Source: Rhodospirillales bacterium
GTDB taxonomy: Bacteria > Pseudomonadota > Alphaproteobacteria > MPNO01 > UBA2964
Direction: 5' to 3'
DNA length: 64,000 bases
Assembly (NCBI GenBank): GCA_038116945.1
Contig: JAYOEY010000003.1
Coordinates: 128,662 to 192,661 of the forward strand
The notes under the pieces: model-generated
Told to the model about the DNA's origin: nothing
The model's input: only the letters and a program-made list of their open reading frames with translations
Databases searched by the model: none
Program-made: the position numbers and the translations under genes
Part shown: positions 1 through 64,000 of the stretch, one piece after another
Layout of the letters: every line of letters begins with the position of its first letter
Position numbering within the stretch: position 1 is the stretch's first letter

Positions 1-997
1 CGATCAGGTCCGGATGTTCGATGAAGTCGGAGTAATGCCCGACCACCCCGGGCACCAGCGTCGCGTCCTCCGGCAGGCTGATTTCCTCGAACACGCGCCA
101 TTCATGCTCGTGGCGGGGATTCGAGGCCTCGATCGAATAGCTGCCGACCGGCACGCTGAAAATCAGGTCGGCGATATCGGTCAGCGGAATGTCGTCGTGA
201 TGCGGCCCGTGATAGCTGCCCCAGCACACATGGAGCCGCACCAGTTCGCGGGGAATGTCGCGCAGCGCGTAACACAGCGCCTCGGTGCGGAGCGCGGCGT
301 ATTTCAGGTACTCGTCGACTTCCATGTCGGGCAGGCAGTTCCAGCAGTCCGGCAGGTCGGGGTCATCGATCTGCAGCAGGAATCCCGCGTCGGTGATCGC
401 GGTGTACTCCTCGTGCAGCACGTCGGCGATGGCGAACAGAAACTCCTCGTCCGTGCGATAGAAATCGTTGCCGAGCCAGTGCTCGACCGTGCCGGGCGTA
501 TTGGCGGGAAGGAAGCCCCACGTCGCGCCCTCTTGTTCCAGCGCAGCGGCGAAGTTCGCGAGATCAGCCTTGAGTTCGGCCCATCCCCGATCCGAATAGC
601 GAAGCTCTTCGACGCAGACGGGAAACCCGACACCCCGGCGGGAACGCGGCCGCGGGTTGTTCTCGAAATAGCCGTCGAACCGGCGCGCGTCGCGGGCGAT
701 GATGCTCAGCCGTTCCTCGCGCCCGGCATCGTGTTCGCGGATTTCGAATCCCTCGATTCGCTCGCGCACATAGTTGGTGAAGTTCGATTTGCCGTATTCG
801 CCGTCATTGACGATGTCGACCCCCGCCGCGCGCTGCCGACGCACAACCTCCTGAACCGCGGCGGGCAATCTTTGCGCAAGTCCGGCCTGATCGTACGGCT
901 CGCCGACCGATTTCGCCGTCACCATTTCGCGCAGATCGTCAGGGCGCGGCAGGGACCCGGCATGGGTCGTCAGGATTCGGTCGGTGCTGTAAATCAT
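1..997 (-). CDS. Cobalamin-independent methionine synthase II (MetE C-terminal-like) family protein, 3' end runs off the window
   Basis: Not in the ORF track; translated by hand from ATG at 997: MIYSTDRILTTHAGSLPRP...LLQIDDPDL...LHVCWGSYHGPH...IEASNPRHEHEW. Paralog of 39684-40856. Confidence 0.85.
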   Translation of the reverse strand, partial: MIYSTDRILTTHAGSLPRPDDLREMVTAKSVGEPYDQAGLAQRLPAAVQEVVRRQRAAGVDIVNDGEYGKSNFTNYVRERIEGFEIREHDAGREERLSIIARDARRFDGYFENNPRPRSRRGVGFPVCVEELRYSDRGWAELKADLANFAAALEQEGATWGFLPANTPGTVEHWLGNDFYRTDEEFLFAIADVLHEEYTAITDAGFLLQIDDPDLPDCWNCLPDMEVDEYLKYAALRTEALCYALRDIPRELVRLHVCWGSYHGPHHDDIPLTDIADLIFSVPVGSYSIEASNPRHEHEWRVFEEISLPEDATLVPGVVGHYSDFIEHPDLI

Positions 998-1027
998 CGA
1001 ATGCTCCCTGGTTTTACTCTGCTTGTT

Positions 1028-2512
1028 TCATTCCGCAGCCGCCGGCGCGGCCAGTGCCGTCGCATGATCGGGCAGAACGATCTCGCCGTCATCGACCAGC
1101 TTCTGCGTCGCCGCTTCGACCGCCGTTCCCTTGAAGAAGTCGGGGTTCATCTGCATGTGCAGCTCGGCGACGTTGCGGAACATGAAATTCCGGAAATCGT
1201 CGCCGTCCATCAGCCCGGCCTCGACCGCCTCGTGCGCTTCGTGCACGACGTAGCGGATATCCGGCACGTCCCAGTGACCGATATCCGAGCTGAACAACGC
1301 CTTCAGCTTCACGTCGAAATGGTTGAGCCTGGGGTTGAAGGCGACCGCGTTCATCCGGTCGTCCGCTTCGCAGCCGAAATAGAAGTTCGGTACGAACAGG
1401 TCGCGCACGTCTTCCTTGCGGCGGATCGCGCAGGCCTCGAAATCGTCCATGCTGCGCGTCTCTGCCCAGTGGAACGAGAACAAATTGTCGGCATTTTCGC
1501 GCACCGCGATACGCTCGGCGGTCAGATAGTCGTTGCCGTATTTTTCGAACATCGCGACCATCAGATCCATGTCGAGATCTGCGGGGTCCATCTTTTCGCG
1601 CAGGTAATCGACGTTGCGCTTTTCCCAGAACTCGCAGAGATCGTTGTAGAGCGCGGCCGCCCAGCCGACTCCGCCTTCGAGGAACCCGAAATTGAGCGTC
1701 GGGAAGCGGCGCGTCACCCCTCCCATGAACATCGAACGGCAGAGATGCTCGGCGCCCACACCGAAGCTCCCGAGCCGGTTATAGACGAAGTTCTGCGGCG
1801 ACATGCGGCGGGCGGAGGATTGCGACCCTCCGTGACCGGTGACCGCCACGCCAAGCTCGACGCAGCGCCGCCAGAACGGGTCGTAATCGTATTCGCTGTC
1901 GATGGTGAAGGAATGGATCACCTGGGTCAGCGCTCCGAGCTCAGGCGACTCCGCCTGCACCTGGGGCACGGGCCCGCGCCGTTCCGACGGGATGCTGATC
2001 GATTTGAAACCGAGCTCGCCGACCGCGTATTCCAGCTCCGCCACCGCCTCTTCCGGCGTATGCATGGGAATGACGGCGGACGGCACCATCCGGTCCGCAT
2101 AGGGGCCGAACATGTCCGCGTAGAGCATGTTGAGCGCGCGGTGCAGCGTCCGGCGCAGCTCGTCGTCGCGCACCTGCTGCGCGCCGAGCCCTTCGGACGT
2201 GTAGATGATGGCGAAATCGATCCCCGATTCCGCCAGCCGTTCGTAATACAGACCGGGCAGCATCACCGTCGCCCGGTCGATCGTCATCTCGCCCGAAGGA
2301 GAGGCCCAGAACCCGTTTCGGTGGTTGGTCTTGTTGCGCTGCGCCTGGCGTTTCTCAAACGCCGCCAGCACGTCGGGCCCGGCGATCTTTTTGACGAAAT
2401 CGTGCAGCGCGAAGCGCGCCTCGATCACGTGGGCGTCGGCGTCGATCACGGGATGATCGATGGTGTCGAGAATTTTCCGGACCTCGGGAACCGGATCGCC
2501 GATTTCGTACAT
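1028..2512 (-). CDS. Amidohydrolase_2 family metal-dependent hydrolase/decarboxylase (long type)
   Basis: N-terminal IDADAH metal motif, YDPFW..CVELGVAVTGH, FGFLEGG, FSSDIGHWD. Confidence 0.85.
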   Translation of the reverse strand: MYEIGDPVPEVRKILDTIDHPVIDADAHVIEARFALHDFVKKIAGPDVLAAFEKRQAQRNKTNHRNGFWASPSGEMTIDRATVMLPGLYYERLAESGIDFAIIYTSEGLGAQQVRDDELRRTLHRALNMLYADMFGPYADRMVPSAVIPMHTPEEAVAELEYAVGELGFKSISIPSERRGPVPQVQAESPELGALTQVIHSFTIDSEYDYDPFWRRCVELGVAVTGHGGSQSSARRMSPQNFVYNRLGSFGVGAEHLCRSMFMGGVTRRFPTLNFGFLEGGVGWAAALYNDLCEFWEKRNVDYLREKMDPADLDMDLMVAMFEKYGNDYLTAERIAVRENADNLFSFHWAETRSMDDFEACAIRRKEDVRDLFVPNFYFGCEADDRMNAVAFNPRLNHFDVKLKALFSSDIGHWDVPDIRYVVHEAHEAVEAGLMDGDDFRNFMFRNVAELHMQMNPDFFKGTAVEAATQKLVDDGEIVLPDHATALAAPAAAE

Positions 2513-2607
2513 CTGCCCCTCCCTGACGGTGCCTGTTTTTCACAGTTTAGTCGTGCATACGACGTCGCGCCACGGGCCGCACGCCGGGAAAAAATGATTC
2601 CCCGATA

Positions 2608-2667
2608 ATATTGCGAATGAATATCAATTGCAGATATAAGAGTAATATTGATAATCATTCGCAATAT
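2608..2667. promoter_or_regulatory. Two Fur-box-like 19-bp operators in inverted orientation
   Basis: ATTGCGAATGAATATCAAT (2610-2628) and ATTGATAATCATTCGCAAT (2647-2665) are reverse complements with 1 mismatch. They resemble the Fur consensus GATAATGATAATCATTATC and lie in an AT-rich divergent intergenic region. Confidence 0.7.
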
Positions 2668-2687
2668 CAATCTCGCTGGAGAACGAC

Positions 2688-3197
2688 ATGACGACAGGCA
2701 TACAGGAAGACGCGGCAGGGGCTTCCACTCCCGCCATTTCAAATAACGGGACCGCCGACGGGCAGCTCTACATCAACCACCTGCAGTTCGAGGACATCGT
2801 CGCGATCTGGGCGATGAGGACCTATCTGCAGGGCGGCGCGGCGGAGAAATGCATGCGCAGGCAGTTTGCCCGCGCCCTGCCCGCGACCCAGGCATGGATT
2901 GCCTGCGATGCTGTCGAGCGCATGGTCGAGACAGTCCGCCGTCACGGCATTCGCCCAATCCGTTTTCACTGCATGTGTCACGCGGACATCACGGCGGACG
3001 AGATGGCCTTTCTGTCCCTGTTCCATGCCGTCCGCTGCCACCGGCGGGAAGAAATCGCCTCTGCCGCCGCCCTGCTGGTCGCCGGCGCAGGCATGGAAAA
3101 ACTGGCCGGCGCGGCCGAACTGTTCTTCGAGGCCGTCGAGGCGCGCCATGCGCGGGGCGTCTGGAAAGACAGTTCGCCACCGAGCACCATGCACTGA
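2688..3197 (+). CDS. Hypothetical protein with HCxCH motif, probably iron-regulated
   Basis: GGAGA RBS before ATG, 169 aa, motif RFHCMCHADITADE, directly downstream of the Fur-like boxes. Confidence 0.7.
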   Translation: MTTGIQEDAAGASTPAISNNGTADGQLYINHLQFEDIVAIWAMRTYLQGGAAEKCMRRQFARALPATQAWIACDAVERMVETVRRHGIRPIRFHCMCHADITADEMAFLSLFHAVRCHRREEIASAAALLVAGAGMEKLAGAAELFFEAVEARHARGVWKDSSPPSTMH

Positions 3198-3276
3198 GCG
3201 GAAACGCCGTTTCTTCCCTCCCCGGCACGGCCCGTATTTGCGATAGTGTCGCCGTTGCACAGGGAGATCCGGAAAG

Positions 3277-4239
3277 ATGATCGTCGATTTTCAGCACCAT
3301 TTCGTCCCGCGCGAGCTGGGTCCCGGCCCGGATGCCGAGGCAAAGACCGTTTACGACGCGCATGGCGTGCCCAGCTATTCGTTCCATAACCTGCTCTACG
3401 ATCTCGACGAGCATGTCGCGATGATGGACGAGGCGGGAATCGACGCGGCGACGCTGTCCTGCGCCGAGGGCATGTGCGGGCCGCTCGACAAGAGCCGGAT
3501 CATCAACGACGCAGCGAAGAAGGCTGCCGACGACTACCCCGGTCGTTTCATCGGCACCGCGCACGCCCACCCGCTTGGCGGAGCTGAGGCATTCGCCGAA
3601 CTCGCCCGCTGCCAGGACGAGCTCGGCTTCCCCGGCGTGGTGATCTGTTCCGAGTTCAACATGAAGCTCGACGATCCGGCCCTGAACCCGTTCTGGGAGG
3701 AATGCCAGCGGCGCGGCCTGTACGTGTTCGTCCACCCCGCGCTCAAGCTCGACCATCCGGAGCCGTACGATGCCTACGACATGGGCCGTTCCATCGGCCG
3801 TGAATTCTCGATGGCGCTGTCGGTGATCCGGCTGATCAATGGCGGCGTGCTCGACCGGTTCCCCGAGCTGACCGTGCAGATCGCCCATCTCGGCGGCGGC
3901 ATCGGCTCGGTGCTGGGCCGGCTGCGGTCCTATCAGGACAAGGATTTCTGGGGCACCAGGGGCAACGAGCGCCACGGCTGCCTGCCGGAACGCGACATGG
4001 ATTACTACCTGCGGGAAAGACTGGTGTTCGACACGGCCGGTTTCTGCGGCGCGATCACGTCGGTCAAGTCGTCTCTGGTCGAGCTGCCGGCGTCGCGGGT
4101 CGTCTACGCCACCGATTACCCGCAGGAAATCCGCGAACGCTCGGCGGTGAAGAAGTTCGTCGACGAGGTGCGCGATCTCGGCCCCGACGGGGCGGCCATC
4201 CTCGACGGCAATGCCGGGCTTCTGATACCCGGCGCCTAG
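3277..4239 (+). CDS. Amidohydrolase_2 family protein (ACMSD/aromatic decarboxylase-like)
   Basis: IVDFQHH, YVFVHP, IAHLGG, FDTAG and YATDYP motifs. Confidence 0.85.
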   Translation: MIVDFQHHFVPRELGPGPDAEAKTVYDAHGVPSYSFHNLLYDLDEHVAMMDEAGIDAATLSCAEGMCGPLDKSRIINDAAKKAADDYPGRFIGTAHAHPLGGAEAFAELARCQDELGFPGVVICSEFNMKLDDPALNPFWEECQRRGLYVFVHPALKLDHPEPYDAYDMGRSIGREFSMALSVIRLINGGVLDRFPELTVQIAHLGGGIGSVLGRLRSYQDKDFWGTRGNERHGCLPERDMDYYLRERLVFDTAGFCGAITSVKSSLVELPASRVVYATDYPQEIRERSAVKKFVDEVRDLGPDGAAILDGNAGLLIPGA

Positions 4240-4343
4240 CCGGGTCGATACGCAGATGGCCACAACTGTCTGACCGGTTTTTTTGGGGCGATTCCCCTGT
4301 TTATTAATCAGGGTTAAATCGGACCGGCCGCACCGCTGGCAAT

Positions 4344-5195
4344 ATGACCGGCATGCAGATACCAAGAATCCTCGTTCCGGGTCTCGTCGCCGCCGTCGTT
4401 CTGGCAACGCCGCCTGCTTTCGCCGCGATCCTGTTTGCCGAAGACTTCTCGGGGCACAGCACGGCGGGTGGCGCGGCCGGCACCAACGGCTGGACCGGCG
4501 ACAACATCAACATCAATGCCAGTCCGGATTTCGGCGGCAGCAACGTCCTCGACGGCAACGACGCGTCCGGCACCATCGACGGGTTCGCGGTCGTCGAACG
4601 ACAGTTCGGCAACCTGTCTGGAACCAGCGGACTGCACGAATTTTCGATAGATGTGTTCGGCCAGACCGCATCGCTGCCGTCGCATAATTCGGCGATGGGG
4701 ATCGGGTCGAGCGCGAACGCAACGCTGAACCGCGCCGGCGCTTACTGGCTGGTCCTCTACGACAAGGACAATGTCTCGGGAAAAACGGGCTACTTCTTCG
4801 ATGCGCGCGGCATCACGGGCAACAGTTCCGCCTTCCAGAGCTTCGACGGGCCCTTCAATCAGGTCGAAACCCTGAAAATCGTCATCGACGCCAGCCTCGG
4901 CGAAGTATTCGGCGTATTCGATTTCGGCGGCAGTCTGCAGGAAACAGCGCATTTCACGGTCGGCGCGGCGGAAATCGGCGCGATCGACGAGGTGTTCGGC
5001 TTCACCGATTTCCGGTCGGCCAATCCGGGCGGCGCGTTTGCCAGCACCGGTCTCGGCTCTCAGTTTTCGGGGGCGCAATGGGACAATATCGTTGTGTCGT
5101 CGGACGCGGTTCCGGTACCGGAACCGGGCGCGCTTCAGGTCTATGCCATCGGAATTCTTGGTATCGTCGCCCTGCGGCGCCGCCCGAATTCCTGA
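4344..5195 (+). CDS. Secreted PEP-CTERM sorting-domain protein
   Basis: N-terminal signal peptide (..PPAFA/AIL) and C-terminal VPEPG + hydrophobic stretch + RRR. Confidence 0.85.
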   Translation: MTGMQIPRILVPGLVAAVVLATPPAFAAILFAEDFSGHSTAGGAAGTNGWTGDNININASPDFGGSNVLDGNDASGTIDGFAVVERQFGNLSGTSGLHEFSIDVFGQTASLPSHNSAMGIGSSANATLNRAGAYWLVLYDKDNVSGKTGYFFDARGITGNSSAFQSFDGPFNQVETLKIVIDASLGEVFGVFDFGGSLQETAHFTVGAAEIGAIDEVFGFTDFRSANPGGAFASTGLGSQFSGAQWDNIVVSSDAVPVPEPGALQVYAIGILGIVALRRRPNS

Positions 5196-5209
5196 TCCGC
5201 CCCGATACG

Positions 5210-5239
5210 AAAACGGCGCGGGAAGACCCCCGCGCCGTC
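5210..5239 (-). terminator. Rho-independent terminator between convergent genes
   Basis: Stem ACGGCGCGGG / CCCGCGCCGT with an A-tract on the + side (U-tract on -). Confidence 0.65.
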
Positions 5240-5260
5240 TCGTCTGAACTGCAGACCGCC

Positions 5261-6190
5261 TTACTTCTTGGCTGCCTTCTTGGCCGCCTTCTTCGGTGCG
5301 GCCTTGCGCGCGGCGGAGGGACGGCGCTTGCCGCCCTTCTCCGTGGTCTTGCCGTCGGCGGCGCCGACATAGGGCGAGAACACGGGGCGATAAGCCTTTT
5401 CGTCGATGAACTGGCGGATGCCCTCGGCATAGGCGTCGTGCCCGCGGGCCGCGTCGCGGATCTTGATCTCCGCCATCTTGGCGTTGAGGTAATCCGACGC
5501 CGCGCGCCAGGACATGTCCTGCGTCGCCCTGATCGCGTGCTTGGTCGCCCGCAGCACGTTGGGGTTCTTCTCAAGCAGTTCCTTCGCCAGCTTGAGCGTT
5601 TCCTTGCGGAGGTTTTTCTTCGGCACCGAGAAATTGACCATGCCGATGCGGGCCGCGTCCTTGCCGGTGAACGTCCGTCCGGTGCAGGCGTAGAACATGG
5701 CGTCGCGCTGGCTGAACAGGTCGGTCACCATCTTGGACACCATGCCGCCCGGCAGGATGCCCCAGTTGACTTCCGACAGCGAGAAAATGGCTTCGTCAGC
5801 CGCGACTGCGAAATCGGCGCAGATGCAATGGGTGAACGCGCCGCCGATGCAGTAGCCGTTGACCATCGAAATGGTCGGCTTGTTGTACATCCACAGCTTG
5901 TCGCTGCGCCAGCGGCTGTCGTTGCTCGCCTTGGCCTTGGCCTCCGGATTGCCGTCGGTTTCGCGGAAATATTCCTTGAGGTCCTGCCCCGCGCTGTAGG
6001 ACACGCCTTCGCCCGTCAGGATCACCAGCTTGGTGTCCGGATCGGTTTCCAGCAGCGTCATGATCTCCATCATTTCCGCGTGGAACGTGGGGCTCATCGC
6101 GTTGCGCTTTTCCGGGCGGTTGAAGATCACCCAGGTGATCCCGTCCTTCTGCTGGTCGACTTTCACGCATGAATATTTCTTTTTCAGCAT
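5261..6190 (-). CDS. ech: p-Hydroxycinnamoyl-CoA (feruloyl-CoA) hydratase/lyase, crotonase family
   Basis: NRPEKRNAMSP, AGQDLKEYFRE and FSLSEVNWGILPGG are characteristic of HCHL/Ech. Carries an extra Lys/Ala-rich C-terminal tail. Confidence 0.85.
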   Translation of the reverse strand: MLKKKYSCVKVDQQKDGITWVIFNRPEKRNAMSPTFHAEMMEIMTLLETDPDTKLVILTGEGVSYSAGQDLKEYFRETDGNPEAKAKASNDSRWRSDKLWMYNKPTISMVNGYCIGGAFTHCICADFAVAADEAIFSLSEVNWGILPGGMVSKMVTDLFSQRDAMFYACTGRTFTGKDAARIGMVNFSVPKKNLRKETLKLAKELLEKNPNVLRATKHAIRATQDMSWRAASDYLNAKMAEIKIRDAARGHDAYAEGIRQFIDEKAYRPVFSPYVGAADGKTTEKGGKRRPSAARKAAPKKAAKKAAKK

Positions 6191-6283
6191 CGAATTTCCT
6201 CTCCTGCTGCTGTCTGGTTGAAGTCCGTTCCTGTTGATGCGGCATCATGCCGCGCAATTCGGCGGCGGTATACCGCCATAAGA

Positions 6284-8362
6284 TCAGTTTTTCCGCACCG
6301 GCCGCACGTCGATCGCCCGCACGCCCTTTCCGCGCTCCAGCACGATCAGCGGGTTGATCTCGATATCGCTCAGCCAGGTGCGGTGATCGACGAAGAAAGC
6401 CGACAGTGCAGCGATCGCATCCGCCAGCGCATCGACGTCGCGCGGCGCCTGTCCGCGGAACCCGTCGAGCGCTTTTGCCCCACGCAGTTCGGCGAGCATA
6501 CCGCGCGCATCGTCCGCCGTCACCGGCGCAAGGCGCAGCGACACATCCTTCATCAGCTCGACGAACACACCGCCCAGCCCGACCACGACCAGAGGACCGA
6601 AATCCGGATCGTCTCTCATGCCGACCAGCATTTCGAACCCGTCGACCATCTCCTGCACCAGGAACCCGTCGATGGAGCCGTCGGGCAGGGAGGCCAGCAG
6701 GTCGGCGGCCTCGGCCGCAACCGCGTCGGCGTTGGCGAGGTTGAGCCTCACGCCGCCCGCCTCGGTCTTGTGGCTGAACCGGGCGGAGACGATCTTGAGC
6801 GCGACCGGGAAGCCGATGCGACCAGCGGCGGCGGCCGCCTCATCCGGCGTCGGGCCCGTCTGTTCCTGCTTCGGCGCGGTCAGCCCGGCGGCGTCCAGCG
6901 CCGCCTCCAGCGCGCCCTCAGCGATATTGGCCGCATCGCCCGCCGGGTCCGGCAGCGCAGGCACCCCGCGCCGTTTCACCGCGCCGTAACGCACCAGCGC
7001 CTGCATCGCGCGCACCGTTTGCGGAATGCCGAAGAAGCACGGCAGGCCGGTGCGTTTCTGGAAGTCGCGATAGGAATCGTTGGCGTTCTGCGCCATCCGC
7101 GAGAAACCGAAGATCGGCTTGTCGGTGTAGGCGATCAGGTCGGCATAGATATCGAAATTGCTGTCGGGATCGCCCGGAATCGGTAGACGCGCCTGGATCG
7201 CCATGATGTCGACATCGTCCTCGTCGGCGAACGCCTTGGACAGGCGGCAGAACCGCTCGACATTACCGGCGAGCGCCGTGCCGGCATCCATCGGGTTGTA
7301 GACATCGACATCGTCGGGAACGATTTCCTCCATCCGTTCCACCGTCGCGGGAGACAAAGTAGCGAGCGTCGCACCTGCATCGTCCACCGCGTCGAGCGAC
7401 AGGCCGACCGCGCCGCCGGAAGACGTGACGATGGCCATTTTCGGGCCTGTCGGATAGCGCTTCTGGGTGAACGCGAGAACGATCTCCACCATGTCATCGA
7501 GATTGTTGCAACGCGTGATGCCGTACTTGTTGCACATCGCCTGGAACACGTCGTCGTCGACCGCCACCGCGCCGGTATGGGTTGCCGCCTGTTCCTTGCC
7601 GAGTTCGGTCCGGCCCAGCTTGATCAGGACCACCGGCTTGCCGGCCTCGAACGCGCGGCCCGCCGCCTCCATGAAAGCCTTTGGCCGGCGGATGCTTTCC
7701 AGCATGGCGACGATGATCTCGGTATCAGGATCGCCAACCAGGAAGTTGAGATAATCCGCGCAATCCAGCCCGAATTCGTTGCCGCAGCTTACCGCGTAGG
7801 AGAAACCGAGCCCGCGCTGCGCGGCCTGTGCGAACCAGTAGCCGAGCGTGCCGCCGGACTGAAAGATCCCGCCGACGGGCCCCTGCTGAAGATTCCTGAG
7901 CCGCGTCGTCGGATATTGCAACAGCTTGCGCGGCAGGGAGAACGTCCCCATGCAGTTGGGTCCGCACGCGGCAAGGCCCGCCTTCTGGATCATCGCGCGC
8001 AGCTCCGCGCCACGTTCGGTGCCGAGCTTCTTGCGGCCTTCGCCGAAACCGGCGGAAAAGATCGTTGCGGCTTTCAGCCCGTTCTCAATCCCGTCCTTGA
8101 TGACGCCGTTGACGAACCGTCCCGGCACCACGATGGCGGCGTGATCGACCTGCTCGGGCAAGGCCGAGAAATCGGGATAAACCTTCTGGTCCCACAGCTC
8201 GTCCCGGCTGGGGTTGATCAGATAGACCCTGAGCGGAAACCCGGCTTCCTTGATGTTATTGAAAAGCACCTTTGACCAGCCCTCGCCGCCGGTTTCGGAC
8301 GCGCCCACAATGGCCATGGATTCGGGCTGCAACAGGGGGGAGACGTTGCGGAATTCTGTCAT
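6284..8362 (-). CDS. ADP-forming acyl-CoA synthetase (acetate-CoA ligase family, fused CoA-binding + ATP-grasp)
   Basis: AIVGAS, GPNCMG, QSGG, phospho-His motif ATHTGA, HKTEAGGV and EINPL. Confidence 0.85.
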   Translation of the reverse strand: MTEFRNVSPLLQPESMAIVGASETGGEGWSKVLFNNIKEAGFPLRVYLINPSRDELWDQKVYPDFSALPEQVDHAAIVVPGRFVNGVIKDGIENGLKAATIFSAGFGEGRKKLGTERGAELRAMIQKAGLAACGPNCMGTFSLPRKLLQYPTTRLRNLQQGPVGGIFQSGGTLGYWFAQAAQRGLGFSYAVSCGNEFGLDCADYLNFLVGDPDTEIIVAMLESIRRPKAFMEAAGRAFEAGKPVVLIKLGRTELGKEQAATHTGAVAVDDDVFQAMCNKYGITRCNNLDDMVEIVLAFTQKRYPTGPKMAIVTSSGGAVGLSLDAVDDAGATLATLSPATVERMEEIVPDDVDVYNPMDAGTALAGNVERFCRLSKAFADEDDVDIMAIQARLPIPGDPDSNFDIYADLIAYTDKPIFGFSRMAQNANDSYRDFQKRTGLPCFFGIPQTVRAMQALVRYGAVKRRGVPALPDPAGDAANIAEGALEAALDAAGLTAPKQEQTGPTPDEAAAAAGRIGFPVALKIVSARFSHKTEAGGVRLNLANADAVAAEAADLLASLPDGSIDGFLVQEMVDGFEMLVGMRDDPDFGPLVVVGLGGVFVELMKDVSLRLAPVTADDARGMLAELRGAKALDGFRGQAPRDVDALADAIAALSAFFVDHRTWLSDIEINPLIVLERGKGVRAIDVRPVRKN

Positions 8363-8388
8363 CTCGATGGTCTTTCCTTAGCGATCGT

Positions 8389-8889
8389 TCAATTGTCGAA
8401 ACGCGGCGGCGTTTTACCCTCGGGCAAATTGTCCGGACGCGGCAGGCCTTCCGGCGTATGGCAGCCGTCGCGATAGCGGCCGATCCCCTGCCCCGTGCCG
8501 ACGATCACGCCGTTCTCGTCCACCGCCTCGGCGACCGACATGAACATGGTGCGCCCGCCGCCGGTCTTGCGCGCGTTGATCGTCACGCGGCTCCCGAGAC
8601 GCACGGGGGCCACGAAATTGACAGTCAGCGTCACCGTCGCGCCGGACCGGTAATTGCCCGGGACGGTGCAGTAGATGGCGGCATGCGCGATTGCCGTGTC
8701 GATCGCGGTCGAGAGGCAGCCGCCATGCAGCACGCCGGCGCCGTTCAGCGTGTGTTCTGCAACGTCGAACTCGATCACGCAGCGGTCCAGCTCCCACTCG
8801 ACCAGCCGGATCCCGATATCGTCGGAAAACCGGGCAAAGGATTTGAGCGACGGCCGCGGCGGCGGCAGGGATTTCGTATCGGGCGGCAT
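8389..8889 (-). CDS. PaaI family thioesterase (hotdog fold)
   Basis: NGAGVLHGGCLSTAID motif. Confidence 0.85.
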   Translation of the reverse strand: MPPDTKSLPPPRPSLKSFARFSDDIGIRLVEWELDRCVIEFDVAEHTLNGAGVLHGGCLSTAIDTAIAHAAIYCTVPGNYRSGATVTLTVNFVAPVRLGSRVTINARKTGGGRTMFMSVAEAVDENGVIVGTGQGIGRYRDGCHTPEGLPRPDNLPEGKTPPRFDN

Positions 8890-8896
8890 GGCGGTT

Positions 8897-10054
8897 CTAT
8901 CCTCCGTATTGGCGGAGGATCTGCCGCGACAGCGCCATTTTAAGGATCTCCGTCGGCCCCTCGGTGATGATGAAGCTGCGCTGATCGCGGAAGAAGCGTT
9001 CGATCGGCAGGTCGGTGGTCAGCCCCATGCCGCCGTGGATCTGCATGCAGCGGTCGGCGGCGTGGAACCCCATCTCGTCGCCGAAATACTTGCACATATA
9101 GCTCTGGTTGCGGACGTCCTCGCCCTGATCGACCCGCCACGACGCCTCGTACACCATCAGGCGGAGCTGGTGCATGTGCTGGTACATGTCGACCAGCATG
9201 TTCTGCACCGTCTGGCGCGAGGCCAGCTTGGCCCCGAAGGTGGAGCGCTGGTTGGCATAGCTGGCAGCGAGTTCGAGACAGCGTTCGATCACGCCGACGC
9301 CGCGCGCGCCGTGGCGCAGGCGGCCTTCGGTCAGCCAGCTTTGCGCCGCCTTCATCCCGTCGCCTTCTTCGCCGACCCGGTTCTCGACCGGCACGCGCAC
9401 GTTCTCGAACAGGATTTCCCACGGGCGGTCGCCGACCATCAGCTCCTGCTGGCGCAGCAGCGTGACGCCGGGCGTACCCTTGTCGACCAGGAACACGGTC
9501 AGCCCGCCGCGCGAGCCCTTCTCGCGGTCGGTTGCGGCCACCACCTGCATGAAATCGGCATTTCCCGCCCCTGTGATGAAGCGCTTGTGGCCGTTGATGA
9601 CGTAATGATCGCCGTCCCGCACCGCGGTCGTCCGCATGCCGCCGGGATCGCCGCCGGCCTCCGGTTCGGTCTGGGCGAAGCAGTTCGTCTTTTCGCCGCT
9701 GAGCGTCGGAAAGAGATACCGCTCCTTCTGCTCGTCGTTCAAATAGTAGAGGATCGGGCTGACCCGCGGACCGAACAGCGACGCGCCGCGCGACGGCATG
9801 GCGATGGTACGCGACAGCTCTTCCCACATGACCGCCTTGGCCAGCGCGCCGAGACCGAGCCCGCCATATTCTTCGGGCACGTCGAACATCCAGAGGCCGA
9901 GCGCTTTCGCCTTCTCCTCCAGCATCGACTGCATCTCCGGCTTCATCTCGTTGCCGTCCATCGTCTCGCGTTCGATGGGAATCAGCTCGGTATCGACGAA
10001 GCGCCGAAGGTTCGCCTTGAGCATCTGCAGCTCTTCGGGAAGGTTGAAATCCAT
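8897..10054 (-). CDS. Acyl-CoA dehydrogenase
   Basis: FAQTEPEAGGD, INGHKRFIT, QIHGGMG, ITEGPTEI. Confidence 0.9.
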   Translation of the reverse strand: MDFNLPEELQMLKANLRRFVDTELIPIERETMDGNEMKPEMQSMLEEKAKALGLWMFDVPEEYGGLGLGALAKAVMWEELSRTIAMPSRGASLFGPRVSPILYYLNDEQKERYLFPTLSGEKTNCFAQTEPEAGGDPGGMRTTAVRDGDHYVINGHKRFITGAGNADFMQVVAATDREKGSRGGLTVFLVDKGTPGVTLLRQQELMVGDRPWEILFENVRVPVENRVGEEGDGMKAAQSWLTEGRLRHGARGVGVIERCLELAASYANQRSTFGAKLASRQTVQNMLVDMYQHMHQLRLMVYEASWRVDQGEDVRNQSYMCKYFGDEMGFHAADRCMQIHGGMGLTTDLPIERFFRDQRSFIITEGPTEILKMALSRQILRQYGG

Positions 10055-10087
10055 CCTTTTCGTCTCCTGCCAGTTATTTCTTTCGGG

Positions 10088-11083
10088 TCAGCCCCGGACG
10101 TCGATGACGACCCGGCCGCGGGTTTCGCCCTTGAGAATTTTTTTGCCAAGCTCCGGCAACTCCCCAAGCGTCGCCGTCACGCACAGCGCATCCAGCGCCG
10201 CGCGCGGCATGTCGGCGGCTAGCCGGGCCCAGGCTGCCCGCCGGCGAACCTGCGGGCACATCACGGAATCGATGCCGAGCAGCTTTACGCCGCGCAGCAG
10301 GAAGGGAATGACGGTCGAATCGAGCTGCGGCCCGCCGGCCAGCCCGCAGGCGGCAACGACGCCGTGATATTTCATCTGCGGCAGCATGGCGGACAGCGCG
10401 TTGCCGCCCACCGCATCGACCGCGCCGGCCCAGCGTTCGGCGAGAAGCGGCCGGTCGGGTTTTTCGTCCAGTTCGGACCGCGGCACGATCTCCGCCGCGC
10501 CGAGCGCCTTCAGCCCGTCCGCCAGGTCGGCCCGCCCGGTCGAGGCATGGACCTCGTAGCCCAGCTTCGCCAGCACCGCGACGGCGACGCCGCCGACGCC
10601 GCCATTGGCGCCGGTCACCAGGACCGGGCCTGACTCCGGCGCAATCCCGTGATCCTCCAGCTCCATCACCGCCAGCATGGCCGTGAAGCCGGCTGTGCCG
10701 AGCGTCATCGCATCCTTTTCGGAGAGACCGTCGGGCAGCGGCACCAGCCATTCCGATTTCACCCGCGCGCGCTCCGCGTACCCGCCCCAGTGAGCCTCGC
10801 CGACACGCCAGCCGGTCAGCACGACCCGGTCGCCCGGCTTGTAATCGGGAGAATCGGATTCCGTCACCGTCCCGGCAAAATCGATGCCGGGGACGTGGGG
10901 ATAATTCCGCACCAGACGGCCTATTCCGCCGAGAACCATCCCGTCCTTGTAGTTGAGCGTGGAGTGCGACACCGCGACGGTCACGTCGCCGTCGGGCAGC
11001 CTGTCTTCGGTGAGATCCTGGATCGAGGCGGAAACGCCCTTCTCCGCCTCTTCGAGCACCAGCGCCCGAAATGTCTCCGCCAT
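10088..11083 (-). CDS. acuI: AcuI/YhdH-type acrylyl-CoA reductase (MDR family)
   Basis: STLNYKDG, VPGIDFAG, GTAGFTAML, TGANGGVG, PFLLRGVKLLGIDSV. Confidence 0.85.
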   Translation of the reverse strand: MAETFRALVLEEAEKGVSASIQDLTEDRLPDGDVTVAVSHSTLNYKDGMVLGGIGRLVRNYPHVPGIDFAGTVTESDSPDYKPGDRVVLTGWRVGEAHWGGYAERARVKSEWLVPLPDGLSEKDAMTLGTAGFTAMLAVMELEDHGIAPESGPVLVTGANGGVGGVAVAVLAKLGYEVHASTGRADLADGLKALGAAEIVPRSELDEKPDRPLLAERWAGAVDAVGGNALSAMLPQMKYHGVVAACGLAGGPQLDSTVIPFLLRGVKLLGIDSVMCPQVRRRAAWARLAADMPRAALDALCVTATLGELPELGKKILKGETRGRVVIDVRG

Positions 11084-11224
11084 GCGGCGTCTCCCTGAAA
11101 GGTACCCGGTCTGTGCCGGTTTCCATCCTTTCTATCCCTCGCCCGGTGCCGTTGACAAGGGCGGGACCGGCCCCGATCATCGGCCGGAGACGACACTCAG
11201 AATAACAGTACAGGGAGCCCGCCG

Positions 11225-12382
11225 GTGCAATATCCGTTGTCAGAAGAGCATCAGATGTTCCGCGAGACCATGGAGCGTTTCGTGAACGAGGAGATGATCC
11301 CGCATGAGATGGAAACCTGCGAGAACGGCGAGCTCAAACCGGAGTGGCGGGAGAAGTTCCATGCCCGCGCCAAAGAACTCGGCATCTGGAAGATGGAAGT
11401 GCCGGAGGAATATGGCGGTGTCGGCGCGGACCTGATCTCGCTGGTCATCGTGTGGGAGCAGCTCGGCCGCACCGTTGCGGTGCCGACCCGCGGGCTCGGC
11501 GGCATCATGGGACCGCAGGTGCGCGCGCCCCTGTATGAGCTGTCCGACGAGTTGAAGGAGAAATATCTCTACCCGGTGCTGAACGGAGAGAAGACCGCCT
11601 GTTTCGCCCAGACGGAACCGGACGCCGGCGGCGACCCCGGCGGCATGCGGACCACCGCCGTGCTCAAGGGCGACAAATACATCGTCAACGGCACCAAGCG
11701 CTTCATCACCGATGCCGACGAGGCCGATTTCTGCCAGCTTCTGGCGGCCACCGACCGCGAAAAGGGTTCGCGCGGCGGCATCTCGATGTTCCTGGTCGAC
11801 ATGGACGCGCCGGGCATCAAGATCACCACCAAGTTCGAGACCATGATGGGCGACTGGCCCTGCGAGATCCATTTCGACAATGTCGAAATACCGGTCGAGC
11901 AGCGCATCGGCGAGGAAGGCCAGGGCTTCGCGCTAGGCCAGCGCTTTCTCGCCCACGGGCGTCTCAAGCACGGCGCGCGCGGCGTCGGCACGGCCCAGCG
12001 CTGCCTCGACATGATGTGCGAATACGCGCAAGCCCGCGAAACGTTCGGCCAGAAGCTCGCCAACCGGCAGGCGGTGCAGTGGATGATCACCGACACCTAT
12101 GTCGAGCTGCAGGCGTCGCGCCTGATGGTCTACAACACCGCCGACCGGGCGTCGCGCGGCGAAGTCGACCGCACCGACGGGTTCATCCAGAAGATGTACG
12201 CCGACGAGCTCGGCTTCCGCGCCGCCGACCGCTGCATGCAGGTGCATGGCGGCATCGGGCTCACCACCGACCTGCCGATAGAGCAGTTCTGGCGCCAGGC
12301 GCGCAGCTTCCGCATCACCGAGGGCCCGACCGAAATCATGAAGATGGTCATCGCCCGCAACGTGCTCAGGGAATATCGCTGA
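11225..12382 (+). CDS. Acyl-CoA dehydrogenase (close paralog of 8897-10054)
   Basis: FAQTEPDAGGDPGGMRTTAV, NGTKRFIT, QVHGGIG, ITEGPTEI. GTG start after GGGAG. Confidence 0.9.
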   Translation: MQYPLSEEHQMFRETMERFVNEEMIPHEMETCENGELKPEWREKFHARAKELGIWKMEVPEEYGGVGADLISLVIVWEQLGRTVAVPTRGLGGIMGPQVRAPLYELSDELKEKYLYPVLNGEKTACFAQTEPDAGGDPGGMRTTAVLKGDKYIVNGTKRFITDADEADFCQLLAATDREKGSRGGISMFLVDMDAPGIKITTKFETMMGDWPCEIHFDNVEIPVEQRIGEEGQGFALGQRFLAHGRLKHGARGVGTAQRCLDMMCEYAQARETFGQKLANRQAVQWMITDTYVELQASRLMVYNTADRASRGEVDRTDGFIQKMYADELGFRAADRCMQVHGGIGLTTDLPIEQFWRQARSFRITEGPTEIMKMVIARNVLREYR

Positions 12383-13010
12383 CGGGCCGCTCCAGCCGGT
12401 AAAGATAGGGCCTCTCGGCCGCTGCGGCGCTGTGGAACGCGGCGATATCGCCTGCGTTCCGCATGGTCAGCGCGATCTCGTCGAGCCCTTCCAGAAGCTG
12501 GGTGCGGCGGAATTCCGGCAGCGAAATCGGGTAGGTTTTCCCGCTCGGTGCGGTCAGAAGGTTGGCAAGAAGATCGGCGGAAAATTCGCCGCTCGTTTCG
12601 CCGGACGATGCCTCTTCGGCGAGCGACAGCACGTCCGCCTCCGGCAGCAGCACCGGCAGGACGCCGAACTTGAAGCAGTTGTTGAAAAAGATATCGCCCA
12701 CGCTGGGCGCGACCACGCACCGTATCCCGAAGGCGGACAGCGCGGTGACCGCGGCCTCGCGCGAGCTGGCGCAGCCGAAATTGGCGCCCGCGATCAGGAA
12801 CCTTGAGTCGCGGTAGCGCGGCCGGTTAAGGACGAAATCGGGGATCTCGTTCCCGTCCCCGTCGAAACGCAGCCCGAAGAACAGTTCGTCGCCGGGATGT
12901 TTATACGGTCCGGCGCTATGCGGGCGTTGCACGGAAATGACGTTGGTGGCGACGTTTTCCTCCAGATAGGGCGCCGCGGGCCCGGTCAGCATCGTAAACG
13001 GTTCGGCCAT
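12366..13010 (-). CDS. LeuD-like aconitase-family hydratase small subunit
   Basis: AGANFGCASSRE and IFFNNCFKFGVLP. Start moved to MAEPF at 13010. Confidence 0.85.
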   Translation of the reverse strand: MAEPFTMLTGPAAPYLEENVATNVISVQRPHSAGPYKHPGDELFFGLRFDGDGNEIPDFVLNRPRYRDSRFLIAGANFGCASSREAAVTALSAFGIRCVVAPSVGDIFFNNCFKFGVLPVLLPEADVLSLAEEASSGETSGEFSADLLANLLTAPSGKTYPISLPEFRRTQLLEGLDEIALTMRNAGDIAAFHSAAAAERPYLYRLERPVSDIP

Positions 13011-13014
13011 CGTT

Positions 13015-14424
13015 TCAGCCCCCCAGCCTGCGCACGTCGGCAATACGGCCCGCGACGGCCGCCGCCGCCGCCATCGGCGGGCTCGCCAGATGGGTGATCG
13101 AGCCCGGCCCCTGACGCCCCGGCAGGTTGCGGTTGATGGTGGAAACGGCGCGCATCCCCGGCTTGAGCCGCTCTGTAAAGCCGTTCCCCTGCCCGCCGCA
13201 CATGGAGCAGCCGGGGAAACCCCAGTTGAACCCGGCTTCGGTGAAGATGCGGGCCAGCCCCTCTTCTTCCGCCTGTGCGCGAATCCTCAGCGAACCCGGC
13301 ACCACCCAGCCGGTCACGCCATCGGCGATGCGGCGCCCGCGCAGCACCGCGGCCGCCTCGCGCAGATCGGAAATGCGGTTGTTGGTGCAGGAGCCGATGA
13401 ACACGAAATCGATCTTCGTGCCCTCGATCTTCTGGCCCGGTCGCAGCCCGGTATGGTCCAGCCCGGCCTGCATGGCGCGCCGTTTCTGGACGTCCGGCTC
13501 GTCGGCGGGGTCGGGCACGACACCATCGATGGGGATCGTGTCCTGCGGGCTGATCCCCCAGGTCACCTGTGGCGCAGCGCCCGACACGTCGATCGTGACA
13601 TCGCGGTCGAACGCGGCATCGGGATCGGACACCAGCTCCCGCCAGTCAGCAATTGCAGCGTCCCAGTCGGCGCCCTGCGGCGCGAAACGGCGTCCTTTCA
13701 GATACTCGAATGCGGCCTCATCGGGCGCGATGGTCGCAAAGGACGCGCCGAGCTCGACCGCCATGTTGCAGAGCGTGAAGCGGCCCTCCATCGGCATCGA
13801 CCGCACCGCCTCGCCGGCGAACTCGACCGCGCAGCCGAGACCGCCGGCCGCGCCGACCCGGCCGATGGTAAACAGCGTCAGGTCCTTGGGCGTGACGCCC
13901 GGGGCGGGTGCGCCTTCGAGGCTGATGCGCATGGTCTTCGGCTTGCGCAGGATGCTGGTCTGGGTGGCGAGGACATGGACGATCTCGCTGCCGCCGAACG
14001 CCCAGCTTATCCCACCCAGCGCGCCCACCGTGCAGACGTGGCTGTCGACGCAGGCCAGCGTGGTTCCGGGCAGCGCGATCCCCTGCTCGGCGGCGACGAT
14101 GTGGCTGATCCCCTGGTCCGGCCCGTCCACGTCGAAATGATGAAAGCCGTATTTGAGCGACGCCGCCTTCATGCCGCGCGAAAACTCGTTACTGCGGTCG
14201 TCCGGCTTTTCCAGCGCTGCCCAAAGCGCCGGCACGGTATGGTCGGACACGCCGAACGTCAGCTCGGGATGCCTCAGCGGCAGCCCCTTCGATTCGAGTT
14301 CCCTGAACCGGTTATAGGTAATCTCCGGGATCACATGCCGGTCGACAAACACCAGCGCGAACCCGCCGCCGAGATCGGCGACGACGTGCCTGTCCCATAT
14401 TTTCTCGAACAGCGTTTTGGGCAT
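13015..14424 (-). CDS. LeuC-like aconitase-family hydratase large subunit
   Basis: KTLFEKIWDRH, DSH, FIGSCTN, GCSMC (three 4Fe-4S Cys) and STINRN..GRQG. Confidence 0.9.
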   Translation of the reverse strand: MPKTLFEKIWDRHVVADLGGGFALVFVDRHVIPEITYNRFRELESKGLPLRHPELTFGVSDHTVPALWAALEKPDDRSNEFSRGMKAASLKYGFHHFDVDGPDQGISHIVAAEQGIALPGTTLACVDSHVCTVGALGGISWAFGGSEIVHVLATQTSILRKPKTMRISLEGAPAPGVTPKDLTLFTIGRVGAAGGLGCAVEFAGEAVRSMPMEGRFTLCNMAVELGASFATIAPDEAAFEYLKGRRFAPQGADWDAAIADWRELVSDPDAAFDRDVTIDVSGAAPQVTWGISPQDTIPIDGVVPDPADEPDVQKRRAMQAGLDHTGLRPGQKIEGTKIDFVFIGSCTNNRISDLREAAAVLRGRRIADGVTGWVVPGSLRIRAQAEEEGLARIFTEAGFNWGFPGCSMCGGQGNGFTERLKPGMRAVSTINRNLPGRQGPGSITHLASPPMAAAAAVAGRIADVRRLGG

Positions 14425-14745
14425 GGCTCGCTCCCCGGCAGGCTTTCCGGACCGCCGCGTCGAGGTTTCTGCGGCCCGTGATCGTGGCGCGGAACCGGCT
14501 GGCGCGCAAGCAGCACCTGGTGCGCATCGCCCCGCATGTTCCGACAGGAAAAAGCCCGCCTGCCCTCCTGAAACTCCTGGGTCATCCCCATAATTCGAGC
14601 GAAACCGGTATTAGTTCGAGCGATTGTCCCCATATATGGATTTGGGGAAACCCGACGTGAATGCGAGGCAGGAAGGCTTGCTCGAGATACATGTCGGGTG
14701 CCTGCAAAGCGCCTTCAGGGCTTCATCTTCAGGCGAGGGGCTGAC

Positions 14746-16095
14746 ATGACGTCTTCAGGAAGAACCGAACAGTGGCGTTCCCAACGGGCGTTCATTCTGG
14801 CGACGGTCGGAGCCGCGGTCGGGCTGGGCAATATCTGGCGTTTTTCCTACGTCGCGGGGGAGAACGGAGGCGCCACGTTCCTGATCGTTTATCTTCTTTG
14901 CGTAGCGGTGATTGGCCTGCCCATCGTGATTGCCGAACTCGCCGTCGGCCGCCACAGCCGCGGCGACGCGGTCGCCGCCATACGGAATATCGCCCCCGCG
15001 AAATTCTGGCAGGCAGCGGGCGCGCTCGGGGTCGCCGGTTCCTTCCTCATCATGAGTTTCTATCTGGTCATCGCCGGTTGGGCGCTCAGATATCTGGTCG
15101 GCGCCGTGGACGGTTCGCTCTAGAGAATTGCCGGCGCGGACTACGGCGGCTATTTCGAAACATTTATTGCCGGCACATACGCCCCTCTGTTCTGGCAGTT
15201 TGCGGTCATGGCCATCGGCGCAAGCGTCGTCGCCGCCGGTGTCCAGAACGGTATTGAGAAGCTCACGAGTTTCCTCATGCCGCTTCTCGCACTCATCGTG
15301 GTCGGGCTTGCGGTTTAAAGCATCAGCCAGAAAGGCGGGGCTGAAGGGCTCAAATTCATGTTCAGCCCGAAATGGGAGCTGCTTTCGAGGCCTGATATCT
15401 ATCTCGCCGCCATGGGTCAGGCATTCTTTTCTTTAAGCATAGGCATGGCGCTCTTCATTACCTACGGAAGCTACCTCGCACACGATCATTCCATCCCGAA
15501 ATCGGCGGTCTGCGTTGCCCTGGGCGACACATTGATGGCGATTGCAGCCGGACTCGCCATCTTTCCCGCCGTTTTCGCATTCAATCTCGACCCGGGCACA
15601 GGGCCGAGACTCGTATTCATAACCCTGCCGCAACTGTTTCTGTCGATGACGGCCGGGAAGATCGTCGGCGTTCTTTTCTTCTTTCTGTTATCCGCGGCGG
15701 CGATTTCCGCAAGCATATCCGGGCTCGAAGTCGTAACAGCATATGTGATCCGGAAACTGTCGGTTACCCGCCGCTGCGCCGCCTATATCGTCGGAATCGC
15801 CGTTTTCCTCGCGGGCGTCCCGGCATCTCTCGGTTACGGGATATGGCGGGACGTGCGCTGGAGAGACCGGGGTCTTCTGGAGATCATGGATTACGTCGTC
15901 TCCAACGGCGTATTGCCGATTGCCGGTCTCCTGGTTGCCCTTCTGGTCGGCTGGCGATGGGGTTCCGCCAACGCGATCAGGGAATCCGATCTGGGCGATG
16001 GGATGCTGGGCCGGTGCTGGTTATGGAGCCTGAGAATACTGACCCCGGCTCTTATCGTCCTGGTGCTGATACAGGGAATCGGCGGCAATCAGTAA
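14746..16095 (+). pseudogene. Sodium-dependent transporter (NSS/SNF family) interrupted by two in-frame stop codons
   Basis: GAAVGLGNIWRF..GENGG at the N-terminus and GQAFFSLSIG later. A single frame runs from 14746 to 16095 with TAG at 15121-15123 and TAA at 15316-15318. Confidence 0.85.
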
Positions 16096-16141
16096 AGCGC
16101 CGCCTGTGAAGACGTCTCAAGCAACGCGAGTTTCTTATCGG

Positions 16142-17902
16142 TTACCCTTCCGGCAGCCCCGCCTCACGTAGCGCTGCCGCGTAACGCTCCCGGTCCTCTT
16201 CGCGGGCGTAGGCGACCTGTCCGAAGGCGTCCCTCCTGACATTGCTTTCGGGCGCGATCTTCAGCACCTGTTCGACGATTCGCTTCGCCTCGTCGATTTC
16301 TCCCAGCCCGACATGACAGGCGGCAAGAAACCGCATGGCCGGCGCGAATTCCGGCCGTTCGCGCAACGCCCGCTTTTCGCAATCGATCCCGTTGGCATGG
16401 CGCCCGGCCGCGAAGTGTCCGATGGCGGCAAAATGCAGATAGGCGAAATTGAAGGGATCGCACGGGCTCATCCGTAGCGACAATTCCGCCGCCTCCACCG
16501 CTTCGTCGGGCTGCCCGACCAGGGCAAGGGACGCCGCCATGTTGCCATGGGCCAGCGCAAAATTTTCGTTTAGGCCAATTGCCCGGCGGTAACACGCTAT
16601 GGCATCGTCGTATTCGCTGGCGAAGCAGATGGTATAGCCCAACGCGAAATGGCCCCACGGGTCATCGCCGTCCAGCGCGATTGCCGCCTCCGCGATCCCT
16701 CGGGCGACAGCAAGCGTCGATTCAATGTCGTCGCCAAACAGCACCCGCCGCGCCTCGGCAAACGCCAGCACGGCCTGCGCCTTGGCATAGGCCGGATCGA
16801 GCGAGACCGCCTTGCGCAACAGTTCGAGCGCACTGTCATTGCCGTCCTTCGTAAGACGGCCCAGATGCCAGAGCCCGCGAATGACGCAGCCCCAGGCATC
16901 GAGACTGCCGGGCGGCACGCTCCGGAAACGGATGTTCTCGGCGGCAAGAAGCTGCGGCTCGATGGCGCCGACAACGCTGCGGGTAATTTCGTCCTGAACG
17001 TCGAAGATATCGACCGCCTGCCGATCGTACCGTTCGGCCCAAAGATGGCTGCCGGTATCGCCATCGATCAGCTGGGCCGCGATCCGCATGCGTTCACCGG
17101 CCTTTCGCACGCTGCCTTCCAGCACGTAACGAACGCCGAGTTCGCGTGCGATCCTGCGCACGTCGAGCGCCTTCCTCTTGTAGGCAAAGCTGGAATTCCG
17201 GGCGATGACAAAAAACCAGCGCAGCTTCGACAGGGCCGTGATGATGTCTTCCGCCATGCCGTCGGCGAAATAATCCTGTCCCACGTCGTCACTCAGATTG
17301 TCGAACGGCAGAATGGCAATCGACGGTTTCTCGTTCGCCTTCGCCGGTGTGGGAACGGCGGCGAAGGCGGCCCCGTCGGCCTTGACGGCGAAACACCGGA
17401 CAGGCCTCGCGATGTTCTTGACGGAAACCTCGCCCATGTCCTCCAGCGCGATGTCCAGCCTGTCACGAACCTGGTCGCGGGCGGCGCGGGAAAGACAGAT
17501 ACCGCCGGGCGCCGCAAGCCCTTCCAGACGCGCAGCCACATTGACGCCGTCGCCGAACACGTCGTCGTCCTGCACGATGACATCGCCAAGATTGATGCCG
17601 ATGCGGAATTGCAGGCGGCTGCGCTCGGACCTATCCGCGTTGCGCTTGCGCATACCGTCCTGAAACGCGATGGCGCAGCGGACGGCATCGACCACTGAGA
17701 AAAACTCGGCCAGAAGCCCGTCCCCCGTCGTCTTGACGAGCCGGCCGCGATGATCGGCGATGCAGGGTTCGATTAGTTCGGACCGATGACCGGCAAGGGC
17801 CGCAACCGTTCCTTCCTCATCCTCTCCGACGTGACGCGAATACCCCTCGACATCGGCGGCAAGAAGCGCAGCGAGGCGACGATGGGGGCTTCGATCAGTC
17901 AA
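16142..17902 (-). CDS. Class III adenylate/guanylate cyclase with TolB-like and TPR domains
   Basis: AADVEGYS, KTTGDG, FGDGVNVAARLE, PSIAILPFDNLS..YFADG and TPR-like repeats. Confidence 0.88.
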   Translation of the reverse strand: MTDRSPHRRLAALLAADVEGYSRHVGEDEEGTVAALAGHRSELIEPCIADHRGRLVKTTGDGLLAEFFSVVDAVRCAIAFQDGMRKRNADRSERSRLQFRIGINLGDVIVQDDDVFGDGVNVAARLEGLAAPGGICLSRAARDQVRDRLDIALEDMGEVSVKNIARPVRCFAVKADGAAFAAVPTPAKANEKPSIAILPFDNLSDDVGQDYFADGMAEDIITALSKLRWFFVIARNSSFAYKRKALDVRRIARELGVRYVLEGSVRKAGERMRIAAQLIDGDTGSHLWAERYDRQAVDIFDVQDEITRSVVGAIEPQLLAAENIRFRSVPPGSLDAWGCVIRGLWHLGRLTKDGNDSALELLRKAVSLDPAYAKAQAVLAFAEARRVLFGDDIESTLAVARGIAEAAIALDGDDPWGHFALGYTICFASEYDDAIACYRRAIGLNENFALAHGNMAASLALVGQPDEAVEAAELSLRMSPCDPFNFAYLHFAAIGHFAAGRHANGIDCEKRALRERPEFAPAMRFLAACHVGLGEIDEAKRIVEQVLKIAPESNVRRDAFGQVAYAREEDRERYAAALREAGLPEG

Positions 17903-17942
17903 GGTTTACTCCCGGGCCTTCGGCGTCGCCCGGACCACGACC

Positions 17943-18737
17943 TTACGTCCGATAGCTCGGGTCGATCCGGTCCATCTTGCGCATCAGCGCCGGCCAGGAC
18001 GGATGCATCTCGGTATTGCTGTTATTGGGTTTCCAGCTCTGCTCGGCCGATTTCCGCAGCACGTCTTCGGACGGAATTTCAAGCTCCGCCCCGCCGGCCA
18101 TGGCGGCGAGCTGGGACCGGCAGGCCTTTTCCAGATTGTACATCAGGTAGAACGCCTCGCCGAGATTGCGGCCCAGCGTCAGGAGGCCGTGATTGCGCAG
18201 GATCATCGCGTAGCGGTCGCCGAGATGATCGACGATCGATTCCTGCTCCTCGAGGTCGAGCACCACCCCCTCGTAATCGTGATAGGCGATACGCTCGTAG
18301 AAACGGATGGCGGCCATGCTGAGCGGCAGCAGCCCGTTCTTCTGGGCCGACACGGCCATGCCGGCCTCGGTATGGGTGTGGATCGCGCAGGTGACGTCCT
18401 TACGGGCGCGATGGATGGCGCTGTGGATCACGAACCCGGCCCGGTTGGGCTCGAAATCGCTTTCCATGACCTTGTTGCCGTCGAGATCGATCTTGAGCAG
18501 GCTCGACGCCGTGACCTCGTCATACAGCAGCCCGTACGGGTTGATCAGAAAATGCTCCTCGACGCCGGGAACGCGGAGCGAGATATGGTTGGCGATGACG
18601 TTGGTCCAGCCGAAATGATCGACGATACGGTAGGCGCAGGCGAGGTTTACCCTTGCCTCCCATTCCTCTTCGCTGACCTTGTCCCTGACAGACGGGAAAT
18701 CGAGCCTTCCCGTAAAACCGATCCCATCCGGCGCCAT
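17943..18737 (-). CDS. Class II aldolase/adducin family protein
   Basis: NHISLR, FLINPYG, GFVIHSAIH, HTHT, LRNHGLL. Start moved to MAPDG. Confidence 0.88.
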   Translation of the reverse strand: MAPDGIGFTGRLDFPSVRDKVSEEEWEARVNLACAYRIVDHFGWTNVIANHISLRVPGVEEHFLINPYGLLYDEVTASSLLKIDLDGNKVMESDFEPNRAGFVIHSAIHRARKDVTCAIHTHTEAGMAVSAQKNGLLPLSMAAIRFYERIAYHDYEGVVLDLEEQESIVDHLGDRYAMILRNHGLLTLGRNLGEAFYLMYNLEKACRSQLAAMAGGAELEIPSEDVLRKSAEQSWKPNNSNTEMHPSWPALMRKMDRIDPSYRT

Positions 18738-18792
18738 GTCATCCTCCTGACCGGCACTGCCGGCCTCTCGCCTTCCCCAACGCACAAACGAA

Positions 18793-18820
18793 GAGGGCGG
18801 CCGGTTTCATGGCCGCCCTC
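18793..18820 (-). terminator. Stem-loop, likely terminator
   Basis: GAGGGCGGCC / GGCCGCCCTC perfect 10-bp stem just downstream of the 18830 stop. Confidence 0.55.
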
Positions 18821-18829
18821 GAAACGCTT

Positions 18830-19648
18830 CTACTGACCGAACAGGCCCTTGATGGACTTGGTGGCATCGTCGACCGCCTTGCCGGCGCCCGAATCGTCCA
18901 TCATTTTCTTGGCGCCGTCGCCGGCCCCTTCCATCATCTTCTTCGCGCCCTCAACCGCGTCCTTGGCCATCTTGACCGCGGAATCGAGCCCCTGCTTGCC
19001 GACGCCGGCGATCTTGCCGGTAATCTCGTCCATCAGCTTGCTGGCGACTTCGCCCGGCGACGCGCCCTTTTCTTTCTTGCCGATATCCTTCAGATGGATG
19101 TCCGGCAACGGGACCGTGACGGTCTTGCCGAGAAGCAGCGGCGAATTCAGCGCCACCTTGCCGTCCCGGACATAGAGATTTTCAATGATGATCTTGGGGC
19201 CGCCTTCTTTCTTTTTCGTTTCCTGTTTGCCGCCGCCCGCGCCGAGCGACTTGGCGTAGGCATCGACATTTTTCTGGATCACGTCGAAATTGCTGCCGCC
19301 GCTCCCGCTTTCGTAGGTGATGTCCGGCGCGGCGATCACGACCTCCTTGATTACGATGACGTCGCTGGTGACCGTGCCGGGATCGATCTTGACGCTGACC
19401 GTGCCGAAGCTCATCGCCTTGTCGGTCTTGAATCCCGCCGGGTTGCCCATGCGGAATCCGTTAAGCGCGGCCGAGCCTTCCTTGAGCTTGAGTTGAACGC
19501 CGCTGAGCGAAACCTGGGTCTTGGTCGCTTCGGAGCCGTATTTCTCCACCGCGGCCTTGATGATCGAATCGAGATTGCCGAGCGTGTACCAGATGCCGGC
19601 GCCTGCGACGACGACGACCACGACCAGACCGATCATAATTTTCTTCAT
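18830..19648 (-). CDS. Membrane-anchored AsmA/DUF748-like protein
   Basis: N-terminal TM helix followed by a beta-rich region (NPAGF, LPDIHLKDIG) and a K/A/G-rich tail ending GLFGQ. Confidence 0.6.
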   Translation of the reverse strand: MKKIMIGLVVVVVVAGAGIWYTLGNLDSIIKAAVEKYGSEATKTQVSLSGVQLKLKEGSAALNGFRMGNPAGFKTDKAMSFGTVSVKIDPGTVTSDVIVIKEVVIAAPDITYESGSGGSNFDVIQKNVDAYAKSLGAGGGKQETKKKEGGPKIIIENLYVRDGKVALNSPLLLGKTVTVPLPDIHLKDIGKKEKGASPGEVASKLMDEITGKIAGVGKQGLDSAVKMAKDAVEGAKKMMEGAGDGAKKMMDDSGAGKAVDDATKSIKGLFGQ

Positions 19649-19853
19649 GTCTTTCTTACTCTAAATCCGTGGACGGAAGGCGGAGCACACTCCCCGGAGT
19701 CTCGCCACTTACCGCTGCCATTGTAAGGCCGAATCGCGCGCGGGTCATGGGTTCTTTGCGGGACAGACACGCCCCTGAAATCCGGGTTCCGCGGATTTGA
19801 CAGATCGAACCGCCGGTTCGATGCTCTGTCCTGCACGAGAAGAAAGGGGATTC

Positions 19854-20222
19854 ATGTTCAGGCGAATCGATCACGTCGCGCTGCATGTAACGGATATCGA
19901 CCGTTCCATCGCTTTCTACGAACGGCATTTCGGCTGCGAAACCTATTACGAGCATCGCGCCGGGGCCGGGTTCCGCATCGCCTATCTGCGGCTGGGAGAT
20001 ACGGTCCTCGAACTGACGCACCGGAGCGACGGCGACATGAAGGGCTTTCATTTCTGTTTTGAAACGGACGATTTCGACGGCGCCGTCGCCGCGATGGAGA
20101 CGGCCGGGATCGAATGTCTCCAGCCGCCGCACGACACGGATGCGCGCGAAGCCCGGGAAACCGGCTGGCGCCGCGTCGTGTTCAAGGGGCCGGACGGCGA
20201 AGCCATCGAGCTGAGGGGATGA
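19854..20222 (+). CDS. VOC/glyoxalase family protein
   Basis: IDHVALHVTDIDRSIAFY, HFCF, FKGPDGEAIEL. Confidence 0.85.
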   Translation: MFRRIDHVALHVTDIDRSIAFYERHFGCETYYEHRAGAGFRIAYLRLGDTVLELTHRSDGDMKGFHFCFETDDFDGAVAAMETAGIECLQPPHDTDAREARETGWRRVVFKGPDGEAIELRG

Positions 20223-20983
20223 CCATGGGAAGACTGGAGGGAAAATCGGCACTCGTCACCGCTGCGGGCGGCGGCATTGCCGGCGCCATTGCGAGACGGT
20301 TCGGGGCGGAAGGCGCTTCCGTCATGTGCGTCGATATCGTCGAGGAGAGCGTTACGAAGACCGCAGGCGACATCGAAAGCGCCGGGGGCCGGGCTGCCTG
20401 GTCGCTCTGCGACGTCAGCAAGGAAGATCAGGTCAGGGAACTGATCGGGAAGACCGTCGGCGCGTTCGGCAAGGTGGATATAGTGGTAAATGCGGCCGCC
20501 GCGTCGGAGCCGACCCACACCGTCGTCACCATGCCGCTCGAGGTCTGGCAGGAAGTGCTGGATGTCAACATCACCGGCATGTTCCTGGTCTGCAAATACG
20601 CGATTCCCGAAATGCAGAAATCGGGCGGCGGCTGTTTTATCAATATCTCCTCGACCTTCGGCAGCATCGCCTGGCCGGGTCGGCCCGCCTACATGGCCAC
20701 GAAGGCGGCCGTCAAACAGATCACCCGTTCGGTAGCGCTCGATTTCGCAGGCGACAATATCCGCGCCAACGCGATTTCGCCGGGCGCGATCGAGACAAAC
20801 CGCCTGCTGGCCCGCACGCCGACCATGGACGCCGTGCGGGAAAAGATGGTGCCGCTGCACCCGATCGGCCGGCTCGGTCAGCCGGACGACATCGCCAACG
20901 CAGCGCTGTTCCTCGCCAGCGACGAGTCCTCTTTCATGACCGGCGCCGACATGTTCGTCGACGGCGGTTTCACCATGATCTGA
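20219..20983 (+). CDS. Short-chain dehydrogenase/reductase (SDR) 1
   Basis: VNAAA, NISS, YMATK, NAISPG. Start at 20219 (ATGA overlap) or 20225. Confidence 0.88.
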   Translation: MTMGRLEGKSALVTAAGGGIAGAIARRFGAEGASVMCVDIVEESVTKTAGDIESAGGRAAWSLCDVSKEDQVRELIGKTVGAFGKVDIVVNAAAASEPTHTVVTMPLEVWQEVLDVNITGMFLVCKYAIPEMQKSGGGCFINISSTFGSIAWPGRPAYMATKAAVKQITRSVALDFAGDNIRANAISPGAIETNRLLARTPTMDAVREKMVPLHPIGRLGQPDDIANAALFLASDESSFMTGADMFVDGGFTMI

Positions 20984-21009
20984 ACACCAAATCCTCAGGG
21001 AGAGAATTA

Positions 21010-21768
21010 ATGGGATTGCTTGACGGGAAGGTCGCGTTCGTTACCGCCGCGGGCGGCAATATCGCCGGCGCGACCGCGCGGCTGTTTGCCGAAGAAGGCG
21101 CGGCGGTCGCCTGCGCCGACGTCGCCGAGGAAGACGTGAGAAAAACCGCCGCCGATATCGAAGCGGCGGGCGGACGCGCCATCGCCATGGTCTGCGACGT
21201 CACCGACGAAGACGCGGTAAAGGAGTGCATCGCCCGAACGGTTGCCGAGCTCGGGCCGCTCACCACCCTGTTCAATGCCGCGGCGCATTCCGAACAGCGA
21301 TTCAAGGTCGCCGACATGCCGGTCGACATGTGGCGCAGGACCATCGATGTGGACCTGACGGGCATGTTCATCGTCTGCAAGTACGCCATTCCGGAGATTC
21401 TGAAGGCGGGCGGCGGATCGATCGTCAACATCTCCTCGACCTACGGCAAGATCGCCGCGGCGGAACGGCCGGCCTACTGTTCCGCCAAGGGCGGGGTCCG
21501 GATGCTGACCAAATCCATCGCCGTGGATTACGCCGCCGACAATATACGCTGCAACTCGATCCTGCCCGGCCCGATCGAAGGACCGCGCATGCTGCAGCGC
21601 AACCCGTCGATCGAGGCGGTGGTCGCACGCCACGGCCAGCGGCTTCACTTCAAGCGGCTGGGACAGTCGATCGAGATCGCGCGCACGGCGCTGTTTCTCG
21701 CGAGCGACGAATCCAGCTACACCAACGGCGCCGACATGGCGGTCGACGCCGGCTATACGGCGTTCTGA
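21010..21768 (+). CDS. SDR 2
   Basis: MGLLDGKVAFVTAAGG, NISS, YCSAK, NSILPG. Confidence 0.88.
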   Translation: MGLLDGKVAFVTAAGGNIAGATARLFAEEGAAVACADVAEEDVRKTAADIEAAGGRAIAMVCDVTDEDAVKECIARTVAELGPLTTLFNAAAHSEQRFKVADMPVDMWRRTIDVDLTGMFIVCKYAIPEILKAGGGSIVNISSTYGKIAAAERPAYCSAKGGVRMLTKSIAVDYAADNIRCNSILPGPIEGPRMLQRNPSIEAVVARHGQRLHFKRLGQSIEIARTALFLASDESSYTNGADMAVDAGYTAF

Positions 21769-21782
21769 GGGGGAGACGGACC

Positions 21783-22541
21783 ATGAAACGGCTTGAAGGA
21801 AAAATCGCATTCGTCACCGCCGCAGGAGGCGCCATCGCGGGCGCAACGGCGCGGCTGTTCGGCGCGGAAGGCGCGGCGGTCGCCTGTGTCGATATCGCAC
21901 GGGAAAACGTCGAGCAGACAGCCGCGGACATCGTCGAGGCCGGCGGACGGGCGATCCCGCTGGTGTGCGACGTGACCGACGAAGATTCAGTGAAGGAAGC
22001 GGTCGCGAAAACGGTAGCGGAATTCGGCGGACTGACGACCGTGTTCAACGCCGCCGCCTATCGCGACCCGGCCGCGCCGGCGCTCGAAATCGACGTCGCA
22101 ACCTGGCGCAAGACCCTCGACGTCAACGTGACCGGCATGTTTATCGTTATTCAGCAGGCCATTCCGCACATGCAGAAGGCGGGCGGCGGTTCGATCGTCA
22201 ATATCTCGTCGATCTACGGAGCGCGCGTCGCGAAGCGGCGGCCGGCCTATTCCGCTTCGAAGGCGGCGGTTCGGCTGCTGACTCAATCCATCGCCGTCGA
22301 TTACGCCGAAGACAATATCCGCTGCAACGCGATCCTGCCGGGTCCCATCGCAACCTCTCGGCTGCTGATCACCAACAACTCGTTCGAAGCGGTCGCCGAA
22401 CGCCACAGGCCTCACCTGCCGGCAGGCAGGCTCGGCCAGCCCGAAGAAATCGCCCGCACCGCGCTGTTCCTGGCGAGCGACGCCTCCAGCTTCACCACCG
22501 GCGCCGACCATTTCGTCGACGGCGGTTACAACGCGATGTAA
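21783..22541 (+). CDS. SDR 3
   Basis: MKRLEGKIAFVTAAGG, NISS, YSASK, NAILPG. Confidence 0.88.
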   Translation: MKRLEGKIAFVTAAGGAIAGATARLFGAEGAAVACVDIARENVEQTAADIVEAGGRAIPLVCDVTDEDSVKEAVAKTVAEFGGLTTVFNAAAYRDPAAPALEIDVATWRKTLDVNVTGMFIVIQQAIPHMQKAGGGSIVNISSIYGARVAKRRPAYSASKAAVRLLTQSIAVDYAEDNIRCNAILPGPIATSRLLITNNSFEAVAERHRPHLPAGRLGQPEEIARTALFLASDASSFTTGADHFVDGGYNAM

Positions 22542-22555
22542 ACCGCCCCGATCCC

Positions 22556-23209
22556 ATGACCGACGCACCGCCCTACATCTGCTATCCCGGAACCGTCAAA
22601 GCGGAAATGTGCGATCGGATCATCGCGCTCGGCGAAAAGCTCCAGTTCGGCAGGGCGCAGGTCGTGGATTACGATCAGGGTTCCTACAAGGGGGATACGC
22701 GCAAGGGACGCATCGCGTTTTTCCCGCACGAGCCGCAGTACGGTTTCATTTATGACGGGCTCAGCTACTTCACCGACCGCGCCAACCGGGAAAAATGGAA
22801 CTTCGAACTGGTTGGCCTGCTGCCGCTCCAGTATTCGATCTACAGCCGGGGCGACTTCTTCAACTGGCACCGCGATACGCTGAGCGCGCCGCAGGACCCG
22901 AGCAGGGACGGCCCGCCTTTGGTGCGCAAGCTGAGCTTTTCGCTGCAACTGTCGGAGCCCCACGATTACGTGGGCGGCGATTTCGAGGTCAAGTCCGAGG
23001 AAAAATACGAAAACCGGGAAGCATGGAGCCGCATGCGGGAACGCGGATCCTTCATCATTTTTCCGTCAGCAACGGTTCATCGCGTCACGCCGGTGGTATT
23101 CGGGGAAAGGCGCTCGCTCGTCGGCTGGGTTCTTGGCGTGGCGTCGGAAGAAGATATGAAGCATGACAAGTGGGGGACCGGCGCGGAGGACAGGGCCGAT
23201 TCCGCCTGA
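22556..23209 (+). CDS. 2OG-Fe(II) oxygenase (PKHD/prolyl-hydroxylase-like)
   Basis: WHRD (HxD), RKLSFSLQLS, GGDF, FPSATVHRVTPV..GERRSLVGW. Confidence 0.85.
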   Translation: MTDAPPYICYPGTVKAEMCDRIIALGEKLQFGRAQVVDYDQGSYKGDTRKGRIAFFPHEPQYGFIYDGLSYFTDRANREKWNFELVGLLPLQYSIYSRGDFFNWHRDTLSAPQDPSRDGPPLVRKLSFSLQLSEPHDYVGGDFEVKSEEKYENREAWSRMRERGSFIIFPSATVHRVTPVVFGERRSLVGWVLGVASEEDMKHDKWGTGAEDRADSA

Positions 23210-23221
23210 CCTGGCGCGGCG

Positions 23222-24388
23222 CTAGCCCAGCTTCGTATCCCGGTATTTCTCGATTTTGCCTTCATCGATCTCGATACCGAACCCGGGACCGTCGGGAACG
23301 ACGACCCGGCCGTCTTCGAGGCGGAACGGCTCGCGGATGAGATCGTCAACGTAATAAATGCCGCCGACATTGCCCGACTGCGCCTCGGCCGGCATCGACA
23401 CCGGCACGACGCAGGAAAGCGTGACGGGAATCGCCGCCGCCGCAAGATGGATGTTGGCGAGATTGCCGACACCGGTTTCGACCGATCCGTTGACATTGCA
23501 GGGGAACAGCGCCGCCCGCGCCGCTGCCGCTACCTCCATGGCGCCGTACAGCCCGCCCGGCTTGGTGGTGTAGATCGAGACGATCTCCGCCGCCCGCCGT
23601 TCGAATATTTCCAGCACGTCGCGCGCGGTCCATGCCGATTCATCCGCCATCACGGGCGTCGCGATGCCGCGTGCGACCTCGGCCATCCGGTCGATTCCCT
23701 CGACCGGCTGTTCCGCGTATTTGAGGCGGTAATCCTCCATCGCGCGGATAATGCGGATGGCGTCGTGCGGAGTGGCGTAGCCGCAATTCGCATCGACGCA
23801 GAGGTCGATATCGTCCCCCACCGCCTCGCGTACCCGACGGACGATTTCCACGTCGCGTAACGGATCTACTCCGACCTTGATCTTGATGGTACGGATTCCC
23901 TCGTCGACCACCTGGCGGCATTCCTCTACCGCCTGATCGATATCGAGCAGTCCGATGGAATGGGTCACCGGCACACGGTCGCGGACCCGCCCTCCGAGAA
24001 GCTGCCAGACCGGAACGCCGAGCGTACGCCCGGCCAGGTCGTATGCGGCAATATCCACCGCCGCCTTGGCGTAGGGATAGCCCTTGACGATGGCGTCCAT
24101 GCGCCGGTGCAGGTCGGCGATGTTGCCGACCTCGCAGCCGATTACCGCGGGCGCCAGATAGGTCTGGACAACGAATTTCGTCGTCCCGGGCGATTCGCCG
24201 AAATAGCGTCCGTAATCGCCGCCCCAATCCTTGAGCGCCGGCGCTTCGCCCCAGCCGACCGTGCCGTCGTCGCCCGCCATCCGGACAAGCATGTAGCCGC
24301 CGATGGGCTCTGTAAGACCGGTCCATTTGTGTTCGCGGCGCGTCGGCAGAGCGACGTGGACGAGATCTATCTTTTCAATGGCTGGCAT
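23222..24388 (-). CDS. Enolase superfamily, muconate-cycloisomerase subgroup
   Basis: GWGEA, KxK (IKIKVG) and metal ligands DAN / EQP / DES. Start moved to MPAIEK. Confidence 0.85.
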   Translation of the reverse strand: MPAIEKIDLVHVALPTRREHKWTGLTEPIGGYMLVRMAGDDGTVGWGEAPALKDWGGDYGRYFGESPGTTKFVVQTYLAPAVIGCEVGNIADLHRRMDAIVKGYPYAKAAVDIAAYDLAGRTLGVPVWQLLGGRVRDRVPVTHSIGLLDIDQAVEECRQVVDEGIRTIKIKVGVDPLRDVEIVRRVREAVGDDIDLCVDANCGYATPHDAIRIIRAMEDYRLKYAEQPVEGIDRMAEVARGIATPVMADESAWTARDVLEIFERRAAEIVSIYTTKPGGLYGAMEVAAAARAALFPCNVNGSVETGVGNLANIHLAAAAIPVTLSCVVPVSMPAEAQSGNVGGIYYVDDLIREPFRLEDGRVVVPDGPGFGIEIDEGKIEKYRDTKLG

Positions 24389-24540
24389 GTCGGTTTCAGT
24401 CTGATGGGCGGCCGGAATCGTGTCAATGCGGCAACAAGGCCGTTTATTCGGGATGTTTTCGACCGCGGATTCCGATCCGTTAACACTATTTTTACGCTTG
24501 TCTTCGTAAATCGTTAACGGACGCCGGTTCAACGGGAATT

Positions 24541-26535
24541 GTGCTTTTGCGATTTAAATTCATGCCAGAACGCTGCCGCTGCCGCCATCGAAGGGGCCTT
24601 CGAGGCCGCTTCCGTGCATTGTTTGTTGCCGTTGTCCTGGGACCGCTGATCGCTTTGTCGGCAACGGCGGAGAAACTCGAGCATCGCACCGATTCTTCCG
24701 GCGGCGCGCAACGACCGGCGCAACCGCGCATCCTGTTTCTTGCCTCCTACCACCCGTCCTTTCCGTCATTCCGGCCTCAGCTCGAAGGGCTGGAAAAGGG
24801 CCTCGAGGAGAACGGCCTGAAACCGGCCAGCTACATTCTCGATGTCGAATTCATGGACAGCAAGCGGTTCGACGTTTCGGATCGGGAACGCTTAGTCGAA
24901 AACGACCTGTTTGAGAAATTCAGGCGGCTCAAACCATACAACCTGCTTGTCGTCGCCGACGACAACGCGCTGCGCTTCGCGATTTCCCGCCAGGACACGC
25001 TGTTCGCCGGAATGAACATCGTCTTCATGAGCGTCAACAATATCCGACTCGCCCTGGCGCAGAACGACAACCCGAGAATTGTGGGCGTCATCGAAAAGCG
25101 GTCGGTCGGCGAAACCCTGGCGCTTGCGCGAAAGCTGTTTGGAAATTCCGGCCCGATCCATACCCTGTCGGACAACACCCGAACCGGCCGCATCAATCAG
25201 CGCCTGCTCGAAGAATTGCTGGAAAAGCGGACCGACCTCGGACCGGTCCGAATTCATTCCCTCAACGATTACACCTATGACGGGATGTTCGAGTTGCTCA
25301 GGCGGATCCCGCCAACCGAACCTCTGATGCTGGGTAACCCCTCGCGCGACTACACCGGCCAGTCTCTTGAACTGAACGAATTTCTGGTGCGCGTCAGGAA
25401 GGTCTTTCTCGGCCCCATCCTGGTCACGCAATACCACGGCTTCGGGCTCGGCGCTCTTGGCGGCCGGATCGTCAGCCATTTCGAGCAAGGACGGGCAGCA
25501 GCGTCGCTGGCGGCAAGAATCCTGAACGGCGAATCTCCGAAAAACTTGCGGGTGATTACCGACAGCCCGAACGTTTACATGTTCGACCATCGGGAACTCG
25601 ATCGGCTGGGCATTACAACCGACCTGCTGCCGGACGACGCGATCATCCTCAACCGGCCGACATCGATTCTCGACGATTATGCCCATTGGGTGATCGGCGG
25701 CGCGGCGGCAATCCTGTTGCAGCTCGCTCTCATCATGTCCCTGCTGAAAGCCCTGGCGCTGAGGCGGAAATCCGCTGCGGCATTGAAGGAAGCGGCCAAA
25801 CTCGCACAGGCCGCCAATCACGCAAAATCCGCGTTTCTGTCCAACATGAGCCACGAACTCAGAACACCGCTCAACTCCATTATCGGTTTCTCGAACCTGA
25901 TGTCGAAGCAGGTGCTCGGTCCAATGAACAAAGAAAAATATCTCGAATTCGCGGGCGACATAAAAGAAAGCGGCCGGCACCTGCTCAACCTGGTCAACGG
26001 CATTCTCGACCTGTCCAAGATCGAAGTCGGAAAGATGTCGATGGCGGAGACCAGATTTTCCATCGACCGGCTCGTGAGCGACTGTCTGACGGTCGTCGAA
26101 CCGCTCGCGGACGCCGCCCGGGTCGAACTGTTTCGGGACCTGCTGCCGGGCATCTCGGTCACCGGAGACGAAACCAAGATCAAGCAGGTACTGATCAACG
26201 TGCTGAGCAACGCAATCAAGTTCACGGGGCCGGGCGGCCGGATCACGGTCTCGACCGGCTTCGACGACCGTGACCGCTTTCGGATATCGGTCCAGGACAC
26301 CGGAATCGGCATGACCGAGGACGAGATCGCAACGGCAATGACGGTCTTCGGCCAGGTCGAAAATCACCTGACGAAGACGCGCGAGGGAACCGGACTCGGC
26401 CTGCCGCTGGCGCGCAGGCTTACGGAACTGCATGACGGACAGCTCGACGTCGCCAGTAAAAAGGGAGAGGGCACGACTGTTTCGGTTGTCCTGCCCGCCC
26501 ACCGTATCGTGCCGCAGGCGATGCGCGCGGCGTAA
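24541..26535 (+). CDS. Membrane sensor histidine kinase with periplasmic substrate-binding-like domain
   Basis: H-box FLSNMSHELRTPLN, N-box NVLSNAIKF, DTGIG, GTGLGL, with a TM segment before HisKA. Start uncertain. Confidence 0.88.
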   Translation: MLLRFKFMPERCRCRHRRGLRGRFRALFVAVVLGPLIALSATAEKLEHRTDSSGGAQRPAQPRILFLASYHPSFPSFRPQLEGLEKGLEENGLKPASYILDVEFMDSKRFDVSDRERLVENDLFEKFRRLKPYNLLVVADDNALRFAISRQDTLFAGMNIVFMSVNNIRLALAQNDNPRIVGVIEKRSVGETLALARKLFGNSGPIHTLSDNTRTGRINQRLLEELLEKRTDLGPVRIHSLNDYTYDGMFELLRRIPPTEPLMLGNPSRDYTGQSLELNEFLVRVRKVFLGPILVTQYHGFGLGALGGRIVSHFEQGRAAASLAARILNGESPKNLRVITDSPNVYMFDHRELDRLGITTDLLPDDAIILNRPTSILDDYAHWVIGGAAAILLQLALIMSLLKALALRRKSAAALKEAAKLAQAANHAKSAFLSNMSHELRTPLNSIIGFSNLMSKQVLGPMNKEKYLEFAGDIKESGRHLLNLVNGILDLSKIEVGKMSMAETRFSIDRLVSDCLTVVEPLADAARVELFRDLLPGISVTGDETKIKQVLINVLSNAIKFTGPGGRITVSTGFDDRDRFRISVQDTGIGMTEDEIATAMTVFGQVENHLTKTREGTGLGLPLARRLTELHDGQLDVASKKGEGTTVSVVLPAHRIVPQAMRAA

Positions 26536-26583
26536 CGCCAAAATCCGCCAGGCGCTTTCCCGACGGGCGAACGCCGTGCGATA

Positions 26584-27438
26584 ATGTTTCCCGCCATGGG
26601 AGACTATCTGCAACCGACCGACCTTGACGATGCGCTGAACGCATTGGCCGAACGCCGCCTGACGGTGCTGGCGGGCGGAACCGATCTGTATCCGGCGCGG
26701 GTAGCAAGGCCGTTCGAGGAAGACATTCTCGATATCTCCCGGCTCAATTCCCTGCGCGGCATCGAGGAACGGGACGACCATTTCCGGATCGGCGCGCTGA
26801 CCACCTGGACGGACATTATCCACGCCGACCTGCCGCCGATGTTCGACGCGCTTAGATCGGCCGCCCGGGAAGTCGGCGGCGTGCAGGTTCAGAATGCCGG
26901 CACCGTCGCGGGAAACATCTGCAACGCTTCGCCCGCCGCGGACGGCGTGCCGCCGCTGCTGGCGCTCGATGCCGAACTGGAAACCGCGTCGGTGCGCGGC
27001 AGGGCAATCATTCCGGTCGAAAAATTCATCATCAGCAACCGCCAGACCAGGCGGGCGGAAGACGAGATCGTGACCGCCATCCGCGTGCCGAAACAGGAAG
27101 GCGATGCAACCAGCGCCTTTCTGAAACTGGGCGCGCGGCGCTATCTGGTGATCTCCATCGCCATGGTTGCCGCGGTGCTGGTCCGCGGCGGCGACGGAAA
27201 CGTATCGAGCGCCCGGATCGCCGTCGGGTCCTGTTCGTCCAAGGCCCAGCGTCTTCGGCTGCTGGAGCGCGCGCTGACCGGCCAGCCCGTATCGCCGGCT
27301 CTGGCCGACATCGCCGAACCGGCGCACCTGTCCCGTCTTGCGCCCATCGACGACGTCCGGGGCACCGCGGAATACCGGCTGGATGCCGCGCTCACGCTGA
27401 TCCGCAGGGCGCTTGCTTCTCTGGGGGGCGGCGCATGA
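26584..27438 (+). CDS. Molybdenum hydroxylase FAD-binding (medium) subunit
   Basis: AGGTDL, QVQNAGTVAGNICNASPAAD, PIDDVRGTAEYR. Confidence 0.88.
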   Translation: MFPAMGDYLQPTDLDDALNALAERRLTVLAGGTDLYPARVARPFEEDILDISRLNSLRGIEERDDHFRIGALTTWTDIIHADLPPMFDALRSAAREVGGVQVQNAGTVAGNICNASPAADGVPPLLALDAELETASVRGRAIIPVEKFIISNRQTRRAEDEIVTAIRVPKQEGDATSAFLKLGARRYLVISIAMVAAVLVRGGDGNVSSARIAVGSCSSKAQRLRLLERALTGQPVSPALADIAEPAHLSRLAPIDDVRGTAEYRLDAALTLIRRALASLGGGA

Positions 27439-30179
27439 CGCGGTCGATATCCTTCACGGTCAACGGCGCGCCCGTTTCGGTCGAGACCGATCCGGCGCGA
27501 CGGCTGGGCCATGTGCTGCGCGAGGAGCTTGGCCTGACCGGGACGAAGATCGGCTGCGATGCGGGCGATTGCGGCGCCTGCACGGTTCTGCTCGACGGCA
27601 ATCCGGTGTGCTCCTGCATGGTCTCGGCGGCACAGGCATCGGAATGCGATGTCCGGACGGTGGAAGGCCTCTCGGAAAACGGTGTGCCCTCCCCGCTGCA
27701 AGAGGCCTTTCATATGTTCGGCGCAGCGCAGTGCGGCATCTGCACGCCGGGAATGCTGATGGCCGCCCGTTCCCTGCTCGACCGCGTGGAAAACCCCACC
27801 GAAAGCCAGATCGAGGACGCGCTGGGAGGCGTTCTGTGCCGCTGCACCGGCTACAGGAAGATCGTCGATGCAGTCCTTCATGTCGCGAACCCTGAGACGG
27901 CCGGCATCGAAAGGCCCGGACCCGGCGCGGCTGTCGGGGCGCGGGCGCTCAAGCGCGACGGCGAGGAACGGGTTACGGGCGCCGCGACATTCGGTGCGGA
28001 CGCCGCCCCCGCGGATGCGCTGTGGCTTCGCACCGTGCGGTCGCCGCACTGGCACGCAACCTTCGCCCTCGGCGATTTCGGCCCGCTACTGAAAAAATAC
28101 CCGGGCCTGGTCCGCATCCTCGCCGCGGCGGACATCCCCGGCAATAACGGCTACGGCGTCTATCCTGACGTCAAGGACCAGCCTGTGCTGGCCGACGGCG
28201 TCGTGCGCTATCGCGGCGAGGCAGTCCTGGCTCTGGTCGGCGACCGCGATACCGTCGAGGCAATCCGCGACGAAGACCTGCCGCTAAAATGGACAGTGCT
28301 GGACGCGGTGCAGGGATTCGATGCGCCGCGCGCGGCGGGTGCGCCGTCGGTGCAGCCGGACTGGCCCGACAATCACCTAGCCGACGGGCTGGTTGCAAAG
28401 GGCGACGCCGACGCAGCCCTTGCCGCCTCGGAGGTCGTCGTTTCCTGCAATGTCGAAACCGGCTTCGTGGAGCACGCCTATATCGAACCGGAGGCAGGCT
28501 GGGCGCGTCGCGTCGGCGCCCGGATCGAGATCACGGTTTCCACCCAGACGCCCTATATGGACCGCGACGAGGTCGCGCAGATCATGGGCATGGCGCCCGA
28601 AAACATCCGCATTGTCCCGACCGCCTGCGGCGGCGGGTTTGGCGGCAAGCTCGATCTGTCGGTCCAGCCGCTTCTGGCGGTCGCCGCCTGGCTGCTGGAC
28701 CGGCCGGTTCGCTGCACCTGGAACCGGCGCGAATCCATGGCCGCGACATCGAAGCGCCACCCGGCCCGGATATCCGCGCGTTACGCCTGCGACAGGGACG
28801 GCAATCTGCAGGGATTCTCCTTCGACGGGCTGTTCAATACCGGCGCCTACGTCTCATGGGGACTCACCGTGAAGGACCGCGTGCCGATCCATGCCTCCGG
28901 CCCCTATTTCGTGCCGAACGTCCGCGCCGCCTCGCATGCCTGGTTCGCGCATGAGACGCCGGCCGGTGCGTTCCGCGGTTTCGGCGTGCCGCAGGCCGCC
29001 ATCGCGCACGATGCCTGCATGGACATGATGGCGGAAGAATGCGGCATCGACCCGCTCGAGTTCCGGCTGAAGAACGCGATCCGCAAGGGACAGGAGACGG
29101 CGACGGGACAGACCCTGGAAAGCGCGGGGCTGGATCAGTGCCTGGAAGCGCTGCGGGACGACTGGCGCGCGTGGCGATCTTCGGCGGAATCATTCAACGC
29201 CGGCGCGGACGGGCCGCTGCGCCGGGGCGTCGGGGTGGGGTGCATGTGGTACGGCTGCGGCAACACGTCGCTCGCCAACCCGTCGACCATGCGCATCGGC
29301 GTCTCGGCGGACGGCAGGATCACGCTGTATTCCGGAGCACAGGATATCGGACAGGGCACCAACACGACGATGGTGCAGGCGGCCGCCGACGGGCTCGGCG
29401 TCGCGATGGCGGATATCGGTCTGGTCTGGGGCGACACGGACCTGACCGCCGATGCCGGAAAGAGCTCGGCCTCGCGCCAGGCCTACGTGTCGGGCAACGC
29501 CGCCAAGCGCGCCGGCGAGGATTTACGGGCGCAGATCCTGCGTCTCGCCAATGTCGGCGACGGGGCCGTCATCGCGGTGGAGGATAACGGGCTGACGGTC
29601 AGGGAAGGTGCAACCGCGCACAGGCTCGACCTTGCCTCGCTTCCATCCGGCGGGAACGGCGACGTGCTGACGGGCGAAGGATACTTCGATCCTCCGACCT
29701 CGCCGCTCGACGCCGACGGTCAAGGCAGACCCTACGCCACCTACGGCTTCGCCGCCCAGATCGCGGAGGTCGAGGTGGATATCGAGCTCGGTACGGTAAA
29801 GGTTCTGCGCATGGGCGCCGCGCACGATGTCGGCAGGGCGCTCAATCCGCAACAGGTGGAAGGCCAGATCGAAGGCGGCATCGCGCAGGGGCTCGGCTTC
29901 GCGCTGATGGAGGAATTCGTCCCGGGCCGGACCGAGAATTTACACGATTACCTGATCCCGACGATCGGCGACGTTCCGCCGATTACCTGTCATATCGTCG
30001 AGGATCCGGAACCTACCGGCCCCTGGGGCGCAAAAGGGATCGGCGAACCGGCGCTCTGCGCCACCGCGCCGGCCATCTTCGGCGCCATCCATCACGCGAC
30101 CGGCGTCCGCGTCCTGCGCGCGCCCTGTACGCCCGACCGTTTGCGCGCGGCGCTTCGGGAGAGGCATTCCCCCTCGTGA
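27435..30179 (+). CDS. Molybdenum hydroxylase, fused [2Fe-2S]2 + molybdopterin subunit (nicotinate dehydrogenase-like)
   Basis: GCDAGDCGAC, QCGICTPG, CRCTGY, GGGFGGK, AFRGFG, GCMWYGCGNT, SSASRQ, KGIGE. Confidence 0.85.
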   Translation: MTRSISFTVNGAPVSVETDPARRLGHVLREELGLTGTKIGCDAGDCGACTVLLDGNPVCSCMVSAAQASECDVRTVEGLSENGVPSPLQEAFHMFGAAQCGICTPGMLMAARSLLDRVENPTESQIEDALGGVLCRCTGYRKIVDAVLHVANPETAGIERPGPGAAVGARALKRDGEERVTGAATFGADAAPADALWLRTVRSPHWHATFALGDFGPLLKKYPGLVRILAAADIPGNNGYGVYPDVKDQPVLADGVVRYRGEAVLALVGDRDTVEAIRDEDLPLKWTVLDAVQGFDAPRAAGAPSVQPDWPDNHLADGLVAKGDADAALAASEVVVSCNVETGFVEHAYIEPEAGWARRVGARIEITVSTQTPYMDRDEVAQIMGMAPENIRIVPTACGGGFGGKLDLSVQPLLAVAAWLLDRPVRCTWNRRESMAATSKRHPARISARYACDRDGNLQGFSFDGLFNTGAYVSWGLTVKDRVPIHASGPYFVPNVRAASHAWFAHETPAGAFRGFGVPQAAIAHDACMDMMAEECGIDPLEFRLKNAIRKGQETATGQTLESAGLDQCLEALRDDWRAWRSSAESFNAGADGPLRRGVGVGCMWYGCGNTSLANPSTMRIGVSADGRITLYSGAQDIGQGTNTTMVQAAADGLGVAMADIGLVWGDTDLTADAGKSSASRQAYVSGNAAKRAGEDLRAQILRLANVGDGAVIAVEDNGLTVREGATAHRLDLASLPSGGNGDVLTGEGYFDPPTSPLDADGQGRPYATYGFAAQIAEVEVDIELGTVKVLRMGAAHDVGRALNPQQVEGQIEGGIAQGLGFALMEEFVPGRTENLHDYLIPTIGDVPPITCHIVEDPEPTGPWGAKGIGEPALCATAPAIFGAIHHATGVRVLRAPCTPDRLRAALRERHSPS

Positions 30180-30208
30180 CCGGGGGCATCCGCCCGCAGG
30201 AACTGGCC

Positions 30209-30583
30209 ATGATGTCGACGACGCCGTCCGCCCGTACCCTTCTCGCCCTTCTGGCCGTGCTGCTCAACACGTTGCTGCCGGTTGGCTGGAGCATGGCGGC
30301 GCCGACCGGCAACCCGATTGGCGACAGCGTTCTCTGCCTCGCCTCGGGCGGCACGGTCACGGCCCCGGCGACAGGCGAAGACATTCCTGCCGACTCCACC
30401 GCTACCGGCGGCCATTGCAAGATCTGCCCGTTGCCGCTGGCGAACGCCTTGCCGTCGGCGGGCGCGGCGCGCCTGACAATGCCCGCGGCGCAAAAGGAAA
30501 AAACGTCGATCCTCTTCGCCGGACGCCTGGTCCCGAAAAAACCCGGACTTGCGCCGATCCCGGCAAGGGGGCCGCCCGCCTGA
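30209..30583 (+). CDS. DUF2946-like leader protein (TM, CxxC, C-terminal RGPP)
   Basis: LLAVLLNTLLP hydrophobic segment, LC, HCKIC and terminal PARGPPA, upstream of a copper chaperone. Confidence 0.75.
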   Translation: MMSTTPSARTLLALLAVLLNTLLPVGWSMAAPTGNPIGDSVLCLASGGTVTAPATGEDIPADSTATGGHCKICPLPLANALPSAGAARLTMPAAQKEKTSILFAGRLVPKKPGLAPIPARGPPA

Positions 30584-30637
30584 CGATCTTTCCAGTTTCG
30601 ACAAAGCTACCAGTCAAACCCGTTCGAGGGATCGATC

Positions 30638-31186
30638 ATGAAATCATTGGCAATCCTGACGGCAGCAGCCGCCATGATAACCGCGCCGGCACTTTACGCC
30701 CAGCGCATGCACGACAACGCGAACCACGGCAACAAGGAGCATGGCCTGTCACCCGGCCATGCGATGCCGATGGAAAACGGCGTCTCGATAGAGGCAGCCT
30801 GGGCCCGGGCGTCCGTCGGAAAGAACGGTGCGGCCTACGCCACCCTGATCAACCGGGGACACCAGGGCGACCGGCTCATCGCCACAAAATCACCGGCCGC
30901 CAGGCGCGCTGAAATTCACACCCATTTCATGGAAGGCAATGTGATGAAAATGCGGCGCGTGAAGTACGGCATCGCGCTGGAACCCGGCAAAACGGTCAAG
31001 ATGATGCCCGGCGGGTTTCACGTCATGCTGATGGGGCTGCACGGAAAGCTGGTCAAAGGCGAGACATTTCCGATCACGTTCGTCTTTGAAAAGGCCGGCG
31101 AGATCCGGGTTCCGGTCAGGATCGGCGATGTCGGCGCGATGAATCCGCATGGCAGCCGCATGAACCATGGCGACCACAAGCACTAG
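30638..31186 (+). CDS. Periplasmic copper chaperone PCu(A)C
   Basis: Signal peptide, AWARAS, EIHTH..MKMR..PGGFHVMLMGL, with His/Met-rich termini. Confidence 0.9.
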   Translation: MKSLAILTAAAAMITAPALYAQRMHDNANHGNKEHGLSPGHAMPMENGVSIEAAWARASVGKNGAAYATLINRGHQGDRLIATKSPAARRAEIHTHFMEGNVMKMRRVKYGIALEPGKTVKMMPGGFHVMLMGLHGKLVKGETFPITFVFEKAGEIRVPVRIGDVGAMNPHGSRMNHGDHKH

Positions 31187-31194
31187 GCGGGGTC

Positions 31195-32262
31195 TCAGCC
31201 CGAATTTTCGATCCGGGCGACGAGGGCATCGCCGAATGCCTTCGTGCCGCCCAGCCCGCCGAGGTCCCGCGTCCTCGTAGCGTCGTCGGCCAGCAGCGCA
31301 TCCGTACCGTCGGCCAGGCACACCGCCGCGCCGGCCAGCCGGTTATCTCCGGATTTCGCGCCAAGATGGTCCAGCAGCATCGCCGTCGAATGCAGGATGG
31401 CCGCGGGGTTTGCGATATCCTGACCGGCTATGTCTGGCGCCGACCCGTGTGCCGCCTGCGCCACGGCATGGGCGTCGCCCGCGTTGAGCGACGCGGCCAG
31501 TCCAAGCCCGCCGGACAGTTCGGCCGCCTCGTCGGAAAGGATGTCTCCGAACATGTTGCTGGTCACGATGACGTCGAAGCGTTGCGGTTCGCGCACCAGA
31601 AGAGCGGCCATGGCATCGACGATCACGTCATCGACCGCAATGTCCGGGTAGGCGGACGCGACCTCGCGCGCCGTATCGAGAAACAGCCCGCTGTATTTCT
31701 TGAGGACATTCGCCTTGTGCACGATCGTCAGTCGCCGGTTGCGCCGCATGGCGAGTTCGCAGGCTGCGACGGCGATGCGACGGCAGCCTTCGCGGGTCGC
31801 CTTCCCGACCGCGAGCGCAACGTCTTCGGTCGGCATGAACTCGCCGGACCCCCAGGCCATGTTTCGGTCGGCGTAGAAGCCTTCCGTATTTTCCCGCACG
31901 ATGACCAGGTCCATCGCCGGAACATGCGCCGGCACGCCGGGTCGGACTGCGCTGGGCCGGATATTGGCGTAGAGGTCGAGACGGGTCCGCGCCCAGGCGG
32001 AAACATTTATTCCGCCTTCGGAATTCGGGGGGTAGGCATGCGTCGATACGGGCCCCAGCACGACGCCGTCAGCGGCGCGCGCTTTCTGCTGAACGGCCTC
32101 GGGCATGGTCGAACCGCAAGCTTCGAGACTGTCGAACCCGATGTCGGCGCGTTCGAAGTCGATCCCCAGAGAGAACCTGTCGTTGAGCGCGGCCAGAGCG
32201 CGCGCGGCGACATCGACGATTTCCGGTCCGATTCCGTCCCCGGGCAGGATCAGCATTTTCAT
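31195..32262 (-). CDS. Isocitrate/isopropylmalate dehydrogenase family protein
   Basis: LPGDGIGPE, RENTEG, VHKANV, NMFGDILSD, HGSAPDIAG. Confidence 0.88.
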   Translation of the reverse strand: MKMLILPGDGIGPEIVDVAARALAALNDRFSLGIDFERADIGFDSLEACGSTMPEAVQQKARAADGVVLGPVSTHAYPPNSEGGINVSAWARTRLDLYANIRPSAVRPGVPAHVPAMDLVIVRENTEGFYADRNMAWGSGEFMPTEDVALAVGKATREGCRRIAVAACELAMRRNRRLTIVHKANVLKKYSGLFLDTAREVASAYPDIAVDDVIVDAMAALLVREPQRFDVIVTSNMFGDILSDEAAELSGGLGLAASLNAGDAHAVAQAAHGSAPDIAGQDIANPAAILHSTAMLLDHLGAKSGDNRLAGAAVCLADGTDALLADDATRTRDLGGLGGTKAFGDALVARIENSG

Positions 32263-32355
32263 GATTTCATCCCCTTCGGCCGCCCGACTGCAGCCGGCGC
32301 GGACACTAGATCATTTTATTCCGGATGGGAATTTGCGAACCGGATCCGCGAACAG

Positions 32356-32811
32356 CTATCCGCTGCTCCGAGGCGGCGCCATGACCGCCGAAACGGCCGA
32401 GAGTTTGCCTGAGGCGTGGTCGCGCAACGTCCTGTCCGCATTCCGAAGATAGGTAAGCAGCGTCGAAACGGACCATTCGCGTTCGATCCTGTTGCAGAAC
32501 TCTTCATCGAGCGAGAGACCGTCGCTCTGGATCTCCTGAACGAATTCCCGGAGTTCGTTATAGGCGATCATCAGACGGTCATGGTCGAGCTCCGGCGCCG
32601 ACCGACCGGCGCCCGTTTCCGACGCCGGCGCGGGGCCGCCCTCCCGAGCGCCCGTCTCGTAAGCCGCTTTCAGCGTTTCCGCCAGATTTGCGACACGCTC
32701 GAGCCAGTCGGGCCGATGCGGCAGCAATCCCTCGACAGCGGTAACTGTCAGAGCCAGCGCCGTGGCCACAATGCTGCAGACTATTTTCTTAGCGGTTTCG
32801 AAAAAATCCAT
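32356..32811 (-). CDS. Hypothetical protein
   Basis: ~150 aa ORF with an N-terminal hydrophobic stretch filling the intergenic gap. No recognised motif. Confidence 0.5.
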   Translation of the reverse strand: MDFFETAKKIVCSIVATALALTVTAVEGLLPHRPDWLERVANLAETLKAAYETGAREGGPAPASETGAGRSAPELDHDRLMIAYNELREFVQEIQSDGLSLDEEFCNRIEREWSVSTLLTYLRNADRTLRDHASGKLSAVSAVMAPPRSSG

Positions 32812-32944
32812 GCTCGTCCCCAACGGTTGGATCAACAGCTACCATGATCCCGTATACGGATGGTTAACCGCCTGCATCGCATTAACCATCCGAAAAGATC
32901 GGCCCGTTACCATGGCTGGCTGAACAAATCGTGGAATATTTACA

Positions 32945-33637
32945 TTGAAACTTTCACACGAAATGCTCTTCCCGGAGAGCTTTACGGAACCGATGATCAA
33001 ACTGGCCAGGGCCGCCGCCCGCGGCGATGTCGAGGCACAGCTGGGAATGGCCGAAATGTACCGCCTGGGACAGGGGGTGCCCGCCAACTCCCGAGAAGCA
33101 TCGGTCTGGTACAAGAGAGCCTTCAGCGGCGGGTCGGTCGAAGCGCGCTATCGTCTGGGGAAACTCATGATGACGCGCGAAATGAATGAAGGAAACTCGG
33201 ACAGGGCCGTGGAGTTGCTGACCGAGGCGGCGACGGCGGGACACCGCGCGGCCATGGTCACTCTGGGAAACATGTTTGCGCGCGGAACCGGCGTGGAAAA
33301 AGACCTCGCTGGGGCCGCGCACTGGTATGAAAAGGCCGCGTTTCTTGGCGACGCCGGCTCGCAGTTCGTGTACGGCGTGATGTTGCGGGACGGAAAGGGG
33401 GTCGAGGCGGACCCGCTTGCCGCTTTCGTCTGGATATCCCGGTCGCTCCGCAACGGGCTGGCGCCGAAATCGCGCAGCGCCGCGCTCTCTGCGCGAAAAG
33501 CGGCGCAGGCCATGCTGACGCCGGACGAGCTGGTTCGCGCGCAGAACGCGGCATCCGCTCCCGGCAACGGCCCCGTCCATGCCGCGAGGCGAAGTTCAGA
33601 CGGAGAATCCGGCAAAGACGTCGGCAGCGCCGCCTGA
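32945..33637 (+). CDS. Sel1-like repeat protein
   Basis: Repeats AQLGMAEMYRLGQGV, LGNMFARGTGVEKD..AAHWYEKAA and YGVMLRDGKGV. Confidence 0.85.
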   Translation: MKLSHEMLFPESFTEPMIKLARAAARGDVEAQLGMAEMYRLGQGVPANSREASVWYKRAFSGGSVEARYRLGKLMMTREMNEGNSDRAVELLTEAATAGHRAAMVTLGNMFARGTGVEKDLAGAAHWYEKAAFLGDAGSQFVYGVMLRDGKGVEADPLAAFVWISRSLRNGLAPKSRSAALSARKAAQAMLTPDELVRAQNAASAPGNGPVHAARRSSDGESGKDVGSAA

Positions 33638-33723
33638 CGACCGAACCGGCCGCAGGATTTCCCGCCCCCGGACAGGGGCACCGGCCGGTTCCTCCCGACA
33701 TGATTCCGCGATAGATTCGGCGC

Positions 33724-34884
33724 ATGGCCGTTCCGTCTTTCATCGCCGACAGCCGCGAGGACGCCCGCTTCCGGGCCGAGGTCCGCGCCTGGCTGGAAGA
33801 AAACCTGCCGCCGGAGCTGCGCGGCATGGCGCGCCGGCCGACACCCGAGGAAGCCCTGCCCTGGCACCGGAAGCTGTACGAGCGCGGCTGGATCGCGCCC
33901 GGCTGGCCGGAAGAACATGGCGGGATGGGCGCGTCGCTGGCACAGCAGCTGATCCTGCAGGAAGAGCTCGGCCGCGCGGGCGCGCCGACGCTTTCGCGCC
34001 AGGGGCTCGGCCATATCGGCCCGATCCTGATGCGCTACGGCACCGACGAACAGAAGGCCCGGCACCTGCCGAAAATCCTGTCGGGCGAGGTCCACTGGGC
34101 GCAGGGTTATTCCGAGCCGGGATCGGGCTCGGACCTTGCCAGCCTGACGACGCGCGCCGTGGCTGACGGCGACGATTTCATCGTCAACGGCCGCAAGATA
34201 TGGACCACCATGGCGCAATACGCGGACTGGATGTACGCGCTGGTCCGAACCGATCCGGACGCGCCCCGCAAGCAGCTCGGCATCTCGATCATCCTGATCG
34301 ATCTAACCACGCCCGGAATCTCGATCCGTCCGATCCGCACCATCGCGGACGAGGAGGAATTCGCCGAATGCACGTTCGAGGACGTGCGCGTGCCAAGGGG
34401 AAACGTGATCGGAGCGGTCAATGACGGCTGGCGGATCGCCCGGTCCCTGCTCGACCACGAGCGCATCGGCAACGCCAGCCCGCAGTTTGCCCTCGATTTG
34501 CTCGACCGGGTCAGGCGCGTTGCAACAGCTACCGGCGTCATCGAGGATGTCGCGTTCCGGGACCGGCTAGCAGCGGCGGAAATCGACGTCCTGTCGCAGG
34601 CGGCGATCTTCGCGCATGCCGTCGGCATGGCGCAGGCGGACATGCCGATCGGCTCCAGCTCATCCTTCATCAAGATCGTCGCGACCGAGAACGTCCAGAA
34701 GGTCGCCGACCTGCTGCTGGAAGCCGCCGGGCCGCACGGCGGCGACGCCCGGCCGGTGGAAACGGAAGAAGGCCCCGTCGACGTCTCCAAGATCTGGCGC
34801 GATGTCCGTAAACAGACGATTTACGCCGGATCGAACGAAATCCAGCGGACCATCATCGCAAGGCGGGTTCTCGACCTGCCCTGA
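33724..34884 (+). CDS. Acyl-CoA dehydrogenase (FadE/PimC-like subtype)
   Basis: WAQGYSEPGSGSDLASL, NGRKIWTT, TIYAGSNEIQR. Confidence 0.9.
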   Translation: MAVPSFIADSREDARFRAEVRAWLEENLPPELRGMARRPTPEEALPWHRKLYERGWIAPGWPEEHGGMGASLAQQLILQEELGRAGAPTLSRQGLGHIGPILMRYGTDEQKARHLPKILSGEVHWAQGYSEPGSGSDLASLTTRAVADGDDFIVNGRKIWTTMAQYADWMYALVRTDPDAPRKQLGISIILIDLTTPGISIRPIRTIADEEEFAECTFEDVRVPRGNVIGAVNDGWRIARSLLDHERIGNASPQFALDLLDRVRRVATATGVIEDVAFRDRLAAAEIDVLSQAAIFAHAVGMAQADMPIGSSSSFIKIVATENVQKVADLLLEAAGPHGGDARPVETEEGPVDVSKIWRDVRKQTIYAGSNEIQRTIIARRVLDLP

Positions 34885-34913
34885 TGACTTGACCGAAGCC
34901 GGGCCGGCCCTCC

Positions 34914-35750
34914 CTAACTTTCCAGCTGCTCGATAAAGGTCGGCTCTTCGCGCGACCCGTCTGCGGCATCGCCGGGCGCAAGATCGGGGTTCCACAGCTT
35001 TCCGACATAGCGCCGCGCCGTGGCGCCGTCCGACAGTCCGGACGCCAGCCATACCGCCAGCGGGTCCATGATATCGACCGGCAGCAGCACCTGCCCTTCC
35101 TTCCTTTCGCGAAGCGGATCGGTATCGGCCGCGCCACCGGGCAGGAGCGCATTGACGGTGATGTTTTCGTCCGCCAGATCGCCCGCCCAGATGATGGTTT
35201 CCGCCTCGACCGCCGCCTTGCTGACGCCGTAAGGCGAATTGCGCGGGCGCGAGAAATTGCGTCGCGAGGTGGAAACATTGACGATCTTGCCGCCGCCCGC
35301 CTCGCGAAAATATTCGACCGCCGCGCGCGTCATGAAGAACGTGCCGACCACGTTGACCATGATGGTCTGGGCGTAGATGTCCGGATCGGTCTCATGGATC
35401 GGCAGGGAATTTCCGGTCGGCGGCAGGGTTCCGCCGCGCATCAGCCGGCGTGCGTTGTTGAACACGGCGTCGAGACGGCCGAACCGGTCGACCGTCGCCT
35501 TGACCGCCGCGCGGCAGGCGGCGAGATCGGTGATATCGAGCGTCACCGCCAGAGTGCGCCCCTCGCCCAGCTCGGACTCGAGCGCCGCCGCCGCGTCCCT
35601 GCACCCGTCCCCGTCGACCGAGGCAAGAACCACCGACGCGCCGCAGCGCGCCTGCGCCGTCGCCATCGACAGGCCGAGGCCGCGGTCGCCGCCTGTCATC
35701 AGGACGACGCGGCCCGAGAGATCGATATCGGGAAGCGGATAGGTCGCCAT
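34914..35750 (-). CDS. SDR family oxidoreductase
   Basis: TGGDRGLG, FNNA, YGVSK, NALLPGG. Confidence 0.85.
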   Translation of the reverse strand: MATYPLPDIDLSGRVVLMTGGDRGLGLSMATAQARCGASVVLASVDGDGCRDAAAALESELGEGRTLAVTLDITDLAACRAAVKATVDRFGRLDAVFNNARRLMRGGTLPPTGNSLPIHETDPDIYAQTIMVNVVGTFFMTRAAVEYFREAGGGKIVNVSTSRRNFSRPRNSPYGVSKAAVEAETIIWAGDLADENITVNALLPGGAADTDPLRERKEGQVLLPVDIMDPLAVWLASGLSDGATARRYVGKLWNPDLAPGDAADGSREEPTFIEQLES

Positions 35751-35766
35751 CGAATAATGCTCCTGT

Positions 35767-36282
35767 TCAGCCGTAATTCATGTTCTGCGCGTCGCGGGCG
35801 CGGCGTTCCTCGTCGACCACCAGCCCGTGGCCGAGCGTCAGCCGGTTCATCATCGAAAACCGCGCGCAGACGCAGATCGCCTCGTGCAGCGACTGTTCGT
35901 CCCACCCCATGTCGAGCAGCGCCTGCACGTCCTCCTGCTTCACCTTCGCGGGGGTGAGCGTGAGTACCCGGATAAAGGCCAGCAACGGCTTGAGCTCGTC
36001 GCGCACCGGCGCTGTCGCGAGATCGGCGATCAGCGGATCGAACACGCTTTCGTCGTAGCCGAGCTTGATCGCAACCCGCGAATGGCCGGCATAGCAGTAA
36101 TCGGAATCGTTCAGCCGCGATGTGTAAGCCGCGATCAGCTCCTTGTCCGCGGGCGTCAGCTTGCCCTGGTTGCGCATGAAGGAACGCGAAAACAGCGACA
36201 GCCCCTCGCGGGCCTCGGGGTTATAGACGTCCCACATGGTGGCGACGGTGGCCTCCTCGGGCAAAGACGGCAGAAACGGCAT
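35767..36282 (-). CDS. Carboxymuconolactone decarboxylase/AhpD-like protein
   Basis: KELIAAYTSRLNDSDYCYAGH (the first Cys of the CxYC motif is replaced by Ser) and FSMMNR. Confidence 0.8.
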   Translation of the reverse strand: MPFLPSLPEEATVATMWDVYNPEAREGLSLFSRSFMRNQGKLTPADKELIAAYTSRLNDSDYCYAGHSRVAIKLGYDESVFDPLIADLATAPVRDELKPLLAFIRVLTLTPAKVKQEDVQALLDMGWDEQSLHEAICVCARFSMMNRLTLGHGLVVDEERRARDAQNMNYG

Positions 36283-36453
36283 GACAGGCTCTCCTTGAAA
36301 ATTCAGGGTCGCCCGAAGTATCGCACGACCGGGCGACAGCGACTAGCGGACGGGCGTGCCCCGATCAGCGCGCCCGGCACCGCGCCGGGCCGCCGTTTTC
36401 TTTTTCCGGGGAATATGGTCTAAAGACGCGACCCATGATCTGGAGAGGATGAC

Positions 36454-37443
36454 ATGACGCCGCTCAAACTGAGTATCGCTTCGACTGATTACGACCATTT
36501 CCGCGATTTCCGCACCGGCGCCGTGCGCGCCGAGGGGATCGACCACACATGGTCGATGCTGGGCCATCACGAATGTTTCGCGCGCTTCACCGCCAACCGC
36601 GAATGGGACGTGAGCGAGCTGAGCTTCGCCAAGTTCTCCGCCCAGGTGACGCGCGAGGATTCCGACATCATCGGCCTGCCCGTGGTGTGTTCGCGCCTGT
36701 TCCGCTTCTCCTCCTTCTACATCAACAAGAAATCCGGCATCAAAACCGTGCAGGACCTGAAGGGAAAGCGCGTCGGTTCGCCGGAATGGGCCCATTCCGC
36801 GGCCGTCTACATGCGCGGCTGGATGCATAACGAATGCGGCGTGACCCTGCCCGAGGTCAACTGGTACCAGGCCGGCGCCAACGCGCCGGGCCGCGTCGAG
36901 AAGGTAGAGCTCAACCTGCCCGACGGCGTCGAGATCACCCGCGTCGCCGACAAGTCGCTGTCGGAAATGCTGGCCGCCGGCGAAATCGACTGCGCCATCA
37001 TCGCCCGCCCGCCGACCTGCTTCCTGCAGGGCCATCCCGACGTCGAACGGCTGTTCCCCAACTATCTCGAGATGGAAGACGAGTACTGGGACAAGAACCA
37101 TATCTGGCCGATCATGCACATCATGGTCATGCAGAAGCATATCCTCGACGAAAACCCGTGGGTCGCGCGCAACCTCTATAACGCGTTCGACGAATCGCGC
37201 CGCCGCAGCATCGAACGCATGCTCGACCCTGCCGTGTCGCGCTACCCGCTGCCCTGGGTGCCCGCCTATGGCGAGCGCATGAAGAACAAGTTCGGCGGCG
37301 ACCCGTTCCCGTTCGGCATCGACGAAAACCGCGCCACCTGGGAACAGATGCTGCTCTACACGTACCAGCAGGGCATCGCCCACAAGCATGTGACGCCGGA
37401 GGACATTTTCCCCAAGGGGATGATGACGAAGGTGGTGGTGTGA
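36454..37443 (+). CDS. 4,5-Dihydroxyphthalate decarboxylase-like protein (periplasmic-binding-protein fold)
   Basis: LKLSIASTDYD, WDVSELS, DLKGKRVG.PE, IWPIMH, YQQG. No signal peptide. Confidence 0.8.
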   Translation: MTPLKLSIASTDYDHFRDFRTGAVRAEGIDHTWSMLGHHECFARFTANREWDVSELSFAKFSAQVTREDSDIIGLPVVCSRLFRFSSFYINKKSGIKTVQDLKGKRVGSPEWAHSAAVYMRGWMHNECGVTLPEVNWYQAGANAPGRVEKVELNLPDGVEITRVADKSLSEMLAAGEIDCAIIARPPTCFLQGHPDVERLFPNYLEMEDEYWDKNHIWPIMHIMVMQKHILDENPWVARNLYNAFDESRRRSIERMLDPAVSRYPLPWVPAYGERMKNKFGGDPFPFGIDENRATWEQMLLYTYQQGIAHKHVTPEDIFPKGMMTKVVV

Positions 37444-37507
37444 GGCTGACGGCTTAGTCGTCGCAAGCCAGGCAACAGCGCAAACCGGCCATCATCCCCT
37501 TATCATT

Positions 37508-37606
37508 CGTCATCGCCGGACTTGTTCCGGTGATCTCCTGCCGACTGTACTCCAAACGGCACAAGATGCCCGGGTCCCCTGAACGTTTCTGGGCCCGGGC
37601 ATGACG
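37508..37606. repeat. CGTC-type REP doublet
   Basis: CGTCATCGCCGGACTTGTTCCGGTGATC...GATGCCCGGG..CCCGGGCATGACG, near-identical in reverse complement to 60011-60096. Confidence 0.85.
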
Positions 37607-37631
37607 AGCTATTTAAAGACCTTGGTCGGCC

Positions 37632-38633
37632 TCACCCGGTCAGAATAATCTTGCCGATGTGATCGCTCGCCTCCATCGCACGGTGGGCGGCGGCCGCATC
37701 GGCCAGCGGGAAGCGTTTCCAGGTCTCGGGCTTCACCTGGCCCGACGCAAACAGCGGCCAGACCCTGTCTTCCAGCGCGCGGCAGATGGCGGTCTTGTCC
37801 TCGACCGAGCGCGGGCGCAGGCGCGAGCCGGTCAACGTCAGGTGCTTGGCGTGGATCAGACCGAAATCGGCCTCGACCACCCGGCCGCGCTTGAGGTTGA
37901 TGAACAGCAGCCGCCCTTCATGGGCCAGCAGCTCCAGCTCTTTCGGGATGTAATCGCCGCCGACGATGTCGAGGATGACGTCGACGCCGCGCCCGCCGGT
38001 GAAATCGCGCGCGGCCTCGAGAAAATCCTCTTCGGTGTAGTTGATCGCCCGGTCGCAGCCCAGCCGCGTCATGGCGGCGCATTTCTCAGCCGTCCGGGCG
38101 GTCGCCAGCACGGTCGCACCGAACGCCCTGGCGAGCTGAATGGCGGTGCAGCCGATACCGCTGGTGCCGCCCTGGATCAGCACGGTCTCCCCCGCCGCGA
38201 GACGCCCGCGATCGAACAGGTTGGTCCAGACGGTGCAGAATGTCTCCGGCAGACCGCCGGCATCGACCGGGTCGACCCCCTCCGGCACCGCCATGCACTG
38301 CCCTTCCGGCGCGATGGCGTATTCGGCATAGCCACCGCCCGAGATCAGCGCGCACACCGCCTCGCCGAGCTTGAACCGGTCCGCGCCTTCACCCGTCGCC
38401 GCCACATGGCCGCCGACCTCCAGCCCCGGAATATCGGTGACGCCCGGCGGCATCGGATAGCGCCCCTCGCGCTGCGTCAGATCGGCGCCGTTGAGCCCCG
38501 CCCCCGCCATGCGGATCAGAACCTCGCCCGGACCGGGCGTCGGCACGGGGCGCTGGACAGGTTTCAGCGCCTCCGGACCGCCGGGCTCGGACGGCACGAT
38601 GGCGGTCATGGTTTCAGGGAGGGGGGCGATCAT
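37632..38633 (-). CDS. NAD(P)H-quinone oxidoreductase (PIG3-like MDR)
   Basis: GGPEAL, PGLEVGG, GGGYAEY, QGGTSGIG, HIGKIIL. Confidence 0.88.
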   Translation of the reverse strand: MIAPLPETMTAIVPSEPGGPEALKPVQRPVPTPGPGEVLIRMAGAGLNGADLTQREGRYPMPPGVTDIPGLEVGGHVAATGEGADRFKLGEAVCALISGGGYAEYAIAPEGQCMAVPEGVDPVDAGGLPETFCTVWTNLFDRGRLAAGETVLIQGGTSGIGCTAIQLARAFGATVLATARTAEKCAAMTRLGCDRAINYTEEDFLEAARDFTGGRGVDVILDIVGGDYIPKELELLAHEGRLLFINLKRGRVVEADFGLIHAKHLTLTGSRLRPRSVEDKTAICRALEDRVWPLFASGQVKPETWKRFPLADAAAAHRAMEASDHIGKIILTG

Positions 38634-38650
38634 GGCTGGACAGTGTGCTC

Positions 38651-39673
38651 TCAGGCCCGGGCGCTGTCCTCTCCCATCAGCCGGTCGAGTACCTGGCGCG
38701 CCTGGATTGCGCCGGCGTCGGCATTGATGTCGATGGTCGGGCGGCCCGCATCGCGGCGGGTCTGCTGGCCTTCGAGGATCACGAGGTCCTCGTTGAACGC
38801 CTTGACCGACTGGTCGTAGATAATCTGTTCCTGTTCCGCCGTCACCGCCGCCGCCTCGTGCGCGGTGGTCCAGAAATAATGGCAGGTCCCGTCGGTTTCC
38901 GGCGTGATGATGTGGAGCGTGTGGCGGTCGATCAGGATGCCGTCGGTCTCGCCCTTTTCCGCGCCCGTGCCGGCCTTCGCCACGCCGACCTTGAGCCAGA
39001 TAAAGCCCGGCGGGGCAAACTCCACCCGCTGCCAGCGGTCGACCTTACCGTTATAGCCGGTCGCCGCCACATGCGTCGGCGCGGGGTCGATATCGAACAT
39101 CCAGCGCGACACCACGACCCTGTCGCCGTCGCGTTCTGTCTTCGCCTGCGCGCCGACCGCGACGCCGGCGGCGCCGATGGTGGTGCGGTGCGCATAGGCG
39201 ATGTGGGTGACGTCGAGCAGGTTGTCGACCAGAAGCTGCCAGTTGCACTTTGCATGGAACTGGGCGTGCAGATGCCGCCAGCCCTCCTTTTCGGCCCACG
39301 GAAAATCGTAAGGCTCGACATCGCCCGCGCAGTCGGGATCGCCCATCCAGATGAAGACGAAGCCCTGCCGTTCGGTCACGGGATAGGTCCTGAGCCCGGC
39401 GTTGGGCGGCACCCTGGTCTGGCTGGGCACCTCGACGCAGCACCCGTCGCGGTCGAACAGGAGCCCGTGATAGCAGCAGCGCAGATTGTCGCCCTCGACC
39501 CACCCGAGCGAGAGGGGGGCCTGGCGGTGCAGACAGCGGTCCTCCAGCGCGACCGGGGTTCCGTCGGCGAGGCGATAGAGCACCACCGGCTCGTCCAGCA
39601 TCACCCGGCCCAGCGGCCTGTCCGTCAGCTCTTCGCTCAGCGCGGCGACATGCCAGCGGTTTCTTACATACAT
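38651..39673 (-). CDS. Rieske non-heme iron oxygenase, VanA (O-demethylase)-like
   Basis: Rieske CLHR...CCYHG and mononuclear-iron motif DNLLDVTHIAYAH. Start moved to MYVRNRW. Confidence 0.85.
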   Translation of the reverse strand: MYVRNRWHVAALSEELTDRPLGRVMLDEPVVLYRLADGTPVALEDRCLHRQAPLSLGWVEGDNLRCCYHGLLFDRDGCCVEVPSQTRVPPNAGLRTYPVTERQGFVFIWMGDPDCAGDVEPYDFPWAEKEGWRHLHAQFHAKCNWQLLVDNLLDVTHIAYAHRTTIGAAGVAVGAQAKTERDGDRVVVSRWMFDIDPAPTHVAATGYNGKVDRWQRVEFAPPGFIWLKVGVAKAGTGAEKGETDGILIDRHTLHIITPETDGTCHYFWTTAHEAAAVTAEQEQIIYDQSVKAFNEDLVILEGQQTRRDAGRPTIDINADAGAIQARQVLDRLMGEDSARA

Positions 39674-39683
39674 CGATTTTTCC

Positions 39684-40856
39684 TCAGCTTGCCCACAGCG
39701 CGTCCGACGCCATCTCGGCGCCGACCGCCAGCGCCCGCAGCTTGGCCCAGGCGATGGTTTCATACACATAGCCCATCCCGGCAAAGGTCGCGAACCCGCA
39801 ATCGGTGCCGGCAATGACCCGTTCGCGCCCGACGATGCCGGCGAAGCGTTCGATCCGTTCCGCCACCACGCGCGGGTGCTCGACGAAATTGCTCGAAGTG
39901 TCGATCACGCCGGGAACGAGGATCTTGTCGTCCGGGATTTTCGCATCGCGCCAGTCGGCCCATTCATGCTCATGGCGCGGGTTGGACGCCTCGAACAGCA
40001 GCGCCTGCGGCCGCGCCGTCATCAGCAGATCGATCAGCTCCGCCACCGGGAAATCGTAAACATGCGGGCCGGGATAATTGCCCCAGCACACATGCATGCG
40101 CATGGCGTCCGGCGGAATGTTCGCGGTCGCCGCATTCAGCAGCGCGATATTGCGGGCGACAACGCGACGGAAATTGGCGTCCGACAGATCCTGATAATGG
40201 CCGTGCCGCGCCATGGCGAGATCGGGGCAGTCGATCTGCAACAGCAGGCCCGACGCGTGGATCGCCTCGTACTCGACGGCGAGCGCGTCCGCCAGATCGG
40301 CAAGGTAGGAATCCTCGTCGTTGTAATGCGTGTCGAGGATAAAGACGGGAATCACGCCGGGAGAGGCCGCGTTGATGAAGGCCTCCGCCGGATGCGCCTG
40401 GGCGATGGCTTCCTTCAGGTTGGCGATGTCGTCCGCCACCGGTTGAAGATTTTCATACGCCACCGGCCCGACGCAGAAGGTCGGCACCAGCTTGGCCCCC
40501 TGCGACCGCTCGATATCGCGCGCCGCGGCAAAATCCGGGAACTCGGCAATGTCGCGCTGCAGCGCGCGCCTCGGCAGGCCCTCCGGCGGATTTTCATACG
40601 CCTTGAGGCCGGACATGCGGTCGCGCACGTAATAGGTATAGCCGGGCTTCGACATTTCGCCGTCGCTGACGATATCGATGCCGGTGGCAACCTGTTGCGC
40701 CACCACGTCGCGCACCGCGGCTCCGCAGGCCGCGTTGAAACCGAGCGTCGTCGGGCTCGCGCCGAGCCCGATCGCCAGCAGCTTTTTTAAAAGCTCTTCG
40801 GGGCGCGGCAGGCTGCCGGTATGGGTCGTGAGGATGCGGTCGGTGCTGGTTTTCAT
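39684..40856 (-). CDS. Cobalamin-independent methionine synthase II family protein
   Basis: ILTTHTGSLPRP and Zn ligands HVCWG, FEASNPRH, TDCGF. Confidence 0.85.
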   Translation of the reverse strand: MKTSTDRILTTHTGSLPRPEELLKKLLAIGLGASPTTLGFNAACGAAVRDVVAQQVATGIDIVSDGEMSKPGYTYYVRDRMSGLKAYENPPEGLPRRALQRDIAEFPDFAAARDIERSQGAKLVPTFCVGPVAYENLQPVADDIANLKEAIAQAHPAEAFINAASPGVIPVFILDTHYNDEDSYLADLADALAVEYEAIHASGLLLQIDCPDLAMARHGHYQDLSDANFRRVVARNIALLNAATANIPPDAMRMHVCWGNYPGPHVYDFPVAELIDLLMTARPQALLFEASNPRHEHEWADWRDAKIPDDKILVPGVIDTSSNFVEHPRVVAERIERFAGIVGRERVIAGTDCGFATFAGMGYVYETIAWAKLRALAVGAEMASDALWAS

Positions 40857-40925
40857 GATTCTCCCCCGGTTGCTCATTTTTGCGGAATTTTCCCGGCGGG
40901 GATAGGGGAAGCGGTAAGATGGACC

Positions 40926-41849
40926 ATGGCCATCACGCTATACGAAACCTTCCGGGCGGTTTTCTACGCGCCGTTCTATGCGGCGCTGGCGCGCGGCGCG
41001 TTCGCGGACGAAGGGCTGGAAGTCGAGCTGAGGACGGCGGAAAGCCTGGCGGTAACCGCGGCGGGCGCGCTGGGCGCCGATGCCGATGTCTCGTGGGGCG
41101 GGCCGATGCGGCTGCTCTACGCCCATGACCGCGATCCGGCATCGCCGCTCGCCGGGTTCTGCGAGGTGGTGACACGCGATCCGTTCTTTATCGTGGGAAA
41201 GACCGGTATCGACGGCCTCGCCGGTCTGGCGGGCAAGCGGCTCGGCGCGGTGTCGGAGGTGCCGACCCCGCTGCTGTGCCTGCGGCAGGATTTGAGGGAG
41301 GCCGGAATCGACGTGCGCGCCATCGCCCTGGAGACCGGTCGCACCATCGCCGAAAACGTCGCCGCATTCCGGGCGGGCGCGCTCGATGCAATCCAGGTTC
41401 CGGAACCGTGGGCGACCCTCCTGACAGCGACAGGCGATGCCCGGATTGTCGAGGCCGCGGCGGCGCGCGGCGCCTGCTCATACACCACGCTGTTTACGTC
41501 GCGCGAGACCATCGCGGCGCGCAGGGACGAAATGCTCGCCATGACGCGCGCGATCTTCCGGACGCAGACATGGCTACACGGCGCGGAACCGGCCGAAGCG
41601 GCCGCCGCGATCGGGCCGTATTTTTCCGATATCGACACGGGCGTTCTGGCAAACGCCGTCACGCGCTACCGGTCGCTCGGCGTCTGGGGAAAAACGCCGC
41701 TGCTCGATCCGGCCGGGTTCGACTGGCTGCGCAAGGCCTGCCTCGGCGGCGGGCTTATCGCGCGGGGCGCGTCATACGAGGATTGCATCGACGCCTCGGT
41801 CGCGCATGATGCGATGCAGGCAATACAGGGAGAGGAGACGCCGTCATGA
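40926..41849 (+). CDS. NMT1/THI5-like substrate-binding-fold protein
   Basis: FYAPFYAA..GAFADEGLEVEL, WGGPMR, PEPWAT. No signal peptide and no adjacent permease. Confidence 0.75.
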   Translation: MAITLYETFRAVFYAPFYAALARGAFADEGLEVELRTAESLAVTAAGALGADADVSWGGPMRLLYAHDRDPASPLAGFCEVVTRDPFFIVGKTGIDGLAGLAGKRLGAVSEVPTPLLCLRQDLREAGIDVRAIALETGRTIAENVAAFRAGALDAIQVPEPWATLLTATGDARIVEAAAARGACSYTTLFTSRETIAARRDEMLAMTRAIFRTQTWLHGAEPAEAAAAIGPYFSDIDTGVLANAVTRYRSLGVWGKTPLLDPAGFDWLRKACLGGGLIARGASYEDCIDASVAHDAMQAIQGEETPS

Positions 41850-42556
41850 GAATACAGGCAGGTGCATTGCGGGTCGCCGCCGCCCTGTTCGCCCTGGCGG
41901 CGCTCGCCGGGTGCGACCTGCCGGACCGTTCCCTGCCCGGCCTCTACAGGGCCTCGGTCACCGGCTCCGCGATCGTCAGCAAGGACCATGTCCGCCCGCT
42001 CATGGCGGTGCCCGCCGGACGCGAGACAATCGACGTCGTCACCTGGACCGGCGAGGACACGGCGCGCAAATACTACCCGCTGGGCAGGACCAGCGTCGGC
42101 ATCGACGTGTGGGTGACTTTGTCGCCGCAGGTTCGCGACCTCTGCAAGGCCTACAGCAAGGAGCCGGGGGCGCTGCGCCTCCGCCTCCAGCAGCTTCTCG
42201 GCCTGCCGGCGGACGCGGAAGGGACGACCGGAGCGCCGCGCGAATTCGTCGTCATGTCGGTGCGCGCGAAGGACCTGTTCCGCCCCTGCCCCGATCCCGA
42301 TCCGACGACGGCAAGCTGCCCCACCGATTTCCCGGCGGACGCACCGGAGTCGCACAAGGCCTGGATGGCGAGCCAGGTGTCGTCGCGCTACACCGCGCCG
42401 GGCGGCTATCCGTGGACGCGGCTCGGCTACACGTTCGACTGGAACCCCGACACGCCGCGCTACGGCGCATCCGAGTACGTGCTGCGCAGGGGGTCGGCAG
42501 TGACGGTGAAAAGCAGAACGCCGACTGTACGTTATTGTCACGCGCCGGCGGACTAA
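41846..42556 (+). CDS. Uncharacterised lipoprotein
   Basis: Lipobox LAGC, motifs LQQLLGLP, LFRPCPDPD and YPWTRLGYTFDW. ATGA overlap with the upstream gene. Confidence 0.7.
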   Translation: MRIQAGALRVAAALFALAALAGCDLPDRSLPGLYRASVTGSAIVSKDHVRPLMAVPAGRETIDVVTWTGEDTARKYYPLGRTSVGIDVWVTLSPQVRDLCKAYSKEPGALRLRLQQLLGLPADAEGTTGAPREFVVMSVRAKDLFRPCPDPDPTTASCPTDFPADAPESHKAWMASQVSSRYTAPGGYPWTRLGYTFDWNPDTPRYGASEYVLRRGSAVTVKSRTPTVRYCHAPAD

Positions 42557-42572
42557 CGGACGAAAAGCGCCG

Positions 42573-42962
42573 TCAGCCGCCGAAATCCCGCTCTTCCAGC
42601 TCGATCGGCTCGCCGTGGGGAGTGCGGTCGGCGGCATTGCGCCAGGCGTTGCGATAGCGGTCGAGCGTATCGGCGTCGGTTACGCCTTTTTCCGCGACGA
42701 TGCGTTCCAGCGCGGCCAGCCAGTGGTGGTAGTAGGTGTCGCCCCGGTCGGGATCGCCCGCATCCTGCGCGCGTTTGATCTCGGCGGTCAGCGCTTCGGC
42801 CCATTCCGGCCAGACGAACAGCCCCTGCTGGTAGAGCCGGAGCGTCATGGCGAAGGCCTGGGCCTCCCACGGTTCGCGAAAAACCGGTTCGTCCCCGTCG
42901 CGGGGGATGTCGGGGAGGGCGGCCAGGGCTTCATTGGCCGCTTCTGCAGCCGCGTCGGTCAT
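42573..42962 (-). CDS. Nitrile hydratase accessory/activator protein (P14K-like)
   Basis: PVFREPWEAQAFAM, YYHHWLAALE, TPHGEPI. Overlaps the beta-subunit stop. Confidence 0.9.
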   Translation of the reverse strand: MTDAAAEAANEALAALPDIPRDGDEPVFREPWEAQAFAMTLRLYQQGLFVWPEWAEALTAEIKRAQDAGDPDRGDTYYHHWLAALERIVAEKGVTDADTLDRYRNAWRNAADRTPHGEPIELEERDFGG

Positions 42963-43615
42963 GCTTTCTCCAGGTAAGGCTCGAACGCCTCGATCGAGAC
43001 CTTTACGCCCGGCTCGTTATCCGGCCCCCACAGCACCTGCCCGTCGAACACCACGGTATAGAGCCATTGCGGGTCGTCGCCCTCTCCGTTGGCCACCGAG
43101 TCCGGATAGACGTGGCAGCCGCGGATCGCCTCGACCTCGCCGACCTTGTCGCGGGCATAGCGCGGCAGCCTTGTATGGCCCTTTGGCTGGAAATTGACGG
43201 TACGCACCCGGTCCCCGGCCTTGAACTTCGGATCGCCCTGCGGGGCGCGCTCGTAACTGCCGCGGGTCAGCCGGGCGACGTCTTCCGCCTGGAAGATGCG
43301 GTTGGGCCGGTCGTTCTGCTCCAGCGCCTTGCCGGCGGCGAGCTCTTCCCTTGTCACCAGCCCGTGCTGCAGCGCGCGGGCCTCCAGCCCCAGCAGCCAG
43401 CGCTGGTAGTAGCTGGCGGCGGTATAGACCGAGGGGTGCAACGCTTCCTGCGCGGCGCGGCCTTCATCGATGGTCCAGAGGCGCAGCGGCCCCATCGCCC
43501 GGTTCATGGCGTAGACGCGGCTTTCCCATTCGGTGTGAAAGACCGGCTCGTTGGGCTCTTCCTCGACGGGGCCGAACCCGTGCATGCCGCCCATGTCGTG
43601 GATCGTGTTCGACAT
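42959..43615 (-). CDS. nthB: Nitrile hydratase beta subunit
   Basis: HDMGGMHGFG, YYQRWL, HTRLPRYARDKVG. Confidence 0.93.
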   Translation of the reverse strand: MSNTIHDMGGMHGFGPVEEEPNEPVFHTEWESRVYAMNRAMGPLRLWTIDEGRAAQEALHPSVYTAASYYQRWLLGLEARALQHGLVTREELAAGKALEQNDRPNRIFQAEDVARLTRGSYERAPQGDPKFKAGDRVRTVNFQPKGHTRLPRYARDKVGEVEAIRGCHVYPDSVANGEGDDPQWLYTVVFDGQVLWGPDNEPGVKVSIEAFEPYLEKA

Positions 43616-43619
43616 CGGC

Positions 43620-44282
43620 CTACTCCGCCTCGTCCGGAGCCAGCGCCAGCCCGGTCCCGACCATCGAATTCCGGGTGACGAGTTTCGCGAGATCTTCCTC
43701 GCTCCACCCGTCAGTGCCCTCGGGCCGCATCGGGATGACGATGAAGCGGGTCTCGGCGGTCGAATCCCATACCCGGACTTCTGTTTCCTCGGGCAGGGTC
43801 ACGCCGAACTCGGACAGGACGGCGCGGGGCTCGATCACGGCGCGCGAGCGGTAGGGCGCGGATTTGTACCAGGTGGGCGGCAGGCCCAGCACTTCCCACG
43901 GGTAGCAGGAGCACAGCGTACAGACGACCATGTTGTGGCGCTCCGGCGTGTTCTCGACCGCGATCAGATGGCTGCCGACCGGGCTCACATTGCCCATCGT
44001 GTTGACCGCGGCGGAGGCGTCCTCGATCAGGGCGGCGCGGAATTCGGGATCGGCCCAGGCGCGGGCGACGACGCGCTGCCCGTTATGCGGCCCGATACGG
44101 GTCTCGTAGGCCTCGACGATGGCGTCGAGCGCGGCCGGATCGACATAGCCCTTCTCGCTCAGCACCGTTTCCAGCGACCGCACGCGCACCTGCATGTCGG
44201 ACAGTTCCGACATCTCCCCATGGTCGTGGTCGTGCGAATGTCCGTGGGAATGGTCGTGTTCGTGTCCGCGCTCTTCAGCCAT
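43620..44282 (-). CDS. nthA: Nitrile hydratase alpha subunit, cobalt type
   Basis: VCTLCSCYPW (the Thr/Tyr form marks the Co-type), VVARAW.DPEF and a His-rich N-terminus. Start moved to MAEERG. Confidence 0.95.
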   Translation of the reverse strand: MAEERGHEHDHSHGHSHDHDHGEMSELSDMQVRVRSLETVLSEKGYVDPAALDAIVEAYETRIGPHNGQRVVARAWADPEFRAALIEDASAAVNTMGNVSPVGSHLIAVENTPERHNMVVCTLCSCYPWEVLGLPPTWYKSAPYRSRAVIEPRAVLSEFGVTLPEETEVRVWDSTAETRFIVIPMRPEGTDGWSEEDLAKLVTRNSMVGTGLALAPDEAE

Positions 44283-44365
44283 GTCAGTACCCCTTTTCCG
44301 TTCGCCCGGATGCTCGCACAGGCGGGGCGCACGGTTCAAGCGCAACGCGGCGGCGCCGGCGGCAT

Positions 44366-44386
44366 GGGGGAAGGGTCAGGGAGGGG
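44366..44386 (+). repeat. G-rich intergenic repeat unit
   Basis: GGGGGAAGGGTCAGGGAGGGG, also found at 50564-50583 and 63679-63699. Confidence 0.6.
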
Positions 44387-44518
44387 CTTTCGCCCAGCCA
44401 TTCCCGCCATGCCCGGACCCAGGCGCGCTTCACGCCCATGGCCGGGCATCCCATCAGGACAGGGTTCGTCTTCCGGAGGTCGCCGGGAAACGCCGGGCGA
44501 TGACAGCCTGTTTCGGGC

Positions 44519-45364
44519 CTACAGGGTCGGCTCCCAACCGTACGCCCTGGCGCAGGCGCCGCCCATCAGCATGGCGCGGTCGCTGTCCGAAAGCCGGTCG
44601 GTGAGGCGGAACGGCTCGACGCCTTCGTAATAGCTGACCACCGCGTGGGCTCGGGTCCAGTCGGTGCCCCACAGGCAGCGCTCCATCCCCCAGGCGTCGA
44701 AGATGCGGGCGAGCGGGTCCCAGATATCGGGATAGGGGAACGGCTCGTGCGCCAGGGTGCAGGCGCCGCTGATCTTGATGACCGCGTTGTCGCGGCTGGC
44801 GAGGTCCAGCACCTTCGGCAGATCGGTCCAGGGTTCCGGCGACGCGGGCGCCACCTTGGGCTGCTCGATCCCCATGTGATCGATGATGAAGAACGTTTCC
44901 GGATGGCGGTCGATCAGCGCGGCGGTGTCGTCGAGATTGGTCCAGCAATGGAGGTTCAGCGGCAGCCCGTGACGGGCGGCCTCGCGCGCCACGTTGTCGA
45001 CCCCGGGCAGGCTCACCGGCCGCCCTGCCTCGCCGGTGATCATGACGCGAACGCCGACCGCGCCCGGCTTCTTCTTCCACTCGGCGATGTCATCGCCCAC
45101 CGCCGGATCGTCGAAATTGACCGGCTTGATGATGGCGAACCGGCCGGGATGGGCCTGCCGCACCTCGACCGCATAGCTGCCATCGTACTGGTAGAGCCCG
45201 AAGGGCGAGATAAAGATCGCCCCATCGACGCCCACCGCCTCCATCGCCGCCACCATCTCGTCGCCGGTGACATGATCAGGCCAGTTCGGCGCCGCATGCC
45301 ACGGCCGCGCGGGCGTGTTGGCTTCATAGGCGTGGACTTGCGAGTCGATGACGGGGGTGGGCAT
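44519..45364 (-). CDS. Amidohydrolase_2 family protein (LigI/lactonase-like)
   Basis: IDSQVH, IIDHMG, IKISG, LWGTDW. Confidence 0.85.
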   Translation of the reverse strand: MPTPVIDSQVHAYEANTPARPWHAAPNWPDHVTGDEMVAAMEAVGVDGAIFISPFGLYQYDGSYAVEVRQAHPGRFAIIKPVNFDDPAVGDDIAEWKKKPGAVGVRVMITGEAGRPVSLPGVDNVAREAARHGLPLNLHCWTNLDDTAALIDRHPETFFIIDHMGIEQPKVAPASPEPWTDLPKVLDLASRDNAVIKISGACTLAHEPFPYPDIWDPLARIFDAWGMERCLWGTDWTRAHAVVSYYEGVEPFRLTDRLSDSDRAMLMGGACARAYGWEPTL

Positions 45365-45426
45365 GGGGAGGGTCCTTTGTGTCTCGGTCAGGAAAACGAG
45401 CCGATTTAAGGGCATATCGGCAAGGC

Positions 45427-45831
45427 TTATAGTTTCACCTGTTCCAATTTACCTTTCCCGGAAAATTTATAAGGCACCAAAAATGCTCCGCTACTAATCA
45501 AGGATGCGGTTTCCATGAGGCGGGGCCACCACCTAATCAGCGCAGCTGCTTTGTCCCATTCTTTCTGGTGCGCCCATCCTTTTGCCAGCATAAACGTCAG
45601 CAAACCTGTGGAACGCAGCGCTTCACGTTCGATTGAATTACGTGTCAATCGATCTTGCGTAATAACTGCCCAATCTCCGTCCTCAGATAATTTTTTAATC
45701 CAATCAATGTCAGGAGTATTCTTGGGAAATATTTCGTCTAAGTGTTTAACCGATATATTCTCAGGCTCGCACAAAGCAGAAATTGCCTTTGCAAGATAAA
45801 TTGAAAGGTTTCGGTCGATAAAATAATTCAA
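45427..45831 (-). CDS. PIN-like toxin (VapC45/DUF5615-like)
   Basis: YFIDRNLS, PDIDWI, WAVITQD..I..E acidic PIN pattern. Low GC. Confidence 0.75.
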   Translation of the reverse strand: MNYFIDRNLSIYLAKAISALCEPENISVKHLDEIFPKNTPDIDWIKKLSEDGDWAVITQDRLTRNSIEREALRSTGLLTFMLAKGWAHQKEWDKAAALIRWWPRLMETASLISSGAFLVPYKFSGKGKLEQVKL

Positions 45832-46514
45832 GCTGCGTGGCGCTCTTCAAATTCAACAGCAGCTCGCACTTCCGATACAGATACATCGTACCACCTTGCC
45901 ACTCTCTGAAGAGAATCTTCCGCTTCAGCAGCTGCAGCCAGCACTTCTGTTGGAACACAGCTTTTTGCGACGATGGGTCTTCCGAAACTTAACTTAGGGT
46001 CGAGCATAACAACTTTCTTCGGGAACATCGGAAACCATCGAGATATTTGATCATTCGAAAACTCAAGACCCCGATATAACGACGGACTAACAATGTCGTT
46101 AAAAACCCAAGTTTTCAAGTTCATATCAAAAAGTTTTATATCTCCCATATCATCAATTCTCTGGAAAATCCGATTTCCATCGGTTCGGAACTGTCGGCGC
46201 GTGAATGGATGGCCATCTTCAAACATTTCACATGCCAAGGCAGCTGCTTCCCGAATCGCCTGCCAACTCACATGGTGTTTCCTAAAAGCATGGATAAACC
46301 GGATCTCCATTAAATCTAAGAAGCTTAAAGCGACGTGTTCATCAACTTTATCCAAATCGCTTTTCCAAACCGGCGGCATAGAGCGATCTCCGTCTCCGAC
46401 GCGGAACTTGTACCCGCCGATCCACCGACGGATGCTTTGCGCGCTAGTCCCAGTCAATGAGGCAGCTTCACCGACCGTATAGAGACCGACACCGATAAGT
46501 TGATCATTGCTCAT
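45828..46514 (-). CDS. HTH + DUF433 antitoxin (VapB45-like)
   Basis: N-terminal HTH (LYTVGEAASL..IRRW), SFLDLME and C-terminal DP..SFGRP..V..AVEFE. ATGA overlap with the PIN gene. Confidence 0.8.
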   Translation of the reverse strand: MSNDQLIGVGLYTVGEAASLTGTSAQSIRRWIGGYKFRVGDGDRSMPPVWKSDLDKVDEHVALSFLDLMEIRFIHAFRKHHVSWQAIREAAALACEMFEDGHPFTRRQFRTDGNRIFQRIDDMGDIKLFDMNLKTWVFNDIVSPSLYRGLEFSNDQISRWFPMFPKKVVMLDPKLSFGRPIVAKSCVPTEVLAAAAEAEDSLQRVARWYDVSVSEVRAAVEFEERHAA

Positions 46515-46660
46515 GGCTATGAAAACCGGTCACCCCAAGATTTCGAAAAGCAGGAAAGCACAAATATCGTCACAGCGGTAGCCAAGTTCAAGCAGGCAAT
46601 TTCGGCCAGCATCCTTCGGTGGCAGGAAGATAACCAACAAGCGCCGGCCTGCGTAACCAA

Positions 46661-47914
46661 TCACCCCTCAAAAAACACGTAACTCCGCACCACCACGTTC
46701 CGCCGGTTCCGGGCCGTCGCGGGCGCTGTCGGGTCCTTGCACGCCGTGTGAAACGACCAGCGCGAGACCGAGCCGTCGGCGATGCTGTCGTAGCATTTCA
46801 GCATCGAGACCTCGGTCTCCTTCTGCTGCGGGAACCAGTACCATTCATGGTCGGGGTGCCAGGTGAAGCGCGTGGTCTCGCCCACGCGGTCGTCATAGAT
46901 GCGGTAATTGTTGATATAGGGCTGCTTCGCGAAGGACGGCCAGGCGCACAGCACGAACGGGTACTGCCCGACCGGCTCATCCGGCTTGGCGAGGTTGATC
47001 GACATGAAGCGGCGCGACATCTTCTCGCGCGCCTCGGCTTCGGTGTAGTTCTGCTGCCGCCCGAAATTGCGCAGATTCTGCGTCAGCAGCTCCCAGCAGC
47101 GCAGCCGGCCGGAATTGTCATTGAGATCGTTATGCACCCGGTTGGAATAGCTCGACTGCACGCCGGGATTCTTCGCATCCTGGTTCTCGGTGCGGTCGCC
47201 GGTATAGTCGGCGTCGAAACAGTCATGGTTATAGACCAGCGCATCGGTCGCGCCGGGGAAGAAATCGAGCAGCAGCTTTTCGATCTCGGGATAGAACACG
47301 CGCTCCACCTCGGCTGCGTCGTAGATATTCTCGAGCTTCGACTCCAGATGCGCCACCGACAGGCCGAGCCTGTCCATGCATTCGGCGCTGTCCGGGCGGA
47401 GGCCGGGATAGTACTCGCCGATCCGCCGCGCATCGCGCAGCACGACCGGGAAGTACAGATTGTATTTCTGGTTGTTTTCCTGCTGACGCCGGATCAGCCC
47501 CATATCGACCGGCGGGGCGGGGTTGCGCCACAGCGAATTCGACGGCACCACCGAATAGGTTGGCCTTTCGTAGACCGTATAGCCCAGCGGCGCGACGATG
47601 CCGCCCTCCGGCGCCGCGATCCCCTGCTCGTTAATATAGGCGAGGCAGTCTTCGTATGTCCGGAAGCCGGGGCCCCATTTGGTTTCGATCGGGCCGGGCG
47701 GCGCGTTCTCGATCCGCGCGACCAGGTTCGGCCCCTCATCGTCGGCGGCCAGCGCCAGCGCGTCCTTCAGCGCCTCGCCCGTGCCGGCATCGCCATCGCG
47801 CTCGAACGACAGATAGGACAGCCCGCCATTGGTCGCGATCGGCGGCGGCTGCCCCTCGGTCAGCTGCAGCGGCGGCACGAAGGATGCGGATTGCCGGGTA
47901 TCGATGTGATCCAT
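46661..47914 (-). CDS. CmcJ/NvfI-like Fe(II)/2OG-type oxidoreductase with N-terminal extension
   Basis: VHND (HxD), HEWYWFPQQ...LKCYDS, FHTA..DPTAP..R...VR. Confidence 0.7.
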   Translation of the reverse strand: MDHIDTRQSASFVPPLQLTEGQPPPIATNGGLSYLSFERDGDAGTGEALKDALALAADDEGPNLVARIENAPPGPIETKWGPGFRTYEDCLAYINEQGIAAPEGGIVAPLGYTVYERPTYSVVPSNSLWRNPAPPVDMGLIRRQQENNQKYNLYFPVVLRDARRIGEYYPGLRPDSAECMDRLGLSVAHLESKLENIYDAAEVERVFYPEIEKLLLDFFPGATDALVYNHDCFDADYTGDRTENQDAKNPGVQSSYSNRVHNDLNDNSGRLRCWELLTQNLRNFGRQQNYTEAEAREKMSRRFMSINLAKPDEPVGQYPFVLCAWPSFAKQPYINNYRIYDDRVGETTRFTWHPDHEWYWFPQQKETEVSMLKCYDSIADGSVSRWSFHTACKDPTAPATARNRRNVVVRSYVFFEG

Positions 47915-47996
47915 GAGAGCCTCCCGTCCGGAAAATTCGTGCACGAAGTTTGGCACGGCGGATGGGTGCGGGGGAAGCGGTTACAGAACCAGGCAC

Positions 47997-48040
47997 GATC
48001 ACCGCGCCCGAATTCACTTCACGCCTGTGGAAGGCGATCT
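47997..48040 (+). repeat. 44-bp direct repeat, left copy
   Basis: GATCACCGCGCCCGAATTCACTTCACGCCTGTGGAAGGCGATCT, 40/44 identical to 48488-48531. Confidence 0.9.
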
Positions 48041-48056
48041 CCCGAATCCTGTTTTC

Positions 48057-48344
48057 CTATCGGACCAGGTCGTCGTAGAGGTCACGCCAGTCCGGGTTCA
48101 TCTCACGGATCAGATTGACCTTCCATTGGCGCGGCCAATGCTTGACGTTCTTTTCACGCTGGATGGCTGCCAGGGCCGTTTCATGAATTTCGTAGTAGAC
48201 GAGACGGTGGAGGTTGTAGCGTTTCGAGAATCCCTCTACCGACCCGGCTTTATGTTCATGGGCACGGCGCGCGAGATCGTTCGTGACACCGACATAGAGC
48301 GTTCCGTCGGGTCGATTGGCAAGCATATAGACGAAGTACGCCAT
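48057..48344 (-). CDS. Stand-alone GIY-YIG nuclease family protein (95 aa)
   Basis: YFVYMLA...LYVGVT.DL.RR..EH...Y....LVYYE....AIQREK..K.W.R.WK..LI...NP.W.DL. Confidence 0.92.
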   Translation of the reverse strand: MAYFVYMLANRPDGTLYVGVTNDLARRAHEHKAGSVEGFSKRYNLHRLVYYEIHETALAAIQREKNVKHWPRQWKVNLIREMNPDWRDLYDDLVR

Positions 48345-48363
48345 TATGCGATTCAACCGGCGA

Positions 48364-48466
48364 GAGATCACCGGGACAAGCCGGGTGATGACGCCTCAAA
48401 TTGTTCTCTGTCTTGCCCGAGCCCAATCTTTCGTCATGCCCGGGCGTGTCCCGGGCATCTTGCGGA
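48364..48466. repeat. Pair of CGTC-type REP palindromes upstream of the GIY-YIG gene
   Basis: GAGATCACCGGGACAAGCCGGGTGATGACG (48364-48393) and CGTCATGCCCGGGCGTGTCCCGGGCATCT (48432-48460). Confidence 0.85.
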
Positions 48467-48487
48467 GGCAGAGCGCGCCGTCAGAAG

Positions 48488-48531
48488 GATCACCGGGCCC
48501 GAATTCACTTTACGCCTGTGGACGGCGACCT
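48488..48531 (+). repeat. 44-bp direct repeat, right copy
   Basis: GATCACCGGGCCCGAATTCACTTTACGCCTGTGGACGGCGACCT. Confidence 0.9.
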
Positions 48532-48627
48532 TTATGAAGCCGGCCCCCCCTCCCCGCCTCCCCGGCAGTTGAGCGCCTTCCCGTCCCGTGATAGCAAAAC
48601 GGAAAGTCGAATGAACGGAGGCTACCG

Positions 48628-49926
48628 ATGACCGCCCTCGATACCGACTCGCTGCGCGCGCTGATCAGGCCCGACCGGGTGCATCGCGACTATTACCTGA
48701 ACCCGGACATATTCAAGCTCGAGATGGAGCGCATCTTCGGGCGTTCCTGGCTGTGTCTCGGCCATGACAGCCAGGTGCCCGAACCGTTCGATTTCATGAC
48801 CACCTCGCTGGCGGGACAGCCGGTCATCGTAACCCGCGACCGCGACGGCGAGGTGCATGTGATGTTCAACCGCTGCACCCATCGCGGCGCGCAGGTCTGT
48901 ACCGCGCCCAAGGGAAACACGCGCCGGTTCGAGTGCCCCTATCACGGCTGGGTGTTCCATGCCGACGGCAGGCTGGCCGGCACGCCCTATCCCGGCCGCT
49001 ATGCCGAGGGCTTTATCGAGGAAGGCAATTTCGACCTGGCCCGCCCGCGGGTCGAGATCTATCGCGGCTTCATCTTCGCCAATCTGAGCCAGGACGCCCC
49101 GGACCTGGCGGAGTTCATGGGGCCGATGCTGGGCTGCATCGACCATATGGTCGACCGCGCGCCGGACGGCGAGGTCGAGGCCCCGGCCGGCATGTTCCGC
49201 TATCGCTGGGACGGCAACTGGAAGATCCAGATCGAAAATCTCAACGATCTCTACCACCCGATGTTCACCCACGCCTCGACCACCGCGGAGGACGGCACGC
49301 AGTTCCGCCGCCAGGGCGCGGAAGAGGACGATGCCGGCAAGGTGAAGCTGCTGGAGGAAGGCGCATCGCTCAACGCCCAGTGGGAGGACCAGCTGATCGA
49401 GGGCTTTCCGTGGGGTCATTCCTCGATGCAGAGCTTCCCGGTCGACAAGGGCAACAGCGGACCGGTCTATGAACGCTACCGGGCGGCGATGGTGGAACGC
49501 CATGGCGACCGCGCCGAAGAGGCGATGCGGGTGAAGTACCACAACTCCATCTTCTTCCCGCAATGGTCGCTGCAATACCTGACCCAGCATATCCGGATCA
49601 TGAATCCGATCTCGGTCGACTGCACCGAGAACATCATCATCCCGCTCAAGCTCAAGGGCGCGCCGGAAGAAATGTGGCGGGCGCAGGTGCGGTCCAACAA
49701 CAATTCGCACGCGCCCTCGGGCATGGTGATGGCCGACGACATGGACGCCTGGACGCGCTGCCAGAACGGGCTGAAGGCGCAGGGCAATGACTGGGTCATC
49801 TTCGCCCGCTCGCTGGGCGAGGAGAAGCTCGACAACGCGGGCGGCTTCACCACCACCGGCACGTCGGAGGCCCATTCGCGCCAGCAGCACAGGGCGTGGC
49901 TGCACTATATGTGCGACGCGGCGTAA
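48628..49926 (+). CDS. Aromatic ring-hydroxylating dioxygenase alpha subunit
   Basis: NRCTHRG...CPYHGW Rieske motif and NWK..IEN..DLYH..FTH. Confidence 0.9.
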   Translation: MTALDTDSLRALIRPDRVHRDYYLNPDIFKLEMERIFGRSWLCLGHDSQVPEPFDFMTTSLAGQPVIVTRDRDGEVHVMFNRCTHRGAQVCTAPKGNTRRFECPYHGWVFHADGRLAGTPYPGRYAEGFIEEGNFDLARPRVEIYRGFIFANLSQDAPDLAEFMGPMLGCIDHMVDRAPDGEVEAPAGMFRYRWDGNWKIQIENLNDLYHPMFTHASTTAEDGTQFRRQGAEEDDAGKVKLLEEGASLNAQWEDQLIEGFPWGHSSMQSFPVDKGNSGPVYERYRAAMVERHGDRAEEAMRVKYHNSIFFPQWSLQYLTQHIRIMNPISVDCTENIIIPLKLKGAPEEMWRAQVRSNNNSHAPSGMVMADDMDAWTRCQNGLKAQGNDWVIFARSLGEEKLDNAGGFTTTGTSEAHSRQQHRAWLHYMCDAA

Positions 49927-50405
49927 TGGCCGACACCCTGACCGAGATCGAACAGTTCCTCTATCGCGAGGCGCGTCTGCTCGACGAGCGCCGCTTCGAG
50001 GACTGGATGGGGCTGTTCGCCGACGACGGCTATTACTGGGTGCCGGGCGTGGCGGATGCTGAAGACCCGTACGAATGCGTCTCGATCTTCTTCGACGACA
50101 AGCCGCTGATGAAGACCCGTATTCAGCGGCTGCGCCATCCGCGGATTCATTCGCAGGAGCCGCCCAGCCGCACGACCCATTTCGTCTCCAACGTGGAAAT
50201 CGACGAGGATTTCGGCGAAGCGAACGAAATGCTCGCATACTCCGCCCAGATGATGCTGGAATTCCGCCTCGATCAGCAGACCAGTTTCGGCGGCAGATGC
50301 CGGCACTTGCTACGCCGGACGGACGGCGGATTCGAGATCGCCTGGAAACGCGTCGACCTCGTCAATTGCGACGGCATCTTCAAGACGCTGACGATCCCGT
50401 TCTGA
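49926..50405 (+). CDS. Aromatic ring-hydroxylating dioxygenase beta subunit
   Basis: FLYREARLLDERRFEDW, SQEPPSRTTH, KRVDLVNCD. TAATG overlap with the alpha subunit. Confidence 0.9.
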   Translation: MADTLTEIEQFLYREARLLDERRFEDWMGLFADDGYYWVPGVADAEDPYECVSIFFDDKPLMKTRIQRLRHPRIHSQEPPSRTTHFVSNVEIDEDFGEANEMLAYSAQMMLEFRLDQQTSFGGRCRHLLRRTDGGFEIAWKRVDLVNCDGIFKTLTIPF

Positions 50406-50421
50406 GCTACTAACTTTCAGT

Positions 50422-50451
50422 CGTCATGGTCGGCCTTCGCCGACCATGACG
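50422..50451. repeat. Perfect CGTC-tagged hairpin (REP-like, possible terminator)
   Basis: CGTCATGGTCGGC-CTTC-GCCGACCATGACG. Confidence 0.75.
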
Positions 50452-50550
50452 GTTAGTCAATGGAGCGATCAGCGGTAATTACTTCCGTCGTCTTTCCATT
50501 CCTGTCGCTTGGACAACTGCGCGGTTTTCTCCGTCCCGCTGACGGGGTTC

Positions 50551-50583
50551 CACCCCCGCGCGCGGGGGAGGGTCAGGGAGGGG
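50551..50583 (+). repeat. C/G-rich palindromic repeat unit
   Basis: CCCCCGCGCGCGGGGGAGGGTCAGGGAGGGG, same family as 63595-63699. Confidence 0.7.
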
Positions 50584-50584
50584 C

Positions 50585-52054
50585 TCACCCCGCTTCCAGA
50601 ATTGCCGCCGCGTCCGTCTCCAGCACGGTGCCCCTGAAAAAATCCGGGTTCATGCCGCCGTGGAGCCGGACCGTGTTGCCGTACATGAAATCGCGGTACT
50701 GCGCCTCGGTCATCAGCCCGTCTTCGAGCTGCTCGTAGGCTTCGACCGCGACATGCCGCGCGTCGGTCACGTCCCAGTGGCCGATATCGGAGGAGAACAG
50801 CGCCTTGACCGGGAGTGAGAACGGCATGCCCTCGCCGCGCAGCGCCGCCCCGGCATAGGGCTCGTCGGCCTCGCACCCGAAAAAGAACGGCTTCTGGAAC
50901 CGGTCGACCAGGTCTTCGATCCGCGTCATGCCGCAGGCGTGGAACTCGTCGACCAGCTTCGGGTCCAGCCGGTCCTGCTCGCCCATCCCGACATCGCGCG
51001 GCGGCGGGTCGAACCCGTCCGCCTCGGTAATGTGATCGGCGATCACGCCGTCCGAATATTGCCGGAACAGGGATGCCATTTCCTGCGTATCCACGTTGCG
51101 GGAATCGAAATAATGCACGCCCTCGGCGTTGCGTTTCAGCCAGCGCTCGCGCAGGCCGGAAAACAGCACCCCGCCCCACGACACGCCGCCTTCCATGAAG
51201 CCGAAATTGAGGCCGGGAAAGCGCGCCGTCACCCCGCCGAAGAACAGCGCCTTGGCGAACATCTCGCCGCCGGCGGCGAAATGGCCCAGATGGTTGAACA
51301 TGAAATTATTGACGGCGCGGCGGAAGCCGAGCCCGAACGTGGTGTTGTGCGCCGTCACCGCGACGCCGAGCTCGACGCATCTGGCCCAGACCGGGTCGTA
51401 ATCGTAAGGGGAATCGAGCGCCAGCATGTCGCAATACTGCGCCGCGCGGGCGACGCGCGGGTCGGCATCCTTCATCCCGTCCGGCGTGCGCAGCACGAAA
51501 TTGGCGAGCGCGATCGATTTCAGCCCCAGCGTGCCGATGGCGTGGTCGAGTTCCGCCAGCGCTTCCTCCGGCGTATGGGTCGGGATGATGGCGACCGGCG
51601 TCATGCGGTCGGCATGGTCGCGGTAGAGATCGGCCACCATCGTGTTGTAGGCGCGGCACAAAGCCGGACGGAACGTATCGTGCGGCAGGTTGACGTAGAT
51701 CAGCCCGGCGGAGGGATACAGGATCGCGAAATCGATGCCGAGCTCGTCCATCCGCGCGCGCCTGAGATTGGGCAGCGCCGCCGTCGCCCGGTCGAGCGTA
51801 TTGGCCCCGGCGGTCGCCCAGAATTGCGGCCTTCCCATGCGCCACGCCATGCGGTCGGCCGGCGTGGCGTGATCCCACTGGAACCGGCGCGCCTGCTCGT
51901 CCCACGCCTGGTACTCCGCCCGCATCTGCGCCCCGAACAGCCCTTCCAGATAATCGAGCACAATCTTGCGGTACTCGAGAATATGCCCGTCCGCGTCGAT
52001 GGTGGGGTGGCCCTGTCTCTGGCGGATTTCGGCGGCGGTGGGGCCGTCGGTCAT
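50585..52054 (-). CDS. Amidohydrolase_2 family protein (paralog of 1028-2512)
   Basis: IDADGH, YDYDPVW..CVELGVAVTAH, GGVTARFP.LNFGF.EGG, FSSDIGHWDV. Confidence 0.85.
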   Translation of the reverse strand: MTDGPTAAEIRQRQGHPTIDADGHILEYRKIVLDYLEGLFGAQMRAEYQAWDEQARRFQWDHATPADRMAWRMGRPQFWATAGANTLDRATAALPNLRRARMDELGIDFAILYPSAGLIYVNLPHDTFRPALCRAYNTMVADLYRDHADRMTPVAIIPTHTPEEALAELDHAIGTLGLKSIALANFVLRTPDGMKDADPRVARAAQYCDMLALDSPYDYDPVWARCVELGVAVTAHNTTFGLGFRRAVNNFMFNHLGHFAAGGEMFAKALFFGGVTARFPGLNFGFMEGGVSWGGVLFSGLRERWLKRNAEGVHYFDSRNVDTQEMASLFRQYSDGVIADHITEADGFDPPPRDVGMGEQDRLDPKLVDEFHACGMTRIEDLVDRFQKPFFFGCEADEPYAGAALRGEGMPFSLPVKALFSSDIGHWDVTDARHVAVEAYEQLEDGLMTEAQYRDFMYGNTVRLHGGMNPDFFRGTVLETDAAAILEAG

Positions 52055-52130
52055 GGGATGCTCCGGGGCTTTGTCGGTGGGTCCCTATCGTACAAAGACG
52101 AAGGAAGGACCGCCACCCGGGGGCGGCTTG

Positions 52131-52246
52131 CCTCGTCTTTCGAGACGTTCGCTCCGCTCACCCCTCAGGATGAGGCAAACCTGAAAAACTGACCTCATGT
52201 TGAGGAGGCCCGCAGATTTATCTGAGGGCCGTCTCGAAATACGAGG
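52131..52246. repeat. Inverted doublet of a second REP-like family (CCTCATCCTGAGG...CGTCTCGAA type)
   Basis: 52131-52175 is an imperfect reverse complement of 52193-52246 (CCTCAT..TGAGG...CGTCTCGAAA.ACGAGG). Confidence 0.7.
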
Positions 52247-52255
52247 TCAATAGAA

Positions 52256-52285
52256 GAAGGGGCCAGCCAATTGGCGGGCCCCTTC
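52256..52285 (-). terminator. Stem-loop downstream of katG
   Basis: GAAGGGGCC / GGCCCCTTC stem. Confidence 0.55.
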
Positions 52286-52308
52286 GGTTTCAGCGATGTG
52301 TCGGCAGA

Positions 52309-54480
<2,172 letters not shown>

Positions 54481-54499
54481 CTAACGATCTTCAAACCCG

Positions 54500-54592
54500 C
54501 CTTATTGCGAATTGGAATTAATATAATAATTGACATACGCCTTTTCAATGGCATGAACACTATTCTAGAATTATTTTATTTTATTGTATTTT
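54500..54592. promoter_or_regulatory. AT-rich katG promoter region with two degenerate Irr ICE-like motifs
   Basis: ATTGGAATTAATATAAT (54511-54527) and TCTAGAATTATTTTATT (54564-54580) each match 13/17 positions of TTTRGAAYNRTTCYAAA. Confidence 0.4.
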
Positions 54593-54631
54593 GCGCGACC
54601 GACGGTCGCTGCAAGTCGCTGGAATCAAACG

Positions 54632-54658
54632 AAAAGGGCCGGCATTTCTGCCGGCCCT
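54632..54658 (-). terminator. Rho-independent terminator of the UbiD operon
   Basis: AGGGCCGGCA / TGCCGGCCCT stem followed by a U-tract on the - strand. Confidence 0.7.
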
Positions 54659-54683
54659 GCGTTCTCCAACTGCTTGGTATTTG

Positions 54684-56108
54684 CTACCCCGGCAGCACGT
54701 CGCCGAATTTCTTCATGATGCGCGCGTCCAGATCGGGCGAATTGCGCGCCACGATGGGGAACGTGTCCTTGCGGCGATAGGGGCGGCAGGCATCCACCAC
54801 CACGCGCGAATTGCGCGGGTCCTCGTGGCTGTAGGCCATCGGGTCGAGATGGGTGCTCCAGCAGCCGTTGAGGATATCGACACCGTCCTTGGGATCGCAC
54901 CTGGTGCACATCGACCAGATCACGTCGTTCAGGTTGGCCGGATCGATATCGTCGTCGACCACGATCACCCAGCGGTTGGCGTAGGCCCCGGCATGGCACT
55001 GGCTGGCCACCAGCCCGGCCTGCTTCGAATGGCCGCCATACATGGTCTTGACCGAAACCGTCAGCCACATGCGGCTGCCGCCGGCCTCGTGCGCCCAGAC
55101 GCCCTTGACCTCGGGGATGCCGGCGGCCTCGAGCTGGTTCCACACCGCGCCGCAGCGATAGGTGCCGCGATAGAACGTGTCGTCATTGGGCGGCACCGCC
55201 GGGATCGCACCGAGCAGGATCGGATCGTCGCGATGCATGAAGGTCTCGATGCGGATCGCCGGCTGCTTGGTCTCGCCGCCCGCGTAATAGCCGGTCCACT
55301 CGCCGAGCGGGCCTTCCGTGATCACGTCGTCCGGATGGATGAAGCCCTCGAACGCGATCTCCGCGTTGGCCGGCACCGGCAGGCCGGTCTTCGGCATGTT
55401 GATGATCTCGACGCCCTCGCCCAGCAGTCCGCCGGCGCAATCGTACTCGTTCTTGCCGTAGGGCATCTCGAGCCCCGCCACCATGAACAAAGCCGGATGC
55501 ATGCCGACCACCACGGCGACCGGGCAGGGCTCGCCCTTCGCATGGTACTTGTTGCGGATGATGTCGCCATGCTTGCCCTTGGACGTCATCAGCGACGCGG
55601 TGCCCGGCCCGTGCGACTGCACGCGGTAGGCGCCGTAATTGATCCAGCCGGTATCCGGGTCGCGCATCACCACCATGCTGGCCGTGCCGATGAAATAGCC
55701 GCCGTCGAGCTCGTGCCATTTCGGGGTCGGGATCTTCTCGATATTGACGTCCTGGCCCTCGTAGACGTTGTCGAGCAGCGGCCCGCCATTGACCTCGACC
55801 GGCGGGATCGAAGGCTGGTTCTTCATGTAGTTGCGCCAGTAATCGACGAGGCCGACCTCGGAGGTATCCACCGGCAGGTCGAGCGCGATATTGATGCGCG
55901 GCACCGAGGTCAGGATGTTTGCCAGCACGCGGTAGCCCTTGTCGTATCCGGGGATGTCGTCGAACATGACCGCCGGGTTAGTCATCTTGCGCATGTGGAT
56001 ATCGACGATCGCGCCGATCTCTTCCTCCCGGTCGGCGCCCGACACGTGCTGCAGCTGTCCCGCCGCCTCGAGCCCGTCAATCCAGTCCCTCAGATCCTTG
56101 TTCGCCAC
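54684..56108 (-). CDS. UbiD family prFMN-dependent (de)carboxylase
   Basis: DLRDWI..LE, NYGAYR, EGPLGEWTGYY, VVDDDIDP..WSMCTR. Confidence 0.9.
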   Translation of the reverse strand: MANKDLRDWIDGLEAAGQLQHVSGADREEEIGAIVDIHMRKMTNPAVMFDDIPGYDKGYRVLANILTSVPRINIALDLPVDTSEVGLVDYWRNYMKNQPSIPPVEVNGGPLLDNVYEGQDVNIEKIPTPKWHELDGGYFIGTASMVVMRDPDTGWINYGAYRVQSHGPGTASLMTSKGKHGDIIRNKYHAKGEPCPVAVVVGMHPALFMVAGLEMPYGKNEYDCAGGLLGEGVEIINMPKTGLPVPANAEIAFEGFIHPDDVITEGPLGEWTGYYAGGETKQPAIRIETFMHRDDPILLGAIPAVPPNDDTFYRGTYRCGAVWNQLEAAGIPEVKGVWAHEAGGSRMWLTVSVKTMYGGHSKQAGLVASQCHAGAYANRWVIVVDDDIDPANLNDVIWSMCTRCDPKDGVDILNGCWSTHLDPMAYSHEDPRNSRVVVDACRPYRRKDTFPIVARNSPDLDARIMKKFGDVLPG

Positions 56109-56159
56109 GATGTGTTCTCCTGTGTCCTGATGGGCCGTTTCCGACCCGCTTCATCATAC

Positions 56160-56243
56160 TGTCATCCCGGACCTGATCCGGGATCCCTATATCCGCTGTC
56201 TGCGCGTTGGCCCGATGGACCCCGGCTCAAGGCCGGGGTGACA
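56160..56243. repeat. TGTC/CGTC-type REP doublet
   Basis: TGTCATCCCGGACCTGATCCGGGATCC...GGACCCCGGCTCAAGGCCGGGGTGACA. Confidence 0.8.
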
Positions 56244-56252
56244 ACAGTACCG

Positions 56253-58571
56253 TTACCCGCGCGCGTCCAGTATCTTCTTCAGCCGCTGCGGCGTGACGGG
56301 TGTCTGCGTTACCGCGCCGGGAACGCCGATGGCGGCGTCGATGGCGGATGCGATGGCGGCGGAGGCGCCGGTGATGCCGGCCTCGCCCGCGCCCTTGATG
56401 CCGAGCGGCGTACGGATCGAGGGGAAATCCTCGGTCAGCAGGATTTCGGGCTTCGGCAGCTCCTGCAATGTCGGCATCAGGTAATCGGCGAAGGTCACCG
56501 CCAGCGGCTGGCCGTCGGCGTCATAGGCGAACTCCTCGAACAGCGTGCCGCCGATGCCCTGCGCCAGCCCGCCCACCAGCTGCCCGTCGACCATTGCCGG
56601 GTTGATGGCGCGGCCGATATCGTAGCCGATGATGTAGCGTTCGATATCCACCCCGCCGGTATCGGGGTCCACCTTCACGACCGCGATGTGCAGCCCGTAC
56701 GGGTAGGTCTGGTGATCGATGTGGAAGAACGCCTCGCCCATCAGGAACGGGTCGCGCTTGCCGCGCGCCTTGGACGCCGGCGCCAGCGCTTCCGCGACCT
56801 CGCCCAGCGTCACGGACGGGCCGGACGGGTTGCCTTCGGGATGAACGACGCCATCGGTGATGGTGAGCCGGTCCGCCGGCGTCTGTAACAGATCGGCCGC
56901 CATATCGAGCGCCTTTGCGCGGACCTGGAGCGCGGTTTCATAAACCGCCGTGCCGGTTAGCACGGTGGCGCGGGACGCATGCGCCCCAACGCCGTATTCG
57001 ATGCGGTCGGTGCGGCCGTGGACCACCTTGATGCGGCGGTAATCGGTGCCGAGCGTCTCGGCCGCGATCTGCGCCATGGCGGTCTCGAACCCCTGGCCGA
57101 TCGACGCGCCGCCGGTCACCACCTCGACATGGCCGGTGACGTCGACATAGATCTTGGACCCGTCGGTCGGGCCGAGCCCGCTTTTCTCGAAAAACATCGA
57201 GACCCCGGCGCCCACCAGCTCGCCATTGGCGCGGCGCTCTGCCAGTTCTTTCTCAATCGCGTCATAGCCGTAGGCTTCGAGCGTCTTGTCGAGCAGCCCT
57301 TCGTAATCGCCCGGATCGTGCTCGACAGAATCGCCCAGCACGTCGAGATCGCGGCCCCACGGCATTTCCTCGAGCGCGATCAGGTTGCGGCGGCGCACCG
57401 CTAGCCGGCTCATGCCCATCTCTTCGGCGATGGCGTCCATCAGGCGCTCGCGTACGAAGGTGCTTTCGAAACGGCCGGGTGAACGGTAGGTCGCCGCCGG
57501 CGTCTTGTTGGTCAGGCAGAAATGGCAGACCGAGCGGTAGTTGGGAATACGGTACGGGCCGGGCAACGTGCCGGTCGTCATGTTGGCGACGCGCGTGCCG
57601 TGGGTACGGATATAGCCGCCCTGATCGAGCCACAGCTCGTCGTCGATCGCCACCACCTCGCCGTCCTCGGCGACGGCGGCGCGGATTTTGTGGCGCTGCT
57701 GGCGCGACTGGTTGGCGGCCGTCAGATGTTCCTGCCGGTCCTCGATCCATTTGACCGGCCGGTCGAGCCGCATCGCGGCGACGCAGACCAGCACGTCCTC
57801 GGGGTAAAGCTCGCCCCTGATCCCGAACCCGCCGCCGGTGTGACCCTCGTACAGATGCACGCCCGACGCGGGCCGGTTCAGCATGCGGCAGAGGGTCTCG
57901 CGGTTGCGGTGCGGGACCTTGGCGGCGCCATGCATTTCCAGCACGTCGCGCGCCGCGTCGTAGCGCCCGACCGAGCCGCGGCATTCCAGCGGTACGCCCG
58001 AATGGCGGCCGACCTTTACATCCACCTCGACGATTTTGTAGGCCTCGGCAAAGCTCTTCTCGATATCGCCATAGCCCTGCTCGACCACGGCGGCCTCGGT
58101 TGTCTGGCCGTCCTTGAAGTCCTGCGGCGGGTCGTCGGCATTGACCAGCACCGGCAGCGGCTCCAGGTCCAGTTCGACCAGCTCGGCAGCGTCCTCGGCG
58201 ATATAGGCGTCCTCGGCGAACACCGCGGCAACCGGATCGCCGACATAGCGCACCCGTTCGCGCGCCAGCGCGTACTGGCGGAACAGGGCGAGCTGCGGGT
58301 TCGACCCTTCGCGGAAATCGATCGGCGGAATGTCGGCGATATCGTCCGACGTCCATACCGCGACCACGCCCGGCAGCGCCTTCGCCGCCGCAATGTCGAT
58401 CCCCTTGATAAGCCCGTGCGCGATGGGCGAGCGCACCACCCGCATGTGAAGCTGGTCGGGAAAATTGACGTCGCCGACGAACCGGGCCCTGCCCGAAATC
58501 AGCGGCGGGTCTTCGAGCCGGTTAACGCTGTCGCCGAGATGGCCCAGCATGTCGTTTCTCTGCGTAGCCAT
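56253..58571 (-). CDS. Molybdenum hydroxylase large subunit (CoxL/XdhA family, not CO dehydrogenase)
   Basis: RLED..LISG, GGGFGIRGE, loop ATYRSPGR, GQGFET, KGAGE. Start moved to MATQRN. Confidence 0.88.
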   Translation of the reverse strand: MATQRNDMLGHLGDSVNRLEDPPLISGRARFVGDVNFPDQLHMRVVRSPIAHGLIKGIDIAAAKALPGVVAVWTSDDIADIPPIDFREGSNPQLALFRQYALARERVRYVGDPVAAVFAEDAYIAEDAAELVELDLEPLPVLVNADDPPQDFKDGQTTEAAVVEQGYGDIEKSFAEAYKIVEVDVKVGRHSGVPLECRGSVGRYDAARDVLEMHGAAKVPHRNRETLCRMLNRPASGVHLYEGHTGGGFGIRGELYPEDVLVCVAAMRLDRPVKWIEDRQEHLTAANQSRQQRHKIRAAVAEDGEVVAIDDELWLDQGGYIRTHGTRVANMTTGTLPGPYRIPNYRSVCHFCLTNKTPAATYRSPGRFESTFVRERLMDAIAEEMGMSRLAVRRRNLIALEEMPWGRDLDVLGDSVEHDPGDYEGLLDKTLEAYGYDAIEKELAERRANGELVGAGVSMFFEKSGLGPTDGSKIYVDVTGHVEVVTGGASIGQGFETAMAQIAAETLGTDYRRIKVVHGRTDRIEYGVGAHASRATVLTGTAVYETALQVRAKALDMAADLLQTPADRLTITDGVVHPEGNPSGPSVTLGEVAEALAPASKARGKRDPFLMGEAFFHIDHQTYPYGLHIAVVKVDPDTGGVDIERYIIGYDIGRAINPAMVDGQLVGGLAQGIGGTLFEEFAYDADGQPLAVTFADYLMPTLQELPKPEILLTEDFPSIRTPLGIKGAGEAGITGASAAIASAIDAAIGVPGAVTQTPVTPQRLKKILDARG

Positions 58572-59050
58572 CAGGCGCTCTTCATCTTGTCGCGGGCTTC
58601 GCGCACCGCCTTGATGATGTTCTGGTAACCGGTGCAGCGGCACAGGTTCGACGCCAGCGCGTCGTTGAGCTCTTCGTCGCCGATATCGGGATTGGCCTCC
58701 AGCACGCCGGTCGCCAGCATCAGGAAGCCGGGGGTGCAGTAGCCGCACTGCAGCGCGTGATTGTCGGTGAAGGCCTGCTGCAGGGGATGCAGCCGGTCGC
58801 CATCGGCCAGCCCTTCGACGGTGCGGATCTTCTTTCCCTGTGCCTGGATGCCGAACATCAGGCAGGAACGCACCGGTTCGCCGTCGATCAGCACGGTGCA
58901 GGCGCCGCAGACGCCGTGTTCGCAACCCAGATGGGTGCCGGTCTGATGACAGTCGTCGCGGATCACGTCGGCCAGCGTCTTGCGGGGTTCCACCGTCGCG
59001 CTGTAATCGCGCCCGTTGATGTTGAGACTTATCTCGACCTTGTCAGCCAT
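58571..59050 (-). CDS. Molybdenum hydroxylase [2Fe-2S] small subunit
   Basis: GCEHGVCGAC, QCGYCTPG, CRCTGY. Confidence 0.92.
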   Translation of the reverse strand: MADKVEISLNINGRDYSATVEPRKTLADVIRDDCHQTGTHLGCEHGVCGACTVLIDGEPVRSCLMFGIQAQGKKIRTVEGLADGDRLHPLQQAFTDNHALQCGYCTPGFLMLATGVLEANPDIGDEELNDALASNLCRCTGYQNIIKAVREARDKMKSA

Positions 59051-59056
59051 GTGTCC

Positions 59057-59917
59057 TTACCCCTTCGCCGCATCGTCGAGCGCACGGCGTACCATCGCGC
59101 GTACCAGGTCGCGCCGGTAATCGGCCGTGTTCTGCGCGTCTTCCATCGGATCGACCGCCCTGGACGCGGCATCCGCCGCCGCGTCGAACGCCGCCGGCCC
59201 CGCCGCCTGCCCGTTCAGCGCGGCCTCGGCCTCGGTAATCCGCCTCGGCCGGTCCTCCGCCCCGCCGAGCCCGACGCGGGCATCCGCGATCCTGCCGTCC
59301 ACCTCGCGATAGCACACGACCGCCATGGCGATGGCGAAATCGCCGGCCCGGCGGCTGAATTCCTGAAAACCGACCTTCGCGTCCATCGGCAGCTTGGGGA
59401 TGCGCACCTCGGCCAGCAGCTCGTCTTCGGCCAGCGCGGTCGACATCACCCCTTCGAAATAGTCCGCCGCCGGGATGAGCCGTTCGCCGCCCGACGATTT
59501 CGCGACCATCGTCGCATCCATCGTCGCCGCCACGGCGCACCATTCGGACGCCGGATCGGCATGGGCAACGGAGCCGCAGAACGTGCCGCGCAGGCGGATC
59601 GGCAGATGCGCGATCTTCGCCACGACCTTGGTCAGCAGCGCGCCCGTCGGGCAGGCGCAGACCTGCTCGTGAAACGCCGCGTGCCTGACCCGCGCGCCGA
59701 TGGCAATGACATCGCCCGCGGTCGAGATTGCGTCGAGCCCCTCGACATTGTTGATATCGATCAGATGCGGCGGCTTGGCGAGCCGGAACGCCATGGTCGG
59801 CACCAGACTCTGGCCGCCCGCGAGGATGCGCCCGTCCTCCGGCGCGTACTGCGCCAGCAGCGCGACCGTCTCATCGACGGTCGTCGGCGCGTGATAGGTA
59901 AAAGCGGCGGGTTTCAT
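59057..59917 (-). CDS. Molybdenum hydroxylase FAD medium subunit
   Basis: MKPAAFTYHAP, AGGQSL, RGTFCGSVAHADPASE, RRAGDFA. Confidence 0.92.
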   Translation of the reverse strand: MKPAAFTYHAPTTVDETVALLAQYAPEDGRILAGGQSLVPTMAFRLAKPPHLIDINNVEGLDAISTAGDVIAIGARVRHAAFHEQVCACPTGALLTKVVAKIAHLPIRLRGTFCGSVAHADPASEWCAVAATMDATMVAKSSGGERLIPAADYFEGVMSTALAEDELLAEVRIPKLPMDAKVGFQEFSRRAGDFAIAMAVVCYREVDGRIADARVGLGGAEDRPRRITEAEAALNGQAAGPAAFDAAADAASRAVDPMEDAQNTADYRRDLVRAMVRRALDDAAKG

Positions 59918-60010
59918 GCGTTTCTTTCATGTTTATCGGAGGCGCATAAATGCCCCAGAACGGCGGGCGCGTAAAGGGTGGGGGTCGCCGCTTACCCAAC
60001 AACATTGATT

Positions 60011-60096
60011 TGTCATGCCCGGGCCCGGACCCGGGCATCTTGTGCGGACTGGAGCGAAATCGGCAGGAGATCGCCGGGACAAGCCCGGCGATGACG
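60011..60096. repeat. CGTC-type REP doublet
   Basis: TGTCATGCCCGGGCCCGGACCCGGGCATC...GATCGCCGGGACAAGCCCGGCGATGACG. Confidence 0.85.
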
Positions 60097-60121
60097 AACA
60101 TGATTAGGGCGTCCGCGTTCC

Positions 60122-61108
60122 CTAAACCCGGAAGACGTCGCCGCGCTTGCGGCCCTGATCGACCGACAGGAACAGCTCGTCGAGCGGGATCTCGCGGCGG
60201 ATCATTCCCTGCTCGTGGGAGTATTTCACCATCTGGGTCAGCAGGTGGACGTTCTTTTCCGTCATGCCGTATTCCCACGGGTCCTTGCCCATCAGCTCTT
60301 CCTGCTCCTCCCACGCCTCGCGATACCAGGCGAGCGGCACGATGCGCGGATTGACCATGCGCTTCATGGCGAGCGCCTTGGCCTCGTTGAAGGCATGGAA
60401 CAGGTTGATCGGCACCCAGGGGTGTTCCTCGACGATTTCACGCTTGATGCCCATCACATGCATGATCGGGAACATCTGCGTGCGCCGGTAGAACTCGATT
60501 TCTTCCTGCTTGAAATTGGGGAACAGGCGGCCGACGCGCGGGTCGCCGTCGACGATCGGCTGGATCAGGTCGGGATGCAGGCAGGCGTCGATCTCGCCAT
60601 CCATCAGCATCTGCTCGCAGGTCTGGTCGTCGGCCATACGGGAAAGCTTCAGCCCGGGCGGCGGCTCGAACTCGATGCTCTCGTCCAGCTCCGCCAGCCA
60701 TTCGCATTCGCGGTGCGGCACGCCGTACTCGTGCTCGAGGATGCCGCGCATCCAGAGCTGCGCCGAGGACTGGTACTGCTTCACGCCGATCTTCTTGCCG
60801 ATCAGGTCGGTCGGCTTCTCGATCCCCTTGGTCGTGTTGATAAAGATAAAACCGTGGCGGAAGCGCCGGTGCAGGAACACCGGGATGCCCTCGAACGGCA
60901 GGTCCTGATCGCGCGCCACCAGGTAGGAGGATGACGAGGTTTCGGCGACGTCGAAATCCCGGTTGCGCAGGAACCGCCAGTGCCGCGTCGTCGAATCCAT
61001 CTTGGTCAGCACGTTGAGCTCGATGCCGTCGGGCTGCACGCTGCCTTCCTTGAGGGCGCGGACGATCTCGTAATCGCCCATCGCCAGGGTGAGTTTCAGT
61101 CTGGCCAT
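60122..61108 (-). CDS. 4,5-Dihydroxyphthalate decarboxylase-like protein (second copy)
   Basis: LKLTLAMGDYE, FDVAETS, RRFRH, DLIGKKIG, FPIMH, HEQG. Confidence 0.8.
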   Translation of the reverse strand: MARLKLTLAMGDYEIVRALKEGSVQPDGIELNVLTKMDSTTRHWRFLRNRDFDVAETSSSSYLVARDQDLPFEGIPVFLHRRFRHGFIFINTTKGIEKPTDLIGKKIGVKQYQSSAQLWMRGILEHEYGVPHRECEWLAELDESIEFEPPPGLKLSRMADDQTCEQMLMDGEIDACLHPDLIQPIVDGDPRVGRLFPNFKQEEIEFYRRTQMFPIMHVMGIKREIVEEHPWVPINLFHAFNEAKALAMKRMVNPRIVPLAWYREAWEEQEELMGKDPWEYGMTEKNVHLLTQMVKYSHEQGMIRREIPLDELFLSVDQGRKRGDVFRV

Positions 61109-61138
61109 AATTTTTCCGTTCTATCCGTTATCTTGAAC

Positions 61139-61209
61139 TGTCGCCCCGGACTTGATCCGGGGTCCAGTCACCGGTTGCCTCTGGACCCCGGATCAAGTCC
61201 GGGGTGACA
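61139..61209. repeat. TGTC-type REP doublet forming a near-perfect 29-bp inverted repeat
   Basis: TGTCGCCCCGGACTTGATCCGGGGTCCAG...CTGGACCCCGGATCAAGTCCGGGGTGACA (1 mismatch). Confidence 0.85.
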
Positions 61210-61222
61210 ACCGAGCGTGTCA

Positions 61223-63520
61223 TTAACTTTCGTGCGTTTCCCGCCCCCGCAATATTTCCCGGATGCGCTGCGGCGTCACCGGCAGCCTTGTAATTGCGCC
61301 GGGGATGCCGAGCGCCTCGTCGATCGCGCCGGCGATTGCCGCGCCTGCGCCGTTGATCCCGCCCTCGCCGCCGCCCTTGAGGCCCAGCGAATTGTGCGGG
61401 CTCGGCGCGTCCTCGGTCACCAGGCATTCGGTATCGGGCGCGCAGTCGAGCGTCGGCAGCAGATAATCGGCGAAGGTCACCGCCAGCGGATTGCCTTCCG
61501 CGTCGTAGGCGAACTCCTCGTACAGCGCGCCGCCGATCCCCTGCAGGGTGCCGCCAACCAGCTGTCCTTCCAGCGTGTTCATGTTGACCGCGCGGCCGAC
61601 ATCGTAGGCGACCAGAAAGCGCTCGACTTTTATACCGCCGGTATCGGGGTCCACCTTCGCGACCGCAAAATGGATGCCGTAGGGGAAGGTGGTTTCGTCG
61701 GTGGTGTGGAATCCTTCGGTGGCGAGCGCATCGCCGCGACGCCTGGCGATCTCCCCCAACGTCACCGATGCGCCATCCGGCTGATCGGCGCGGAACACCA
61801 CGCCGCCCGCGATATCGAGCTCGTCGGGTTCCGCCTGCAACAGCTCCGCCGCCGTCCCCAGCGCCTTTTCGCGCAGCAATACGGCCGTTTCATGCACCGC
61901 GCTGCCGGTCATCACGGTCGCCCGCGCCGCATGCGCGCCGATGCCGTAGGGGATCGCATCGGTCTGGCCATGCAGCACGCGGACGGCCGACAGCTCGACG
62001 CCCAGCGCCGCCGCGCAGATCTGGCCCATCGTGGTCTCGAAGCCCTGGCCAAGCGACGCGCCGCCGGTCAGCACGGTGACGGTGCCGTCCTCCCCGACGC
62101 TGATACGCGCGCCGTCCTTGGGACCGCGCCCGGATTCCTCGACGAACACGCCGATGCCCGCGCCGACCATCTCGCCGTTCGCCCGCCTTGCGGCGAGTTC
62201 GGCCTGCAGTTTGTCCCATTTCAGGTAGTCGAGCGCCTTGTCGAGCAGCAGCGGATAATCGCCGGTATCGAGCAGCAGGTTCTCAACCTCCGGCTCGTCG
62301 AAATCGATGGAGAACGGCATGTCGGCGGCAGTGATCAGATTGCGGCGGCGCAGCTCTATCCGGTCGATGCCCATCTCCTCGGCCACGGCATCCATCAGCC
62401 GCTCGCGGATGAAGGTGCTCTCGAACCGGCCCGGCGCGCGGTAGGTCGCCGCCGGCGCCTTGTTGGTGAGCCGCAGATGGCACAGCGCGCGATAGGCCGG
62501 CACCTTGTAGGCGCCTGTCATCATGCACATGGTGCGGTTGGGCACGTTGGCCCCATGGGTGCGGATATAGCCGCCCTGGTCGTGCCAGAACTCGACATCG
62601 ATGCCCTGGATGACGCCCTGCCCGTCGACCGCGATGCGGGCCCGGTGATGCTGGTTGCGCCCCTGGTTGGCAGCCATCATGTGTTCCTGCCGGTCCTCGA
62701 TCCACTTGACCGGACGGCCGAACCGCTTCGCGGCGACCAGCACCAGCACGTCCTCGGGATAGAGCTCGCCCCTGATGCCGAACCCGCCGCCGGTATGGCC
62801 TTCATGCAGCACGATTTTGTCGGGATCGATCCCGAGCATGCGGACCAGCGTATCGCGGTTGCGGTGCGGTACCTTCGCGGCGCCGTAGAGCCGCAGCGTT
62901 TCGGTCTCCGCTTCCCACACGCCGAGCGCACCGCGGCATTCCATCGGCACGCCGGAATGACGTCCGGTAAACAGATCCAGATCGATCACCCGATGCGCGC
63001 CGGCGAACGCCGCCTCGACGTCGCCGAACGTATGGGTCATCAGCGCGGCTTCCGACGACAGGCCCGGCTCGAACTCGCCCGGCTCGTCGTCGCCTGACGC
63101 AATGACGCGCAGCGGCTCGACATCCAGCTCGATCAGCTCGGCGGCATCCTCGGCGATATAGGGATCTTCGGCGAACACGGCGGCCACCGGGTCGCCGACA
63201 TAGCGCATCCGGTCGCGCGCCAGACAGTGCTGGCGGAACGGCTTCAGATTGTCGGCCGAGCGGTCGGCGCGGAAATCGATCGGCGGCAGGTCGGCAATGT
63301 CGTCATGCGTCCACACCGCGACGACGCCCGGCAGCGCTTTCGCCGCCGTCGTATCGATTGACCGTATTTCGGCATGGGCCCAGGGCGCGCGCAGGATGCG
63401 CATGTGAAGCTGATCGGGAAAATCGATATCCGCCGCATAACGTCCCTGCCCGGTAATCAGCGGCCCGTCTTCCAGCCGCGGCAGCCGGTCTCCCAGCGCA
63501 ATTTTTTTCTGTGTCGCCAT
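61223..63520 (-). CDS. Molybdenum hydroxylase large subunit (paralog of 56253-58571)
   Basis: RLEDGPLITG, GHTGGGFGIRGELYPED, ATYRAPGRFES, KGGGE. Confidence 0.88.
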   Translation of the reverse strand: MATQKKIALGDRLPRLEDGPLITGQGRYAADIDFPDQLHMRILRAPWAHAEIRSIDTTAAKALPGVVAVWTHDDIADLPPIDFRADRSADNLKPFRQHCLARDRMRYVGDPVAAVFAEDPYIAEDAAELIELDVEPLRVIASGDDEPGEFEPGLSSEAALMTHTFGDVEAAFAGAHRVIDLDLFTGRHSGVPMECRGALGVWEAETETLRLYGAAKVPHRNRDTLVRMLGIDPDKIVLHEGHTGGGFGIRGELYPEDVLVLVAAKRFGRPVKWIEDRQEHMMAANQGRNQHHRARIAVDGQGVIQGIDVEFWHDQGGYIRTHGANVPNRTMCMMTGAYKVPAYRALCHLRLTNKAPAATYRAPGRFESTFIRERLMDAVAEEMGIDRIELRRRNLITAADMPFSIDFDEPEVENLLLDTGDYPLLLDKALDYLKWDKLQAELAARRANGEMVGAGIGVFVEESGRGPKDGARISVGEDGTVTVLTGGASLGQGFETTMGQICAAALGVELSAVRVLHGQTDAIPYGIGAHAARATVMTGSAVHETAVLLREKALGTAAELLQAEPDELDIAGGVVFRADQPDGASVTLGEIARRRGDALATEGFHTTDETTFPYGIHFAVAKVDPDTGGIKVERFLVAYDVGRAVNMNTLEGQLVGGTLQGIGGALYEEFAYDAEGNPLAVTFADYLLPTLDCAPDTECLVTEDAPSPHNSLGLKGGGEGGINGAGAAIAGAIDEALGIPGAITRLPVTPQRIREILRGRETHES

Positions 63521-63594
63521 GGGGGATAGATGCCTGAAGACGGGCTGTCCGTCAAAGGGGCATGGAGACCTCTCCCGCAGCAGCAGGGGATTAA

Positions 63595-63699
63595 CCCCCT
63601 CCCCGACCCTCCCCCAGAATTGGGGGAGGGAGTCTCCATCCGTGTCTCCGCAACGAAGGGGTCCCCTCCCCCGCGAACGGGGGAGGGTCAGGGAGGGGG
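63595..63699. repeat. Inverted pair of C/G-rich repeat units
   Basis: CCCCCTCCCCGACCCTCCCCC..GGGGGAGGG and CCCTCCCCC..GGGGGAGGGTCAGGGAGGGGG. Confidence 0.75.
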
Positions 63700-63784
63700 C
63701 AGAGTCCAGTCATCCGCCGCCTTCCCCCCTCCCCGCATTGCCTGTATCTCTGTCGCAAACGGATCAATCAGGGAGACATTGCCC

Positions 63785-64000
63785 ATGGCGGCGATATCGC
63801 GGCTGGAACCGACATTGGGGCCGGACCATACGGGTCTGGTGCTGTTCGACACGCTTAACGGCTATCTGCATTCGGGCAATCCCGAGAAAGAGCGGTTTCT
63901 CGCCGAGTGCAACATCCTGGAAAACATGACCCGGCTGCTGGAAGGCGCTAGGGCGGCGGGGCTGACGACTTTCTACCCGATGGGGGCGCATGCGCCGGGC
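63785..64000 (+). CDS. Isochorismatase/cysteine hydrolase family protein, 5' part
   Basis: Hand translation: MAAISRLEPTLGPDHTGLVLFDTLNGYL...LENMTRLLEGARAAGLTTFY. GGGAGA RBS upstream. Confidence 0.65.
   Translation, partial: MAAISRLEPTLGPDHTGLVLFDTLNGYLHSGNPEKERFLAECNILENMTRLLEGARAAGLTTFYPMGAHAPG

Follow-up and report, generated by a model that had tools for sequence, protein, structure and literature searches.

A 44-nt direct repeat around an ssnA-type GIY-YIG cassette: a candidate target duplication at a hairpin-like site

What process left two nearly identical 44-nt sequences on either side of a small nuclease gene and its hairpins? The question is raised by a locus in the 64,000-nt stretch of a Rhodospirillales genome analyzed here (contig JAYOEY010000003.1; hereafter the window), where a sequence-only reading had proposed either a long target duplication or a scar of recombinational integration. 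It bears on whether the nuclease-hairpin unit moves and how CGTC-tagged REPs spread. The alpha-proteobacterial REPs of this kind "apparently lack a dedicated transposase" (Di Nocera et al., BMC Genomics 2013, PMC3733652), and the sections of the Ssn paper considered here, which deal with the cutting of single-stranded DNA and an effect on transformation, put forward an IS-like origin as a hypothesis only (Chenal et al., Nat Commun 2025, PMC11893778).

The repeat pair, the enclosed unit, and the locus

The two copies of the repeat, DR_L and DR_R (Table 1), are identical without gaps at 40 of 44 positions (91%), the mismatches being at repeat positions 9, 24, 36, and 42. They formed the sole two-copy family in the repeat search and lie 491 nt apart from start to start, with 447 bp between them. 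The sequence beyond the 44 nt is unrelated on either side, which gives both copies sharp edges. No match with three or fewer mismatches arose in 100 dinucleotide-preserving shuffles of the window. When both 44-mers were compared by BLASTN with the 4.2-Mb, 59-contig genome, only DR_L and DR_R were recovered, and the next best match was 16-17 nt long. The 25-nt core of the 44-mer was absent from all 60 relatives at up to three mismatches, and metagenome contigs contained no exact match to it. Because the repeat did not arise in the shuffles, is unique in the genome, and has a core absent from the relatives and the metagenome contigs, the 44-mer is neither a chance match nor a dispersed repeat.

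Table 1. Features at the repeat-bracketed locus and at the second inversion junction (window positions)
Feature	Position	Strand	Basis
DR_L, left copy of the 44-nt direct repeat	47997..48040		Repeat search, shuffles
ssnA-like gene, 95-aa single-domain GIY-YIG nuclease	48057..48344	-	Pfam PF01541, E 2.2e-14
REP1, CGTC-tagged hairpin	48366..48393	-	Folding z -1.7; head GACG at 48390-48393 on the + strand
Head-to-head REP1/REP2 spacer, 38 nt	48394..48431		Sequence
REP2, CGTC-tagged hairpin, 9-bp stem, 5-nt loop	48432..48459	+	Folding z -5.7; 0/200 shuffles fold as well
Doublet spacer up to DR_R, 28 nt (29 by doublet count)	48460..48487		Doublet comparison
DR_R, right copy of the 44-nt direct repeat	48488..48531		Repeat search, comparison with REP1 doublets
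11.4-kb segment inverted relative to G001	48615..59978		Synteny comparison
Intact REP2-spacer-REP1 doublet at the other inversion junction	60011..60096	+	Sequence, doublet patterns

The possibility of a common dispersed repeat, which the sequence-only reading had set against its own proposal, falls away for the 44-mer as a whole and survives in part for its ends. The first 10 nt (GATCACCGGG) match the left arm of REP1 at 10/10 positions, and the last 7 nt (MGGCGAY) match its right arm (CGGCGAT) at 6/7 positions in each copy. The same reading had pointed out the octamer GATCACCG, which indeed opens DR_L and DR_R as well as REP1 (48366). The 44-mer itself has no CGTC/GACG head and folds no better than its shuffles (z = -0.8, +0.6, -1.7, and -0.7 for the two copies on both strands). 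The region gave no Rfam match and no promoter-like or terminator-like site in a consensus scan, and no tRNA was detected between 46500 and 49500.

The enclosed DNA was correctly described as holding only a nuclease gene and two palindromes. Between DR_L and DR_R, the nuclease gene is the only ORF with a recognizable domain, and the remaining features are the hairpins REP1 and REP2. The PF01541 match spans residues 3-77 of the 95-aa protein, there is no second domain, and the NCBIfam search gave a sub-threshold match only. Among 12 homologs, Y6, R27, H31, E64, and N83 are invariant and Y17 is nearly so; we take these to be the GIY-YIG catalytic residues, a role predicted from the superfamily. 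The window genome (G000) has two other ssnA genes, the products of which are 58-61% identical to the window protein, and the best homolog among the 60 relatives is 67% identical. A second copy of the cassette itself was found neither in the genome nor in the 60 relatives.

The window protein is also 50% identical (E = 1e-34) to a 94-aa homolog from Neisseria gonorrhoeae, which is followed by two NTS hairpins (CCGTCATTCCCGC...GGGAATC). From its length, species, and NTS context, we infer that this gonococcal protein is the ortholog of the meningococcal SsnA. SsnA of Neisseria meningitidis belongs to the Ssn family (CDD cd10448), whose members consist of a single GIY-YIG domain (about 94 aa), bind oriented NTS/SRM hairpins in single-stranded form, and cleave immediately upstream of a CGTC-headed hairpin; SsnA cuts only single-stranded DNA, and on one strand, and ssnA genes are flanked by hairpins (PMC11893778, in the sections considered here). 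The link between gene and hairpins is thus already known from the Ssn/SRM work (Chenal et al., 2025). Judged by these sequence features, the GIY-YIG + REP unit of the window is a cassette of the Ssn/SRM system published in 2025, and REP1 and REP2 are probably hairpins of the oriented CGTC-headed kind bound by characterized Ssn members.

The two hairpins read G ATCACCGGG ACAAG CCGGGTGAT GACG (REP1) and CGTC ATGCCCGGG CGTGT CCCGGGCAT C (REP2). Together with a third type in this genome (REP3), they share a CGTC or TGTC head, stems of 8-9 bp that begin with AT, 5-nt loops, and a CCA-like tail. REP1 lies on the 5' side of the gene, its head pointing outward, at a distance of 21 nt from the ATG. On the 3' side, DR_L begins 16 nt past the stop codon, where most relatives have the 3' flanking hairpin; what sits there (at +17) is a 44-mer with REP1-like arms, no significant fold, and no head. 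REP2 is the first half of a dispersed REP2-spacer-REP1 doublet, which a pattern count found in ten copies in the genome including that of the window. The spacer measures 27-30 nt in nine of the ten doublets, and the window's own spacer falls within this range by the same count. DR_R starts exactly at the usual REP1 start of the other doublets. In the window doublet, the REP1 left arm GATCACCGGG is present, and the rest of the 44-mer then replaces the loop and right arm of REP1. The Y1_Tnp domain (PF01797) has a single match in the genome (C3:57560-57811), about 119 kb away on the contig.

In the closest relative, G001, the genes flanking this locus are 86-95% identical and collinear except for one inverted segment (Table 1). 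The left junction of the inversion corresponds to the intergenic region 47917-48614, which is filled by the repeat-bracketed block, and this block accounts for essentially all of the junction DNA that is not matched upstream of the orthologous genes in G001. Neither the ssnA gene nor REP1 or REP2 was found in G001 at either junction. The 44-mer showed no significant similarity to either of the two G001 intergenic regions or to the other junction (Smith-Waterman scores did not exceed the best of 200 shuffles), and the outgroup loci had neither gene adjacency within 1.5 kb. An empty site at the window locus was not found because the 11.4-kb inversion relative to G001 has a breakpoint exactly here.

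The structure of the locus is covered by Logan contigs from runs X1, X3, and X4, which span 47849-48460 and 48432-48888 with 0 differences; the pieces in X3 extend over 47846-48460 and 48432-49100. These pieces meet at REP2, no contig bridges both copies of the 44-mer, and the junction 29-mer at REP2 is single-copy in the genome. We accepted the assembly because the assembled order keeps both REP2 elements head-left and tail-right, which a flipped order would not. Neither a joint skipping the 491 bp nor an excised form was seen in the contigs of four read runs, a type of data that drops rare variants. A G001-like strain co-occurs in the read runs.

Homologous cassettes and their empty sites

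A homologous cassette in another genus (locus L057 in genome G052) provides the empty sites for comparison. Its nuclease is 49% identical to the window protein (E = 1.1e-24), and its start codon reads ACG. A perfect direct repeat of 43 nt, with copies at positions 1445 and 1936, encloses the cassette and gives a spacing of 491 and an insert of 448. The order at L057 is a 43-nt repeat, 13-16 nt, ssnA, 17 nt, a REP with its head to the right, 53 nt, a REP with its head to the left, 26 nt, and the second 43-nt repeat. In the window, the corresponding order is 44 nt, 16 nt, ssnA, 21 nt, REP1 with its head to the right, 38 nt, REP2 with its head to the left, 28 nt, and 44 nt, with the same spacing of 491 and an insert of 447. 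The gene orientation relative to the hairpin pair is opposite in the two loci.

The L057 repeat is the 3' end of the upstream conserved gene (its last 42 nt and the stop codon). In nine loci of the same genus (L075-L083), the matches to the left and right flanks overlap by 41-47 nt (9/9), the 43-mer is single, and the cassette is absent (9/9; a multiple alignment of six loci shows this in 6/6). Because the 43-mer at these empty sites belongs to a resident gene, whose 3' end it forms, it is target DNA. At the level of sequence comparison, this proves that insertion of the L057-type cassette made a 43-bp target duplication. There is no rearrangement in the L057 region. The start of the L057 repeat, CCTGGACCC, matches the tail and arm of the local REP, and both this cassette and that of the window end where, in an ordinary array, a REP would start.

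To place these two loci among others, we compiled 109 ssnA loci (30 from the relatives and 80 from genome contigs, minus one too near a contig end). A CGTC- or TGTC-tagged hairpin occurs within 70 nt upstream of the gene in 67 loci and within 70 nt downstream in 65; 46 loci (42%) have tagged hairpins on both sides, with the heads outward in 39 of the 46. The density of tagged hairpins is 8.65 per kb near the gene ends vs. 0.48 per kb at more than 300 nt away. In the loci of the relatives, an inverted hairpin lies 4-21 nt after the stop codon, and 27 of the 30 share a repeat of at least 16 nt between both flanks (the best match being direct in 12 and inverted in 15), although these flanking repeats are mostly simply REPs. 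Likewise, direct repeats of at least 25 nt between the flanks were found in 30 of 74 loci, and nearly all of them are REPs.

Several further cases are informative about the length of the repeat. L033 (G050) counts as a second case next to L057: a 114-nt REP doublet lies on both sides of the ssnA unit, and G058 has one copy at the corresponding place. The second ssnA paralog in the window genome is bracketed by 35-nt REP3 copies with a private flank, CAACCCGT, which was found at none of the eight other REP3-pattern matches in the genome; this paralog is located where synteny breaks, at the edge of a 6.75-kb segment that G001 lacks. The third ssnA copy has inverted REP3 flanks; its ortholog in G001 contains an in-frame TGA, G003 has an ortholog as well, and G002 lacks the gene together with both hairpins. 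A fixed stagger of 43-44 nt is weakened by the 35- and 114-nt cases, and the variable repeat lengths (35, 43, 44, and 114 nt) fit a target-defined duplication better.

Other long repeats were rejected as target duplications. The module behind the 202-nt repeat at L050 is already repeated in relatives. The 43-nt repeats at L126 proved to be REP doublets that lie within an insertion of 680 nt, and neither is present at the empty sites. L039 is part of a tandem array of REPs, and the repeat at L162 reflects two tandem ssnA genes approximately 697 nt apart. At L157, a 57-nt direct repeat is a loop-expanded REP with a geometry similar to that of the window. No informative site was obtained for L172, and a search for empty sites via a plasmid (Rhizobium CIAT894) yielded relatives that matched the right flank only.

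Origin of the 44-nt repeats

For the window, we give about an even chance to the explanation that insertion of the 447-bp ssnA cassette duplicated a REP1-like target of 44 nt. One pre-existing REP1-like sequence would have become two 44-mers, and the inserted cassette would comprise the DNA between them, from the 16 nt next to the ssnA-type GIY-YIG gene, through the gene, 21 nt, REP1, 38 nt, and REP2, to the final 28 nt. By analogy, this explanation gains strong indirect support from the match to L057 in layout and in the 491 spacing, with 43- vs. 44-nt repeats. Also in its favor are the uniqueness and sharp edges of the repeat, the cases of L033 and of the paralog with the 35-nt REP3 bracket, and the share of the block in the junction DNA not matched in G001. 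The duplication could have arisen by fill-in after the two strands were nicked at opposite edges of the hairpin-like target, or by template switching or recombination at the REP arms with the target being copied again. We know of no transposition chemistry for SsnA. Integration seems to be guided by likeness to a hairpin, because both targets have REP-arm-like ends and both cassettes end where a REP would begin. Because 4 of the 44 positions differ, either the event was not recent or the copies were never identical. Points against a target duplication are that neither an empty site nor an excised form nor a second copy of this cassette was found, that the other long repeats named above at L050 and L126 did not prove to be target duplications, the gene orientation, which is opposite to that of L057, the variation of repeat lengths between 35 and 114 nt, and the presence of REP1 arms at both ends of a 44-mer that occupies two expected REP positions.

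This last point leads to the main rival, which would account for the repeat without any insertion and which we consider rather unlikely. The 44-mer would be a private, loop-expanded REP1 that was copied locally between two REP positions by local REP propagation or short-patch gene conversion, one copy serving as the 3' flanking REP of the ssnA unit and the other as REP1 of the neighboring doublet. Both positions are as expected for REPs: DR_R stands at the REP1 start of its doublet after a spacer of ordinary length, and DR_L follows the stop codon at a distance within the range at which the relatives carry their inverted hairpin. Hairpins on both sides of the gene and long direct repeats made of REPs are common among the surveyed loci, and the 57-nt case of L157 is similar. 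Nevertheless, the 44-mer neither folds better than its shuffles nor carries a head, its variant has no other copy in the genome or the 60 relatives, and REP arms of 7-10 nt offer little length for gene conversion across a heterologous core of 25 nt. Nor does such copying explain why layout and spacing agree with those of L057, for which the target duplication is proven. The parallel with L057 weighs in the same way against a by-product of the inversion, which we regard as distinctly improbable. Here, repair of the break would have copied a nearby 44-nt patch as a templated insertion primed on the GATCACCGGG arm. The block does lie exactly at one junction with a REP2-spacer-REP1 doublet at the other, the three local occurrences of GATCACCG could act as microhomology, and the second ssnA of the genome is also found at a synteny break. 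However, neither the other junction nor the two G001 intergenic regions hold any trace of the 44-mer, the outgroup loci lack both adjacencies and do not tell which lineage is inverted, and L057 acquired its repeat with no rearrangement.

The recombinational integration proposed in the sequence-only reading would have required a 491-bp circle with one 44-mer to recombine with an identical chromosomal 44-mer (attP x attB, Campbell-type). Formally, the bracketed structure equals 1.09 tandem copies of a 491-bp unit, and a circle opened in the REP1-REP2 spacer would have its heads outward, which is the published NTS-ssnA-NTS form. This version is disfavored because the repeat at L057 belongs to a resident coding sequence, whose 3' end an incoming circle could not have brought, and because there is no recombinase or tRNA: the only real ORF inside the bracket is the 95-aa nuclease, no tRNA lies nearby, and the 44-mer occurs nowhere else. 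We consider it very improbable. Least probable of all, and close to negligible, is a role of the 44-mers as operator or promoter modules for the two divergent flanking genes. Each copy lies approximately 80-100 nt upstream of one of these genes, but the copies are direct rather than mirrored, are not conserved upstream of the G001 orthologs or anywhere in the 60 relatives, and coincide with no promoter-like or terminator-like site or Rfam match. The other half of the original proposal, a target duplication, gains from the comparison with L057, where the same layout and spacing accompany a 43-nt repeat that is single in all nine empty loci. That the same kind of event took place in the window would follow by analogy, and the window locus alone is a good but not decisive example.

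A wider reading is put forward as a tentative proposal, somewhat short of probable. ssnA-hairpin cassettes may still be mobile and integrate at REP-like sequences, duplicating the whole target of 35-114 bp; the 44-mers of the window would then be one footprint, and the gene-less REP doublets would be internally deleted derivatives. If true, this would provide comparative evidence for the mobility of Ssn cassettes, name the missing mobilizing enzyme of the CGTC-tagged REPs, and describe an insertion signature unlike that of any described bacterial IS or IS200/IS605 element. Target duplications that are long and hairpin-shaped and are backed by verified empty sites would provide a first structural rule for the movement of these units. 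The presence of ssnA cassettes at an inversion junction and at an island edge also suggests a role in genome rearrangement.

Comparison with known systems

Among open-access papers and preprints, we found none that links GIY-YIG nucleases to the mobility of REPs. For the CGTC-tagged REPs of alpha-proteobacteria, the heads, stems, loops, tails, and head-to-head pairing agree with those of REP1-REP3, and the parts of that study covered here report neither a GIY-YIG link nor a target duplication (PMC3733652). Penelope-like retroelements with a GIY-YIG endonuclease have target duplications of 8-10 bp that were verified with empty sites, and so also tie this type of nuclease to insertion with target duplication; they differ, as far as the consulted parts of the source describe them, in being eukaryotic retroelements with a reverse transcriptase (PMC3846280).

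The arrangement also resembles REP/REPIN-RAYT systems and the IS200/IS605 family, in which a single-copy nuclease gene has inverted hairpin repeats on either side, and the dispersed doublets in this genome resemble gene-less derivatives. The enzyme fold is different from that of the RAYTs (Y1 HUH), and no Y1 transposase flanked by repeats exists at the window locus. To our knowledge, single-strand transposition of the IS200/IS605 type makes no target duplication. With classical IS and MITEs, the cassettes share a target direct repeat that flanks the insert and is single at empty sites, as shown for L057. Target duplications of classical IS are typically 2-14 bp and of fixed length, whereas here they are 43-44 bp, with 35-114 bp elsewhere in the family, involve a hairpin-like unit, and are accompanied by no transposase. 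In the integration of CRISPR spacers by Cas1-Cas2, the leader-proximal repeat is duplicated after the two strands are attacked at opposite ends. The likeness lies in the duplication of a whole palindromic unit of approximately 30-40 bp; the enzymes are unrelated, and the analogy is mechanistic only.

The Ssn system is the closest match. The likeness includes a GIY-YIG protein of approximately 95 aa, oriented CGTC-headed hairpins, and a frequency of two-sided flanking (42%) that equals the 42% given in the Ssn paper (PMC11893778). In contrast to the cassettes described in the sections of that paper considered here, the window cassette lies between the copies of a long direct repeat and has a homolog with a proven 43-bp target duplication, and the 3' flank of its gene is not a proper hairpin. 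The terms "duplication" and "direct repeat" have 0 occurrences in the text of the Ssn paper (PMC11893778). Relative to that paper, long target duplications and verified empty sites are new for Ssn cassettes.

Inversion relative to the closest relative

Comparison with the genome of the closest relative (G001) revealed that one segment of the window, which carries a Rieske oxygenase operon and its neighbours, lies in the opposite orientation, and that the two genomes are otherwise collinear over about 100 kb. Doublets of the REP2-spacer-REP1 type were found at both inversion junctions of the window genome, and none was found in G001 at either corresponding place. Separately, a segment between two conserved genes of the window is missing in G001.

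Locations of rearranged segments and additional ssnA paralogs
Feature	Location	Strand	Remarks
Inverted segment	window 48615-59978		11.4 kb
Left inversion junction	window 47917-48614
Right inversion junction	window 59979-60112
Segment missing in G001	window 45369-46666		about 1.3 kb
HTH_66/DUF433 gene	window 45828-46514	minus	228 aa; inside the missing segment
Second ssnA paralog (L059)	own genome C3:266638-267131		61% aa identity
Third ssnA paralog (L061)	own genome C8:93191-93559		flanked by inverted REP3

Among public sequencing runs, X1, X3, X4, and X5 contain a G001-like second strain alongside the window strain (window 47400-48900). In the left gene this strain has 12 differences per 159 nt, and upstream sequences of G001 type form loose ends. 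Over the same interval, the summed depth of REP2 is about tenfold above its flanks, which therefore indicates that this hairpin is common to other community members.

Other ssnA paralogs of the genome

The second paralog has 35-nt REP3 copies on either side, in direct orientation and with a common private flank, and this bracket geometry is that of the window ssnA locus. This paralog is located at the right-hand end of a 6.75-kb segment missing in G001. Orthologs of the third paralog are present in G001 and G003; the G001 ortholog contains an in-frame TGA and is likely a pseudogene. The orthologous site in G002 lacks the entire hairpin-gene-hairpin unit.

ssnA units and gene-less doublets in relatives

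At L031 (1794-2170), a dispersed element of roughly 380 nt, with numerous copies in genomes G036 and G042, has inserted into the 3' hairpin loop of an ssnA unit. On a Roseibium chromosome (L162; G066:C1:4040152-4045612), 5.5 kb holds three ssnA genes; two of these form a tandem pair with a spacing of about 697 nt, giving a 60-nt direct repeat.

Gene-less REP doublets that adjoin ssnA units or are orthologous to them were seen on a plasmid of Rhizobium sp. CIAT894 (L068, 1940-2900) and in the comparison of L031 (1430-1810) with L095 (G052). The hairpins and inner gene flanks are common to the doublets and the units, and about 23-45 nt take the place of the ORF. The gene-less doublet is to the ssnA unit as a MITE is to its parent element.

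Follow-up and report, generated by a model that had tools for sequence, protein, structure and literature searches.

A stand-alone GIY-YIG nuclease gene paired with CGTC-tagged REP hairpins, a candidate REPtron-like module in Alphaproteobacteria

REPs are among the most abundant non-coding repeats of bacteria, and, to our knowledge, a mobiliser (RAYT) has been proposed for the GTAG class of REPs only. In Di Nocera et al. (2013), the CGTC class, which is dominant in Alphaproteobacteria, is explicitly described as having no mobiliser, and its units are said to flank no RAYT. According to the same text, one end of a CGTC REP is tagged by CGTC/TGTC, the stem (8-9 bp) begins with AT, the loop measures 4-5 nt and the short tail is mostly CCA; the units occur mostly as head-to-head dimers and form a superfamily that includes the Neisseria dRS3 and Rickettsia RPE repeats. 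That CGTC REPs have no established mobiliser was also part of the original prediction, a reading of the sequence of the locus treated here, and is in agreement with this text.

Two further descriptions are relevant. Furuta, Abe and Kobayashi 2010 (PMC2853133) report restriction-modification gene units that were inserted 'with long target duplication', and Slx1 proper bears a C-terminal PHD/RING-type zinc finger, as stated in PMC7017083. A search of openly available full-text articles gave no link between GIY-YIG nucleases and REPs among the matches listed. The pairing of gene and hairpins described below appears to be real and REPtron-like, and it is probably undescribed.

The window, i.e. the whole stretch of DNA that was analysed, comprises 64,000 nucleotides of a Rhodospirillales genome of 4.2 Mb (the window genome, G000). 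It contains the following features:

37508..37607, no strand assigned: gene-less REP doublet with the same two half-types as the hairpins near the gene, the R half having an enlarged loop
47997..48040, plus strand: direct repeat copy 1, 44 nt, 16 nt past the stop codon
48057..48344, minus strand: GIY-YIG nuclease gene, an intact stand-alone ORF of 95 aa with a predicted Slx1/UPF0213-like fold
48365..48394, minus strand: proximal 'L-type' CGTC-tagged REP hairpin, degenerate, separated from the start codon by 20 nt, tag on the side remote from the gene
48395..48431, no strand assigned: linker of 37 nt between the hairpin tags (the 'x' of R-x-L)
48432..48460, plus strand: distal 'R-type' REP hairpin, CGTC-tagged, with 9 bp of perfect stem and a loop of 5 nt, tag facing the proximal tag
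48461..48487, minus strand: spacer-like stretch of 27 nt resembling the spacer of a gene-less REP doublet
48488..48531, plus strand: direct repeat copy 2, 44 nt, ending in CCCGGTGATC when read in gene orientation
60012..60095, no strand assigned: gene-less REP doublet with the same two half-types (cited as 60011 in the original prediction)

The ORF, which reads on the minus strand from an ATG at 48344-48342 to a TAG at 48059-48057, is intact and belongs to a large family of stand-alone GIY-YIG nucleases of ~95 aa that is found mainly in Alphaproteobacteria. The only Pfam match of the protein is PF01541 (GIY-YIG; E 2.2e-14, 53.9 bits vs a cut-off of 22.6), with residues 3-77 aligned to profile positions 2-78 of 78. 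Y6, Y17, G19, R27 and N83 are invariant across 48 homologues, and H31 and E64 are kept in at least 90% of them; the same holds in a set of 104. We take the two Tyr of the GIY and YIG motifs, the Arg, the metal-binding Glu and the Asn to be the residues of catalytic type. A C-terminal signature (K68, W70, R72, W74, K75 and N83-P84-x-W86-x-D88-L89) is peculiar to the family. The closest solved structures by sequence are 1zg2 (E 1.4e-4) and 1ywl (E 0.05), and the same two lead the Foldseek ranking of the AF2 model (pLDDT 91.9), followed by chains of the branched-DNA nuclease Slx1 (6seh, 7cq3 and 4xm5; probability 0.9-1.0), with I-TevI only in 26th place. Pfam and the AF2 model agree that the protein is the nuclease domain alone, with no further DNA-binding domain. 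No NCBIfam model scored above its cut-off; the homing model TIGR01453 reached E 1.4e-4 and 22 bits (cut-off 56) over residues 4-35 only, and phrog_5123 gave a weak N-terminal match (E 1.8e-4). None of the families in the PADLOC defence-system models matched the nuclease or the neighbouring 417-aa protein. The GC content is 55-56% over the gene vs 63% genome-wide.

The original prediction had placed two CGTC palindromes in back-to-back arrangement beside this gene, starting 20 bp upstream, and both the distance and the arrangement were recovered: the proximal hairpin is 20 nt from an intact ORF, and the tags of the two hairpins face each other across 37 nt. The proximal hairpin (CGTCATCACCCGG-CTTGT-CCCGGTGATCT on the minus strand) is an imperfect copy (dG -4.7 kcal/mol, z -1.1). 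For the distal hairpin (CGTCATGCCCGGG-CGTGT-CCCGGGCATCT on the plus strand) the dG is -11.4 with z -5.1, and 0/200 shuffles fold as well; folding of the whole 126-nt upstream region is not significant (z -1.3). Compared with the CGTC superfamily, both hairpins have the CGTC tag, AT-initial stems, 9 pairs and 5-nt loops, and their tail is CT(C/T), not the CCA in which 20/26 related L-REPs end. An Rfam search gave no match up to E 1, and consensus scans for promoters and terminators at the locus found none. The R-x-L order upstream of the gene recurs in L095, L099, L100 and paralog 2 of the window genome, and [R-x-L] blocks are repeated in further loci. The best match of the 27-nt stretch beyond the distal hairpin is the spacer of one doublet (G000:C3:108133, z 3.3), other doublets matching weakly; this resemblance is only suggestive.

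Gene and both hairpins are bracketed by the 44-nt direct repeat, which was absent from the original prediction. Its copies are 40/44 identical, are the only two in the genome, and the CCCGGTGATC at the end of copy 2 is the 3' arm of an L-type REP. The repeat is most simply read as a long target duplication, and in this reading the cassette would be a permuted variant with the order spacer, R-REP, 37 nt, L-REP, gene. In the 40 relatives searched, the two flanks of the locus are never adjacent, hence no empty site was found; in G001, a genome of the same genus, they are 11 kb apart on opposite strands, and a 700-nt intergenic stretch is unmatched. Unitigs from four estuary metagenome runs confirm the layout, these being contigs only, from one study, and possibly from the very runs that were the source of the assembly. 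Joints in the four runs gave no empty site, excision or circle at this stretch, and further metagenome contigs touching 48430-48462 are other REP copies.

The half-units of the window hairpins had been claimed to be those of the doublets at 37508 and 60011. Both doublets are real and consist of the same two half-types, i.e. one GCCCGGG-type half and one C(G/A)CCGG-type half each, and the half-unit of the distal hairpin is present in both. Judged against the criteria of the CGTC superfamily, the doublets of the window genome are heterodimers. The REP pattern GTCATNNCCGGN{5,8}CCGGNNATC has 34 copies in the 4.2-Mb genome, vs 0 for the reversed control. The nuclease gene has few copies in this genome, and these have diverged to 58-61% identity; 3/3 paralogs have a tagged hairpin of the same orientation 20-22 nt upstream of the start codon, with family-A REPs flanking paralog 1 and family-B REPs flanking paralogs 2 and 3.

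Homologous units were surveyed at 120 fetched loci, which gave 103 intact units, a sample that is biased to close relatives of the query. A tagged hairpin lies at most 150 nt from the gene in 92/103 units, and none was found in 11/103. The density of tagged hairpins is 6.70/kb within 150 nt of the gene vs 0.42/kb beyond 300 nt, corresponding to a 16-fold enrichment over distant DNA and a ~7-fold enrichment over distant ORF-free DNA; the anticipated accumulation of palindromes near the nuclease gene was thus found. The hairpins form an inverted pair with the tags outward (FR) in 50 units, the classes FR:RF:FF:RR numbering 50:12:5:4 (chi-square p 3e-17), and the 12 units of the opposite orientation (RF) are not clade-specific (11 changes vs 11.1 in shuffles). 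The median spacing in the FR units is 21.5 nt upstream and 12 nt downstream, and in 33/50 no more than 1 of 8 positions differs between the left and right arms. When the upstream flank was compared with the reverse complement of the downstream flank, a score of at least 32 was reached in 75/103 units vs 0/103 for shuffled flanks. The module of ~0.4 kb (0.37-0.45 kb) is composed of an L-REP, 12-24 nt, the gene, 1-16 nt and an R-REP.

The original prediction had also proposed a test for co-variation of REP sequence and nuclease, and this test too was positive. In G300, each of four paralogs has a stem type of its own, with matching left and right hairpins, and compensatory changes are present at 8/9 stem pairs among 26 distinct L-REPs. 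On the protein tree, the stem type requires 24 changes vs 31.9 in shuffles (0/300 as low), a tracking that is confounded by host relatedness.

Occupied and empty sites show that the module inserts as a discrete unit, that it can do so where no REP was present before, and that 33-45 bp of the target can be duplicated in the process. At locus L059 of G403, a module of ~386 bp lies between two copies (31/33) of a 33-bp sequence that is single-copy and REP-free in G419, which thus represents the empty site; the genes flanking this site are 31-150 nt apart in twelve further relatives. At L037 of G404, the duplication (45/45) comprises a gene end and an intergenic stretch, and the site is empty in G504, the alignment being less clean than that of L059 with G419. 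Because no REP is present in the empty sites of G419 and G504, the hairpins arrived together with the gene. A unique 42-nt repeat brackets the module at L018, and the repeats of L059, L037 and L018 are present in exactly two copies each in their own genomes. Two candidate empty sites were rejected: for L018 the flanks are on different contigs in relatives, and for paralog 2 of the window genome only one flank is syntenic in G001, its neighbour being a different gene.

Gene-less derivatives are generated as well, and internal deletion can remove the gene from a module so that a REP doublet remains. In Bradyrhizobium, 17/61 genomes (the query genome counted) hold the gene at one syntenic site, with gene identities of 77-82.5% that track those of the flanking genes (82-88%). 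At this site, G344 has retained an L-REP and an R-REP with the initial 48 nt and the tail of the ORF between them, and other genomes have gene-less doublets. G242 contains four dispersed, internally deleted copies that are 95-97% identical and have 21-bp terminal inverted repeats, two of them with 10-bp target duplications. For 20 near-identical doublets of G036, no clear target duplication was detected, the flanks often being inverted or within larger repeats. The empty sites with target duplication and the multiplied deletion copies point directly to a mobile, selfish system of nuclease and palindromes, as had been proposed.

The hairpins that flank a module belong to the REP family that is dispersed in the same genome. 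In G036, the REP that is present in 226 near-identical copies also flanks the GIY genes, and the hetero pair around the module of G403 recurs in 3 gene-less doublets among the 20 REPs of that genome; the same relation was found in G028 and G038 and not in G300 and G180. In G001, 39 family-A REPs are present, and the only gene copy is flanked by family-B REPs and has an internal TGA.

Gene and REPs also co-occur between genomes. The REP pattern was found in 17/18 genomes with the gene vs 3/23 without it among 41 relatives, and the gene was found in 33/38 genomes with at least 5 pattern copies vs 75/263 others among 301 Alphaproteobacteria. The Fisher p values are 1e-7 and 5e-12, respectively, for genomes that are not independent, and weak protein matches (E between 1e-15 and 1e-5) in these tallies may be other subfamilies. 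The distribution of the gene is patchy (108/301 genomes; 4/12 within one genus), and its copy number ranges from 1 to 11, pseudogenes included.

It should be noted that the association has exceptions in both directions. The original prediction had named REP-rich genomes lacking the gene as evidence against itself; such genomes were found, and the expectation therefore held for 33/38 REP-rich genomes of the class sample and failed for 5/38, namely G140 (39 copies), G228 (34), G285 (40), G309 (25) and G061 (5). Among the relatives, G009 (33 copies) and G035 (25) are REP-rich and have no gene. A family-profile search found no nuclease in G035, G140 and G309, and in G285 and G228 it gave weak matches only, to another GIY-YIG subfamily. 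Conversely, the gene is present in 9-11 copies in G300 and G180, where each unit-specific hairpin occurs only 2-6 times per genome, and thus REP proliferation does not follow automatically from having the gene.

Nuclease and hairpins very probably constitute a real, specific and mobile unit. The explanation that we prefer, and hold to be fairly probable, is composite: a selfish REP-gene-REP module, the nuclease of which cuts its own hairpins and also moves gene-less doublets. The tagged hairpins of the module, in the form of a cruciform or of a single-strand hairpin, would be recognised by its own nuclease, which would cut at these structures or close by. Staggered cuts of the target, followed by host repair or replication, would lead to insertion of the module, gene-less doublets would be non-autonomous derivatives that the nuclease could move in trans, and the module would be the 'REPtron' of CGTC REPs. 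Action of the nuclease on the hairpins, with mobilisation of solo REPs, was the core of the original prediction; this part is more tentative and, in our opinion, slightly less likely than not. One point against it is that a GIY-YIG hydrolase is unable to join strands itself, unlike HUH or DDE transposases. Widely staggered cuts would have the consequence that host repair inserts the element with long target duplications of variable length (10 to 45 bp here). It is conceivable, although we are rather doubtful, that the REP-GIY-REP modules represent a new class of autonomous prokaryotic mobile element, the smallest known, with MITE-like doublets mobilised in trans; its only gene would be that of the 95-aa GIY-YIG nuclease, which would act through wide staggered cuts and host repair.

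The module resembles REPtrons (RAYT plus GTAG-type REPs/REPINs) in several respects: inverted REP hairpins enclose a low-copy gene, further members of the flanking REP family are scattered through the genome, the REP type varies from one paralog to another, gene-less doublets are abundant and some genomes have orphan REPs and no gene, and the gene has descended vertically at one site. However, the REPs are CGTC-tagged instead of GTAG-tagged, the GIY module was seen to insert whole with 33-45-bp target duplications, and its enzyme is a 95-aa GIY-YIG hydrolase, whereas RAYT is an HUH/Y1 transesterase. Because a GIY-YIG enzyme has neither a covalent intermediate nor strand joining, the chemistry must differ from that of RAYT, and because GIY-YIG and not HUH/Y1 is the sole Pfam match, the module can at most be REPtron-like in its working and is not a member.

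Homing GIY-YIG endonucleases (I-TevI, Seg proteins) share the catalytic core and the character of a selfish mobile gene, but the REP-linked nuclease has no linker or DNA-binding domain, its matches to them are weak and N-terminal only, I-TevI is 26th by fold, and the module brings its own hairpins and a target duplication in place of allelic-site conversion. Like IS200/IS605 elements and MITEs, the module has subterminal hairpins as presumed cis signals and short non-autonomous derivatives that multiply (the G242 copies), but it lacks any TnpA or DDE gene. Target duplication is not known for IS200/IS605 elements, and we know of no insertion sequence as small as the GIY module would be. With UPF0213/YhbQ/Slx1 proteins the nuclease shares the stand-alone catalytic domain and its best sequence and fold matches (1zg2 and 1ywl, with Slx1 next by fold), but the identity is only 25-28% and the family has its own C-terminal signature; as the 95-aa protein has no Slx1 zinc finger, it is not an Slx1 orthologue. 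The restriction-modification inserts described by Furuta et al. (PMC2853133) likewise encode a nuclease and no integrase or transposase, and have a GC content below that of the genome. They lie between direct repeats of >30 bp that have no further copy in the genome, and a related genome has a single copy at its empty site. A repeat of this type (>30 bp, unique, no other mobility gene) is present at the window locus, L059, L037 and L018, and a single copy at an empty site was recovered for L059 and, less cleanly, for L037. The GIY module differs in its size of only ~0.4 kb, in having no methyltransferase, and in having terminal hairpins and matching gene-less derivatives.

Three other explanations were considered. 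The gene could be a parasite of REPs, i.e. a homing-type endonuclease gene that enters the spacer of existing doublets, with the REPs spreading otherwise. The gene does occupy the position of the spacer of a gene-less doublet, but the G344 intermediate shows that doublets can form from gene-bearing units by deletion, and the empty sites in G419 and G504 are REP-free. Some REP-rich genomes without the gene, some gene-rich genomes without REP expansion and the weak N-terminal matches to intron/homing GIY-YIG models (TIGR01453, phrog_5123) would be in line with parasitism; a low-copy gene with divergent paralogs (58-61%), in spite of dozens to hundreds of potential targets, and a protein without any DNA-binding domain outside its 95-aa catalytic core would not. 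On balance, we regard this possibility as unlikely.

Co-insertion of the hairpins with the gene also argues against the view that the REPs serve as ordinary terminators, mRNA stabilisers, insulators or similar cis elements and are passive neighbours of a small, horizontally mobile gene, as do the 16-fold enrichment over distant DNA (~7-fold over distant ORF-free DNA), the fixed spacing (medians 21.5 nt upstream and 12 nt downstream) of inverted pairs, the paralog-specific stems matched left and right, and scans that gave no terminator-like or promoter-like consensus at the window locus. This view is quite improbable, even though Di Nocera et al. reportedly describe REPs as lying mostly downstream of genes and probably acting as RNA elements, the orientation class does not follow the protein tree, and in G285 a doublet is found 5 nt past the stop codon of a GIY-YIG gene that is more distantly related. 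Slightly less probable still, in our opinion, is a domesticated housekeeping nuclease, a host enzyme that would process REP hairpins or cruciforms for genome stability and move neither REPs nor itself. The conserved catalytic residues, the structure-selective nucleases Slx1/UPF0213 as the nearest fold and the vertical descent at one Bradyrhizobium site would be compatible with such a role, but the patchy distribution (108/301 genomes; 4/12 in one genus), a copy number of 1 to 11 with pseudogenes, repeated gene loss at a syntenic site, the insertions with target duplication and the multiplied deletion copies are not what would be expected of a housekeeping gene.

The nuclease-plus-hairpin module may be the long-missing partner of the CGTC REP class, and a specific mobile module of this kind makes the question of the CGTC mobiliser directly testable. 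If the nuclease is the mobiliser, a 95-residue hydrolytic enzyme would be the driver of a transposition-like process, it would be clear how REP doublets arise, and a tie would be given to the unexplained 'insertion with long target duplication' of restriction-modification genes. If the modules were indeed a new class of element, the whole superfamily of CGTC-tagged REPs would gain its missing mobiliser. For genome annotation, hundreds of ORFs that are labelled 'GIY-YIG nuclease family protein' could be described together with their flanking repeats as one element. At the Bradyrhizobium site mentioned above, a second nuclease family, DUF559, is also found, flanked by another hairpin, which hints that a small nuclease plus a hairpin pair is perhaps a general design.

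The stand-alone GIY-YIG gene and the CGTC-tagged REP hairpins, which the original prediction had paired as a REPtron-like selfish system, were confirmed in the window, including the back-to-back arrangement of the two hairpins, which stand tag to tag. A direct repeat that brackets the cassette was absent from that prediction.

48057-48344, minus strand: GIY-YIG nuclease ORF of 95 residues, matched by Pfam GIY-YIG over its whole length (E 2.2e-14)
48365-48394: proximal CGTC-tagged hairpin, 20 nt upstream of the ATG, imperfect (dG -4.7 kcal/mol, z -1.1)
48432-48460: distal hairpin, 37 nt beyond the proximal hairpin, with a perfect 9-bp stem (dG -11.4 kcal/mol, z -5.1)
47997-48040 and 48488-48531: 44-nt direct repeat, 40/44 identical, enclosing the gene and both hairpins

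The 44-nt repeat has only these two copies in the genome. Independent metagenome unitigs span its first copy together with the gene and the hairpins, and others span the hairpins and the second copy, so that the layout is not an assembly artefact, with the reservation that the assembly itself may have been made from the bridging runs. The GC content over the gene is 55-56%, compared with 63% for the genome. The distal hairpin, of the right half-type (R-REP), is located upstream of the gene instead of after the stop, and the 44-nt repeat terminates in the 3' arm of a left-type hairpin (L-REP), directly followed by 27 spacer-like nucleotides; circular permutation or rearrangement of the unit may account for this layout. 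Downstream of the cassette lie a gene for a 417-aa protein (46661-47914, minus strand; no Pfam match above the cut-off and no PADLOC match) and, adjoining it, a gene for an HTH_66/DUF433 protein (45828-46514, minus strand).

The hairpins belong to a repeat family far above chance expectation: in the 4.2-Mb genome, there are 34 matches to the pattern GTCATNNCCGGN{5,8}CCGGNNATC and none to the reversed pattern used as a control, and a census that includes some false positives yielded three sub-families with about 88 tagged hairpins in total. The gene-less doublets at 37508 and 60011 are indeed built of the same two half-types as the cassette. The window also contains a fully palindromic family-C unit (50423-50450), a family-B doublet (56161-56242) and a family-B singleton (61185-61208). 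The genome encodes three GIY-YIG paralogs (identities 100%, 61% and 58%), all of which have a tagged hairpin in the same orientation 20-22 nt before the ATG; paralogs 2 and 3 additionally have one inverted copy each, 12-15 nt downstream of the stop. The flanking hairpins are of family A at paralog 1 and of family B at paralogs 2 and 3; no nuclease gene flanked by family-C hairpins was found in the draft genome.

The pairing extends well beyond this genome. Scanning a single genome for each species retrieved 539 relatives. The best 80 loci were combined with 30 from multi-copy genomes and 10 from relatives, and this set contained 103 intact, distinct units flanked by at least 100 nt on either side (pseudogenes, duplicates and contig-end copies were left out). 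When the upstream flank was aligned to the reverse-complemented downstream flank, 75/103 units scored at least 32, compared with none when the flanks were shuffled. Tagged hairpins occur within 150 nt of the gene in 92/103 units, with the tags pointing outward (FR) in 50, facing the gene (RF) in 12, and in the orientations FF and RR in 5 and 4; 21 units have a hairpin on only one side and 11 lack one altogether. In FR units, the median distances are 21.5 nt from the upstream hairpin to the ATG (interquartile range 15.5-23) and 12 nt from the stop to the downstream hairpin (8-16), and left and right arms agree with at most one mismatch in 8 in 33/50. The predicted enrichment near the gene was borne out, with 6.70 hairpins per kb within 150 nt compared with 0.42 per kb more than 300 nt away, or 1.0 per kb in distant DNA without long ORFs (8 hairpins in only 8 kb). 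A stricter detector found, for the best 80 loci, hairpins upstream in 48, downstream in 46, on both sides in 37 and on neither in 23. Direct repeats within 350 nt on both sides bracket 44/103 units, many of them being blocks of R-REP, linker and L-REP (73-194 nt).

The nuclease gene and the inverted tagged hairpins form a specific, discrete and insertable module. At locus L059 (genome G403), the order is 7 nt, L-REP, 12 nt, 297-nt gene, 13 nt, R-REP and 9 nt, and the module is bracketed by two copies, 31/33 identical, of the 33 nt that end the upstream gene, a sequence occurring exactly twice in the genome. In the related genome G419, the flanking genes are adjacent, with a single repeat copy and no REP, and both L059 copies map onto one and the same 26-nt stretch there; thus, the hairpins came together with the gene. 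In twelve further relatives, the genes flanking this site are 31-150 nt apart. A different GIY-YIG module occupies the same intergenic site in the related genome G422 (L213); the hairpin stems differ and one of the two modules lacks a long target duplication, which suggests that the site is preferred or that its occupant is old and has diverged. Locus L037 has a perfect 45-nt duplication, present twice in its genome and comprising the last 27 nt of an ORF and 18 intergenic nucleotides; G504 has an empty site here, in an alignment less clean than that of L059 with G419. A 42-nt unique repeat was found at L018, whose flanks were not syntenic in the relatives searched. Adjoining the L018 module (positions 783-880) is a dispersed repeat of about 90 nt, unrelated to the tagged hairpins, with many copies of 80-85% identity in every genome of the genus searched. 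Since no empty site for the window locus was found among the relatives searched, we infer insertion there from its unique 44-nt repeat and GC dip, which agree with the pattern of L059 and L037.

Gene-less doublets are, structurally, deletion derivatives of the module. The 1.2-Mb genome G242 (L130, L134, L138, L142, L125) contains a GIY-YIG unit with an internal deletion in four dispersed copies with 95-97% identity over 300-360 nt, each retaining about 47 N-terminal codons and bounded, beyond its hairpins, by 21-bp terminal inverted repeats; 10-bp target duplications flank two of the four (one perfect, one 9/10). The full-length copy lies at a contig end. At a syntenic intergenic site of Bradyrhizobium, 17/61 genomes, including the query, match across the gene, one (G344) has the L-REP and first 48 nt of the ORF fused to the ORF tail and the R-REP, several have gene-less or degenerate doublets, and some a different insert. 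Identity of the gene (77-82.5%) parallels the 82-88% of its flanking genes, suggesting that the gene is a long-standing resident that has been lost repeatedly. The flanking hairpins (L182-L192 compared with L012) are 90-97% identical between species, compared with 82-88% for neighbouring conserved genes, reflecting either stronger constraint or homogenization.

Cognate REP families occur in the same genomes as the module. Among 41 relatives, the gene is present in 18, and the REP pattern in 17 of these 18 compared with 3 of the 23 others (G009, 33 copies; G035, 25; G013, 1). Among 301 Alphaproteobacteria at least 90% complete, the gene, called at E up to 1e-5, is present in 108: in 33/38 genomes with at least five pattern copies compared with 75/263 of the remainder, a cell that takes in two unpublished genomes (G072 and G246). 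The Fisher p values (1e-7 and 5e-12, respectively) both overstate the association because the genomes are related. Where REPs are numerous, it is the abundant type that flanks the gene: in G036, the abundant REP (226 near-identical copies) is identical to that beside its GIY-YIG genes, and the 20 REP copies of G403 include three gene-less doublets with the hetero pair of its own module. The REPs of G036 (L151-L170) mostly form doublets whose 57-nt spacer is conserved; at least 30 nt of flank are common to several copies, and three are identical on both sides, so that part of the expansion occurred via larger duplications.

Nevertheless, the exceptions are real. The gene is missing from 5 of the 38 REP-rich genomes in the class sample; a family profile search found no member in REP-rich G035, G140 and G309; in G285 and G228, it found weak matches only, to a different GIY-YIG subfamily. 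Conversely, with 9 and 11 copies of the gene, G300 and G180 contain each unit-specific hairpin in only 2-6 copies. The proposed selfish nuclease-palindrome system is supported in part, by association, co-variation and selfish mobility, with the exceptions to co-occurrence counting against it. In G285, which is REP-rich and lacks the main family, a CGTC REP doublet lies 5 nt after the stop of a more distant UPF0213-like GIY-YIG gene (L171, contig C33).

The expected co-variation of REP and nuclease was also observed. Four paralogs in the complete genome G300 have four different stems, each common to the left and right hairpin of its unit. An alignment of 26 distinct L-hairpins contains compensatory changes in 8/9 stem pairs (37 cells; 0/500 shuffles as high); its 98% pairing is partly circular because pairing was a condition for a row to be picked by the detector. 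The protein tree shows clustering of stem type (24 changes compared with 31.9 shuffled; 0/300 shuffles as low), a result confounded by host relatedness, and no clustering of RF orientation (11 compared with 11.1).

The nuclease is invariant in 48 homologues at Y6, Y17, G19, T21, R27, F39, A60, K68, R72, W74, K75, N83, W86 and D88, and conservation is at least 90% at H31 and E64. Among solved folds, the closest to its confident AlphaFold model (pLDDT 91.9) are two UPF0213 proteins without known function and, after them, the nuclease domain of the branched-DNA-processing enzyme Slx1; the fold of I-TevI is distant. It has no extra DNA-binding domain, no curated NCBIfam name and no match among defence-system models. 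Such a structure-specific-type nuclease may recognize the tagged hairpins and cut there and in targets; widely staggered cuts and host repair would create the target duplications of 10-45 bp, and doublets might be mobilized in trans. Because strand joining is beyond a hydrolase, completion of the event must fall to host functions. How 'insertion with long target duplication' takes place is likewise unknown for restriction-modification genes, according to PMC2853133. CGTC-tagged REPs, as defined by Di Nocera et al. 2013 (PMC3733652), 'apparently lack a dedicated transposase', and the article states that CGTC units flank no RAYT; the string 'GIY' does not occur in it. No published link between GIY-YIG genes and REPs was found in full-text searches outside subscription journals and supplements. 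The module resembles a REPtron in layout but lacks the enzyme that defines one, and is thus a functional analogue and not a member.

In other Bradyrhizobium species (L199:186-593 in G353, L200 in G385 and L203 in G350), the intergenic site of the L012 module is occupied instead by a small DUF559 gene with a Vsr/PD-(D/E)XK-type nuclease domain (PF04480, E 1.6e-37). A different hairpin (GCCCTCTCCCCTTGTGGGAGAGGGT), in inverted copies, stands on either side of the gene, making this a second design of a small nuclease between hairpins.
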